A stretch of 64,000 bases of DNA from Octopus vulgaris (Eukaryota): NCBI GenBank assembly GCA_951406725.2, contig OX597828.1:37200001-37264000 (forward strand). Reading direction: 5' to 3'. Numbering within the stretch: position 1 is the stretch's first letter; the number at the start of each line of letters is the position of its first letter. The position numbers were made by a program, and so were the translations under genes. Of the stretch, positions 1-64,000 are shown piece after piece. The notes beneath the pieces were generated by a model, which was not told the DNA's origin, ran no database searches, and saw only the letters and a list, made by a program, of their open reading frames with translations.

Positions 1-99
1 CGTGCAGTGCTAAATATTGGAGCAACACTCCATTATGTCCTTACTTGAGCCGTGTTGACTGTCAGACGGATTGTTTTCTTGCCTTAAAGCGAGACAAAA

Positions 100-600
100 A
101 GCCAATTTTGGAGAAGCAAAACGTTAGGAATGTTCCTTTGCTATGTTTGGTGATGTCTAACATTTGGAGCGACCGTGGGGGCTGTTGTATGCGCTTTAGC
201 AGTTGGAAGACACAAGATTGATACGACCATATTTGAAGATTCTTTCAGGGTTTCTATTTACGGAATCAGTGCCTATTTGGTTTGTGGTTTCTAGTCTAGA
301 TGAACGATGCATCTGTGGAGAAAATTCGAAAGAAATGAAAGATAGTATCAATTGTGTAACCCTGGGCGTTGTTAGACATGACAACAATGAGGTTATTGAA
401 GTGTAGAAGGAGGAGGGAAGGGAGTAGGGAACAAAGAGGAAGGCCAGAACGCACTGTGGCTGATAAAATGGGACACAGGAAGAGCTCTTTCAAATACACT
501 CTGCGATAGTGCAATCTGATAGGGAGCTACCGTTGAGAGATGGATGGAGCTTGTGGAGGAAATATTTCGATACGAGATTTGCATGTCAGTGACAGTCGAA
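100..600 (-). pseudogene. Degenerate Penelope-like element ORF remnant (RT thumb to Cys-rich linker before GIY-YIG)
   Basis: Minus-strand frameshifted pieces SQSVFERA..., TIFHFFRIFSTDAS, PERIFKYGRINLVSSN and PHGRSKC*TSPNI resemble the PLE linker pattern PxxxFKRxxNLxDxLVxS...PCxRxxCxTCP. Resemblance judged from memory; stops and frameshifts are present. Confidence 0.4.
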
Positions 601-1279
601 GGTTTTGCGGAAGTCTAATGCGCCAACATTACTTGCATAAAATACTTACATAAGATTTCTCTAGGGCGAAAGACCAATAGTAACATAGGAGAACCGATCT
701 TGTACGTAGATCTGGCCCTAAGGAACCTTACTGCTGATTGCATACCAAATATTTTACTCAGTTCTCTTTTATTCAGGACCACAAACATTAGGTGACATTC
801 TGCTCGCTCACCAATGTCACTAATCTATAACAAGTATTATCAGCAACATAACCTCACCAGTCTTTATCGTTTCCAAATTTTCAATCTCTTTCGCTTCCAT
901 GTAGCTTCTTCAGATCAAACCCATTGTAATTCTGATATAGGCTCAACACAACAAATCTTAACATAACGCGAATTAACATTGGCTCAAGGTCACAAATTTT
1001 AACATAGACACACAACCATAAACTCTAACATAAGCTCAAAAACACAAATTCGAGAACGGAATGTGAAAGAACGGTGAATGATGTTGACCTCAATTGACTT
1101 GTGACTGATTACTTAATATATCGATTCTAGACTAGTAAATCGGAATGTCGACCTCGCTGAGATTTAGATTGGAACTCAGATACGTAAATCGATATAAACA
1201 ATGTATTTGAGCCAGTGTTCTATCGATTGAGCTAATCCGACCAGTTAATACGGAAAGGATAGGATGGAATAATGGTTTT

Positions 1280-1672
1280 AAATTTTGCCACAAGAGTAGC
1301 CATACTGGCGGAGAGGATGTGTCGATTATATCCATCCCAGTGTTCAACTGGTACTTGAGATTTATCGATCCCGAAAGAATGAAAGGCAAAGTCAGCTTCG
1401 GAGGAATTTGAACTTAGAACATAAGCCACAGACAAAATACCTATTTCTTTATTACCCACAAGGGGCTATACATAGAGGGGACAAACAAGGACAGACAAAT
1501 GTATTAAGTAGATTACATCGACCCCAGTGCGTAGCTGGTACTTAATTTATCGACCCCGAAAAGATAAAAGGCAAAGTCGACCTCGGCGGAATTTGAACTC
1601 AGAACGTAGCGGCAGACAAAATACCGCTAAGTATTTTGCCCGGCGTGTTAACGATTCAGCCAGCTCACAACC
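1280..1672 (-). mobile_element. tRNA-derived SINE family A (Meta-like core), dimeric copy
   Basis: Minus strand shows head GAGCTGGCTGAATCGTTAAC, B-box GAGTTCAAATTCC and core GACTTTGCCTTTTATCTTTTCGGGGTCGATAAATTAAGTACCAG. The B-box-core segment occurs twice. Confidence 0.85.
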
Positions 1673-3096
1673 TTGAAAGGGTGAAATAATAAAAATCCCT
1701 CACAAAACAAAACAAAAAGAATTCAAATTATTCACCAGTAAACTATCAGCCGCAATAAGAACGATGATTCGTTTACTCTCGGTGTGTTTGGTTAAAAATG
1801 TTTGTTAAAAAAACAACAACCGAACAAACAGATATTTCTTGCCTTGTTTTAATCTCAGCTGCTATTGCTTTTATGATAATTTTAAGAGGAGGGGCGGAGG
1901 AGGTGATGATAAGCGAGATTTAGCAGCTTCGGTAACAAGTCACTAACTGCTAAAAGTCGTTCTAAAGCTCTGGGATTATCTTAAAATTTTTTTTTCGCAA
2001 ATCATGGCATGAATAAAATATCGGCAGTCATTAAGGATTAAATATAAAATGGTGGGGTGGGGGGGCATATTGAAATACAAAAAAAACAAAAAAAACAAAA
2101 AACAAACGAACAACTTAAAAAATATAAAACAGCAAAGTACCGAACCATTCCACTCCATATCAAACTAAACCTAATTGAAGCGACCAATCTCAGTCAAATG
2201 AAAATCGAGTTAAACAAACTAACATAAAAAAAAAACAAAAAAGAAAGAAAAAAAATAGAAACGAAAATGGCAAAGAGGAAACAAAAATTTGCTGAAGTCA
2301 ACTCATTGTCGATATGAAGTGATAATTCCTAAGAGATGCCAGACAGTTAGATTCCGCATATCCTAAATCAAGTCAGTTCTATGAATTATTTAAAAGGCTT
2401 TCAACAGAATCTTTACTAATTCAAGGATGTTGTAAATATCAGTAAAAATATTTTTGATTTTTTAATATTTCCATGTCAAAACTGAGAATAAAACCTGATG
2501 TGATATCAAATGTATTTGCTTTGTATCTCATAATTTACTCTATTTTTGCATTGTCTATTTATTTTTAATTTTAATTTTCATTTATCCATTATTTTTCTAT
2601 TTATTATTTATTATTATTATTATTATTTTTCTATTCTGTACCCCCAATTAAATCAAAAATACCAACAAAATGACATGACATCCTGGAGAAGAAACAATAT
2701 TTGAAATAAATTAGAATTTTAGAATTAGAAATTAAGATAATTACAATTATGACGTTGATAAATTCAATGGGGATATCTCAAATTTAAATTGATTAACTCA
2801 TTAATATTCATGAAATGTTTTTGTTTTTTATAAAAACAAACCTGATTACGTGTATAAAATTTTGCTTCATTATATTATCCTTTCAAGCGGTAATAATGGC
2901 CACGGCCGGATGAAGCAAGGAAAAAAAGATACACATTGAGAAATTTGAGCAAGGTCATCAAAAGTAGAATCACTTAAGCCAACGAGGGGGCTTCTAACCA
3001 ACCACGGAATCTGTTATAAATAGCTCAAAGGCAATCTTGAAGCTACATATTACAGACTACATATTGTGCATTGTGGTCTTAGATAAAAAAAAATGT

Positions 3097-3385
3097 GCCT
3101 GGCTGTGTGGTAAGAAACTTGCTTCCCAACCATAAGGTTGCGGTTTCAGTCCCACTGCGTGGCACCTTGGGCAAGTGTCTTCTGTAGCCTCGGGCCGATT
3201 AAAGCCTTGTGAGTGGATTTGGTAGACGAAGACTGAAAGAAGCCCGTCGTAAATATATATATATATATTTGTTTATCTGTGTTTGTCCCCACCACCATCG
3301 CTTGGCAACCGATGTTGTGGTGTTTACGTCCACTTAACTAAGCGGTTCGGTAAAAGACCACCGATAGAATAAGTACTAGGCATAC
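3097..3385 (+). mobile_element. tRNA-derived SINE family B (CORE-like, octopus OR/OK-type)
   Basis: GGCTGTGTGGTAAG head, GGCACCTTGGGCAAGTGTCT CORE-like block, internal (TA)n, 3' part ...CGGTTCGG...GATAGAATAAGTACTAGGC; many copies in the window. Confidence 0.85.
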
Positions 3386-3784
3386 AGTCAATTAAAGGCC
3401 GTATATCTGCTACATGAATGGGGAACTTTGTCTCACTACAGTAAGGCGTTCTGTCTCTGTCGCTATCTTACTAAGATAATGCTTTTTGTGACTAATGGTT
3501 TCTTTTGACTCTTATTTCTAGCAATGCTGATACTACTTTGTATTCTTGTCACTTTTGTGACGTTCATAAATTTGACTTTAGGTTTTAAATTGCTAAGACT
3601 TCAAGATTTTTCATTCTCTCTCTGTTTAATATTCTCTTATTCCTTTCTGTTGAAAAGCGTGGCTCGAAACTTAAAATACTTTTTCAATTTTCCCGAGCGT
3701 CAAACTAATACACTTACTTGTTGTTATTACACCTGTCTTCGTCTTTTGTTTTTCTATAAATTTCAGCTATGTATAATATATATA

Positions 3785-4111
3785 GGGGCACTCCGTCGGT
3801 TACAACGACGACGAGGGGCCCAGCTGACTCGATCAACGGAACAGCTTGCTCGTGAAATTAACGTGCAAGTGGCTGAGCACTCCACAGACACGTGTACTCT
3901 TAAGGTAGTCCTCAGGAAGATTCAGCGTAACACAGAGTATGACAAGGCTTTCCTTTTTTGAAATACAGGTACTAATCATTTTTGCCAGCTGAGTGGACTG
4001 GAGCAACGTAAAATAAAGTGTCTTGCTCAAGGACACAATGCGTCGCCGGGAATCGAACTCACAATCTTACGATCATGATCCGAATGCCCTAACCAATAAG
4101 CCACGCGCCCT
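3785..4111 (-). mobile_element. tRNA-derived SINE family C (V-domain-like)
   Basis: Minus strand GGCGCGTGGCTTATTGGTTAGGG head, GAGTTCGATTCC B-box and GTGTCCTTGAGCAAGACACTT...TGCTCCAGTCCACTCAGCTG; homologous to 63631-63870 and 29890-30060. Confidence 0.8.
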
Positions 4112-4757
4112 CACACACACTCACACACACACACATATATATACGCATATATATATATATATATATACAATTATACAATTAATTGGAATTTCGGTGCATT
4201 AACACGTAGGACGACAGAAATAACAAGGTACAATTACATAAGATTGACAGTGAAATAAAACAACAACGAAGATATCGAATGCTGGTAGGATAATGCAGAC
4301 ATATAAATACCAAATCTAGCTTGGTTCTAGGTGAAGCGTAAATGCAAAAAGAGAACACAAATGGTGTTTAAAAGTTACGACAGTTCTATGGGTAGATTTT
4401 ATTGACGCATTCATCGATTGAAACCTAGCATATTATACACCGTCTTCGGATAAAACTTTAACTAGGTAAGATATTAAGAAGGTAAGACAGTACATCGATC
4501 GTGTCGAATCCAAGCAACATTGTTAAATAAACGGCATTTTGAAGAATAACATTCAAATTTATAAGGAAATTAGGAGTGGCTTTAATTGGCAAGTGAGAAG
4601 CGAAGAGATGAAACGACTATAATGTTTCAAGTTACTTATCTAAATGAGATTATAGCTAATATTGGTTTTTGAGAACTTCCAGGAATCAAAGATATTTTGT
4701 AGCTATGGGTTGACTATAAAGTCATTAAAGCCAAGCAGATATCGTGTCTGTTAAGTG

Positions 4758-4789
<32 letters not shown>

Positions 4790-4792
<3 letters not shown>

Positions 4793-4895
4793 AATACTAA
4801 ATTTCTAAATCTCTCGTAGAGACATGTACGGTGGTGGGGCAATAGAATGGTTGTATACTGTCAATCTAACACGAACGTGACAGTAGGGGGGCACA
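4790..4895. mobile_element. Short repeat fragment between (TA)n tracts, same family as 21599-21824
   Basis: Near identical to 21599-21702 (ATTTCTAAATCTCTCGTAGAGA...GTGACAGTAGGGGG). Confidence 0.8.
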
Positions 4896-4898
4896 ACC

Positions 4899-4936
<38 letters not shown>

Positions 4937-4964
4937 GAGAAAGAAGCAACAAGAATGGATTAGT

Positions 4965-5055
4965 TTTTAGTACAATTGTTTCATACAAAGACAGGCTTTA
5001 TTACAAGTTGCAAAAATTGCAGCAGATAAAAGTGTCCTGTACTCATCAGCTAAAA
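4965..5055 (-). ncRNA. Type I hammerhead ribozyme (minimal, PLE/retrozyme type)
   Basis: Minus strand UUUUAG-CUGAUGA-GUACA...UGUAU-GAAA-CAAUUG-UA^-CUAAAA: 6-bp helix I, helix II GUACA/UGUAU, palindromic helix III ACAAUUGU. Confidence 0.8.
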
Positions 5056-5168
5056 TACATATGAGTTCTCCAAACATCTTAGTGGGTGAGGTTATACTCA
5101 TGAAATATTGGAGATAATTTCATTAAAGGCAGATATAGGTTGCAAACAGATTTCCAAAGTTCCTTAAT

Positions 5169-5371
5169 GATGATGGACAGTCTTATCACAGATTCTTAAA
5201 AGCTTATTAGTTCCAAAGAGAAGATGAATTAATCCGTAGTGTAGATTTAAATTTCCAGAGATATGAGGAGGATGGTGCACAGACTTATCACAGGTTTTTA
5301 AAAGCTTATTAGCTTCACAGAAAAGGTGAATTAATCCGTAGTGAAGATTTAAATTTCCAGCGATATGAGGA
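5169..5371. repeat. Diverged 102-bp tandem duplication
   Basis: TTATCACAG...AAAAGCTTATTAG...GAATTAATCCGTAGTG...ATTTAAATTTCCAG at 5183 and 5285. Confidence 0.85.
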
Positions 5372-5692
5372 ATTTCATACTCACAGACGATGAATTTAAC
5401 CATTGTTAATCCACAATCATTTCATGCTATACGATAAGGTACATTACTGCTCTCCATGCAAAACTGCTATGTTAAGATTTCTAAAGGCTGAAGGAATTTA
5501 TTTGTGGAGCAAAGAAAATAAAGAAAAAGGAAAGAGACAAGGAAAAAAGAAAAAGAAAAGGGAGAAGAAGAAGAAAGGAGGAAAAGAAAAAGAAAAAAGA
5601 AAAAGAAAAAAGAAAAAATAAAGAGAAACGGGGGAGAAGTATATTTTCGGGACATACTGGCGTTATGAGTGGGAATGAGTTTTTGTCTATGG

Positions 5693-5727
<35 letters not shown>

Positions 5728-5729
<2 letters not shown>

Positions 5730-5957
5730 GTAATCTCACGCCATATCACGGTTTCCCTATCGCGGTTTATTATTTAAGCTCCCGTCGATTCCTCCGTGGT
5801 GCTGTTTTGCATTTATAATAAAATAAATATATAAAAATGATGATAATAATAATAAAATACCCAATGCAATACTGTTTCTACTTAGCGGATTTTTATCTAT
5901 CACGGGGGTGGGGTGGATGTTTGGAACGTAACACTCACGACAGTTGAGAGATCACTG
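5728..5957. mobile_element. pogo/Tigger-like MITE
   Basis: Imperfect TIRs (T/C)AGTAATCTCACG... and ...TGAGAGATCACTG followed by TA; subterminal TATCRCGG motifs. Confidence 0.6.
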
Positions 5958-5958
5958 T

Positions 5959-6016
<58 letters not shown>

Positions 6017-6187
6017 CAGTGTACATTTAAACACATAAGGACTCCACTCATGGGATTCAACCCGCTAGAAAGAACAGCTAGGTTCTATAACCATAAAATT
6101 AGGGATAAAATTCGACAGGAACGAAATGAAAAAATAAAAACATTTTACCATCTAATTTCCTGGACCAATTGGTTTCTGATTTTAGTT

Positions 6188-6470
6188 TAGCAAGTAAATA
6201 ACTTTTACTCTCGAAGTGAAATCGTTTTCAACAGGTACACCTTAGATTAAATATATAAACACAAGGCGATCAACTGCGTGCCTCATGTATATACATCCTA
6301 ATTTTTTCAAAATGTACTGCGCAGACGCAGTCCTTCGCCGGCAATAAAAAATGCCAACTTCTAAAACCGAAAATTATCCAAAAAACGATCGCCTCGTGTA
6401 CATATATTTAATCTAAGGTGTACTTGTTGAAAACGATTTCACTTCACGAGTAAAAGTTATTTACTTGCTA
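6188..6470. repeat. Inverted repeat, 84-bp arms (6188-6271 / 6387-6470)
   Basis: TAGCAAGTAAATAACTTTTACTC...AGGCGATC versus GATCGCCT...GAGTAAAAGTTATTTACTTGCTA; 115-bp spacer. Confidence 0.9.
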
Positions 6471-6502
6471 TATATATATATATATATATTCTATGCAGCT
6501 CG

Positions 6503-6565
6503 GAATTTTGCCAGTGAACAGGTCGCGGTCTCTAAGCGACGAAAATATTTCGACAAATTAAATTC
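6503..6565 (+). ncRNA. Candidate variant hammerhead (G3-C8 core)
   Basis: UUUGCCA-GUGAACA-G-GUCGC(loop)GCGAC-GAAA-AUAUUU-CGACAAA: 5-bp helix II, palindromic AAAUAUUU, imperfect helix I. Confidence 0.45.
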
Positions 6566-6695
6566 AAATGTTGAAGTGAATCTAACAGTTTTCTGTTTCT
6601 GAATGGCTTATAAACACCTTCTACGCTGTAGTTGTTTTTGTTTCAGCACACGATCTCAGATCAGGTCACTTGCTATGCAAGTGCATCTCCGTAAT

Positions 6696-6771
<76 letters not shown>

Positions 6772-7809
6772 GCGCGCGCAAGTGTGTCTGTGAGTGGATA
6801 AGACGCTTCGTACAGGACAAAGGAGTGAAATGAAATTTAGAGCTAAATGGTTACAAACCGATCTTATTCAACAAGCAACCGTCAGCAGTGAGAGTGTTGA
6901 GTAAAAAAAAAATGTTGCCCAAAGAGAGAGTATCAAAAGACTTAGCACCTTAGCTGTGTCGATCGTCTCAGTCGATCACCCTGTTCTAAATAATTAAAAC
7001 GTAACGAAACGAAGCAAAGACTAATTTCCCAGGTATTCAGCAAATGGACCTCTGACAAAAAAATAAAAATAAAATAAAACAAGGAAAACAAAACAAAAAA
7101 ACAACAACAAAACCTGGTATAACTTAGTCGAATCAACTGGGAAATATGTAATTAATTGTGTTATGGTTAGGTGACCGTCGTTCTGGTAGGACCTAATTAG
7201 TTTCTGGTTCCCTTTAAAGAACTGATTATTAAAAACACAGAGGTAACGTGAATTTATTAAATGCAAAATGCTAATGGAAATGGAACCAACAAATACAAAA
7301 ACAAGACAAAATTAAGGTTATCTGTATTCATTATAAATTCTAATTTATTTATTTCGCCCTTAGAAAAAGCAAAATAACAAAAACAAAAAAAGAAAGAAAC
7401 AAAAGCGAATTATTTGCTGAGGATAACACGCAAAACAATTAGAATGATCTCGAGTTTTCTTATTTTCTACTTTTTTTTAACCTTTTGCATACACATTATC
7501 CCTAAACGATCATAAGTAGTTCAAAACCCGAACATATTTTTTCCAGGTTTAGTGTATCACAAACCACATTATTGAATAAAACAGTAGGCTATGAGTTAAT
7601 GGAGATTTTGCCTGTTACATCTAGCACGTCGAGCAATTACAAAGGATAATGTTGTCGCGAGATAGATTCAGTACTCTTCCTCTTGCTGTTGGTGATGTTG
7701 TCGTGGTTTAGTCCAATTCTTTATTAGTCTTCATCAAAGAGATGTTTCACCTCAGACGTTTTAAATGCTACTGTTTCTTCCTTTTCCCGAAACAAAGTTT
7801 ATCTAGGGC

Positions 7810-9052
7810 TACACGAAGAAAAGTCTGTCATCATCCAGGAAAGTGCTGAAGGCACCTCTCTTCATGTTATGCATAGTAGTTAGGTCGTCATTTGGACATG
7901 GTTAGACGATATCTGAAAGAAACGATTCGATTGTGGGACCTCCAAACTGTGACAGCTAGGGATTTCAGGAATATTGGCTGCAGGCTACGTGGGAAATCTG
8001 GACAACCAAGCAAAGCCATTATCATCGCTTCTGGACTTCCTCATGTACCGAAAGCGACCAGACATCGCATCCTCAGGACCATGGCTTCCGCGCAAGAACC
8101 CCTGAAAATGCCTTCTTTAACACAGGAGTTTGAGACTTCAATGGGTCCAAAAGTACATGGCGTTAGACATGAGTTGTTTTCTGTTCACTGACGAAACCAG
8201 GGCGACTCTTCACAGACCTGACGGTTGGGCAAATGGTTGGGCCTATTTTGAAGATACGCGTCAATAATGTTTACGACGTCAACAACAGGGTGGAGGTGCC
8301 ATGTTGTAGGCTGGTATCATTGGGGACAGACTTGATGGCCCAGTCAGGATGTCTAAAGGTGTTAAAGTGACCGCGGTGGCCTACTGTAATCTCCTGAAGG
8401 AGGTCTTGGATCCCTGGCCAGATGACATACCGCTGTCACCTCTAAGGAATCTCGTATTCATGCATGAGAGCACTCCCTTCCCATTCTGCTAGGACCACCC
8501 AAACATTACAAGGGTCTTACGGCATACAAGGCGAAAGGTTGGCGGTGTGGCCACCAGCATCTCCGGATCTCAACCCAATCGAAAATCTTTGGTCCATCAT
8601 TAAACAAGATGTTTATGCCGATGGACGCCAGTTTACCTCGAAAGATGTCTCATGGGTTATCATGAAAGCTGCAGCAGAGGCAGTCTAACCTGCTACTATT
8701 AAGATATTCACAGATTCCATGACTAATTGGGTTTTTTGAAGTTAACCGTTAAAATGGCGCTCATGTGGTTAAATAATTATTTATGTCAATAAATGTTATA
8801 TTATTATGCTTTTCTGTTAAATATATACTCAACGTATGCTTTATATGTATCACTACACTTCACTTTCTGAAAAAAATGTGTACCTGGGCTATTTTCATTC
8901 AAAAGTCATTACCGTGGTACACCCCAAAACTGAAGATAACAATGGTGTTGCCATATTGTGCAAACCAGCTGGGAAAAGTTTTATCAAAATCGATTCACAG
9001 AAAAGCGACAAGTCCTAAATTTCACTCCTAAGCTATTAGCATAGTTCTGGGT
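7810..9052 (+). mobile_element. Decayed Tc1/mariner transposon, DD37E (TRT-like) transposase pseudogene
   Basis: LFTDETRATL..PDGW (about 8180-8230), FMH(D>E) (about 8460) and WPPASPDLNPIENLWSIIK (about 8548-8605). 37 residues lie between the second and third acidic positions after correcting one frameshift; multiple stops. Right boundary approximate. Confidence 0.85.
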
Positions 9053-9059
9053 GTATATA

Positions 9060-9277
9060 TATTCTTTGATTCTTTTATTAATTTTAGTCATTTTGACTGT
9101 GGCCATGCTGGAGCACCGCCATTTAGTCGAAGAAATTGCCCCCCTGGTCTTATTCTTTGTAAGCCTGGTACTTATTCTGTCGGTCACTTTTGCCGAACTG
9201 TTACGTTACGGGGGCGTAAACATCGTTTGTTAAGTGATGGTGGGGGGACGAACACATGCACAAACATACAAATAAAC

Positions 9278-9314
<37 letters not shown>

Positions 9315-9498
9315 TACACACACACACATACACACACATATATATATACAATGGGTTTCTTTCAGTTTCCGTCTACCAAATCCATTCACAAGGCTTTGGT
9401 TGGCCTGAGGCTACAGTACTAGACATTTGCCCAAGGTGCCACGCAGTTGAACTGTGGTCGGGAAGCAAGCTTCTTACCACGCAGCCACGACTGTGCCT
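9060..9498 (-). mobile_element. SINE family B, near full length
   Basis: Reverse complement of the family B head, CORE-like block and GGCGGTGCTCCAGCATGGCC tail. Confidence 0.85.
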
Positions 9499-9516
9499 AT
9501 ATATATATATACATAC

Positions 9517-9584
<68 letters not shown>

Positions 9585-9853
9585 TTAATAAGGGTGAGAG
9601 AATTAGATACTAATTTAATAGTATATTTATTCAACACCAAGTGGCCTAGTGCTCCGAGAAACCTGGATTATTATAATATTTTATAACATATTATAATATT
9701 TTTACAAAATAAATATAAGAGAGTGGTCACTATATTGCTCACTCTAGCACCAGTTAATCCAAAAGGTTTCAACCACGAAAATACATGTTTCCCATGAAAG
9801 TCAGTACGATTGTTAGCTCACACGGACAGGGCAAATAAAAAATAACAAAAATA

Positions 9854-9950
9854 CAGATTATTTTGGGACAATTGTTTCGCTATTAATGAATTAAATGTAA
9901 TTTTACTTACAAAAAAAATCCATTTGTAGCTCGTCAGCCAAAACTATCTG
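9854..9950 (-). ncRNA. Type I hammerhead ribozyme, 536-bp unit (also 10390-10486 and 10926-11022)
   Basis: Reverse complement of the motif at 11430-11526. The third copy has C>G at 11002, which breaks the G10.1-C11.1 pair. Confidence 0.85.
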
Positions 9951-11429
9951 GATGAAATCCACTCAATCACACGCCAGATTTTACCATAACGATAAATACG
10001 CGTGTGGTTCAATTGATTACATCCGACGTTATAATTCAAATGCCCCAACCAACAGCGCGCCAAACTTTCACGGAAAACAAATACAGCATTTAGAAATAAA
10101 TGCAGCATAATTATAATTAATTAATAAGGGTGAGAGAATTAGATACTAATTTAATAGTATATTTATTCAACACCAAGTGGCCTAGTGCTCCGAGAAACCT
10201 GGATTATTATAATATTTTATAACATATTATAATATTTTTACAAAATAAATATAAGAGAGTGGTCACTATATTGCTCACTCTAGCACCAGTTAATCCAAAA
10301 GGTTTCAACCACGAAAATACATGTTTCCCATGAAAGTCAGTACGATTGTTAGCTCACACGGACAGGGCAAATAAAAAATAACAAAAATACAGATTATTTT
10401 GGGACAATTGTTTCGCTATTAATGAATTAAATGTAATTTTACTTACAAAAAAAATCCATTTGTAGCTCGTCAGCCAAAACTATCTGGATGAAATCCACTC
10501 AATCACACGCCAGATTTTACCATAACGATAAATACGCGTGTGGTTCAATTGATTACATCCGACGTTATAATTCAAATGCCCCAACCAACAGCGCGCCAAA
10601 CTTTCACGGAAAACAAATACAGCATTTAGAAATAAATGCAGCATAATTATAATTAATTAATAAGGGTGAGAGAATTAGATACTAATTTAATAGTATATTT
10701 ATTCAACACCAAGTGGCCTAGTGCTCCGAGAAACCTGGATTATTATAATATTTTATAACATATTATAATATTTTTACAAAATAAATATAAGAGAGTGGTC
10801 ACTATATTGCTCACTCTAGCACCAGTTAATCCAAAAGGTTTCAACCACGAAAATACATGTTTCCCATGAAAGTCAGTACGATTGTTAGCTCACACGGACA
10901 GGGCAAATAAAAAATAACAAAAATACAGATTATTTTGGGACAATTGTTTCGCTATTAATGAATTAAATGTAATTTTACTTACAAAAAAAATCCATTTGTA
11001 GGTCGTCAGCCAAAACTATCTGGATGAAATCCACTCAATCACACGCCAGATTTTACCATAACGATTCGTGGTTGAAACCTTTTGGATTAACTGGTGCTAG
11101 AGTGAGCAATATAGTGACCACTCTCTTATATTTATTTTGTAAAAATATTATAATATGTTATAAAATATTATAATAATCCAGGTTTCTCGGAGCACTAGGC
11201 CACTTGGTGTTGAATAAATATACTATTAAATTAGTATCTAATTCTCTCACCCTTATTAATTAATTATAATTATGCTGCATTTATTTCTAAATGCTGTATT
11301 TGTTTTCCGTGAAAGTTTGGCGCGCTGTTGGTTGGGGCATTTGAATTATAACGTCGGATGTAATCAATTGAACCACACGCGTATTTATCGTTATGGTAAA
11401 ATCTGGCGTGTGATTGAGTGGATTTCATC

Positions 11430-11526
11430 CAGATAGTTTTGGCTGACGAGCTACAAATGGATTTTTTTTGTAAGTAAAATTACATTTAATTCATTAATAG
11501 CGAAACAATTGTCCCAAAATAATCTG
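11430..11526 (+). ncRNA. Type I hammerhead ribozyme, 536-bp unit (also 11966-12061, 12482-12578 and 13018-13114)
   Basis: CAGAUAGUUUUGG-CUGACGA-GCUA...UAGC-GAAA-CAAUUG-UC^-CCAAAAUAAUCUG: full canonical core, helix I UUUUGG/CCAAAA extended by CAGAU/AUCUG, palindromic helix III. Predicted cleavage after C11513. Confidence 0.88.
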
Positions 11527-13254
11527 TATTTTTGTTATTTTTTATTTGCCCTGTCCGTGTGAGCTAACAATCGTACTGACTTTCATGGGAAACATGTATT
11601 TTCGTGGTTGAAACCTTTTGGATTAACTGGTGCTAGAGTGAGCAATATAGTGACCACTCTCTTATATTTATTTTGTAAAAATATTATAATATGTTATAAA
11701 ATATTATAATAATCCAGGTTTCTCGGAGCACTAGGCCACTTGGTGTTGAATAAATATACTATTAAATTAGTATCTAATTCTCTCACCCTTATTAATTAAT
11801 TATAATTATGCTGCATTTATTTCTAAATGCTGTATTTGTTTTCCGTGAAAGTTTGGCGCGCTGTTGGTTGGGGCATTTGAATTATAACGTCGGATGTAAT
11901 CAATTGAACCACACGCGTATTTATCGTTATGGTAAAATCTGGCGTGTGATTGAGTGGATTTCATCCAGATAGTTTTGGCTGACGAGCTACAAATGGATTT
12001 TTTTGTAAGTAAAATTACATTTAATTCATTAATAGCGAAACAATTGTCCCAAAATAATCTGTATTTTTGTTATTTTTTATTTGCCCTGTCCGTGTGAGCT
12101 AACAATCGTACTGACTTTCATGGGAAACACCTTTTGGATTAACTGGTGCTAGAGTGAGCAATATAGTGACCACTCTCTTATATTTATTTTGTAAAAATAT
12201 TATAATATGTTATAAAATATTATAATAATCCAGGTTTCTCGGAGCACTAGGCCACTTGGTGTTGAATAAATATACTATTAAATTAGTATCTAATTCTCTC
12301 ACCCTTATTAATTAATTATAATTATGCTGCATTTATTTCTAAATGCTGTATTTGTTTTCCGTGAAAGTTTGGCGCGCTGCTGGTTGGGGCATTTGAATTA
12401 TAACGTCGGATGTAATCAATTGAACCACACGCGTATTTATCGTTATGGTAAAATCTGGCGTGTGATTGAGTGGATTTCATCCAGATAGTTTTGGCTGACG
12501 AGCTACAAATGGATTTTTTTTGTAAGTAAAATTACATTTAATTCATTAATAGCGAAACAATTGTCCCAAAATAATCTGTATTTTTGTTATTTTTTATTTG
12601 CCCTGTCCGTGTGAGCTAACAATCGTACTGACTTTCATGGGAAACATGTATTTTCGTGGTTGAAACCTTTTGGATTAACTGGTGCTAGAGTGAGCAATAT
12701 AGTGACCACTCTCTTATATTTATTTTGTAAAAATATTATAATATGTTATAAAATATTATAATAATCCAGGTTTCTCGGAGCACTAGGCCACTTGGTGTTA
12801 AATAAATATACTATTAAATTAGTATCTAATTCTCTCACCCTTATTAATTAATTATAATTATGCTGCATTTATTTCTAAATGCTGTATTTGTTTTCCGTGA
12901 AAGTTTGGCGCGCTGTTGGTTGGGGCATTTGAATTATAACGTCGGATGTAATCAATTGAACCACACGCGTATTTATCGTTATGGTAAAATCTGGCGTGTG
13001 ATTGAGTGGATTTCATCCAGATAGTTTTGGCTGACGAGCTACAAATGGATTTTTTTTGTAAGTAAAATTACATTTAATTCATTAATAGCGAAACAATTGT
13101 CCCAAAATAATCTGTATTTTTGTTATTTTTTATTTGCCCTGTCCGTGTGAGCTAACAATCGTACTGACTTTCATGGGAAACATGTATTTTCGTGGTTGAA
13201 ACCTTTTGGATTAACTGGTGCTAGAGTGAGCCATATAGTGACCACTCTATTATA

Positions 13255-13327
<73 letters not shown>

Positions 13328-14129
13328 TTCTGTAGTGAACTGAGTGAGTTCAAATCCCACCTGAATCGAATACGGAATTCATCAATCTTTAATCTACAAG
13401 TATGAATGGAATATTAGTCCTATACGAAATATGCGAACGGAATCGATTGACTTTAATCTTTATTCTCTACAAATACTGACCTGATGCTAACAAAAATAAA
13501 AATCAATAACATCGTAGTTATGATCATTTTTTCTCTATGCATGAAATACACACTGAATCTCGAAGTGAAAATATCATTTCATTCTCGCTCCCCATATTCA
13601 TTCGGTTATATTTGCTTCGTTTTGTTGTTGTTTTTTCCTCTCTCTCACTCTCTCTGTCTCCCTCTCTTTGAATGCACATTCTTCTATTCCATTAATCTGC
13701 AAACAGCCATCTAAGACGTTCACCCAAAGACGAACATTGATCGAAGCATACGGTGATAAGGTGGACGGTTGCAAAGCACTCTTAATGGAAACTGAAGCAT
13801 CAATTCATAAGCTGCCCTAATAGACGTTTCTTAAATCTTGGTCAAATCCATTCTGAAATAAATTCAGAATCTATTAGCAGACTGATTTTGGACAGACGCC
13901 ATTATGACCAAAATGTTATTATTCACGTAGAGGTGGAATAGCTAGAGTCGATCCCACACACACAATTCTTCTTCACTCTTCTTGTTTGACGATGTTGATG
14001 TTGTTGTTGCTGAAATTACACTTAGTAATGTTACTACTGCTGTCGCTGCTGTTGGTGTTATTGCATTTGATGCAGTTTCCATTATTGTCAGTTCCATTGT
14101 TACTACTTGATTTTGCTGCTGTTGTCGTC

Positions 14130-14191
<62 letters not shown>

Positions 14192-14484
14192 TATAGTAGT
14201 TGTTGTTGTTGTTGTAGTTACTGCTGCAAACGGACTTGAAGCATAATGTAGTTTAGAACTGTGATGTCGCGTATAATTGTAGTTTCTTTTTCCCCTGTTC
14301 TTTTAAGTGCGACTTATTCCATTTAAAGAAGCACTTGGTCTGTGTCCAAGATTTTATATGCCCCGATGTCACTTTACAGCTTATGGCCAAAAAACTTATT
14401 CAATATTTTCTATATTTAGGGCGGTAGCTAGGAGCTCAGGGCAAGTGAAGTAATAGACATAGATGCGATATGCAATGTATAATT

Positions 14485-14880
14485 TGTGTGTGTGTGTGTC
14501 TTTGTGATTTTGACAATCAGTGTTCGTTTGTTTATGTCCCTGTAACATAGTGGTTCGGCATAAAGAGAAGGATAAGATAAATACCAGGATTTAAAAAAGA
14601 ATTAAGTACTAGGATTGATTTGTTCGTATAAAACACTCAAGGCCGTGCCCCAGCATGGCCGCAGTCCAGCATATTAAACAAGCAACAGAATAAGCAATAA
14701 GGTATATAGTTAAATAGAGAGGTGCATCGACGGCTGTATGGTTAGGAAGTTTGCTCCGCAACATGTTTACTGGTTTGGCCCCATCATGCGGTACATTACG
14801 CAAGTGTCTTTACTGAAGCCCTGGGCCGACCAACGGTGTGTGAATTATATTTGGTAGACGAAAGTTGGGCGAAAACGAAA
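14485..14880 (+). mobile_element. Two decayed SINE family B halves (3' half then 5' half)
   Basis: GGTTCGGCATAAAGAG...CAGCATGGCCGCAGTC followed by GGCTGTATGGTTAGGAAG...TTGGTAGACGAAA. Confidence 0.7.
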
Positions 14881-14936
14881 TACCCACTAATACACACGTT
14901 TCTATACGTACATACGTACATAAATACATACATACA

Positions 14937-15029
<93 letters not shown>

Positions 15030-15124
15030 ATATATAATATAAATAATATATAAATATATGCATATATACATACATGAAAGTACATACCTACATATATATA
15101 TATATTGTATCTATATATGCATAT

Positions 15125-15275
15125 ATGGGTACAGGACATAAAAAAACGTAGATAGAATGAGAAACAAGAAAATAAATAACAAAAATATAGAAAATAAACT
15201 TTTTTGGAACAACGAAAAAAAAACAGAGAAACGAGTCATGCAACATAAAAAAAAACAAACATTCCCTTCAAAATT
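15125..15275. mobile_element. Short repeat fragment, inverted homologue of 31823-31995
   Basis: ATATATGGGTACAGGAC... matches the reverse complement of ...GTCCTGTACCCATATATGC at about 31975. Confidence 0.65.
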
Positions 15276-15454
15276 TCTTTAAGTTAAAGCCCACGTATTG
15301 CCACAATCCATTCACTGAAACAAATAAGAAAATAAAGACCCAACGTTTTCTTCCTTTCTTAAAACTTTCTCTCTATTTCGAATCGAATCGTACCGACGAT
15401 GACTTCGTTTCCCATTATATCGTTCATGCTTAATAAAATAATCGTTTCTACTAT

Positions 15455-16300
15455 AGGTACGAGGCCTGAAATATAGGGGGAAGGGGACAAGTCGATTATA
15501 TCGACCCCAGTGTATCATTGGTACTTAAATTATCGACTCCGAAACGATAAAAGGCAAAGTCGAGCTCGGTGGAATTTGAACTCAGAACGTAGTGGCAGAC
15601 CAAATACCTATTTCTTTATTACCCACAAGGGGCTAAACACAGAGCGGACAAACAAGGACAGACATAGGTATTAAGTCGATTACATCGACCCCAGTGCGTA
15701 ACTGGTACTTAAATTATCGACTCCGAAACGATAAAAAGGCAAAGTCGACCTCGGTGGAATTTGAACTCAGAACGTAGCGGCTGACGAAATACCACTAAGC
15801 ATTTCGCCCAGCGTGCTAACCTTTCTACCAGCGCGCGCATATTACTAAATAAGATAATGTCGTAATATAGCAATACTCCTTTAAGGCGGCGGGCTGGCCG
15901 AATCGTTTGCACGGCGGGTAAAATGCTTAGCGGCATTTCGTACGTGTGTACGTTCTAAGTTCAAATTCTGCTGAGATCGACTTTGCCTTTTATCCTTTCC
16001 GGGTCAATAAAATTAATACCAGTTGATTACTGGTGTCTATGTAATTGACTTTACCCACTCTTTCGAAATTGCCGGCCTTGTATCAAATTTTTAAAAAAGC
16101 ATTTTCTCCGATAAAGTCCTGAGCTGGCAGAATCGTGAGCACTGCGGACAAAATTTCTGAGTTCTGAGTTCAAATTCCGGAGAGGGCATCTTGGTCTTTC
16201 AGCCTCTCAAGATCGATAAATTAAATATTAGTTGAGCGCTGGCATCGATGTAATCGATTTTATCATTCCCTCAAAATTGTTAGCTTTGTACTAAAATAAG
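15455..16300. mobile_element. Cluster of SINE family A copies (15455-15836 minus, dimeric; 15884-16095 and 16120-16300 plus)
   Basis: Repeated B-box GAGTTCAAATTC and core motifs in both orientations. Confidence 0.8.
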
Positions 16301-16324
16301 AAAGACTTATTTATGTTGCCGTAG

Positions 16325-16458
16325 GTTTTAAAGTGACAGCAGCCACCTACTGTAAACTCCTGAAGGAGGTCTTGGATCCCTGGCTAGATGAGGTACCGTT
16401 GTCACTTCAAAGGAATCTCGTATTCATGCATGACAGCGCTCCCTCCTACTCTGCTACC
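16325..16458 (+). pseudogene. Fragment of the same DD37E transposase as 7810-9052
   Basis: TAATYCKLLKEVLDPWLDEVPLSLQRNLVFMHDSAPSYSA aligns with 8367-8490. Confidence 0.85.
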
Positions 16459-16529
16459 GTAGGGGTTAAAATGAAACTAGTTGAAACTTTAACTCGTGAT
16501 GTTATTCCTGTTCTTGGTTTGCATATTGC

Positions 16530-17256
16530 TATCACCTCCGCCTTAGCGAAGGCAAAGGTATTGTTTTCAGTCGTGTTTGTTTGTCCGTGGACAAGATATC
16601 TCAAGAACCGCTGGAAGGATTCAGATGAAACTTTCAGGGATGTTTGGCCTCGGGACTGGCACAAACTGATTAGAATTTAGGATCGATCCGGTACCGGACA
16701 AAGATTCTGGATTATTTTCCCGTCTTTTTTAACTTAATTTTTGAGAGCGGTTGGGTTCATTCTTAGTATTCTCGTTTTTGAGAGCAGTCAAGTTTATTTC
16801 AGATATTCTCATTTTAAAAATCATCACTGGTTCATCGTAGAGAGGACGTTGGTGTTGCCTTGGTGGAGGTTTGCGCTCTCTGAATGCTCTTGTTATCTTC
16901 GTCTTCGCTAAGACGGAGGTATTGTTTTCAGTCGTGTTTGTTTGTCTCTGGACAAGATATCTCAAGAACCACTGGATAGATTCGGATGAAACTTTCAGGG
17001 ATGTTTGGCCTCGGAACTGGTACGAACTAATTAGATTTTGGGATCGCTCCTGTACCGGACAAGGATTCCGGATTATTTTTCCATTTTTTTAAAACTTGAT
17101 TTTTGAGAGAGGCCGCGTTCATTTGAAGTATTCTGGTTTGTGAGAGCAGTCTAGTTTATTTCAGGTATATTCATTTTAAAAATCATCTCCGGCTAATACT
17201 TTAGAGGACGTTGGTGTTGCCTTGGTGGAGCTTTGCGCTCTCTGAATGCGCTTGTT
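16530..17256 (+). mobile_element. Two head-to-tail copies (about 361 bp) of a Helentron-associated (HINE/DINE-like) non-autonomous element
   Basis: 5' ACCTCCGCC..GG(C/A)RRAGGTATTGTTTTC hairpin, GTTTGTTTGTC tract, and 3' CTTGGTGGAGGTTTGCGCTCTCTGAATGCTCTTGTT subterminal IR plus hairpin; period 361. Confidence 0.75.
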
Positions 17257-17354
17257 GTTCTCGTAATTGCTATTGCAGTTGTATCCCTACTTGTGGCTGC
17301 CTTGGTTACAACAGCCGTTGTTGCTGCCATTACCGTTGTTCTTTTTCTTTCATT

Positions 17355-17787
17355 TTTTTTTACTTGTTTCAGTCATTTGACTGCGGCCATACTGGAGCAC
17401 CGCCTTAAAGGGTGTTTTTTTTTCAGCCGAAGAAATCGACACCAGGACTTATTCTTCGTAAGCCTAGTACTTATTCTATCGTTCTCTTTTTGCCGAAACG
17501 CCAGGTTAGAGACACAAATAGATTAGCATCGGTTGTCAAGCGATGTCGGTGAGGGGACAAATGGAGAAACAAACACATACACACAAACACATGTACATGA
17601 ATATATATATATATATATATACATATGTAAGACGGGCTTCTTTCAGTTTCCGTCTACCAAATCCACTCACAGCGCTTTGGTCGGGCCGAGGCTATTGTAG
17701 AAGACACTTTCCCAAGGTGCCACGCAGTGGGAATGAACCCGGAACCATGTGGTTGGGAAGCCAGCTTCTTCCCACCTAGCCACACCT
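17355..17787 (-). mobile_element. SINE family B, full length
   Basis: Head, CORE-like block, internal TA/CA tract and tail all present. Confidence 0.88.
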
Positions 17788-17789
17788 GT

Positions 17790-18018
17790 ACGTTGTTGTT
17801 GTAGCTATTATTCTTATAATCGTTAATGTTGGTGCTTTTCAGGTTGCTATTGTAGTTGTTGTTGTTACTATTGTTCGTGTCGTTGTTGCTGTTGTTTGTT
17901 TTTGTAATTGCTTTACTTGTTTCTGCAGTTGTCCCTTACTGTTGACCCTGTTACCGTCGTCTTCGTCGTCGTCATCATCTCTATTGTTATTCTTGCAGTT
18001 GGGTTTCATTGATATTGT

Positions 18019-18050
<32 letters not shown>

Positions 18051-18069
18051 CCGCTGCTCTTTTAGTTAT

Positions 18070-18104
<35 letters not shown>

Positions 18105-19092
18105 GCTGTTGTATAATATCCGCAGTCCTACTGATGATATTCTCCATATCAATCAATCAATGACAGCAAAAATAAAGAAATAAAGAAATAAAGAAATCAA
18201 CACTCACATAAATAAATAAATAAATGAATAAATAAAAAATAAATAAATAAATAAATAAATATGCGATCATCAAGCGAAATGGTTGCCAGTGCAATCAGTG
18301 AGTATTGATACTTTGCCCGTGGCAGTGTCTTATGAAAGACTTTATGACTTTTTACTAATCAGACAAGCTTGCTAAGAACAACCAATTCCAAGGTTGGTGG
18401 ACTCACACCACACTCGCCACCACAACCACCACCACCACCACCACCAGCGACAGCAATAACAACAACGCCACCAAAGCCACCACGGATCATACTACCCCCT
18501 CTCCCACCACCACGGCCGCCGCCGCCTCCGTGACCACCATCACCACCACCACCACCACCTCCACCACGGATCATAATACCACCACCACCGTCACCTCCGC
18601 GACCATCACTACCACCACCACACCACCACCAACACCACCACCATCACTCCCACCACCACCACCAACAACAACAGTAACAACACCATCATCACCATGGATC
18701 ACACTATTTCCACAATGGCTGCCACCGTCTCCGCGACCAACACGACGACGACCACCACCATCACCACCACCGCCACCAGCAACAACAATAACACCACCAC
18801 CAATAACAAAAACAACAACACCACCACCACCACCACCGCCACCACGGATCGTACTACTCCCACCAAGCCCGTCACTGCCTCCACATCCACCACGACTACC
18901 ACCACCACGACTACCACCACCACACCACCACCACGGCTACCACCGCCTCCGCGACCACCACCACTATCACCACCACGGCCGCCACCACTACCGCCACCAC
19001 GGCCACCGCTAATACTAGCACCTCTGCCACTATCACTACTTCCACCACCAAGACCAAAGCTGCTACTACCACCGCCACCACCACCAGGACTG

Positions 19093-19147
<55 letters not shown>

Positions 19148-19860
19148 CACTGCTACCGCTCAAAAACTAACGCCGTCATCCGTCATCTACACTGCCACGA
19201 ACACCGCCACCATGGCCGCCGCTACTACAGCTGCTACTATCACCAGTGCCACCACCGCCACCACCGCGAACCGCATCACCACCATCAACATTATTATCAT
19301 CACCACACCACCACCACCACCACCCTCACCACATACTACATTGCCATCACCACCGCTCTCGCGACCACCACCATCACCACCAACTGCACCACCAAACACC
19401 ACTATAACCTCCACCATGGCCACCATCACCACCACCAACAACAACAACGAAGCACCACCGGTACCTTTACCAAAATCATCTTCCCAGCACGCGTCACATC
19501 CTCACCGCCATCGTTGTCTTCTTCCAAACCTTCAATTTCTCCTGACTCTCTTCCTCCACCTCCTTCTTTTTTCCATCATCATCATCATCATCATCATCAT
19601 GCAGATGCTTCTGTTGTTGTTGTTGTTGTTGTTGTTTTTGTTGCTGCCGAAGAAGATTGTCACACTCGCTTTACATCGCCAACAATAAGTAATAATATAT
19701 AAATACCTGTTGCATCAGAAACACCAACAGCGGCAGCAGCAGTAGCAACAGCAGTAGCAGTCGTAGCAGCAGCAGCAGTAGCAGTCGCAGCAGCAGCAGT
19801 AGTAGTAGTAGTAGTAGTAATAGTAGCAGTAGTAGTTGTAACAATTGTCCTCGTTATCAT
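17790..19860. repeat. Compound trinucleotide low-complexity region ((GTT)n, (AAAT)n, (CAC)n, (CTA)n, (CAT)n, (GCA/GTA)n)
   Basis: Direct inspection; source of the poly-P/T/G/V ORFs. Confidence 0.9.
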
Positions 19861-19967
19861 TCTACTTGATCTTTTCATTGATTTTTCTCACCTACAAAAA
19901 GAATAAAAAAAAAAACACACACAACTGCATAAAAAAAAAGGCGGCAACAAACTCAACATAATCTTAC

Positions 19968-20071
19968 CTAACGGTTGTGCTTCAGACAGATTCGTGATGA
20001 TCAAAAGATATCTCTCCTGGCTTAACAGTAAACACTCTTCTTCTTCCATGCTGTGACCGTTGATTTTCGTG
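19968..20071 (-). CDS. Candidate internal coding exon (104 bp), TKINGHSMEEEECLLLSQERYLLIITNLSEAQPL(G)
   Basis: Acceptor CTTACTCTCTTTTAG| and donor TTAG|GTAAGA. Only one of three frames is open, and the sequence is unique and non-repetitive. Confidence 0.5.
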
Positions 20072-20407
20072 CTAAAAGAGAGTAAGCACAACGAACAATA
20101 CCGCACATTATCACGTGATCTAGCCATGCTAGTGTGAACCAATTAAATGCGTTTAGTGTATGAACATAAACAACATCAAAACCAGGAACAAATATATGAT
20201 GAAATGAAAGCGAAAGCAGCCGGTAGTAAAATCGTATTTTTAATTTTCTGGCATGCATACTTAACAGGAGACAAGTCTGGATATGTTTCGGTATTATTAT
20301 AAGCTCATCTGTAAATTATAGATCATTATCTTCATATCCCGGCGCAAAATTATTTGGTAGTAATTTGTACATCTGTTGTGTAAAATAATAAATGACTCCA
20401 AACATAT

Positions 20408-20691
20408 ATTTATATATAAAAGAGAAGTTGTGTGTCTGTCTCCTACGATTTAGATTCCTAACTACTCCCACATTTTGCAGTGCAGTTTAACCAAAAGCGG
20501 GTATCTTATAGTCGTGATTCATATCGAGCCCTTCTGGGTCTACGATGAGTCTACGATTAAAAAAAAATATTACCATCATTTTTTCCCATTTTTAATGCAT
20601 TTTTTGCTATTATATAAGGGAAGTAACTCTCTAAAATGCTTATATAGTTATTTCCCTTACAAACCCGAGCAACGCCGGGCGATACTGCTAG
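20408..20691 (+). mobile_element. Non-autonomous Helitron
   Basis: 3' hairpin CCCGAGCAACGCCGGG then CTAG|T; homologous to 62242-62636. Confidence 0.82.
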
Positions 20692-20759
20692 TTCTATATA
20701 AGGGAAATTGGAAATTTAACTGGAAATACATACGAAGCGAGAAGAAAACAATATTTTCT

Positions 20760-21150
20760 TCTACTCTAGGCACAAGGCCCGAAGATTTTGGGGAGGAGGC
20801 CAGTCGATTAGTCTGAACCCAATACGCAACTGGTGCTTAATTAATAGACTTCGAAAGAATGAAAAACAAAGTTAACCTCGCTGGAATTTGAACTCAGAAC
20901 GTAGCGACGGGCGAAATACCTATTTCTTTACTACCCACAAGGGGCTAAATACAGAGAGGACAAACAAGGACAGACAAACGGATTAAGTCGATTATATCGA
21001 CCCCAGTGCATAACTGGTACTTATTTAATCGACCCCGAAAGGATGAAAGGCAAAGTCGACCTCGCCGGAATTTGAACTCAGAACGTAGCGACGGGCGAAA
21101 TACCGCTAAGCATTTCTCCCGGCGTGCTAACGGTTCTGCCAGCTCGCCGC
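20760..21150 (-). mobile_element. SINE family A, dimeric
   Basis: Same architecture as 1280-1672. Confidence 0.88.
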
Positions 21151-21598
21151 TGGAAGACAACAATATTATACAATCCCTGGCATAATTTTCATTTTTCTTA
21201 CAAGTTATACAAAGAGGAGATAATTTCAGTCATGTTTTAGACTTATTTCAAGTTCATCAGCGAAGGCTACCTTCCGCAGTAGTTACTGTCGGAAAATACT
21301 TTCTTAAAAGGGAATTCGGTCCTAATCTCAGCTTATCACAGCATTCACTGCGCTTTTTAGTCAAAGATTCTCTAACTAAATCTACAAGATTGTACATTAA
21401 TCAGCACAAAAAAACTAGGGTTGTTCGTGGATGAATAATTTAAGTGCGGATTTAAATCAGTTTTATACACCAATCCCTCTTTAGTTGAGAAATGTCATGT
21501 TTGAAACTATTTTGAATTGAGATAAGTCAAGATTACTGAAGAAACATGACATGCAGAGAATCCCAATTTTGCTTTCGGTAGATAACATCTTTAAAGGA

Positions 21599-21824
21599 GA
21601 AATATTGAATTTCTAAATCTCTCGTAGAGAGATGTACGGTGGTGGGGCGATAGAATGGTTGTATACTGTCAATCTAACAAGAACGTGACAGTAGGGGGTA
21701 CACCACCGCTGTATAGCCCTAGGAAGCATCGAACGCCTCCTGATAGCTTTGACACATTTTTTCCCTACATTGTACCCCCTACTGTCACGGTCTTGTTAGA
21801 TTGACAGTATACAACCATTCTATC
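21599..21824. mobile_element. Short insertion with 54-bp inverted repeat and 12-bp target-site duplication
   Basis: Arms 21649-21702 and about 21771-21824; ATCTTTAAAGGA at 21587-21598 and 21822-21833. Confidence 0.8.
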
Positions 21825-21889
21825 TTTAAAGGAATAATCATGAAATTTAATTTCATAGTAAAAGGGTAAGATAATAAATAATATCTCTA

Positions 21890-22322
21890 TACTCTTTTAC
21901 TCTTTTACTTGTTTCAGTCATTTGACTGTGGTCATTCTGGAGCACCGTCTTAAGTCGAGCAAATCGACCTCAGGACTTATTCTTTGTAAGCCTAGTACTT
22001 ATTCTATCGGTCTCTTTTGCCGAACCGCTAGTGACGGTGACGTAAACACACCAGCAACGGTTGTCAAGCGATGTTGGTGGTGGTGGTGGAGGTGGTGGGG
22101 ACAAACACAGATACACAAACTTATACACACACATACATATATATATTTATATATATACGACGGGCTTCTTTCAGTTTCCGTCTACCAAATCCACTCACAA
22201 GGCTTTGGTCGGCCCGAGGCGAAAATAGAAGACACTTGCCGAAGGTGCCACGCAGAGGGACTGAACCCTGAACCATGTGGTTGGTAAGCAAGCTACTTAC
22301 CACACAATCACTCCTACGCCTA
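21890..22322 (-). mobile_element. SINE family B, full length
   Basis: All family B blocks present. Confidence 0.88.
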
Positions 22323-22636
22323 TTGATACATTCATGATGACAAAAATAATTAAAAAGAAATTTTCTAGCAAGTACAGAAGACGAAACATAGCTCCTAATT
22401 TGTTTGTGTCTTATTCTGACTTCATCAGCGAAGCCTAAATTTTCTTCTCTGTTATTGCTGAAGCAGTGATAGAAGGCTTTCTCAGTAAACGTACAAGAAT
22501 GTACATTGCCGTTCACATTAAAAACAAAATGTATGTTAGCGATAACTTATTTGATATACATGGAATATTGCAATTTCGAAAATAATAATCAAAGAGCAGA
22601 AAAAAGTCCCGATGTGTATTGTTATATTTAAGGATG

Positions 22637-22689
<53 letters not shown>

Positions 22690-22692
<3 letters not shown>

Positions 22693-22915
22693 TCTTTAAC
22701 TCGTTTCTTCATTTGCTTGTTTCAGTCATTTGACTGAGGCCTTGCTGGAGCACCGCCTTTAGTCGAACAAATGGGCTCCAGGATTTATTCTTTGTAAGCC
22801 TTAATCTATCGGCCTACTTTGGTGAACCGCTAGGTTACGGGGACGTAAACACACCAGCATCGGTTGACAAGTAATGGTGGGGGGACAAACACAGACACAA
22901 AAGCACACACACACA
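22690..22915 (-). mobile_element. SINE family B, 3' half
   Basis: GTTTCAGTCATTTGACTG...GGAGCACCGCC...GGGACAAACACAG. Confidence 0.8.
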
Positions 22916-22935
22916 TATTATATATATATATATGA

Positions 22936-23038
<103 letters not shown>

Positions 23039-23958
23039 CATAAAGAGTGAGAGAGAAAGGTTGGGGTAGCAAAAGCTACGCATATTTAAATGCACATATA
23101 TCTAAATATATATATAGATGAGCATTTGAGTAGGGGAGCATGTGTTTGTGTAAGTGAGTATGTTCGTGTATGCGTGTGTGCGCGTGTGCGTAAGTGCACG
23201 TGTGCGAACTTTGCGCCCTTCAGGCCATAGAATGCAAGAGCCCCAAGTATTTGTGCTTTTCTAAGGATTGCAGACAGAAACAATGGCAAGCATGGCTAAT
23301 CCAAGTCGAGTTTGGCTGTTGAGAATTCTCTGTTCAGTCAGTTCAGTCCGGAGAGTTCTTACAATCATTAGAATAAGAGGAACAGGGAGAAAAGTAAGTG
23401 TACGCAGAGTGGGAGAGACGGCAGATTCAGAGAAAGACTCTCTTGATGTTTATGGGGCAAGAGTCAGGAGCTAGAGAGCAGGAAGCGAGGAAGACAAAAT
23501 GAGCAGTGACTAAGCTAGCGGTGTCGAGTCACGGTCAGGGTCCAGCGTCAAGACGGTCAATGTTTATTGGATATATCGTATGATGTCATTAAAGGTGAAA
23601 AAAGAAGCATCATCTTCTATTACGGGTATTCAATCACATATGTATATATGGTCTTAGCTGTACAAACACACACTCGCGCATACACATGCGCGCACATATA
23701 CACACACGTACGTGTGCATATGCACATAATCTTACACGCATAAACGCATGCACACACACATATAAATAAATATATAACATCTAAAGTTTGATATACATTT
23801 ATATGTATATATACAAACGCATATTTATCTATCGATCTATCTATGTATACATATATACATACATGTTGTTATTTATGTTCATATGAATATATATATATAT
23901 TCATATATTTATATCTGAATATGAATGTGTATGTATGTATGCATGTGTGAGTATGTAG

Positions 23959-24005
<47 letters not shown>

Positions 24006-24722
24006 CATATGCAGACACATACAAACAGGAATACATATTCTTTTCTTTTGTGTCATCCCTACTAATGCTGTCCACTTAAGAGGGAAATATTTTGTGTGCA
24101 TATGTATATCAATAGTAGATTACGTGTGCGCGCATGTCTGTGAAAATTGTTCTGAGAAAGTAATATATCGTATTAGCGATAGAAAATATTGATGTGACGG
24201 CAATATACTCCAACCAATGTGTCACTTCAAAAGGCATTTTCCCGACGCTGTGTTTATAGTGTCGGCAGAAAAATTAGTTTTTCTCTGATGTACATTACAG
24301 CGTCCAAACACATACAGTTTAACGCGTCATTAATTGACTAATCGTAGTGACATCCACCAAATGAGTTCTTTATGCAAATGCGTTTCTATAATCTAATGAG
24401 GTCCTTAAATCTAGTAGCTATAGATAGAGTATATTCGTGGGTATTTGTAGATAGATCAACCATACTTGTCAGTTCCTGATAAGGCTCCAATAACAATTAA
24501 AACTGTTCACAAGGATACTTTTAATTTTCTTTTATGGAGATGCATCCGAGTGAGGGCAGTAAATTCAGCTTCATTTAAAAAGATTTGATGATTCACTGCG
24601 AAGCATATTACAGTCTCGAAACACACTAATTAACGTGTTATCTATCTGTTTATTCAATGGTCTATTTATGTAGTTGTATGTACGCACACACACACACACA
24701 CACACGCAAACAACTTCCTCTC

Positions 24723-25140
24723 TTATTTCTTTACTGCCCACAAAGGGCTACCCATGGGGGGACAAACAAGGACAGACAAACGGATTAAGTCGATTATATC
24801 GACAACAGTGCGTAACTGGTACTTAATTTATCAATCTCGAAAGGATGAATGGCAAAGTCGACATCGGCGGAATTTGAACTCAGAACGTAACGACAGACGA
24901 AATGCCTATTTCTTTACTACTCATAAGGGGCTAAACACAGACAGGACAAACAAGGACAGACAAACGGATTAAGTCGATTATATCGACCCCAGTGCGTAAC
25001 TGGTACTTAATTTATCAATCTCGAAAGGATGAAAGGCAAATTCGACCTCGGCAGAATTTGAACTCAGAACGTAACGGCAGACAAAATACAGCTACGCGTT
25101 TCGCCCGGCGTGCCAACGTTTCTGCCAGCTCTCCGCCTTG
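24723..25140 (-). mobile_element. SINE family A with two tandem 183-bp B-box-core-tail units
   Basis: TTTCTTTACT at 24726 and 24909; a single head at 25100-25140. Confidence 0.85.
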
Positions 25141-25814
25141 TGTGTATCACATATTATAACTGTTTGTCTATCTTTCTCTGTGGTATTGAAGGATTAGAAA
25201 AAAATTAGAGACAAAGAGAAAGGTACAGGGGACATAAACGAGTAGGAAATAGTGGGAGTTAAAGAGAAGGCCAAGAAATGGGAGAGAAGGGAGCGAGAAA
25301 AAGGAAAAAAATTAAGAGGGGAATAAGAGATAGAGTAAGAATCGTACAAAATTTAGATACATACCTTCTATAAGGTGAGCACAAGGGTGTACGTACGTCG
25401 CTATATATATATATATATAGCGGCGTGCGTACATTCGGACAGATAGACGATATAAAGGTGGACAAGAGAAACATCCATTAAAAGGACAGGAAAAAAAAGA
25501 GGGGTCATTCGTGGCTTTCTTTCTTCAGTCAAGTTCCAGAAGTCACGACCATTTCGGTAAGTTACACTTGAGATGGTTCGATTGAGTTGCCCCCCCCCCA
25601 ACAAAGTCTAAGCTAAGAGCATTAGACCCCTTTGTAAGAAAGCTAGCGAATGTGTACAGCAACAAAGGCAAAAAACAAACAAACAAACAAAAATGGAGAA
25701 CATGGTACACAATTACGAATATAAACAAGAAATAACAACAGGCGTCTTTCGACTGAGAACTATATATATACATGTGTGTGTGTATATATATGTATGTATA
25801 TATAGATATGTACG

Positions 25815-25892
<78 letters not shown>

Positions 25893-25908
25893 GATGTATG
25901 TGTATGTG

Positions 25909-25951
<43 letters not shown>

Positions 25952-25955
<4 letters not shown>

Positions 25956-26082
25956 TCATCATCATCATCATCGTTTAACGTCAGTTTTCCGCGCTAGCAC
26001 GGGTTGGACGGTTCGACCGGGGTCTGGGAAGCCAGGCGCTGCATCAGGCTCCAGTCTGATATGGCAGAGTTTCTGCAGCTGG
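25952..26082 (-). mobile_element. 3' tail of an RTE-type LINE or partner SINE ending in (TGA)n
   Basis: (CAT)n CGTTTAACGTC..TTTTCC.CGCT.GCA.GGGTTGGACGG, a tail pattern recalled for RTE-related elements. Confidence 0.6.
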
Positions 26083-26376
26083 GCTGCGCAGGAAGAAGCG
26101 CGATGTTCTCGGTGAAATTTGAACTGAAAAACGCAAAAGATAGACAGGTAAACCACCAACACAATTCTTCCCCCGAAACTCTAGTGATTCAGCCAATCCA
26201 ACTCTCTATACGTGTCTGGATGTTTGCCTGTGCGCTTGTGTTTTATATGTATCGGTATGTGTTTGTGTATGTGCATCTTGACATTGCATACGTTCATAAC
26301 CTTACAGCTATATAGGCACACCCACCTCTCTCTCTCTCTCACTATATATATATATTATAACAGCATATATATATTA

Positions 26377-26432
<56 letters not shown>

Positions 26433-26566
26433 TACATATTCATACTTGTACACAACGCCACCTCTCACACATACATATTAATATATTCATACATATACAC
26501 AACACCACCTACACACATACATACATACATACATATATATATATATATATCTTACGCACGCTTTGG

Positions 26567-26645
<79 letters not shown>

Positions 26646-27006
26646 CGTCATAGGAGATTAATCGATGCTATGATAACGAAACGCTGATACCGAAGGAAAC
26701 CCTCGTAATGACGATAACATACGAGAAGAAAATATGCTTATGAAAATCGGCAATAAAAACCACAAGAACAGCAGAAATGTGTAGTTTGTTCTTGAATTTT
26801 TATTTCATTTTTTTATGTATATTATTTCAATTTTTCACTTTTCTTTCGTTATCTTTTTGATAGTAACTAAAGATTCATTTGAACGCAGAAGCTGCCAGTA
26901 ACGATAACGGTATGAAGGATGGTTTCGTGATAAGAAATATCGGCTGCATCTTTTGAAAGCAAAATAGCACATTATCAAAAAAACAAAACAAAAGAAACAA
27001 CAAGTA

Positions 27007-27096
<90 letters not shown>

Positions 27097-27260
27097 GTAT
27101 TTATGTATATATATATATATATATTTATTTATATATGTTTATACTTATATATATATAAACGAATAAAATTTCAAAAGATAAAAAATGCACATCCTACAGG
27201 AAAGCGGAAGAGATTGAGAGAATTATAGATTATATCTGTCTGTCTGTCTATTTATCTATA

Positions 27261-27308
<48 letters not shown>

Positions 27309-27746
27309 ACACACACACACATAGACACACACATACATGTGTATATATATGTATATATATGTATATATATGTATATATATATATATATATATACGCACAC
27401 AAACACAAACACACACACACACAAGTTTATGTGTGTGAGTATAGGCGTCGATTAATAATTGTAATGTATTTATTGTGTCTCGCGTCTATTTACGGTCTGA
27501 CGTTACAGAATTATGAAATATGCGTGTGGGGGTGAATGTGTTATTCGTGGGTTAATGAGACTATCAGATGATCTTTTATAAAAGTAGAAATATATATGTA
27601 CACAATCATATCAACGCTCATTTTTAAAAGCTTGCGCATATATCATGCTGTTATAATTAATATACACGCTTATCTCGGTTTGTATGGTGATGATTACCTA
27701 TTTCAGTATATGTGTTGAAGTACATACACAGATGTATGCGTCAATG

Positions 27747-27804
<58 letters not shown>

Positions 27805-27894
27805 TAGATAGAGAGAGAGAGAGAGAGGGCATATGTGCGTGCGTGTATGTTCATACATACATACATACATATATATAAAAGTATATATACTTAT

Positions 27895-28030
27895 TCATTT
27901 ATTCTATTACTTGTATCAGTCATTTGATTGCGGCCATGTTGGAGCACCACCTTTATTCGTACGAATCGAGCCTAGGACTTATTTGTAAGCTCAGTACTTA
28001 TACTATTGTGCTCTTTTTCCGAACCGCGAA
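27895..28030 (-). mobile_element. SINE family B 3' fragment abutting the maT element
   Basis: CAGTCATTTGATTGCGGCCATGTTGGAGCACC...GAACCGC. Confidence 0.7.
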
Positions 28031-28744
28031 GTGTACGTAAGATATTTGTGGACGTACATTTTTTGTTTCATTGCTGCATTTTTTGCTAATTTTCTTTCGA
28101 TCAAGATCAAAAAGTTAACTGAAGAAATGACAGATGGTTACGTGTAGGCCCTTCTGAAGTTCCAAGCGTTATACAACATTTCCTGCAACTGTCATGGTTT
28201 TAGGACTTGTCAGCAATGAAAGACATGTGATGCCTCCTTACTTCTTTCCACAAGGGCTTAGAGTTAACTCTGCCGCCTACATTGAGGAAATAATTGTTAA
28301 GCTCTGGAAAGACGGAGTATACAATGGAAGGCTATATGTGGGTCACAAATGTCACATATGGCTCTAATATCAGAGGAATGGATGGCTGAAAATTTTCTTG
28401 ATCATATAACCCATAACATTTGGCCTCCTAATTCTCTAAATCTTAACTATTACGTGTGGAGCGTTGTCGAGAGAGAGAGGTTAACGAACACCGAAGATTC
28501 GTTGAAAGCTGCCATAGTCAGATTTATGTCCAAAATGAATCAGGAGCACTTGATTCGAGCATGTAGATGATTTAGATTTCGTATAGAAGCAATTGTTGAA
28601 GCTGAAGATAACTTTATTGAATAAGATTATAGAAAAGAACGTTTATTTTTATCTTCATATCATTTTTTGAGAAGTTTTCTGTTATTATATATATGTTTTT
28701 TTATTAGAAAGATAAATCTGTCCTCAAATATTTTACGCATCCTG
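28031..28744 (+). mobile_element. Internally deleted maT-like (DD37D) transposon, copy 1
   Basis: EWMAENFLDHITHNIWPPNS..NYYVWSVVER; right TIR TGTCCTCAAATATTTTACGCATCCTG|TA; homologous to 58680-59458. Confidence 0.8.
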
Positions 28745-29062
28745 TATATATATACAGTTGCAATTTTTACGTTTTCTTTTCTTTTCTCAGTATGTTTTTT
28801 TTTGTCTCATTGTCCCTTTGCATTCTACAAACTCTGATGAAGAGAGTTAATGTACGAAACATCAAAACAGTTACCCCTCGCTATTTCTCTGAGTGTCGAA
28901 ATAACATATTTTGATCAAGCCAAAGTATAATTGAAGCCGGCGTTGAAGTGTTCGAGTTTTAATTGAAGCCAATTCATTTACACAGCTAATTCCTCCGACA
29001 TATAATGTCTACTCCTACAACGATTCTTTTCTCGACTAAACTCAATGTTAGTAACAGATAAG

Positions 29063-29285
29063 GTAACGGGTTGGCAGAATAGTCATTGTGCCTGGCCGAG
29101 TGCTTAGCGGCATTTGGTCCGACTTTACGTTCTGAATTGAAAACCCACCGAGTTCAACTTTGCTTCTCGTCCTTACAGGATCGATAAAATAAGTACCAGT
29201 TGATCCAGTGGGAGGGGGGGGGTTCGATGTAATCTACTTAGTCCTCCCATAAAATTGCTGGCCTTGTACCAAAATTTTAAACTAA
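29063..29285 (+). mobile_element. SINE family A, decayed
   Basis: TGGCAGAATAGTC head, GATCGATAAAATAAGTACCAGTTGA core. Confidence 0.7.
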
Positions 29286-29296
29286 TGTTAGTCATA

Positions 29297-29346
<50 letters not shown>

Positions 29347-29889
29347 CAATAATAATATGAAGAAAGCGGGAAGAATGAGCTTCCAGGCTGTCGTATCACC
29401 TCTACTCCAATCTCTTCCTCCCGTTTTTATAATAAATAATACTTTGACAGAAGTCCCTCACAGACATCGCAGAAGATTAACTTATTTTCCTGCCAAATAA
29501 TTTGTTTGATTGGCAAATATGTTTAAACTAATATTTCTTACACTCTTGGCCAATAGTCAAGCTATGTTTTGCAAAAGTTTACTTTTTATTTTCGTTTTCT
29601 CATTTTCTGTTGTCATAACAATCCCCTTTCTTCGTGTTTAAGTAAGATAAATTCTGCTGAAGGTCATACGTATTTACATTATTCCTCTCACTTTTCGGTT
29701 CTTCGTTAAAGTCTAAATATTTTGAGTGCAAGGAAATCGATTAAAATGACCCAAATACATGATGGATACTTTATTTTATCGATCCAGTAAATCTGGAAGT
29801 GAAAGCAAAAAATAAAAAATAAAATATAAACACCGTCCTGAATCCTAGGACTCGTAAATCCGGTTACCCAATTTCATTACCCCATAACC

Positions 29890-30060
29890 GTTACAACCGT
29901 CCCCTTGAACGGGATGCCACTCTGTCGAAGGAGTACTCATTTACAGCTGAATGAACTGGAGCAACGTGAGATGAGGTGTCTTGCTCAAGAACACAATGCA
30001 AAGCCCGGTCCGGAAATCGATACCGCGATCTTGCGATCGTAAGTGCAACACATGAACTGC
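29890..30060 (-). mobile_element. SINE family C, decayed
   Basis: CAGCTGAATGAACTGGAGCAACGTG...TGTCTTGCTCAAGAACACA. Confidence 0.7.
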
Positions 30061-30469
30061 TGAGCTTCGCATTTTCATCAGAACGTGAAGGGATGCAGTT
30101 AAATACCACAAAGCCTTCTGTCTTTTGGTGTTCTGATTCAAATAAATCCACTGATTCCAAACTGATGCACAAAGCCTCAGATTTAGGGGCTGAGTATAAC
30201 TGATTATATAGGACTCTGTGCTTAACAGATATATATTTTATTGATCCCACGAAAAGGACAGCGGGATTTGAGCTCAAATCATGAAGGGATATACGTTTAT
30301 AGTTAATACATGTTTTTAACGAATATCAGGATTTAAAGTGTATTTAATTCACCAATCTCCAAATGAACAAAAGATGGTGCGATTTGAACTTAGAGGATAA
30401 TGGTACATAATTAAATGCCATAAAGTATTATGTCTCCTGTCCAATAAATTCTTCAACTACAATAGCATA

Positions 30470-31620
30470 ATAATGCTTTCAAATTTTGGCACACGGCCAA
30501 CAATTGTGGGTGAGAGGGAAGTCAATTATATCGACTACAGTACTCAACTGATACTTATTTTATCAACCCTGAAAGTTGAACTCAGAACGTAAACCCGTAA
30601 AAATACTGAAAATTTAGTTGATCTCATTGAAACCAGGACTTGGAGGCCGGTACTTTACATTATCCACTCCGAAAAGATAAAATGTAAAGTAAACCTCGAC
30701 AAGATTTGAAACAAAAATGTATAGAAATGCTGCATAGTATTTTTCCGACGTCCTAACGATTCTGCTGACCCGTTGCCCTTCAATGGCTCTTAAATTAAGT
30801 ACGAGGCTGACTATTTTGAGGAGAGTACGTGATTCGATTACATCGATCTCGGTACTCCGCTGGTAAATATTTCATGGACTCCGAAAGTAAGAAAGGCTAA
30901 GTCAATCTGGGCAGAATTTGAACTCAGAATGTAGCAAAGACGGATATAATACTGATCAGAATTTTTGTCCATGCTACCGATTTTGCCAGTTTGCCGCCCT
31001 AACAGAAATACTCTCCAATGAAATTTTCGTGGGTGGTGGCCAGTCAACTGTATCGACGTCATTGCTGAACTTGTGATTATTTTAGCCGAATTGGATGGAA
31101 GGCAAGGTAGATTTCGGAGGAATTTAAACTAGGAATATGAAGCCGGAAGAAATGTTGGGAAGCGTTCCGTCCGATCTGCTAAAGGTTCTGCGAGATCGCT
31201 GCCTTTACAATAATCATGATAATCCTTTCTATTGCAGGCACAAGGTCTGAAATTTGGGGGGAAGGGGAAACTCGATTATACCGACCCCAGTAATCAACTG
31301 GTATTAATTTATCGACCCCGAAAAGATGAAAGGCAATGTCGACCTCGGAGGAATTTGAACTCAGAACGTAGCGGGAGACGAAATAACGCTAAGCATTTCG
31401 CCCTGCATGCTCACGGCTCTGCCAGCTCACCACCTTCAATAATCATAATAATGAGTTCATACATAGGCCTAAGGGTGGAAATGTATAAGGGGTGTGGGTG
31501 TTAGCAGGTTATATGGATTGCAGTTTTAGGTTGGTATTTTACTTTTACCGATCTGGGAGGGATGAAAAGCAAAGATGTCTTCGGCGAGATTTGAACACTA
31601 AATCGGAAGAGCCGTAACTA
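30470..31620 (-). mobile_element. Co-oriented stack of about 5-6 decayed SINE family A copies
   Basis: Repeated GAATTTGAACTCAGAA-like B-box at about 30575, 30705, 30915, 31120, 31350 and 31590. Confidence 0.75.
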
Positions 31621-32106
31621 TGTACAACTAGACATATTGTTCCGTGCTCAGCTGATCCTGCAAATCATTTCAGCACAAATTCCTACATCCGCATATATAT
31701 GCAACGTATACATATCCACATATACATACGTACATATATGTGCGTGTATGTATGTATGTATGTATGTATGTATGTATGTATGTATGTATGTATGTATGTA
31801 TGTATGTATATATATATATACGGGGAGTAGATGAAACAGAGGCGGCTGAAGAAGGGGACTTTTGCTTGTGTTGTATGTCTTGTACTCTTTTTTTTCGTTG
31901 TTTAAGAAAAATGTCCATTTCCTTAGTTTTGTGTTTATGTTTTCGTTTCTCGTAGTGTTCGACGTTTTTTTGGTGTCCTGTACCCATATATGCATGTATA
32001 TGTACATATAGATGTAGGTACCTACATATACGTATGTATATATGCATATGTTTTATTTATTATTTTGTTAGTATATATGCATTTGTTTTATTTATTATTT
32101 TGTTAG

Positions 32107-32140
<34 letters not shown>

Positions 32141-32154
32141 CGTGTGTGTGTGTG

Positions 32155-32748
32155 CTAGACTTACTACCCAGCGTTGCTCGGTAAGGTATTCACGGAATCG
32201 TTTGCCAGTTTCATATACACGTACATACATCTTTCATGGTACTAATGCATGTATATATATATTTAAGCTAATGCTTGGACTTATTTAACTGGAACTGTCG
32301 ACGGCTCTCTCCCTCTCTCTCTTTTTCTTAGAGAGTTACAAAATGTAAACATTCGTACCTGACGTTGACTCATTTAATGTCAGGATAGGATTTACAGAAA
32401 AATAAGGGCTTAAATTTAATGAAAATTTAATATATAAGTGAAATTATACTAAATACAACTAAATTGAAAACCTTTTCTTCCTGGCCATATCGGCAATTCT
32501 GGAAACTTTTCGAATTTTGCATGAGTAGAAGCATTTTTTAAAACAACTTTTATCCTGAAAAATCACCTGTTACCTTTGTTTTAAAGTTAAAGAGAGGAGA
32601 AAGTGATATACAAGGTGTTTATTTTCAACTTTTGTTCCTCTCAAAGATCCAGTCAGACGTGATGCATCCCTGAAAGGTAGAAAGGGCTAAATAAGGAATC
32701 TTTTTTTAAAATCTAAATCCTGACTACTTCTTTCTCTTAATATATAAA
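32155..32748 (-). mobile_element. Putative non-autonomous Helitron, second family
   Basis: CTAG...CCCAGCGTTGCTCGG at the left end (3' hairpin on the minus strand, related to the 62242 end) and CTCTTAATATATA at the right end. Confidence 0.55.
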
Positions 32749-32754
32749 ACTAGT

Positions 32755-33170
32755 AAGGCGGCGAGCTGGCAAAAACGTTAGCACGCCGGGCGAAATGCGT
32801 CGCCGTATTTCGTCTGCCGTTATGTTCTGAGTTCAAATTTTGCCGAGGTCGACTTTGCCTTTCATCTTCTCGGGGTCGATTAAATAAGTACCAATTATGC
32901 CCCGGGGTCGATATAATCGACTTAATCCGTTTGTCTGTCCTTGTTTGTCGTCTCCGTGTTTGGCTCCTTGTGGACAGTAAAGAAATAGGTATTTCGCTTG
33001 CCGCTACGTTCTGAGTTCAAATTCCCCCGAAATCGATTTTGCCTTTCATCCCTGTCAGGATCTATAAAATAAGTACCAGTTGAACACTGGGGCTGATGTA
33101 ATCGACTTAGCCCCCCCCTCTCTCTCTCTCTCTCGAAGTTGCTGGCCTTATGTTAAAATTTGAAACGAAT
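32755..33170 (+). mobile_element. SINE family A, dimeric
   Basis: GGCGGCGAGCTGGCAAAAACGTTAGCACG head; the B-box-core segment is repeated after AAAGAAATAGGTATTTCG. Confidence 0.9.
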
Positions 33171-33735
33171 CTAGTGGAAATATCGTATATAACAATATAA
33201 TTGTATATGCGTGTAAAACAATACTCTGTAGCAGAGCGCGAGGTGGAGCACAGCTGTTCGTGGTTCTAATAACTTCCTACTTCAAGTAGTTGTTGGCTGA
33301 TAGATGAAAGCCACAATAGCTGCAATGACAGCCTTCATGTTTAATAACAATGCTAATTATTTCTAAACAATCCTTATAATTAACTAATTTCCCGGTTCCT
33401 GTGTCTTCTGTCATCAGATTAATTAGTATTAATATTCAATTACATTGTACTGAAGCCGTATTGTTATAGTCATCATCGTTGTTGTGGTTGCCGTTGTGGT
33501 TGTTGTCGCTTTTGTTTTTGTTGTTATTATACTCGACGTCCTTTGACTATATTTTAGCTTTGGTCGGAGAGAAATATGGTAACAATCGTTCCAACCGTGG
33601 CTATCTCTTAATGTATCTGGAACCAATATGTCGCTCGATTGCAAATATTGTACGATTTGGCTCTAGGCAATTTAACAACTCTTTCCAAGAATAGAAGCTG
33701 TTTGGTGTTACGCATGCTGTCTATCCCCGGGTCAC

Positions 33736-33774
<39 letters not shown>

Positions 33775-33842
33775 CACGGGCACACACAAGCACACTCACA
33801 TATATATTATATATTTATACATATGTGTGTGTGAGCGTACGC

Positions 33843-34105
33843 GCGGTGTGTGTGTGTGAGGTGTGTGTGTGTGTGTGTGTGTGTGAGGTGTGTATGTGTG
33901 AGGTGTGTATGTGTGAGGTGTGTGTGTGAGGTGTGTGTGTGAGGTATGTGTGTGAGGTGTGTGAGGTGTATGTGAGGTGTGTGTGTGTGAAGTGTGTGTG
34001 TGTGAGGTGTGTGTGTGTGTGTGTGAGGTGTGTATGTGTGAGGTGTGTATGTGTGAGGTGTGTGTGTGTGAGGTGTGTTTGTGAGGTGTGTGTGTGAGGT
34101 GTGTG

Positions 34106-34145
<40 letters not shown>
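33843..34145. repeat. (GT)n array punctuated by GAG (variable (GT)nGAG minisatellite)
   Basis: Direct inspection. Confidence 0.9.
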
Positions 34146-34150
<5 letters not shown>

Positions 34151-34199
34151 CTTGTGTGCGAGTGTGTACATAATAACATATATACTACAGCCCAATGAG

Positions 34200-34400
34200 G
34201 CAACGGGTTTCTACATAGTCGGTCGAAGTACAGGAAACAGCAGCCAAATCACCCTCAAGCCACCCTGCTATCTTTCGTAAGGACAAGATACATTAGTTAA
34301 TGCAGTCCTGAAAACAGCTTTAAAATGTCGGGATGGTCACTGGTAAAATGTATCTCACCAGAAATCTGATTGATCAGGATTCAACTGGAGTTAAAAATCG
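34200..34400 (+). mobile_element. SINE family D tail (further decayed pieces at about 40790-40960, 42980-43370 x3 and 59480-59660)
   Basis: CAGCAGCCAAATC..CCTCAA...ACATT...GGATGGTCAC.G...CTGGAG motif series recurring in the window. Confidence 0.6.
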
Positions 34401-34429
34401 AGAAAGACGGGAAAATATATATAACATAG

Positions 34430-34693
34430 TACGTTTAAATATTTGTTGTGCAAGATTTTTTATGTGAAGTCGTGTGTTGAAACAGATATTGTTATATTTC
34501 GGAATGGTCATTTTGCCAGTTTAGCCAATAAAAACACACGCACTATATATTTGGTGTTTTTATTGGCTAAACTGGCAAAATGACCATTCCGAAATATAAC
34601 AATATCTATGAAGCAAAGTAACACCAAATATATAGTGCGTGTGTTTTTATTGGCTAAACTGGCAAAATGACCATTCCGAAATATAACAATATA
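34430..34693. mobile_element. Rearranged element with a perfect 54-bp hairpin (34484-34537 / 34554-34607) plus a second inverted copy
   Basis: Same family as 51514-51700 and 52149-52226. Confidence 0.88.
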
Positions 34694-34910
34694 TATAACA
34701 TAATTCCACAATATTGTACTGTAAATATTCACAAAATAGTTAATAATTTAAGGCCAATGCAACAAATCTTTTTCTCCATTTTGATTCTTCTTTCTCTTCA
34801 TACGCACGCCCACCATACACACTCACACAATAATGAAGGTGGCTAGGCACGATATATAACCCAGAAGGAAAAATTCAGTTGTCACTAACAATGACTGAGG
34901 CTGCAATGTG

Positions 34911-34957
<47 letters not shown>

Positions 34958-34970
34958 TGTGTGTGTGCGT

Positions 34971-35047
<77 letters not shown>

Positions 35048-35303
35048 ATTACAATAATATACAAATCACAAAAACCCTTGTGAATTTACCCAGAGTTACT
35101 TGACCGAAATATTAACTGGGTTCGATTCAATCAGCGTTTGCATGTGACTTTCATTACAATATCTTTAATATCTTATCTGGTTGTGTGCTATACTATGTGT
35201 TCAAATTTCATAATTCCACCCACTCACACAGACGCGTACGCGCAAATATACATGCATATTTATGTATGCATGTTCATATAATTTTGTGTTTGTATATATA
35301 TAT

Positions 35304-35350
<47 letters not shown>

Positions 35351-35366
<16 letters not shown>

Positions 35367-35675
35367 TAGAAACAAACACCTTTTATCAATTCAAAATGAA
35401 TAATTAAATTACACCATCTAGAAAATTATATATAATAGAAAAGTTAAAATAACAATTAAAAAGTAAAGATTAAGTAAATTACAAAAATAACATAGTGTAT
35501 ATAATATAATACCTATTATATAAATTATATTATTTTTGTAATTTACTTAATCTTTACTTTTTAATTGTTATTTTAATTTTAACTTTTCTATTATATGTAA
35601 TTTTCTAGATGGTGTAATTTAATTATTCATTTTGAATTGATAAAAAGTGTTTTTTTTCTAATATTTTATATATAT
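35351..35675. repeat. Foldback element with arms of about 140 bp in a (TA)n tract
   Basis: AAATATTAGAAAC...TACAAAAATAA (35361-35490) versus TTATTTTTGTA...TTCTAATATTT (35530-35666). Confidence 0.88.
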
Positions 35676-36100
35676 ATTATATTGTGTGAAATTTGATTTA
35701 GTATTTCTAAATTGAATTCTTTTTCCTTGTAAGTTTGGATTTTATTCCCTCAAATAATAATAATTATATATATATATATATACACACACACACAAACGCG
35801 CGCGCGCACATATATGTACATACATACATACATACATACATACATACATACATACATACATACATACATACATGTATACCTACATATATTGAAAATTTGC
35901 TTAATTTTATTGACTCTATATAAGAAGAGCAATGATATTACTAAAAGACATATTAATCAGGATTTTAATATATATTAATCAATACTAACGGGAATAATTT
36001 CGCAGAAACAGTAATTTCACAAATGGAAAAGATTCTCAGATCTTAAGTGTGTTCTTATTGAGTCGATATAGTAGTTACCACTCAAATATTAGGGTTACGT

Positions 36101-36320
36101 AAGGTGGCGAGCTAGCAGATACGTCAGCACGCCGGATAAAATGCTTAGCGGCATTTAGTCCGGCCGTCTTTACGTTCTGAGTTCAAATTCCGCCGCGGTC
36201 AACTTTGCTTTTCATCCTTTCGGGGTCGATGAAATAAGTACCAGTTATGCACTAGGGTTGATTTAATCGACTTGCCGACTCCACCGAAATTGTTAGCCTT
36301 GTGTCAATATTTGAAACGAA
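36101..36320 (+). mobile_element. SINE family A monomer
   Basis: Head, B-box and core intact. Confidence 0.85.
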
Positions 36321-37042
36321 ATTCTCGGGTCTCTTAAAATGCTCGACCTTGTACCGATGGTAGAAAATAATATCACGGAGAGAATGGTTTCAGTAAGAGT
36401 TAGAGGATAGTACTGTGACAGATACAACTGTGGTTTTTAATCTTTGAGGTCTGAGTTAAAATTCTGCCCTGCCCGACTGATCTCGTCTTTTATCTCTGAG
36501 ACATCGAAGTCCAGGCTTTAATTTTTAACTCTGTGGAATTGTATCCCCAGATTTGCTTTCCATCCCTGTGCAGTTGGGTGCATGAATTTGCCCTTCACTC
36601 ACCCCTATGAGGTTGCGAAACTTTGTCATTTATCCCTATGTAATCGAAAGTTCCAATGAGTAATTTATCCACATGGAACAGAGGGTGCGCGGTTGACTTT
36701 CATTACCGTCGTCAGTTGAGATGATTAATATACATACCATTGGTATACTGGTTATTGATTCAATCAATTAGTCACTTCTAAGAAACATTTATTGCCTACT
36801 CCAGAACCTAGAAATCAATATCGTTAATAAGAACGACATCAATCGATAGGTAACTTCGTCGATATATTTCGATATTTAATTGCATCAATCCACTTTATGA
36901 TCTGAGTTCAAAACTCACCGAGGTCAATTGTTTTCGTTCCCCTAGGTTCAATAATATGAAGTTCAAGTCAAGTGCTGAGGTTAAAGGTATTGTCTAAACC
37001 CTTCCCATCAAAATTAGTACCTTTGCGGCTAAATCAAAAGCT

Positions 37043-37073
<31 letters not shown>

Positions 37074-37077
37074 ATAT

Positions 37078-37115
<38 letters not shown>

Positions 37116-37159
37116 GTAGTAGTAGTAGTAGTAGTAGTACTACTACTACTACTACTACT

Positions 37160-37575
37160 AAGGCATTGATCTGGCAGTATCGTTAGCACACCGGGCGAAA
37201 TGAATAGCAGCATTTCGTCCGTTTTCACGACTTTGCCTTTTATCCTCTCGGGGTCGACAAAATAAGTACCAGTCATATACTGGGGTCGGTGTAATTTACC
37301 TGTCCCCTCCCCTATACAATAAAGGATTATTGTTGTTTTTGTAGTTGTTGTTATTAAGGTGGCTGACTGGCAGAATCTTTAAGGCGTCAGATAAGATCCT
37401 TAACGTCATTTATTCTGCGTCCTCACGTTCGATGTTCAAATGCAGCCGAGGTCCGGTTTTCCTTTTATTCTTTCTGGGTCACAAAATAAGTGCCATTTAA
37501 GCATTTGATTCGATGTAATCGACTTCTCTTCCTCCACCTTAAAATTCCTGGCCTTGTGCCAAAGTTTGGAAACAC
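37160..37575 (+). mobile_element. Two decayed SINE family A copies
   Basis: CTGGCAG.ATC head and GGGTC.ACAAAATAAGT core, each twice. Confidence 0.7.
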
Positions 37576-37639
37576 CATTATTGTCGTCTTATTTTTATTG
37601 CGTGCTTTCACTTCATTACCGAGTCTAGCTTTGTGTGTC

Positions 37640-39100
37640 TTGGTCATTAGCTCTGGTTTGCTTGGATTTTATTACATTTACAACACAGGAAGTGTTCGAA
37701 GTAATATATGCTCAGAGCAAACCAGAGCTATTTTTTAATTATATATTGTGCATATTTATAAGTTCTGCGAGTTTTGTTATGAACTTGTCTGCATGGTTTT
37801 TTCAGCTTTCAGATTTTATGTTCATATTATATTTATTTTCAGATCTTTTTATTAGGACCTTCGTCTTGTTTTGGAGATCCATTTTCATCTGATGGGACTT
37901 ACAAGTCGATTAGGACACATTTCTTACTCAAGTAGATTCTGAGAACAGTATTTTGTCAATTAGACTGTTCAAGAGTAAGGTTGCTTTGCCATTCTCGGCT
38001 AACTTTTTCTGGTACATTCCTATACAATCTTCTTTGTGTTGGTATTCCATAGGGGTGGCATGACTTCTAGTGTATGCTAGTTCCAACTTCATTATGGTTG
38101 TGGTGGCTATTGTTGGACCGTGAGAAGACGATTTAGTTTATTGTTTCTTCTCAATATCCACATAACCTGCAGTTACTTACTATGCTCTTCTTCATTATAT
38201 ACTTCTGGTACTTTAGCCCCTTGTGGGCAGTAAAGAAATATATATACTTCTAGTATGGCGGCAAGCTGGCAGAAACGTTAGCACGCCGGGCGAAATTTAG
38301 CGGTATTTCGTCTGTCATTACGTTCTGAGTTCAAATTCCGCCGAGGTCGACTTTGCCTTTCATCCTTTCGGGGTCGATTAAATAAGTACCAGTTACGCAC
38401 TGGGGTCGATAAAATCGACTTAATCCGTTTGTCTGTTCCTGTTTGTCCCTTCTGTGTGTAGCTCATTGTGGACAGTAAAGAAATAGGTATTTCGTTTGTC
38501 ATTACGTTCTGAGTTCAAATTCCGCCGAGGTCGAATTTGCCTTTCATCTTTTCGGGGTCACGTACTGGGGTCGATCTAATCTATTACATCCCCACCCACT
38601 CCCAAAATTTCGGGCCTTGTGCCTAGAGTAGAAAAAATTATATACTTTTGGTGATTTCTGAAAAGAAAGCCATGATATTGAGAAGTTATCAAGAATTTTT
38701 TCAGTCGTTGCTTTGAATCCAGCGCTTCTCAGCGAGTAATGAAATTTTTTGTATCTACTTCCATTCCATTCAAGATTTTCCAATATCACATGTGTAGTGT
38801 TCTTCTTGTCATCGTTTTATCATAACATTCTGTAGCCACAGTTTTAGTTTCGATTCCAGGTGATTCTCGATTTCTGCTGTGTCTCCTTTTTTTCTTTATA
38901 GCTATTTGTTATTGCAGCCTTTTTTTTGTATTTGTTCGTATCTTTGAAAACAGAAAACAGTTTTTGTTCTTTCTCATGTTTCGAAGATATTTGTCTTAAT
39001 TTTTCATCATTCTGTACCAGTTTATTTTTTATTGTAGTACAGTTGATATTTTGTAATTGTTTTACTCTTCAGAGTGGAAAGCTGAGAATTCTAACGTCAT
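37640..39100 (-). pseudogene. R4/Dong-like non-LTR retrotransposon remnant (post-RT region and restriction-like endonuclease), split by a SINE
   Basis: Minus strand LRSAGFKATTE (about 38730-38700) and HNEVGTSIH*KSCHPYGIPTQRRLYRNVPEKV...KKCVLIDL*VPSDEN (about 38095-37880). Confidence 0.7.
38256..38635 (+). mobile_element. SINE family A, dimeric, inserted in the LINE remnant
   Basis: Head, B-box, core, tail, GGTATTTCG junction, second B-box. Confidence 0.9.
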
Positions 39101-40217
39101 ACTAGATAAAATAACCAAAATAAGTGAATACGACCAACTATAAACATACAGAATAGACGCTCATATGAAAGAAAATACGGGGAAGAAATGTCATGGGCGA
39201 TTGAGAATAATACTTAAAACAGAACTGTATGCAAACGAGTGATCATTTAGTGGGTTTGTATACTCTAGCAATTCCAGGACGAGTTTGTATTTCAATCTTT
39301 CGGGGGTCTATTAAATAAGGATCAGTTGAACACTGGGGTTGATGCAATCGAAATGCCCACTTCCCCAAAAGTGTCGGCCTTGTGCCTTTAACAGAAAGGA
39401 TTATTATTACATTTATCCTCATCCTCATTATCATCGTCGTCGCGGTCGTCCTCTTACTCATCCTCTTCCTCCTCTTCTTCTTCTTCCTCACCCCTCCTCC
39501 TCCTCCTTCTCCTCCTCCTCCTCCTCATCATCATCATCAGTAGCAGCATCAGCATCAGCATTCACATCGTCCTCTTCATCAAAGCTATACATTAGCAGAA
39601 TCAAAATGGTGGCTGATTTGCAAACAAAAAAAAAATTTTTTTTTAAATGGTAAAGTGTTTGACAGATTGGCGGAGACGGTAGACTGCCGGGCGTTAAGAT
39701 CACAACTAAATACGAAAAAATGCTTTGCGGAATTTTGTTCCATGCTTTTAGCATTCTGATTTTAAATTTCTCTGATATCAACTCACTCGTTTATCCTTCC
39801 GGGGTCGATAAACGAAGTCACTATCAATAACCGATACTGACTCAATTGATTTCACCTTTCCCCAAGCCCCACAACATCGCCACACACTCAACACCAGATA
39901 TTCGCCTACGCCTATGTTTAAAAAAAAATCATTATTATTAATGCGAATAAAAGCAATGATGATAATATGAATTCTCAATATCGATAGCAAAATCAATAGG
40001 AATATGACTTGAAGGTCAATAAAACCGTCATGAGTGGAATGTCAAATATGAAATGAAACAATTACATGAGCGATTATAGTCTGAAAAAAAATGTTTCCAA
40101 CTCGATGCCTTGTATCGGCATAAAAGGACAAAGCTGCTATTGGAGACCATGTTGCGTTGCTGTTGGGGAAATTTTAAAATGATGGGAATAATTTGATGAT
40201 GTTGAAATGTAATATAG

Positions 40218-40448
40218 AAGGCGTAGATAAGGCTGTGTGGCTTAGAAGTTCGTTTAAACCACCTGGTTTCGGTGTCAGTCACACTATGCGGCACATTTGG
40301 AAAGTGTCTTCTGCTGTATTGCCGCGGGCCTACACTTGCTTTTTTAAAACTCTATCATTTATTCTGTCGCTTCTCTTTTTCGAACCACTTATTTGCAGGG
40401 ACGCAAACGAACTAACACAAGCTGTCAAGTGAGTGTGGGGACAAACAG

Positions 40449-40482
<34 letters not shown>

Positions 40483-40672
40483 GCGTTCGCACACACGGAG
40501 TTACATATCGTGTGATGGCTTTCTACACAGTTTCCTTCTACCGGATTCATTCACAAAGCTTTGGTGACCTGGGGCTGTTGTAGAAAGCACTTTCCTAATG
40601 TACCGCGCGATGGAACTCTGCCTAAAAAGCACCTGGTTGCGAAGCGAACATCTAAATCACGCATCATGCCTA
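40218..40672. mobile_element. Decayed SINE family B copies (40218-40330 plus, 40340-40672 minus)
   Basis: GGCTGTGTGGCTTAGAAG head; on the opposite strand GGGACAAACAG and CACAAAGCTTTGGT blocks. Confidence 0.65.
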
Positions 40673-41104
40673 TTACCAGGATAGGATTCGAATTCAGGAA
40701 GTAAAGGAACGCAACTGAATACCCGGAAGGCATTTTTTCGGCTCTCCACCGTCCCTGCTACTCTCTTCAAAGATGAACGAGCGACGGATTCGCTACTCCG
40801 TCGATTAAACTAGTAGAAATAGCAGCAGATACTCCCTCAAATCTTGGTCTGATGTTTTTAGGCAATATATACTGAAACATATGCAACGATGAAGACGGTC
40901 ATCATACGTGTACATCACGTGATTATAGGCAAGCTTGATTAAAGTTGGACTGGGGCCAAACACCAACTACATCGTCATCATCATCATCATCATCATCATC
41001 ATCACCATCACCACCATCATCATCATCATCTTTATCATCAACGACAACGACACCAACCACTTCATGTAAATTGTTATTCATACAGGTACAAGGGTCAGGA
41101 ACAT

Positions 41105-41280
41105 TGGTTTCAAATTTTGGACACAAGGCCAGCAATTTCGGGGTTGGGGTTGGGTTAAGTCGATTACATCGACCCCAGTGCTCCACTGGTACTCATCTTA
41201 TCGGTCCCGAAAGGATAAAAGACAAAGTCGACCTCGGCAAAATTTGACCCAAAACATAAAGACAGACGGATTGCCGCTAA
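41105..41280 (-). mobile_element. SINE family A
   Basis: AAGTCGATTACATCGACCCCAGTG...AAAGTCGACCTCGGC. Confidence 0.8.
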
Positions 41281-43374
41281 AAGGACCAGGAATATTGAAG
41301 GCGTGGAATAGTCGATTATACCCTCTAAACCAATTTGTAAACTAATTTATATAGTTTATCGATACCTGAAAGATGGAAGTCAATTTGAAATTCGTCATAA
41401 TTTGAGCTCAGAAATTAAGTTTGGTCAGGTGCAATAATATAACTACATCATTGTGCTTAACATTCTATTGCTTCTGTTACTCCGATCCTCCACAAACATT
41501 TCTATGAAAAGGATAAGGTCACAAGATTTTGTAAGGAGAAGAGGCGGAGGCCGTTGATTAAATCAACCAAGTGTTTGTTATTTTGTTTCGTATCATCGAT
41601 TCCAGCATCATATATGCCTCTGCGTTAATTGAACTCAGAACATAAAGAACCGTAAATAAATCCATTGAATCCATTGCAGTTTTATCCAATGTCCTAACAA
41701 TTTTGCCATCCTATAGTCTTCCGATAGCCTTTTAATAATGAACTTTTGGCTGTACAATTATCAGACATTCAGAAGTAAGATTTCAGTAAACCAATTTGGC
41801 ACCAAAGTTTTCGTCTCCTTGAAACCAAACCAATTAAATTGCTGACTCTTGAAACTCGCATTGTCATACTTTTCTGAATATAATCTCTGGCTTTGTGTCT
41901 AAAATTAATCAATAATTGCAATTTCTTGTGAAATATATTGCTTTATATTTATTGATTCACTTTTACTAGGATCATGGCTTCCAATAATTTATAGGAGAAT
42001 AAAGGGGAGTAAATTAGGAGAATCCCTAAGTGTCAAATAAAAACCATTATGCATATAGTTGAGCCTCTTTAGGTTCTGAGTCTGGATCCGGGAGATTTGG
42101 AATTAAATTCTAATGGATTCAATAAAGTCGTCTGTATCTCTTTGTCAAACGTTTTTTGTTTCTTATTTTCTGCTAAAGTTACAAAGAATTATTTTACGAG
42201 TTATTGTCGATAATTCCGTTGAATTTTGAACGGTGAAATCCATAAAATTATTGAAATAGAGTTGAGCTAGACACGTTAAAAGGAAGTATAAAAATGATGG
42301 ATGAAAAACTTGACAAACTAGATTCAGAGAAAAGGCAAAAGGAAGACAGGATGACAACGAACAAGATGGTAGAATATGATGGTGGGACGAATTAAATAGC
42401 TTTGGCAAAAATTGATGGTAGGCCAGCCAAACCCCAACGCTACGGAGAGATAAAGGGAAGCTTTTATTTTGCAGTAGGGTTCGAGTGATTGATTGTCAGA
42501 TGGTTGTTTAGCCACATATCAATAATGATCAAGGAGAACTATGACCAAAGGAGTTCAAATCTGGAAAATCCCATCTCTTCTCCTGATGGTATCTTTGACG
42601 ACATTAATCAATGCGTAATTTTTTTCCCAAGATTATTCTGTGTAATTTAAGAGAGATTTGTCTGCTTCTTCTAACTGCATACGCGATCACTGGTGAGTTC
42701 CCCTTGCAGTTTCGTTTCACGACAGAGTAAAGTAATAGCAGAGCTGAAAGTGTACTGTTCGTCTCTGAATATCGAACGGTATTTCATTGTTGTGTGCTCA
42801 AAACCTGTTCTTGTGTGCTTAAAACCCATATGGATCAACTTTCCTTACTTTGGTATCAGTGAAATGATTAACAATTGTTTAATCGATATAAAGGTTTATG
42901 TCACAAGTCAAAGAGAGTGCCTCGATGCAGTGGTTTGTTCGGCTGGGAATAACAGACAGAATACTCTATATTGACATGGTAACCATAAAAACGAAGGGAC
43001 ACATTAAATAATACAGCTCTAGAATAATAGGTTGGTCATAACTGGATCACCCGTTCTATTTAGGTCTATTGGATTCGTACTGACCTAGAGCTATGCAAAA
43101 CCATCAGCAAATTCCTCTAAAATCACGTGGTAATAAGAGAAAGGAAAAACATTTTAGATGATGCATCTGCAGACTGGTCGGATGGTCGCGATTGAACTTA
43201 GGTCTACTTGGTCCATGTTGAACTGGAGCTGTACAACAATATCAACGAATGAGCCTAAAATCACGTGGAAATATTTAAAAACGAAGAACACATTAAATAA
43301 TTAAGTTGTAGAATGACAGGATAGTCACGGCTGGAATGGTCCTTGATTTTAGTTTTTGATCCGTGTTGAGTTAG

Positions 43375-43542
43375 GAGGGAAGATCGATTACATCGACCCC
43401 TAATGTTCAACTGGTAATTAATTTATCGACCTCGAAAGGATGAAAGACAAAGTCGATCTCGGCGGAATTTGAACTGAGACGGACGAAATACTACTAAGCA
43501 TTTCGATCGGCGTGCTAACACTTCTGTCAGCTCACTGCCTTA
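43375..43542 (-). mobile_element. SINE family A
   Basis: Core, B-box and head present. Confidence 0.8.
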
Positions 43543-45184
43543 TCAGCAAGAAATATGTTTCATCTACACATATGTGATTGTGTTAAAAGGAAAGAAACTA
43601 ATTGTTGATGCATGAAGAATAAGTCGATTGAATACTTTGATCGGGAGCGTTCGATTTATCGAAGTTAGAATGTGTGAGGGCTGTTTTGTATCCCAAATTA
43701 ATTATGTGAATTATATTTCGCAATGGTATCTGGTTCCTGCCAAACTCCATCGAGCTGTATATTACGAGGATCCAATCACAGGTGACTTAGCCCAAAGTTT
43801 CTAATTAAAAGACAAGCAATACGTGAATGTGTGATGTTCATACATTTCTCAGTATCATAGGGAGGATTTAAACCCGGATATTTCCTAAGGAGCTTATTTA
43901 CCTATTTATTTGCTTGTCTTTCTGTTTCTTTATTTCTCTTTTTCTCCCTCTCTCTCCCTTGTCTCTATCTCTCTCTTTATTTATCTATTCCCTCTCTCTA
44001 TTTCTCACTCTCTCTCATTATTTATTTGTTTCTCTTTCTCTACCCCCTCTCTCCCGCTCTCTCTCCGCCTCTCTCTTGACGAACAAAAATTAAATGAAAA
44101 TACGTAATGTAGAAAGGGTTTGATTTTGTTAAGCCCCAAAGACTACACTGTACACATTCCGGCCATATAAATCTCATCAGCGCAGCATAACCATAATAGA
44201 AAGCAACAACATCTTCCAATGACTTTCCGTGCATACAGTATTTTGTAATAAAAATTATTCCCAAGATAATCGCATTATTCTTTAAATATTTTGTTCATTT
44301 ACTGATTTCAATCTTCTGGAAAGCGGCTTTACAGGAACACCATATGAACATGTTTGCAACATCATATTTTTTAAAAAATCATTCAAGACGTTTTTCACTG
44401 TACAACTTCTTTTCAAAATGGAGAGATTTTGCTTTGTAAGAATGAAACCAGCAGCTGTTGTTCATTAAAGTTGTTTTAACACATAGAGAGTTCCATTTCC
44501 TGCCTACAACCAAAGGCTGTTTATCTACATGATTTATATATTGTAGAAACTATGCAATATATATTTTAAGTATCTTTATTCATTGATTTCTCATGTCCTC
44601 TTTGACATATAGGAAAGAAAAGAAACACAAACCAAAATTACACAAGAATTGTAGTTCTATGCACTTTTATCGATAAAGCCAACAAACACTCACATCTGTG
44701 TACGTATGTATGTGTGTTTCTCTTCAGTTCATTTTTTTTCTTACTATTTAAATTCTTCCTTTGAAGAAAGTGCTAGTTTCCAACAAAGATACAAAGCTCC
44801 ATCACTGGAATGAAGATAACGAAAACAATGTCATATCTTAAACCCGAGAGAAGTCTTGCATAGATTTATTGTTCCACTTACGGATTGTATTTGTACTGTT
44901 GTGAGTCAGTTGGTTGATTTCGTTTACTGAAAATTCAAGCTCTTTCAGACTGACAGACATTTATATACAAAAACAAGTGCTTCAATTATTATTGGAAGAA
45001 ATGCAAATATATAGAAGCTGGAGGTTTGAAAGCAGTTGTCCATAGTTATCTTCTTTCTCTTTGAAAAATCAAGGAGATATTCACATCCGCTGTATGTATG
45101 TATGTATGTATGTATGTATGTATGTATGTATGTATGTATGTATGTATGTATGTATGTACGTATGTATGTATTTATCTATGTATG

Positions 45185-45790
45185 TCATTGTTCAGTTTTA
45201 TTTCAAGATTTCTTGCTAATAGAGAAAGATCCTATTTCTAACCTAGATCCAAGACTCCTTCATTGGAATTTCAACATCAACAACAAGGTAGTTTTGTTTG
45301 AATGTATATATGTATGTATGTTTGTATGTATGTAAGTATGTATGTATGTATGTATGCATGCATGTGCAGATTTGTATGTTTTATGTATGTATTCCTTTGC
45401 ATATAGTTATATAGTTACATATCTAGACATGCTCATATATATATAAATGATTAACTTTTGGAAAGTTTTACAGATTTTCACAGTTCCTGTGATGGATTGG
45501 ATCTGTAGTCTTTGAATTAGCTTTCTCCTTTCTGGTTTTAAGAAGCCTAATTTCTCAAGATTGGTTTTTAGGCTGTGTGTTACATATCCCAGGGCCCCAA
45601 TAATTACAGGTATAAACCTGAACTTGTAATCTGGATAAAGTAACTGCAGTCTCTTATCTTCAGCTTTATGTTAGCATCCGCTAGGCAACTAATTTCTACA
45701 ACTGTGCAGTTTCTCTTCTCTATTCCAAATCATTAAATCAAATCTGTTGTGCTTACATTTTATTGAGGTCTTCACTGGTACATTCCACAA
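45185..45790 (-). pseudogene. 3' end of an R4/Dong-like LINE with restriction-like endonuclease C-terminus and 3' UTR, in a (TATG)n tract
   Basis: Minus strand WNVPVKTSIKCKHNRFDL...VVEISC...LQLLYPDYKFRFIPVIIGALGYVTHSLKTNLEKLGF...TGTVKICKTFQK. Confidence 0.8.
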
Positions 45791-45838
45791 GTATTCCTAT
45801 GTATGTATGTATGCCCTTTCTCTCTCTCTCTCTCTCTC

Positions 45839-45874
<36 letters not shown>

Positions 45875-46391
45875 TATACAGTGTACATTTAAACACATAA
45901 GAGGTATCCATCATGGGATTTCTGGCACGCTAGAAGGAACAGCCAAAATCCAAACCACTATTAGGGATAAACTTCGAAGGGAAAGAAGAAAATATATATA
46001 TATATATAGCATATATTCGTCCATGGCAAATATCATTATTTACCATTATTTACCAAATATTCAAATATTTTAAGATATCATGAAAAATGTGTTTCTTGTT
46101 TCAGAGTTTTAAGTTGCAAAATATATAATTTATTACGCTGAAAAAAAAATTATTTCTTTAATTAATAAATAAGAAAAATATCTATAGCAATTGTATTTTC
46201 TTCGAAGAAAACAGAATCTTGTTTTATCCATTTTTCTTTTACCAATTTTTGGAAGTCAAGGAAATTTTATATATTTCTTTTTGGTGTGTGTTGAAAATGT
46301 TTTTAGGCAAATTATGTTTTCGCCAAAAATTCATTCCCTGCAACGCGGACATACACATACACAAGACAGAAAGTTATCTATCTTGCACACA

Positions 46392-46451
<60 letters not shown>

Positions 46452-46741
46452 TCTATATATATGTATATATATGTATGTATATATGTATATATGCATATAT
46501 ATATATGTATATATATATTTATATATATACATATATATAAGCATATAAATATATATGTATGTATATATATATATATATATATGTATGTATATATGTATAT
46601 ATGCATATATATATATGTATATATATATATTTATATATATACATATATATAAGCATATATATATATGTATGTATATATATATATATAAGCATATATATAT
46701 ATATGTATGTATATATATATATAAGCATATATATATATATG

Positions 46742-46819
<78 letters not shown>

Positions 46820-46822
46820 TAT

Positions 46823-46854
<32 letters not shown>

Positions 46855-47235
46855 CGCACACATATATTATGTATATATTATCGACTGAAATCTTGTTAAT
46901 GAAAATATTATTTTCGACATACTATGATGACGGACTGAGATACAAACATGTTTGAAATTGATAGCAGCTACACTAATCATATATGAATCGATACCTTATA
47001 ATACACACACACATGCACATGTCTACATGTACTATATATATATATATGTGTGTGTGCGTGTGTGTGTGTTGGTATACATATATATTACACTAATATGCAT
47101 ATATTTTTTTACATAAAATATTGGTGTAGATATTCGTACGTAATTATACACAGACACACAAAGCACATATATGCATAGATACACACACGCACACACAGAT
47201 ACACACACATACACATATAGTTATATATATATTTT

Positions 47236-47449
47236 TTTCTTTACTACCCACAAGGGGCTAAACATAGAGGGGACAGACAAAGGAATTAAGTCGATTACAT
47301 CAACCCCAGTGCGTAACTGGTACTTAATTTATCGACCGCGAAAGGATGAAAGGCAAAGTCGACCTCGGCGGAATTTGAACTCAGAACATAACGACAGACG
47401 AAATACGGCTACGCATTTCGCCCGGCGTGCTAACGTTTCTGCCAGCTCG
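47236..47449 (-). mobile_element. SINE family A monomer
   Basis: Tail TTCTTTACTACCCACAAGGGGCT through head CTGCCAGCTCG. Confidence 0.88.
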
Positions 47450-47626
47450 TATATATACATTTATATATACATTTTGTATATATACATTTTGTATATATAC
47501 ATTTTGTAATCTATGTGTATGTATTGGCGCGTGTTCGGTTCTAAAAAGTTGTTACGTTGTTGGCAAACAGCCCTAGATAACATATCTAGAAATAGAAATT
47601 TTAACTCCAGCATCCTCCTCCTTCTC

Positions 47627-47693
<67 letters not shown>

Positions 47694-47966
47694 ATACATA
47701 TCTTTTTCTGTCTCTTTCGTTCTTATTAAACTATGCCAAAAGCCTCCTGCGAGAAATCTGTCAAACATCTCTTAACGAAACTGTACCATCATTTGCTTTC
47801 GCATCAGGAAATTCAAGCACAAAGATCTCCATGACGCCTGTCTTTTTCTTGTAGACATTATATTAGATCTCACTCGGATTTACTTCCTCGTCAGCTTTGC
47901 ATGTATTGCATTCAATATACCTGAGTGTGTGTATCTTATATACATACATACACTTAGGCATCTCCC

Positions 47967-47999
<33 letters not shown>

Positions 48000-48336
48000 G
48001 CAATCACAAACATGCATATGTATACGTATACATACAAGTACATTCGTGTATATATGTATATACACACACGCACACACACACAAATATATATATATATACA
48101 TACGTGCATATATATACACACATATATATACATACATAAATATATATACATTCATACGTACACATATATACATACATACATATATATATATATTATTTTT
48201 TGTAAGCCTAGTACTTATACTACCGGTTTCTTTTGCCGAATCGCTAAATTTAGGGGACATAAAGATACCAACATTGGTTGTCAAGAGATGGTGGGGGGAC
48301 AAGTACAAACTCAAAGACACATACATATATATATAT

Positions 48337-48931
48337 GAAGAGCGGTGCTTACCATGCGTTGACAAGAGGCAATAACCTCGAAACCGGTCCGTATGTAGTA
48401 TCCGTATCTTCGGGGAGGCTGATCTCCCTTTGCAGGCTGGCAAGGACACCGAGATGGTGTCAGCCCTTCTGGTGACGTCGATGATCGCCTGGGGCTAAAT
48501 GCATCAGTAACACCCCTACCACCCCGCCTTGTCCCTAGCCACATTCAGATGGCTGATCCCCCTTATGTTATAGAGCAGTTACTGTTTATATCTCGCTCAG
48601 AGATTTATTATTGTTTTCGAACGGATTTTCTACGCCAGTGACTGTGGTTACTGTGAAAATCCCTATATATCCAGCCTGTAGAGGAAGTCCCTCAACGAAG
48701 AGCGGTGCTTACCATGCGTTGACAAGAGGCAATAACCTCGAAACCGGTCCGTATGTAGTATCCGTATCTTCGGGGAGGCTTATCTCCCTTTGCAGGCTGG
48801 CAAGGACACCGAGATGGTGTCAAGCCCTTCTGGTGACGGCGATGATCGCCTGGGGCTAAATGCATCAGTAACACCCCTACCACCCCGCCCTGTCCCTAGC
48901 CACATTCAGATGGCTGATCCCCCTTATGTTA
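48337..48931 (+). mobile_element. Retrozyme/pseudo-LTR-like partial tandem, 360-bp unit x1.65
   Basis: GAAGAGCGGTGCTTACCATGCG at 48337 and 48697; near-identical 235-bp repeats; inserted in the (TA)n of a SINE family B copy. Confidence 0.9.
48353..48395 (+). ncRNA. Minimal type I hammerhead, U3-A8 variant (second copy 48713-48755)
   Basis: CAUGCG-UUGACAA-GAGG(CAAUAA)CCUC-GAAA-CCGG-UC^-CGUAUG: all three helices pair, palindromic ACCGGU. Predicted cleavage after C48389. Confidence 0.85.
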
Positions 48932-49232
48932 GATATATATATATATATCTAACTAAGGTTATAGAACAAACAAATGCAAGGTCATCTACATAACATTTCA
49001 TAACTCGAACATTTAATCATAGAATATACATTTAAACATCACGGGAGATGAAACATAACTCATCTGTACAAGCATATGAGAAAGTGCGAGAAAAAGTGTG
49101 TGAATACAGTTCATCACGGTTTAAAGTGAATACTTTAGCGATTAAGAAAAATATATTTAAAAAAGAACACATTACAACACCTAGAAAGTAAATACGTAAA
49201 AATATAGTATAAATAATATATAAATATATAGG

Positions 49233-49284
<52 letters not shown>

Positions 49285-49412
49285 AAGCATATAAAAATAT
49301 ATAATATATATAATGTAAAATAAAATAAAAGTTCATCGTTTAGAAAATCTTATAAAATTACTTTTCAAGTAAGAGAGGCCTTAGAGTTAGAAAAGAGGAA
49401 ACCATATTTACA

Positions 49413-49494
49413 TTCCCTATGGCCATTTCAGGGGTATATTATTGTGTTTAAAGCACTAGGGTGCATCACGCTAATAACTCCTTCGTCAGGGGAA
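49413..49494 (-). ncRNA. Type I hammerhead ribozyme
   Basis: Minus strand UUCCC-CUGACGA-AGGAG UUAUU...AAUAA..CCCCU-GAAA-UGGCCA-UA^-GGGAA; palindromic AUGGCCAU; one mismatch in helix II. Confidence 0.72.
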
Positions 49495-50277
49495 AAAATA
49501 GAGAGACAGACATCATCGCGTACCAGGCTAGCACAATGTTGTGTGCTTTCTTATTGAAGAAGTCATGCTCGGACGAGCCTAAAAGAAAGAATTATTGCAG
49601 TAAAAAATTTTTTTATAAAGCAGTAGAAAAATAAAGCAGTAAAAGAATAAATAAATAAAGCAGTAAAAAAAAATGGGTGTATTAAATTAAATTAAATTAT
49701 ATTAAATTGAACCTCCGTGGTTTCAAATCCTGTAAGAGCTAAATTATTTATTTTCTACAACTTATTTTATTCATCTACACTTTTAAGAATGGTAAAATCC
49801 GGTATCGTCGTCTTCAGTGTATTTTCCTCTCGCCGCTCATACTATAATTTCATTCTCTCCTTGGCAATACCTTCATTTTATTCAATCAATTCACAACATA
49901 CCTAACTTGAATATACTACCGTTCACATAGCAGATGAAAACTCAGCAAATAAATCACTATATAAGTGTTATAATACCAAATTAAGTCACGGTCTGATAAC
50001 GTAGAAGCCGCTGTTAACCTCAAGCTAATAAGAAATTGAATATTGGTTGGTGCTGAAGTTATCGAACTAGCTTTAAATTAAAATGAGTGTTTACAAACAT
50101 GCATTAATTCATATATACATCCACACATACATGCACACACACACACATATGTATATATATATATATGTATAGAGATTCGTATATACATACATATATATGT
50201 ATATAAATATATAAATATATTTATATATATATATATAATATGTAAATATATATATATACATTAATATATATATATAC

Positions 50278-50328
<51 letters not shown>

Positions 50329-50615
50329 TAGATAGATAGATAGATAAATACGCAAACATTCATACACACATACCTTCCACACACACGTATGTGTGTTTAT
50401 GCATATGACCTTTGTTGAAACGTCACATACGCATCTTCAACCGAGCATCAGCGTAATACATTCACAGTGTACATCCTATTGACTTTGGTCGATGTGTTTT
50501 CATTCTTATATGTACATATGTGTATGTGTGTATACGTGCATACACACATACATGCATAATGCATATATATATATACACACATATAAATGCACACACGCAC
50601 ACTCAGACACAAACG

Positions 50616-50658
<43 letters not shown>

Positions 50659-51098
50659 TCAATTATGTATGCTTATGTATATAAATATGGATGAGCGCGT
50701 GATGTGCGTATGCAGTTCCTTAAATATTCACGATTGAACGATAAAAACGTTGAAAATAAGTTTAGCTTGGCGCGATGTCTAAGATAAGGACTGGCTTTAT
50801 ATTTATAAAAGATTGCCAAGGGCGGGCAACGAACATCGAAGATATTTTAGAACACTTAGTCATGTGAATATATTTATGTATAGCAGAATGGATACAAACA
50901 TTTTTGATACGTTTTTGATAACTTCTGATAAGATATCAACGTTAAATGAATATAAACTAAGATAATAAATTCGACCGATTTTTGTAGTATACACACATAC
51001 ACACCTAGATAAATAAGCATACAGACAGGCAAAGATGCAAACATATACGTGCACACACACGTGAAAATATTTATGTATACACATATGTATGCGTGCAT

Positions 51099-51149
<51 letters not shown>

Positions 51150-51382
51150 TATATATGTATATATATATATGTGTGTATATATTCGGATATATATATATGC
51201 ATACATATGTATATGTATATATATATATGCATATATATGTATATTTATGTGAGTATATATTTGGATATATATATATATATATATACATATATATAAATAA
51301 AGCAGTATTTTTACCGTTATTTATAGTATAATAGGGTGGCTACCAAGTTCACAATCTTACAGGCACACTACCCTACTTAATC

Positions 51383-51424
<42 letters not shown>

Positions 51425-51634
51425 GTATATTTATTTATATGTATGTATATATGTATATGTATACATATATATATATACATATATATACATATATACATAC
51501 ATACATATATATATATTGTTATATTTCGGAATGGTCATATTGCCAGTTTAGCCAATAAAAACACACGCACTATATATTTGGTGTTATTTTGCTTCAGTGA
51601 TATTTATTTTTTACATTAATCTTAATCTTATTTC

Positions 51635-51679
51635 GGCCAAAGTTCTTTCGTCACACTCCTGTGACCGCATCAGTGGTCC
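51635..51679 (-). ncRNA. Candidate variant hammerhead (A9 replaced by C)
   Basis: Minus strand GGACCA-CUGAUGCG-GUCAC(AGGAGU)GUGAC-GAAA-GAAC-UU^-UGGCC. Confidence 0.5.
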
Positions 51680-52041
51680 TTTGTTTTCTTCTCACTTACT
51701 TGTGTCTCTCCTTACTAACCGTCAGCCATTTTGTATTTCTATTGTATGTCTTCATTTGCGCATGCTTATATCTCTATGTGCGTCTATGTTTATTTAGTGT
51801 GTGTGTGGGGGGGATGCCTGTAATATTTGTATCTTCTGGTTATATACATTTTTGTAATTTGTATTTTGTTTTTGTTGTTGTTGCTTTTGTTCTAATTTTG
51901 TTCATGTGTTTACATCCACCCATTATTATCATTACATATGCTTGTATGTATGTATAACAACAACAACAATATTAGTAATAATAATAATAAATCTAATCGA
52001 AAAAAAAAATATTTATATATATATACATAAATATGCATATA

Positions 52042-52091
<50 letters not shown>

Positions 52092-52353
52092 CACACACAC
52101 ACATATATACGCATTTTGTTTTAATAGGTCATGGTACAAAGTCGTAAATATTCCGAAATATAACAATATCTGTTTCAACACACGACTTCACATAAAAAAT
52201 CTTGCACAACAAATATTTAAACGTACATATATATATAAATATATATATATATATATGTATATATATGTGTATATATAAATATATACATATATATATATAT
52301 ATATATAAATATGCATATATATATATATATATATATACATAAATATGCATATA

Positions 52354-52410
<57 letters not shown>

Positions 52411-52855
52411 ATACGCATTTTGTTTTAATAGGTCATGGTACAAAGTCGTAAGTGTGCAGAATACGAATTAATACCGGATGTTTGCAGAGCGATATATATA
52501 TATATATATATATAAAAATTTGTGTGAGTGCGTCTTCGGTAGGTCGATCGTCCTGTCGATCATGAACGACAGCCAATTTGAGCGTGTAATCTCAATTTCC
52601 CGTGCATTAGCATGCACGCTCGTGTACATGCATACAAACACACACACACACATACACGCATGCTTATACACGTAGGTTCAAATATACGCGCAGACAACAA
52701 GATACACAAATCTGCACAAAAAACGCAAGCGTCGCATACACATGTACTCACACACAAATACACATATATTTCTATTATACATGTATGTGTATGTGCTTGT
52801 GTACATGGATTTGAACGCGTGTGTGTATAGGTGTTTTAGCTTGTTTCTTGACCTA

Positions 52856-52926
<71 letters not shown>

Positions 52927-53112
52927 GTCTGCCTGTCTGTTTTTCTGTCTGTCTGTATACATGTATGCACGTATGTAGTTATGTAAAGAGAGGCATACAT
53001 GCTTACATTTTTACATGTATATACGTGTGTGTACCTACAACTACCATATACATACTTACATACATACATACATACATAAATACATACATACATAAATACA
53101 TACATACATACA

Positions 53113-53176
<64 letters not shown>

Positions 53177-53926
53177 AGACCGGATGGTAAACGGACTTTT
53201 ACAGTCGGCTTTTCGATGCCCCCATTGGCGGCGTTATACTTATCTTGCTTATAAATAACGCTTATAAATAATACCTGCACCCGGTTACACTACTTACATG
53301 AAAATAGTCCATTGGTAATAAATTCTGAAAAAGCCTTTAAGAGAAATATGATTAACCATTGCAAGGGGAATTACTCCTGTGAGATGAATGGGGCTTTGTT
53401 TTTGACGACGGGGGGTTTCTTTGACAAGGCATGATTAGACGAACACACGCACACATAAAATATTTTTCTGCCGCCCGACGGATTCTACAGCAGTGACCAT
53501 TGTGTAGAGCTGTTTACCAACTGACAGCCGCGCGATCAAACGCACACACGTACACATAAAATGTTTCCTACCCCTTGACGGATTTCTCAGCAGTGACCAG
53601 AATGTAGCGCTTCTTACCAACTTGCGCACACATATATAGAACAGTAAACACACACATGTCTCTAAGTAGATTTTGGCTCGCCCCATATAATACATCTAAT
53701 ATTCTTTAAATAGTCAGAACTTTACTCTCGGTCACAAAGAACATCTACACACCCCGTGCCCTCACCCACCGGAATGATCGCTGCCTGACCCGTTAAAATC
53801 TTCAACGCACCCACCACACGTTTTCAACATACACTGATAAATAGTTTGGCCATGGGCTCTTAGGAGCCTAGTTCGATTTGTTTTGCTCCGCCTCTGTTCT
53901 GTTTTTGTTTTTTCCAACGGATTTCC

Positions 53927-54019
53927 TATTTCTTCCTGAAGAGAAAGACACAATATGGTCTCATTATTCAATCGGAATTTGGTAAATTGTGCCTTTCGAA
54001 ACACGTGTAGAATGAAATA
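53927..54019 (+). ncRNA. Type I hammerhead ribozyme
   Basis: UAUUUCUUC-CUGAAGA-GAAAGACACAAU...AUUGUGCCUUUC-GAAA-CACGUG-UA^-GAAUGAAAUA: 11 of 12 pairs in helix II, palindromic ACACGUGU, 9-bp helix I with one bulge. Predicted cleavage after A54009. Confidence 0.88.
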
Positions 54020-54242
54020 AAACGATTTCTGTTCAATCTTCGTTCAACTCCATTTCTTAAATTCACTAATAATATTAAAATTCAATTATCCGCACCAACG
54101 CACGGTTGCAACACCATATGGTTGTACCTCCAACCGTGCTGTCTTCTGCTGGGATTTTTGCTACCAAGGTATCGATTAAACTTTTGATTAATCTGCAACA
54201 AGATTATTCATCTTTCTATTTCACACACACAATATATATATA

Positions 54243-54324
<82 letters not shown>

Positions 54325-54617
54325 GCATGTAAGTACACTCATATTTATATACATACATAATTGATACGTAGGTGTTTAATATTTTGTATGTGTTTCTGTA
54401 TTATTACGCGTGGGAAAAATAAATTACACGCTTATAATGGCTGACGTGTGAGTTGCTTTCACTCTATATACATAAAGATAAATAACTACATAGTTATAGA
54501 TACTATTTATATAAGCAATATAATTTATGCATTTGTTGGTCAAAGCTGAGGTTCTTAACGGTTCTGATTAGGAAATCGATGCACCGGAAAAATTATATGT
54601 ATTGTAATGTACCGTGT

Positions 54618-54823
54618 TGCGAGCTGGCAGAATCGTTAGCACGTCGGCCGAAATACATAACGGTATTTCGTGTGCCGTTATGTTCTGAGTTCAAATTCCA
54701 TCAAGGTGGTCTTTCGGGGGCGATAAATTAAGTAAAAGTTATTCTGTAGGGTCGATACAATCGGTTTGTCTGTCCTTGTTTGTCCCCTCTATGTTTAGCG
54801 CCCTGTGGGCAATTAAGAAATAA
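54618..54823 (+). mobile_element. SINE family A monomer
   Basis: GCGAGCTGGCAGAATCGTTAGCACG head through AAGAAATA tail. Confidence 0.82.
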
Positions 54824-55189
54824 ATATATTTTAATGTACAAATTTCGAATGCGTTCCAAGGTTTCTATTTTCAAGAATTCAATTGTTTTTACGCATTATA
54901 TTTACTTAGAATGAACAAAATTAATTTTCCAATTTATTGTTATTTTCTTGTTCAGTTACTATAGATTCAGGCAAGAAAATGTATTGTTCATTTTTATCAT
55001 AATGTTTCTAATTCAATATCATTTTGTTATTCAGCTCATATTCGCATACTAATTATTAGATTACAAACTTAGTTTTTCACCAGTTCTTTCGCATATGATA
55101 TATACGTGTGCGTGTATGCATAAAGGCATATATATCTATACGTATATGTATATATTCTCATATATATGCACACATATACACACACACAC

Positions 55190-55228
<39 letters not shown>

Positions 55229-55249
55229 CTACTTCTCTCTCTCTCTATG

Positions 55250-55307
<58 letters not shown>

Positions 55308-55389
55308 CATATACACATATATATGTGTGTGTATGTGCGTGTGTCTGTATATATATATATATATACCTATATATATATATGTATAGGTA

Positions 55390-55437
<48 letters not shown>

Positions 55438-55461
55438 TGTACTTATATGAATGTGTATGTG

Positions 55462-55492
<31 letters not shown>

Positions 55493-55506
55493 GCATATAA
55501 TTATGT

Positions 55507-55544
<38 letters not shown>

Positions 55545-55787
55545 CAGAGGAGCTTTTAAGAAGCTTCATAATATTTCGTTATAAATCGGAATTTTGTTTT
55601 TCACCAAGTATTTAGTTAAGCATTCTTTTTTAAAAAAACTGGACAGACTTCTTGACGAGGAGCAAACATTGGCGAACTTTATTGTTGCGTTGGAACTAAA
55701 AAAACCAGACAGCGTGTCGGGTCAAGGATATTTTATTCGTATGAACGGGGGAATATATATATATATATATATGCATAACTTCATATA

Positions 55788-55827
<40 letters not shown>

Positions 55828-55845
55828 CATATTCATTTACGTATA

Positions 55846-55889
<44 letters not shown>

Positions 55890-55995
55890 TAGATAGATAT
55901 ACATGTCTATATATATAATTATATATATCTATACGTATTTGCATATATTCTCATATATATGCACACATACACACTCATATATATGTATATCTATG

Positions 55996-56078
<83 letters not shown>

Positions 56079-56453
56079 TTATATCCATATACATATAATA
56101 TATATAAAGGTGTATATATATATACATGCGTGTATGTACATTTAGATGCGTGCGTGGCTATTGTAATATCTCTATTTTCTCGTATCTAATTTCTTTACAT
56201 TTATTTAATTACAAAACCACCGAACTTGAATTTTTTATAATAAATTTGAAACTCTGTAACTCAATTTCAAATATCTTTTTATTTATATGTAATTGATTTT
56301 GGTTTTAGAATAACATTGTTGATATTCTTAATCCGCATCCCCACATTACATCTCTTTCAATATCTATCTATCAATCTATCTTTTTATCTTTCTCTGTCTA
56401 TCTATCTATAGACATACATTCATCTATACATAGGCATCTATGCACATACACGC

Positions 56454-56552
<99 letters not shown>

Positions 56553-56715
56553 TGTGTATATATTAACAAAATCACTTTCAAATGCTGCCAAATAGAATAT
56601 GTTCCTCTGGCAAGATCTAACAACAACAACCACAACAACCACAACAACAACAACCACAACAACAACAAAAACAACAACAGCAACAACGACAACAACAGGC
56701 GTAGTTGTAGTAGTT

Positions 56716-56772
<57 letters not shown>

Positions 56773-58629
56773 TATTATTATTATTAAGACGAAGAGCGCG
56801 ATTAGAGTGTAAGATATTTTATTAGTTGACTGTTTACCTTTGTGAATAGTTATGTCAATCCTTTTTTAAGAATATTATTATTATTATTATTATTATTATC
56901 ATTAATAGTAGTAGTAGTAGTTGTTGTTGTAGTAGTAGTAGTAGTTGTAGTAGTAATATTAAAAGTAATAGTAATTATGATGATGATGACGCTTCTAAAA
57001 TGGTTGTTCCTTGGTCAGTTGGTTTCAAATACAAGCTTAACTCTCATTATATCGACTTTATTTCCTCCAAAATTAAATTACGTTATATCGCTGGAGTTAA
57101 GTCCCTCACATGTGTTTATATTTTATACACTCAAGTAGATTGATATTATAAATTAACTTCATGCACAATATCAGTTAATATATTACTTCCAAGTCACCAT
57201 ATTATACGCGATCATAATGAATGTGTATTTAGCTTACAGAAGACCCACTAAAAAATCTTCGCTTCTGCAAAAGTTTTAATATTTCGAATCAGCGCCACAA
57301 AATCCCACTTATCTCTTGATATACTGTTTACATCTATGGCTTGCCAACAAGAATAGAATGTCTTTCCCTGAAGAAGTCTAATCGTAGCTAAATATGCCCG
57401 TTACTGTCACGAGTCGGCTGCAATCGAAAGGATTCTCTCCATATAAATAGCCTTTACGGTTAAAAAATGCGAATGGCTTTATTTTACAACATGTTTCTAA
57501 ACATCCAACAGAGGTAGATTTTCTGTAATTATTTGGATAATCTCTTTATTATGTATTGGTAAAGCAAGAATACAGCAGGTTAAGTAAACCAATCAGTCGA
57601 CTGAGGCCATTTATAAAAACATGAAAGCTACATAATCTATGTGTCACGTTCATACTTAGATATTTTAAATTTTGTTAAGATGCTCAATTCATGATGACCT
57701 TCTGTTTCATGGTATATCAACACGGAGGATTCTAATAGTTATTGGAATTGCATGACATGACAGCCAAATTATCCCCAGTTGTTTTAAAATCATTTAATAC
57801 GCCGAATAAATGAATGTAGAAAATACTAAGCCAAGCCAAAAAGACGACATAGTCATGTCTTGAAAATCAGACATTTCTGTCACTCAGAAATATCTTTCCT
57901 AGCATGTGACAATGTCAACAGAAAATTAGAGAAGCTACTGCTCTCAATGAACCGAGACAAGAAGCTTCGTAAATACCGAAAATCAATTTTCAAAATTTAA
58001 AAAGTACAACAAAAGAAATGGAAATACCCAGTTTATCAAATACTTCATGGAAACACCTCACATTCACGAAACAATAACAACGGTAGCAGCAATGGAAAAG
58101 ACAAAAAACCCATTGTTATTTTATTTCCTTACGCCAGTGGAATGCACGCACAAAATACATTTTAAAATATCATAATAGAACATCAAAGTCATTACAAAAC
58201 ATCTTTAGCAAACTCAATGTTTTTATCATTATACTTGGCAATTACATTAACGATAAATTATTTTTAATGCGTCAATGAAGAACACTCCATATTCCAAATT
58301 ACACTCAAATCAGATTAAACAGCACATATAACAAAAGAGATCTCATAACTTACGTAAAATTCTGCTTTCAGAAAGTTCATGAGGTCAATTGCAAAAGATC
58401 TCCATACGTCAGAAGGAACAGTCTGAAATTTTGGCCACGAAGACATAAGATATAAGTCTTATATGATGAGGAAAGGTCAGTTTATATTAGAAAAAGCAAA
58501 GGAGAATGATTACATCAGTTACCTAATAGAAGATAACAGTATATCATAAATAACATCTATATATCAATACAACATTCTCAAGCGGTGGTGGAGGGAGCAA
58601 ACACAAACACAAAGACACACAAACACAAA

Positions 58630-58667
<38 letters not shown>

Positions 58668-58679
58668 TATATACATATA

Positions 58680-59458
58680 TAGGGTGTGCGTAAGGTATTT
58701 AAGGACATACGTTTTTCGGGTCATTGCTGCATTTTTTGCTAACTCTGTATAATCTTTGTTCCATAAAATGATAAAGGCAGACTCTCAGCTTATACAAGAA
58801 ATCACAAAGTTAACAGAAGAAATGACAGATGGTTATGTGCAGCCCGTTCTTTTCCATTTGTTATGCGTACAGAATTTCCTGCAACTGTCATAATTTTAGG
58901 AGTTGTCAGCAATGAAAGACATGTGATGCCTCCTTACTTCTTTCCACAAGGCTTTAGAGTTAACTCTGCTGCCTAGATTAAGGTCTTGGAAATAATTAAG
59001 CCCTGGATAGACAGTGTATGCAATGGAATGCCATATGTGTTTCAGTAAGACTCTGCACTCTCACACATGGCTCTAGTAACAGGAATGGATGGCTGAAAAT
59101 TTTCATAATCACATAACTCCTAACATTTGGCCTCCTAATTCTCTAGATCTCAATCCATTGGACTATTACATGTAGAGCGTTGTTGAGAGCGAGGTCTATG
59201 AACACCAAAGATTCTTTGAAAGCTGCCATAGACAGAGTACTGTTCAAAATGAACCAGGAGCACTTGATTGGAGCATGTAGACCATTTAGATTTCATACAG
59301 AAGTAGTTGTGGAAGCTGAAGGTGGCTTTATTGAATAACAATATAGAAAAGACAGGTTATTTTTATCCTCATAAAAATCTTTTGTTATCTGTTATTATAT
59401 ATCTATTGTTTTTTTTTATATAAACATAAATTTGTCCTCAAATATCTTATGCATCCTG
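58680..59458 (+). mobile_element. Internally deleted maT-like (DD37D) transposon, copy 2
   Basis: Imperfect TIRs TAGGGTGTGCGTAAGGTATTTAAGGACA / TGTCCTCAAATATCTTATGCATCCTG with TA flanks; VFQ*DSA...WPPNSLDLNPLDYY with about 37 residues between the two D. Confidence 0.85.
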
Positions 59459-59787
59459 TATATGATGGACCTTGTTTACCAATACGAATCTCACCAACTA
59501 CAAAACTTTAACACCCTTACAACCAACTGAATTAGAGAAAGTCATGGCTTTCTGATAGCACAGCTTACAAAACAGATAAGAGATTATCCTCATATCTTAA
59601 TCCCTTCTGGATTGTAAAGAATCAATACATTATGATTTGTAGATACAACTTAGTCTGCAGTGTGTGTGTGTGCGTATGAAATTGTATCTGTCAGATTTCC
59701 GACAGCTAGGTGTAAGGTCGAGATACCCGGGATGCAGTTACTTGGTTAAGTGTTATTTTATTATGCAGTACATTAGGCAAGATATAG

Positions 59788-59953
<166 letters not shown>

Positions 59954-61019
59954 GTGTGTGTATGTGTGTGTGTGTACAGACGTTCATACACACGTATACT
60001 CACACACACACGCATAAATTTTCGGATTGCATTCATAAATTCCGTAATCGACTGAGTCATTTTGTAGCTTTCATATGTAAAGAGTTACATCAACTCTATC
60101 TTTGGAATACTTAGACAAATAAACTAAAATTCAGTAATTGTTATTTGTGTTTATGGAACAAATGAAACAGTCATCGTAGAAAACGGCGACGAATCCTTTC
60201 TTACTTTCTGATAGCATTTTTCATTCAGAGCATAAAACACACTTTTCTTGTTAAAAAGGAACGAATAGAGTTATATTATTGTTGTTTAAATGCAATTATA
60301 TTTCTGTTTAGCATTTCAAACAGAAACCGAAAAATGAATTTATAAATGAACTAAAAAGCAGAAAACTTTGCAATGCAGTAACAAAAAAGATAATTAGAAT
60401 AATCTTTATAATTATGAAAGAAAATGTTTTTAAATCGAGCAATTTGCTTAATTATTTCACAATATGTTTTTTCCCTTTTCTCTTTCTCTTTTAATTATGT
60501 TCCATTTTTGAATATTAATTTATAAATTTAATCAAGCTTAATTAATCCGTTGCAGTCGTTCGGCGAATGTAATAACACAATTTTTCTTCACATCGGAAGA
60601 CATGTGTGAGCACATATCCGCTGCAGATTGGCGCCAACAGTTATATTTGTAAGCTGCCAGGCAGCCAAGCGGACAACCAGACAGAATATCAGAAATAAAA
60701 CCAAATACACAGTTATTTAGATAGATTGATAGATAGATAGAAAGAGAGAGAGGGAGAGAAGAAGATAAAGAGAGATAGAGAGATAGGAGGGAGATAATAT
60801 AAAGATAGATAGATAGGTAGATAGATAGATACAAATCAAGGAAGACAGAAAAATAGATTGATTCACAGATAGAATAACATGTATGCATGCATTTATGCAT
60901 ATTGTGTAGAAATTAGGTCATCTGGCTGGTGTGTGTGTGTATATGGATGCACACATCTATGTATATATGTATGTATGTATGCATATCGGGATAGTCATTT
61001 TCACGCGCGTTTCAAGCTT

Positions 61020-62230
61020 TAACTTGTTATTGTTGTGTTATCCTCAGTTCTCTCTGGAAGTTGGTCGTGAGGTAAGACGTAGCCAACATATCCATCTTCT
61101 TTGTTATACTATGTCGTTCCTCACCTGTAATGTTAGAACCATCCCATCTTGAATTATTGAATCGTATAGGATGTAGCATGAATAATTGAACATTTTGACA
61201 TCTCTTTGCAGCCGAGTCTATTTCTCTATGCTGGAAGAATCTGGTGGTGTGAACAAGGGAGGCAATCAAGCAAGAGTCTTGGTGTTGTACATTCCAGAAT
61301 AATGATTGCGAATATCAAGACGATTGCTTCTGCCTTATGCCTTTGAGTTCATTTGACTGGGCTGAGACAAGTACGAAAAATAATGATTTTAGCAACGTGT
61401 TGTAAATGTGTTTGGTTGTTTCGAAATTGAATTTTCATATAGTTATACAATATACGATTCATTTTGTATAACTATGGGAGTTAAAAATCTCTTGGCAATA
61501 AACTTCCTTTAGATATTTCTTTATGTATGTTTTGTATAATTTCGTAGCTGGTCTGTGGATCTGGTCTGTGCATAAACTGCGAAAGGCATCGCATAAAATA
61601 CCGTACAATATTTCTTTTCGTTCTTTATGTTCTGAGTTGGCCTACAACAATATTGGGAAGAAGCCGTATCGGCTCTTGCATTTTCCATTTACAACATTGG
61701 TTGGATAGGAAAAGAAGACTTTGCAGCACGAGCAGATACTGATCTCCTACAAACAACTTTGCAATGGCTTACACCAGACGGGAAAGAGTCTTCTCGCTAA
61801 GTTTTTGGGATATTTTATTAGTCTGTCTCTATCATTTGAAGTAAGCATATATAATCTTCTCAGTGAACTTCTGTACTATTTTTGATTCTCATTTTATTTT
61901 CTAGTAGGATTCTCCAAAGTAACTTAAAGAGAGATCATATCAGCTTTTATATCATGTCCCTGTCGTAATGATTTTTTTCCTGTTCACAAACTTGATCGGG
62001 AATTTTTCTTAGCTTTTTTTTCCCTCAGCTGAAGATGATGTCTAAGTGTTACAACTTTATATGATTTTATTAAAGATTTCAAGCAATAGCCGCCCACATT
62101 CTATGGTAAATATAATGAGACTCTGCCTCAACAGGTGTTTCAATTTCCTGTAACATTCAACAGTTTCAATGTTATTACATTGAGCTCTTTAAGTATTCTT
62201 AGAGACCAATTCAGAAAGCCAGATGTTGGT
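61020..62230 (-). pseudogene. Possible highly decayed non-LTR retrotransposon fragment
   Basis: Non-repetitive, coding-like composition with many stops; only weak resemblance to R4-type ORFs. Confidence 0.25.
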
Positions 62231-62241
62231 CTCAGAATATA

Positions 62242-62636
62242 CTAGCAGTATCGCCCGGCGTTGCTCGGGTTGTAAGGGAAATAAATATATAAGTATTTTT
62301 AGAGAGTTATAGCCAAAAAATAGCAAAAAAATGCATTAAAAATTGAAAAAAAATTAAGATAAATTTTTTTTTAAATCGTTGACACATCGTAGATATTTTT
62401 AGAGAGTTACTTCCCTTATATAAAAGCGAAAAAAATGCATTAAAATGGAAAAATATGATGGTAAATTTTTTTTAAATCGTAGACTCATCGTAGACGCACG
62501 CTAATACCCAGAAGGGCTCGATATGAATCACGACTATAAGATACCCGCTTTTGGTTAAACTGCACCGCAAAATGAGGGAGTAGCTAGGAATCTAAATCGT
62601 AGGAGACAGACATACAACTTCACTCTTATATAAAGA
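62242..62636 (-). mobile_element. Non-autonomous Helitron with exact termini
   Basis: Minus strand A|TC...CCCGAGCAACGCCGGGCGATACTGCTAG|T: TC start, 3' hairpin, CTAG end, inserted between A and T with no TSD. Confidence 0.88.
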
Positions 62637-63630
62637 TGCTTTTTGTTTTTCAGTCATAGAGTTAGATTTATGAAGGTCTTCAGTAGAAAATCCTTCGAAT
62701 TCTGACTCGCTGCTTGATATAATGAAATTCGTATCCATTTTTTGTCAGAATTACAAATTTTGAAAACACAATAGGAACAAATTTCGGAAAAAAATCTCCC
62801 ATAATTCACGGAATTAATACAGAGTAAAATAAAAACCAATTTACCTTTTCTGTCCGTCCGTGTGTCTTTGCAAATGTGTTGGAATGATAAGTGAGTTGAG
62901 TTTTGGCGCCTTTTTTACTAATAACAAACACACACGTGTTTGTATGTAGTTGTATGTGTATGTAGTTGTATGTGTATGTAGTTGTATGTAGTTGTATATG
63001 TATGTGTATGTGTGTGTGTGAGGAAGGACACACACACACACTCACGCACGCACACATGTACATCAATGCTTTCGGAGTGATATGTTAAAATATTGAGTTT
63101 TCTCAAATTTTGTCTTAATTGGTGGTAAAATTGAAAGAAATTTTTTATGGCATCACCCACTGAAGTACTCTGAAAAATTTTAGGTAAATTCTAATTGAAG
63201 AAATTGTGTGAGGAATAAATGGTTATGTATTTATTTGTTTCTGTTTGCTGTGTTTTTTTATTTTTTGAGTAGTGGTTTAAATACTTTCAGTTTAATCTTC
63301 CTCAAATCACTCTGTCGCTATTTACTTTCATTTTATTCGTTGCCCACTGTGTGTGTGCGTTTGCGTGTGGTGTAAACCAGACTAAGAAAAGCATTTGACA
63401 CACACACCAGAATGTGAGTTTTCTGTAAATTTTGCTTAATTGGAGTTTAAATTTTAAAAACTGGACCTGGCATGACGCGATGCATTGTACTCTTAAAAAT
63501 GCTAGGTAAATTGTAATTGAAGAAATCCTATATTGTAGATTTGTATAACTCCCAAAGGGAGGCAGATAAAATCTGTCTTTTATAATAAGAGATACTGCAA
63601 ACACTTTAGAAGTGGTAGGCTCTTTCAAGT

Positions 63631-63870
63631 GGAGGCGCGTGGCTTAGTGGTTAAGGTGTCAGCATCATGATCGTAAGATTGTGGTTTCGATTCCTGGACC
63701 GGGCGACGCGTTGTGTTCTTGAGCAAAACACTTCATTTCACGTTGCTCCAGTCCACTCAGCTGGCAAAAATGAGTAACGCTGCGATGGACTGGCGTCCCG
63801 TTCAGCTGGGGAACACATACGCCATAGAAACCGGTAAACCGGGCCCATGAGCCTGGCTAGGCTTTAAAAA
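63631..63870 (+). mobile_element. SINE family C head with a different tail
   Basis: GGAGGCGCGTGGCTTAGTGGTTAAG A-box, GGTTTCGATTCC B-box, GTGTTCTTGAGCAAAACACTT block. Confidence 0.82.
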
Positions 63871-64000
63871 GGGCGTATTTATTTTTATTTATATATTAGG
63901 CTCTTTCTAAACGGAGAATTCTGTTACCCATAAATCCTTTATATTCTTGTTACAACAATCTAGTGAGAATATAGTGATACACTCACGAGACAAATGAATC

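Follow-up and report, generated by a model that had tools for sequence, protein, structure and literature searches.

How does a non-coding repeat that carries a hammerhead ribozyme motif come to lie in a genome as two tandem arms pointing in opposite directions? The question is raised by a foldback array in a 64,000-nucleotide stretch of Octopus vulgaris DNA, hereafter the window. The array lies between two (TA)n target tracts, which have no strand of their own and occupy positions 9498-9579 and 13251-13327, and it consists of 536-bp units that are 99.8-100% identical to one another, except for one copy with deletions. Unit positions are numbered from a reference copy on the plus strand (11269-11804), such that unit position 1 is window position 11269 and the predicted cut falls after unit position 245. 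The left arm (9576-11065, minus strand) contains 2.78 units and has its RNA-sense 3' end at a fixed position, site A, corresponding to unit positions 532-536 at about 9576-9580 of the window. The right arm (11065-13261, plus strand) contains about 4.1 units and has its RNA-sense 3' end at a second fixed position, site B, at about unit position 403, with one substitution just upstream at unit position 392. In the reference unit, on the plus strand, site B lies at 11671-11674 (unit 403-406, about 160 nt past the cut site) and site A at 11796-11804 (unit 528-536, about 290 nt past it); these are presumably the proximal and distal start positions for the RT. The arms meet head to head at 11065, where unit position 119 meets unit position 333 with a 1-nt overlap, which is not a mirror point. 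One plus-strand copy has a 19-nt deletion of unit positions 326-344, located at 12129-12130.

The array has a GC content of 31-33% and holds no reading frame as long as 100 aa, in agreement with the preliminary description, which had recorded a foldback of near-identical non-coding units between (TA)n tracts. It also lacks the RT and GIY-YIG ORF of an autonomous Penelope-like element (PLE), and no PLE frame (RT, GIY-YIG) was detected in the 64-kb window. The left flank (9050-9497) is made of very common interspersed repeats that are SINE-like in appearance, with 173 matches among the fetched loci and very high depth. Elsewhere in the window, at 16556-17256, a 361-bp near-tandem repeat (1.9 copies, 86%) is without the hammerhead pattern and has no match among the fetched loci.

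Foldbacks are a known artefact of long reads, and no public contig crosses the window junction at 11065. An origin in misassembly or chimeric reads, which the preliminary description had raised as a concern, is nevertheless extremely improbable. The arms are unequal in length and in end site, the ends are fixed, the flanks are unrelated, and the junction differs at each locus that we mapped. Short-read contigs of run X15, which may be the source sample, also show minus-to-plus joints, at other unit positions, with a depth of 48-92 compared with 34 in the unique flank.

Hammerhead motifs and their predicted fold

CUGACGA cores are found on the minus strand at 9937, 10473 and 11009 and on the plus strand at 11443, 11979, 12495 and 13031, which confirms the three minus and four plus cores, and the strand switch at 11065, noted previously. 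The accompanying claim that every unit holds a complete hammerhead stands for six of the seven copies, in which the core is intact (C3-U4-G5-A6-N7-G8-A9, G12-A13-A14, A15.1-U16.1, an NUH triplet and G10.1-C11.1). These six type I motifs lie at 9861-9943 and 10397-10479 on the minus strand (predicted cuts after 9867 and 10403) and at 11437-11519, 11973-12054, 12489-12571 and 13025-13107 on the plus strand. In the first of the plus-strand motifs C3 is 11443, G12 is 11502 and C17 is 11513, so that the cleavage position predicted earlier, C11513, coincides with the modelled one; the other three have predicted cuts after 12048, 12565 and 13101. The seventh type I motif (10933-11015, minus strand, core at 11009) carries C in place of G10.1 at 11002 (unit 182C) and on this basis is likely impaired.

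The motif at 11437-11519 has a helix I of 12 pairs that extends over 11430-11526, a long helix II that encloses 52 nt, and a 2-bp helix III with a palindromic loop. A constrained fold of this motif gives helices I and II and the 2-bp helix III, with helix I open. Judged from its sequence, this is a canonical hammerhead with a long helix II, and the label "minimal" applied to it earlier is not appropriate: minimal PLE hammerhead motifs, as presented in parts of PMC4209133, are without helix III and have a short helix I, whereas the octopus motif keeps helix III and has its 12-pair helix I. An Rfam check had also been proposed, and its outcome was divided. Hammerhead_1 (RF00163) matched 11437-11519 in a 161-nt query with 30.1 bits (E 5.5e-6) and a 40-nt insertion in loop 2; this score is below the gathering score of 34, and a 7-kb scan, unlike the 161-nt scan, listed no hammerhead. 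The hammerhead fold has a z-score of -4.07, and none of 200 shuffled sequences was equally stable.

Folded as a circle, the 536-nt unit has a predicted energy of -150.8 kcal/mol (z -7.7 relative to 40 shuffled sequences). Pairing between the hammerhead core and the cleavage strand is predicted (P 0.98), and the active monomer fold is calculated to lie 5.6 kcal/mol above the minimum. A duplex of the helix III palindromes of two copies is predicted at -6.4 kcal/mol. Sites A and B fall in mostly unpaired U/A stretches of the predicted fold.

A young, dispersed repeat family

A pattern spanning the hammerhead has 1,032 matches in the genome assembly, and the reversed control has none. A search with the unit DNA, in which 40 of 1,067 candidates were scored, gave 233 matches, of which the best 150 lie on many contigs and are mostly 98-100% identical. 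These searches, which the preliminary description had recommended, support its reading of the 536-bp repeat as a young, dispersed, non-coding hammerhead family of retrozyme type.

We mapped 65 loci: 39 from the unit DNA search, 25 from further searches, and the window. They are a part of the family biased to young, complete copies, and two items were removed before counting: a stray 72-bp match in L038, and from L056 a small additional insertion. Array size has a median of 3.2 units and a maximum of 18.2, and single-copy substitutions number 88 in 130,400 bases, or 6.7e-4 per base. Satellite-like local amplification of a single unit by unequal crossing-over, which part of bioRxiv 10.64898/2026.07.22.740005 suggests for retrozyme arrays, is very improbable here. 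Partly shared variants and changes in homopolymer length could reflect later exchange, but the low rate of single-copy substitution leaves little time for amplification, many dispersed loci have more than one unit in each arm, and no old-to-young gradient runs along the arrays at the 16 loci examined copy by copy.

Target-site duplications are masked by the TA tracts, and the 65 loci include one clear case, a one-way insertion (L133:4650-5466) whose duplicated stretch of about 30 bp extends beyond TA repeats into other sequence. In a decayed family copy (L121 / L134) helix II is shorter and several stretches are deleted. PLE frames that flank some of the family loci are separate insertions. 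Contigs of two runs that we took to be RNA by guess cover parts of the unit; in one of these, X1, all of the depth at 9633 comes from an allele seldom present in run X15, which is a hint of transcription and should be read as a hint only.

No LTR structure is apparent in the repeat. Sections of PMC7229834 and bioRxiv 10.64898/2026.07.22.740005 describe metazoan non-LTR retrozymes as non-coding tandem units with one canonical type I hammerhead each, a short palindromic helix III and low GC (<50%), dispersed as dimers to multimers, with a predicted self-paired circle and with PLEs in the same genome, and the octopus repeat is alike in all of these respects. We place it among them because their testable features, as given in parts of PMC7229834, are present, and by its sequence it forms a family of non-LTR retrozymes that is new. 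No paper describing the 536-bp family, or a rule of one arm per site in retrozymes, was found in the literature outside subscription journals, Repbase and some supplements. The unit is larger than the retrozymes of coral, mussel and axolotl (170-400 nt) and had been thought unusually long, yet 536 nt lies within the range of 51-972 bp given in a section of bioRxiv 10.64898/2026.07.22.740005. Further differences from the metazoan non-LTR retrozymes, so far as those sources depict them in part, are the long helix II and the predicted blocking of the core by self-pairing, which is not usual in animal retrozyme circles according to a portion of PMC7229834. Foldback arms and fixed ends are also absent from the descriptions in the same portions of PMC7229834 and bioRxiv 10.64898/2026.07.22.740005. 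No pLTR homologue was found among the PLE families examined. In Xenopus, 24/57 retrozyme families have homology to PLE pseudo-LTRs, and a PLE origin and mobilisation of retrozymes has been proposed with the mechanism left open (bioRxiv 10.64898/2026.07.22.740005, in part). A circular RNA is the intermediate that has been put forward for such mobilisation.

Most foldbacks use each of two fixed end sites once

The 65 mapped loci comprise 42 foldback and 23 one-way arrays, and their RNA-sense 3' ends adjoin (TA)n. We classed these ends as site B when they fell at unit positions 400-409 and as site A when they fell at 528-536; the two sites are 130 nt apart. By script, 35 of the 42 foldbacks have one arm ending at each site, none has both arms at A or both at B, and seven have one end unclassed. 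Were the site chosen freely, 35 mixed pairs out of 35 would have a probability of 3e-11. Inspection of the flanks raises the count to 40 of 42, since five of the seven (the window, L066, L067, L134 and L140) are A+B pairs with a nearby change; the other two (L049 and L127) have a truncated arm that is not at TA. Among the one-way arrays the 3' end is at site A in 14 and at site B in nine. TA-rich DNA adjoins 94 of 107 3' ends, compared with 11 of 23 outer 5' ends.

The other breakpoints follow no such rule. The inner and 5' breakpoints, 114 in number, are spread evenly along the unit (KS p 0.23), and no junction is repeated among the 42 foldbacks, which argues that the arrays were neither copied from one another nor stitched from cut linear monomers. 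The junctions have an overlap of 1-4 nt in 19 cases, are blunt in seven and contain unmatched bases in 16. Two further relationships were considered and rejected: 5' ends do not favour the ribozyme cut site (3/114 near it, 2.8 expected by chance), and arm length does not depend on the site (Wilcoxon p 0.85, n 35).

The preliminary description had explained the inversion by a template switch within a rolling-circle cDNA. A single cDNA that folded back or switched template would account for the one haplotype found in both arms, and a few loci (L031, L067, L136 and L143) do contain extra internal switches. Such an event predicts a random far end, however, whereas the far end was found by script at the other fixed site in 35/42 foldbacks, and the junctions are not mirror points. 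The end rule contradicts a template switch unless synthesis of the second arm stopped exactly at the other site, and we consider this explanation very improbable. The start of the two arms at different fixed sites fits two separate priming events. Taken with the scattered 5' ends, the variants shared between arms and the occurrence of the same rule in PLEs, the end rule leads us to read the foldback as the product of two-site PLE priming.

The same footprint in coding Penelope-like elements

A GIY-YIG search in which 150 of 6,136 candidates were scored led to the first PLE family. It is very young and has an intact 781-aa RT-endonuclease frame, overlapped by an upstream 479-aa frame; from its linker motif we take it to be a Neptune-type family (family 1). 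It has two end sites 35 nt apart before (TA)n, and each is used once in three of five foldbacks, the other two having a truncated arm. Copies of this family (L101-L117, e.g. L109:1618-6310) have a 4,713-bp period and a degenerate hammerhead-like motif near the 3' end. A second Neptune-type family (family 2) is also young, with ends about 47 nt apart and each site used once in all five foldbacks read; in the mapping of its ends, four of eight loci were without a match to the anchor. The third family has a canonical hammerhead with a long helix II and is abundant, forming the main part of the 3,825 pattern matches listed. Its ends lie about 50 and 210 nt past the cut site, leaving a tail of about 160 nt, and each site is used once in six of eight foldbacks, with two unclear. 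This family (L217-L246, L197 and L199) is older, with a median identity of 96.5% among 30 copies, and was classed as Hydra-type by its endonuclease motif, following part of PMC8557442. All three coding families also end at (TA)n.

The rule extends to a 353-bp hammerhead repeat unrelated to the 536-bp unit, which accounts for most of the listed rows of 611 pattern matches. Its ends fall at positions 204-207 and 249-254, about 45 nt apart, and each site is used once in eight of ten foldbacks, two of these being the same junction at two places. The repeat (L147-L176, e.g. L169:1148-1500) is very young and has older relatives. A second young Hydra-type PLE (L247-L266, L067:1480-3000) has a microsatellite-like 3' region that is conserved between copies, with no hammerhead in the 700 nt after the stop.

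These observations support the earlier suggestion that the arrays formed at insertion and are linked to PLEs. The 536-bp repeat has the insertion footprint of a PLE, with a 130-nt tail instead of 30-40 nt. As with Neptune and Hydra PLEs in the relevant passages of PMC8557442, there are partial tandems and an inverted 5'-truncated arm, the target is (TA)n, the tail is often present at just one end, and a hammerhead lies upstream of the 3' end; unlike them, the octopus repeat is without an ORF, its tail is 130 nt and up to 18 identical units are arrayed. With Poseidon PAc of Anolis, as reported in sections of PMC11167929, it shares two fixed internal ends downstream of the hammerhead, an AT-rich target and the use of both strands, a dimer being predicted for PAc. 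The PAc sites are 30-40 nt apart and not strand-specific in vitro, whereas octopus insertions use each site once and their RNA is a non-coding passenger. Non-autonomous Chlamys elements such as MRC1 are likewise ORF-less, with multicopy head-to-tail insertions, but such derivatives share 3' sequence with an autonomous family and most Chlamys are without a canonical hammerhead, and the octopus repeat differs in both respects (portions of PMC8557442).

No coding PLE clearly homologous to the 536-bp unit was found among the families examined, which gave weak local matches only. Neptune-type family 1 has no similarity to the unit, and the second young Hydra-type family is also unlike it. In 12 comparisons with PLE ends, site A was most like the distal one of the Hydra-type family (p 0.015) and one further PLE end (p 0.024), neither being significant after correction, and the Hydra-type family gave no alignment to the whole post-cut region of the unit (p 0.90). 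Neptune-type family 2 gave an AT-rich match of 57 nt that scored above 100 shuffles, but a low-complexity match to another family did so too. At L131:4747-5560, the long arm of a foldback of Neptune-type family 2 runs into unit positions 18-406, joined at an AT-rich look-alike stretch. Of 1,676 candidates 40 were scored, and this chimera was a single case among them. Its PLE part differs by 9% from young family 2 copies, which makes a template jump and an insertion into an old copy equally likely.

What the octopus repeat adds to the known retrozymes is the end rule. A non-coding ribozyme repeat and the coding PLEs of one genome leave a strict, countable footprint, in which two RNA start sites are used once each. 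The footprint extends the two-site result obtained in vitro to a pairing rule in vivo, and it argues that arrays are born at insertion.

Proposed mechanism of insertion

We propose that the array is one insertion, in which a borrowed PLE RT-endonuclease used the two nicked strands as primers on a single RNA, probably a monomer circle, and we estimate the probability of this reading at roughly three in four. A tandem locus would be transcribed, paired hammerheads would cut the transcript to 536-nt monomers, and a host ligase would close the monomers into circles, in which pairing with the cleavage strand would keep the catalytic core locked. A PLE protein, likely a dimer, would nick both strands of a TA tract, with cDNA synthesis beginning at site A from one nicked 3' end and at site B from the other. 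The number of laps would vary from one cDNA to the next, and the two cDNA ends would be joined head to head to form the foldback; if one arm were lost or very short, a one-way array would result. The anatomy, the copy family, the end rule, the haplotype common to both arms and the occurrence of the rule in coding PLEs are observed; the cleavage, the circle, the enzyme and the order of events are what we infer.

Several steps have precedents. According to parts of PMC11167929, both strands of AT-rich DNA are nicked and extended by a PLE in vitro, with two internal RNA start sites, and the PLE is predicted to be a dimer. Other findings count against the proposal. The 130-nt spacing of sites A and B far exceeds the PLE tail of 30-40 nt (passages of PMC8557442 and PMC11167929), although in the Hydra-type family here the tail is about 160 nt. 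The start site in vitro is the same for both strands and hammerhead cleavage is dispensable, as stated in a section of PMC11167929, and of the Xenopus retrozyme dimers in part of bioRxiv 10.64898/2026.07.22.740005 only 1/9 cleaved in vitro. For a direct reconstitution, the RNA and its two start positions are now named, along with the target and candidate enzymes that are intact.

Variants within arrays and the nature of the template

Variants called relative to the window unit bear on whether the template was a circle or a multimer. In all, 128 variants, a set that includes subfamily markers, are fixed throughout their array, and both arms cover 66 of them. The two arms share a common haplotype: private variants occur in both arms at L136 (8/8 and 9/9), L142 (5/5) and L145 (3/3), and incompletely at L051 (5/6) and L048 (4/5). 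This distribution fits the feeding of both arms by one RNA molecule. A further 19 variants are shared by only part of the copies in their array, where independent mutation would give 0.058, and nine multi-copy variants are confined to one arm. The partly shared variants are not strictly periodic, though some are equally spaced (L053, copies 1+13 and 3+15), and homopolymer length varies along the arrays. It is chiefly these partial variants that count against a clean monomer circle. A pure single-monomer template fails to explain partial and one-arm variants unless a damaged base was misread lap by lap, while a multimeric template or later conversion would explain them.

Alternatively, two-site PLE priming could have used a linear multimer that was left uncut after transcription of a long source array, no circle being involved. 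The 19 partly shared variants, with some at equal spacing, speak for such a template, as do the use of uncut RNA as the main substrate in vitro (part of PMC11167929) and the predicted blocking of the hammerhead core together with the cost of its active monomer fold. On the other hand, an inversion junction is never inherited between loci, private variants fixed over 7-9 copies and both arms demand a homogeneous source every time, arrays reach 18 copies, and the partial variants lack strict periodicity. We regard the linear multimer as a serious but unlikely alternative to priming on a circle.

For the circle, a more specific arrangement can be put forward tentatively, at somewhat less than even odds. 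A PLE dimer would clamp one 536-nt circle at two sites 130 nt apart, one for each nicked strand of a TA tract, and both its subunits would run for up to 18 laps; the core lock, opening only in multimers, would let the circle survive. If this is true, the genome preserves PLE rolling-circle reverse transcription in hundreds of records, each made by one molecule, with lap-by-lap misreading among what they show.

RNA editing was considered as a source of the private variants and rejected. A>G accounts for 5 of 29 private multi-copy variants and T>C for four, and the 536-bp family shows no enrichment of A-to-I scars. At L064:2743-8219, a ten-copy arm is a mosaic of partly shared variants, and two hammerhead core positions are altered together in 5 of the 12 copies at this locus.
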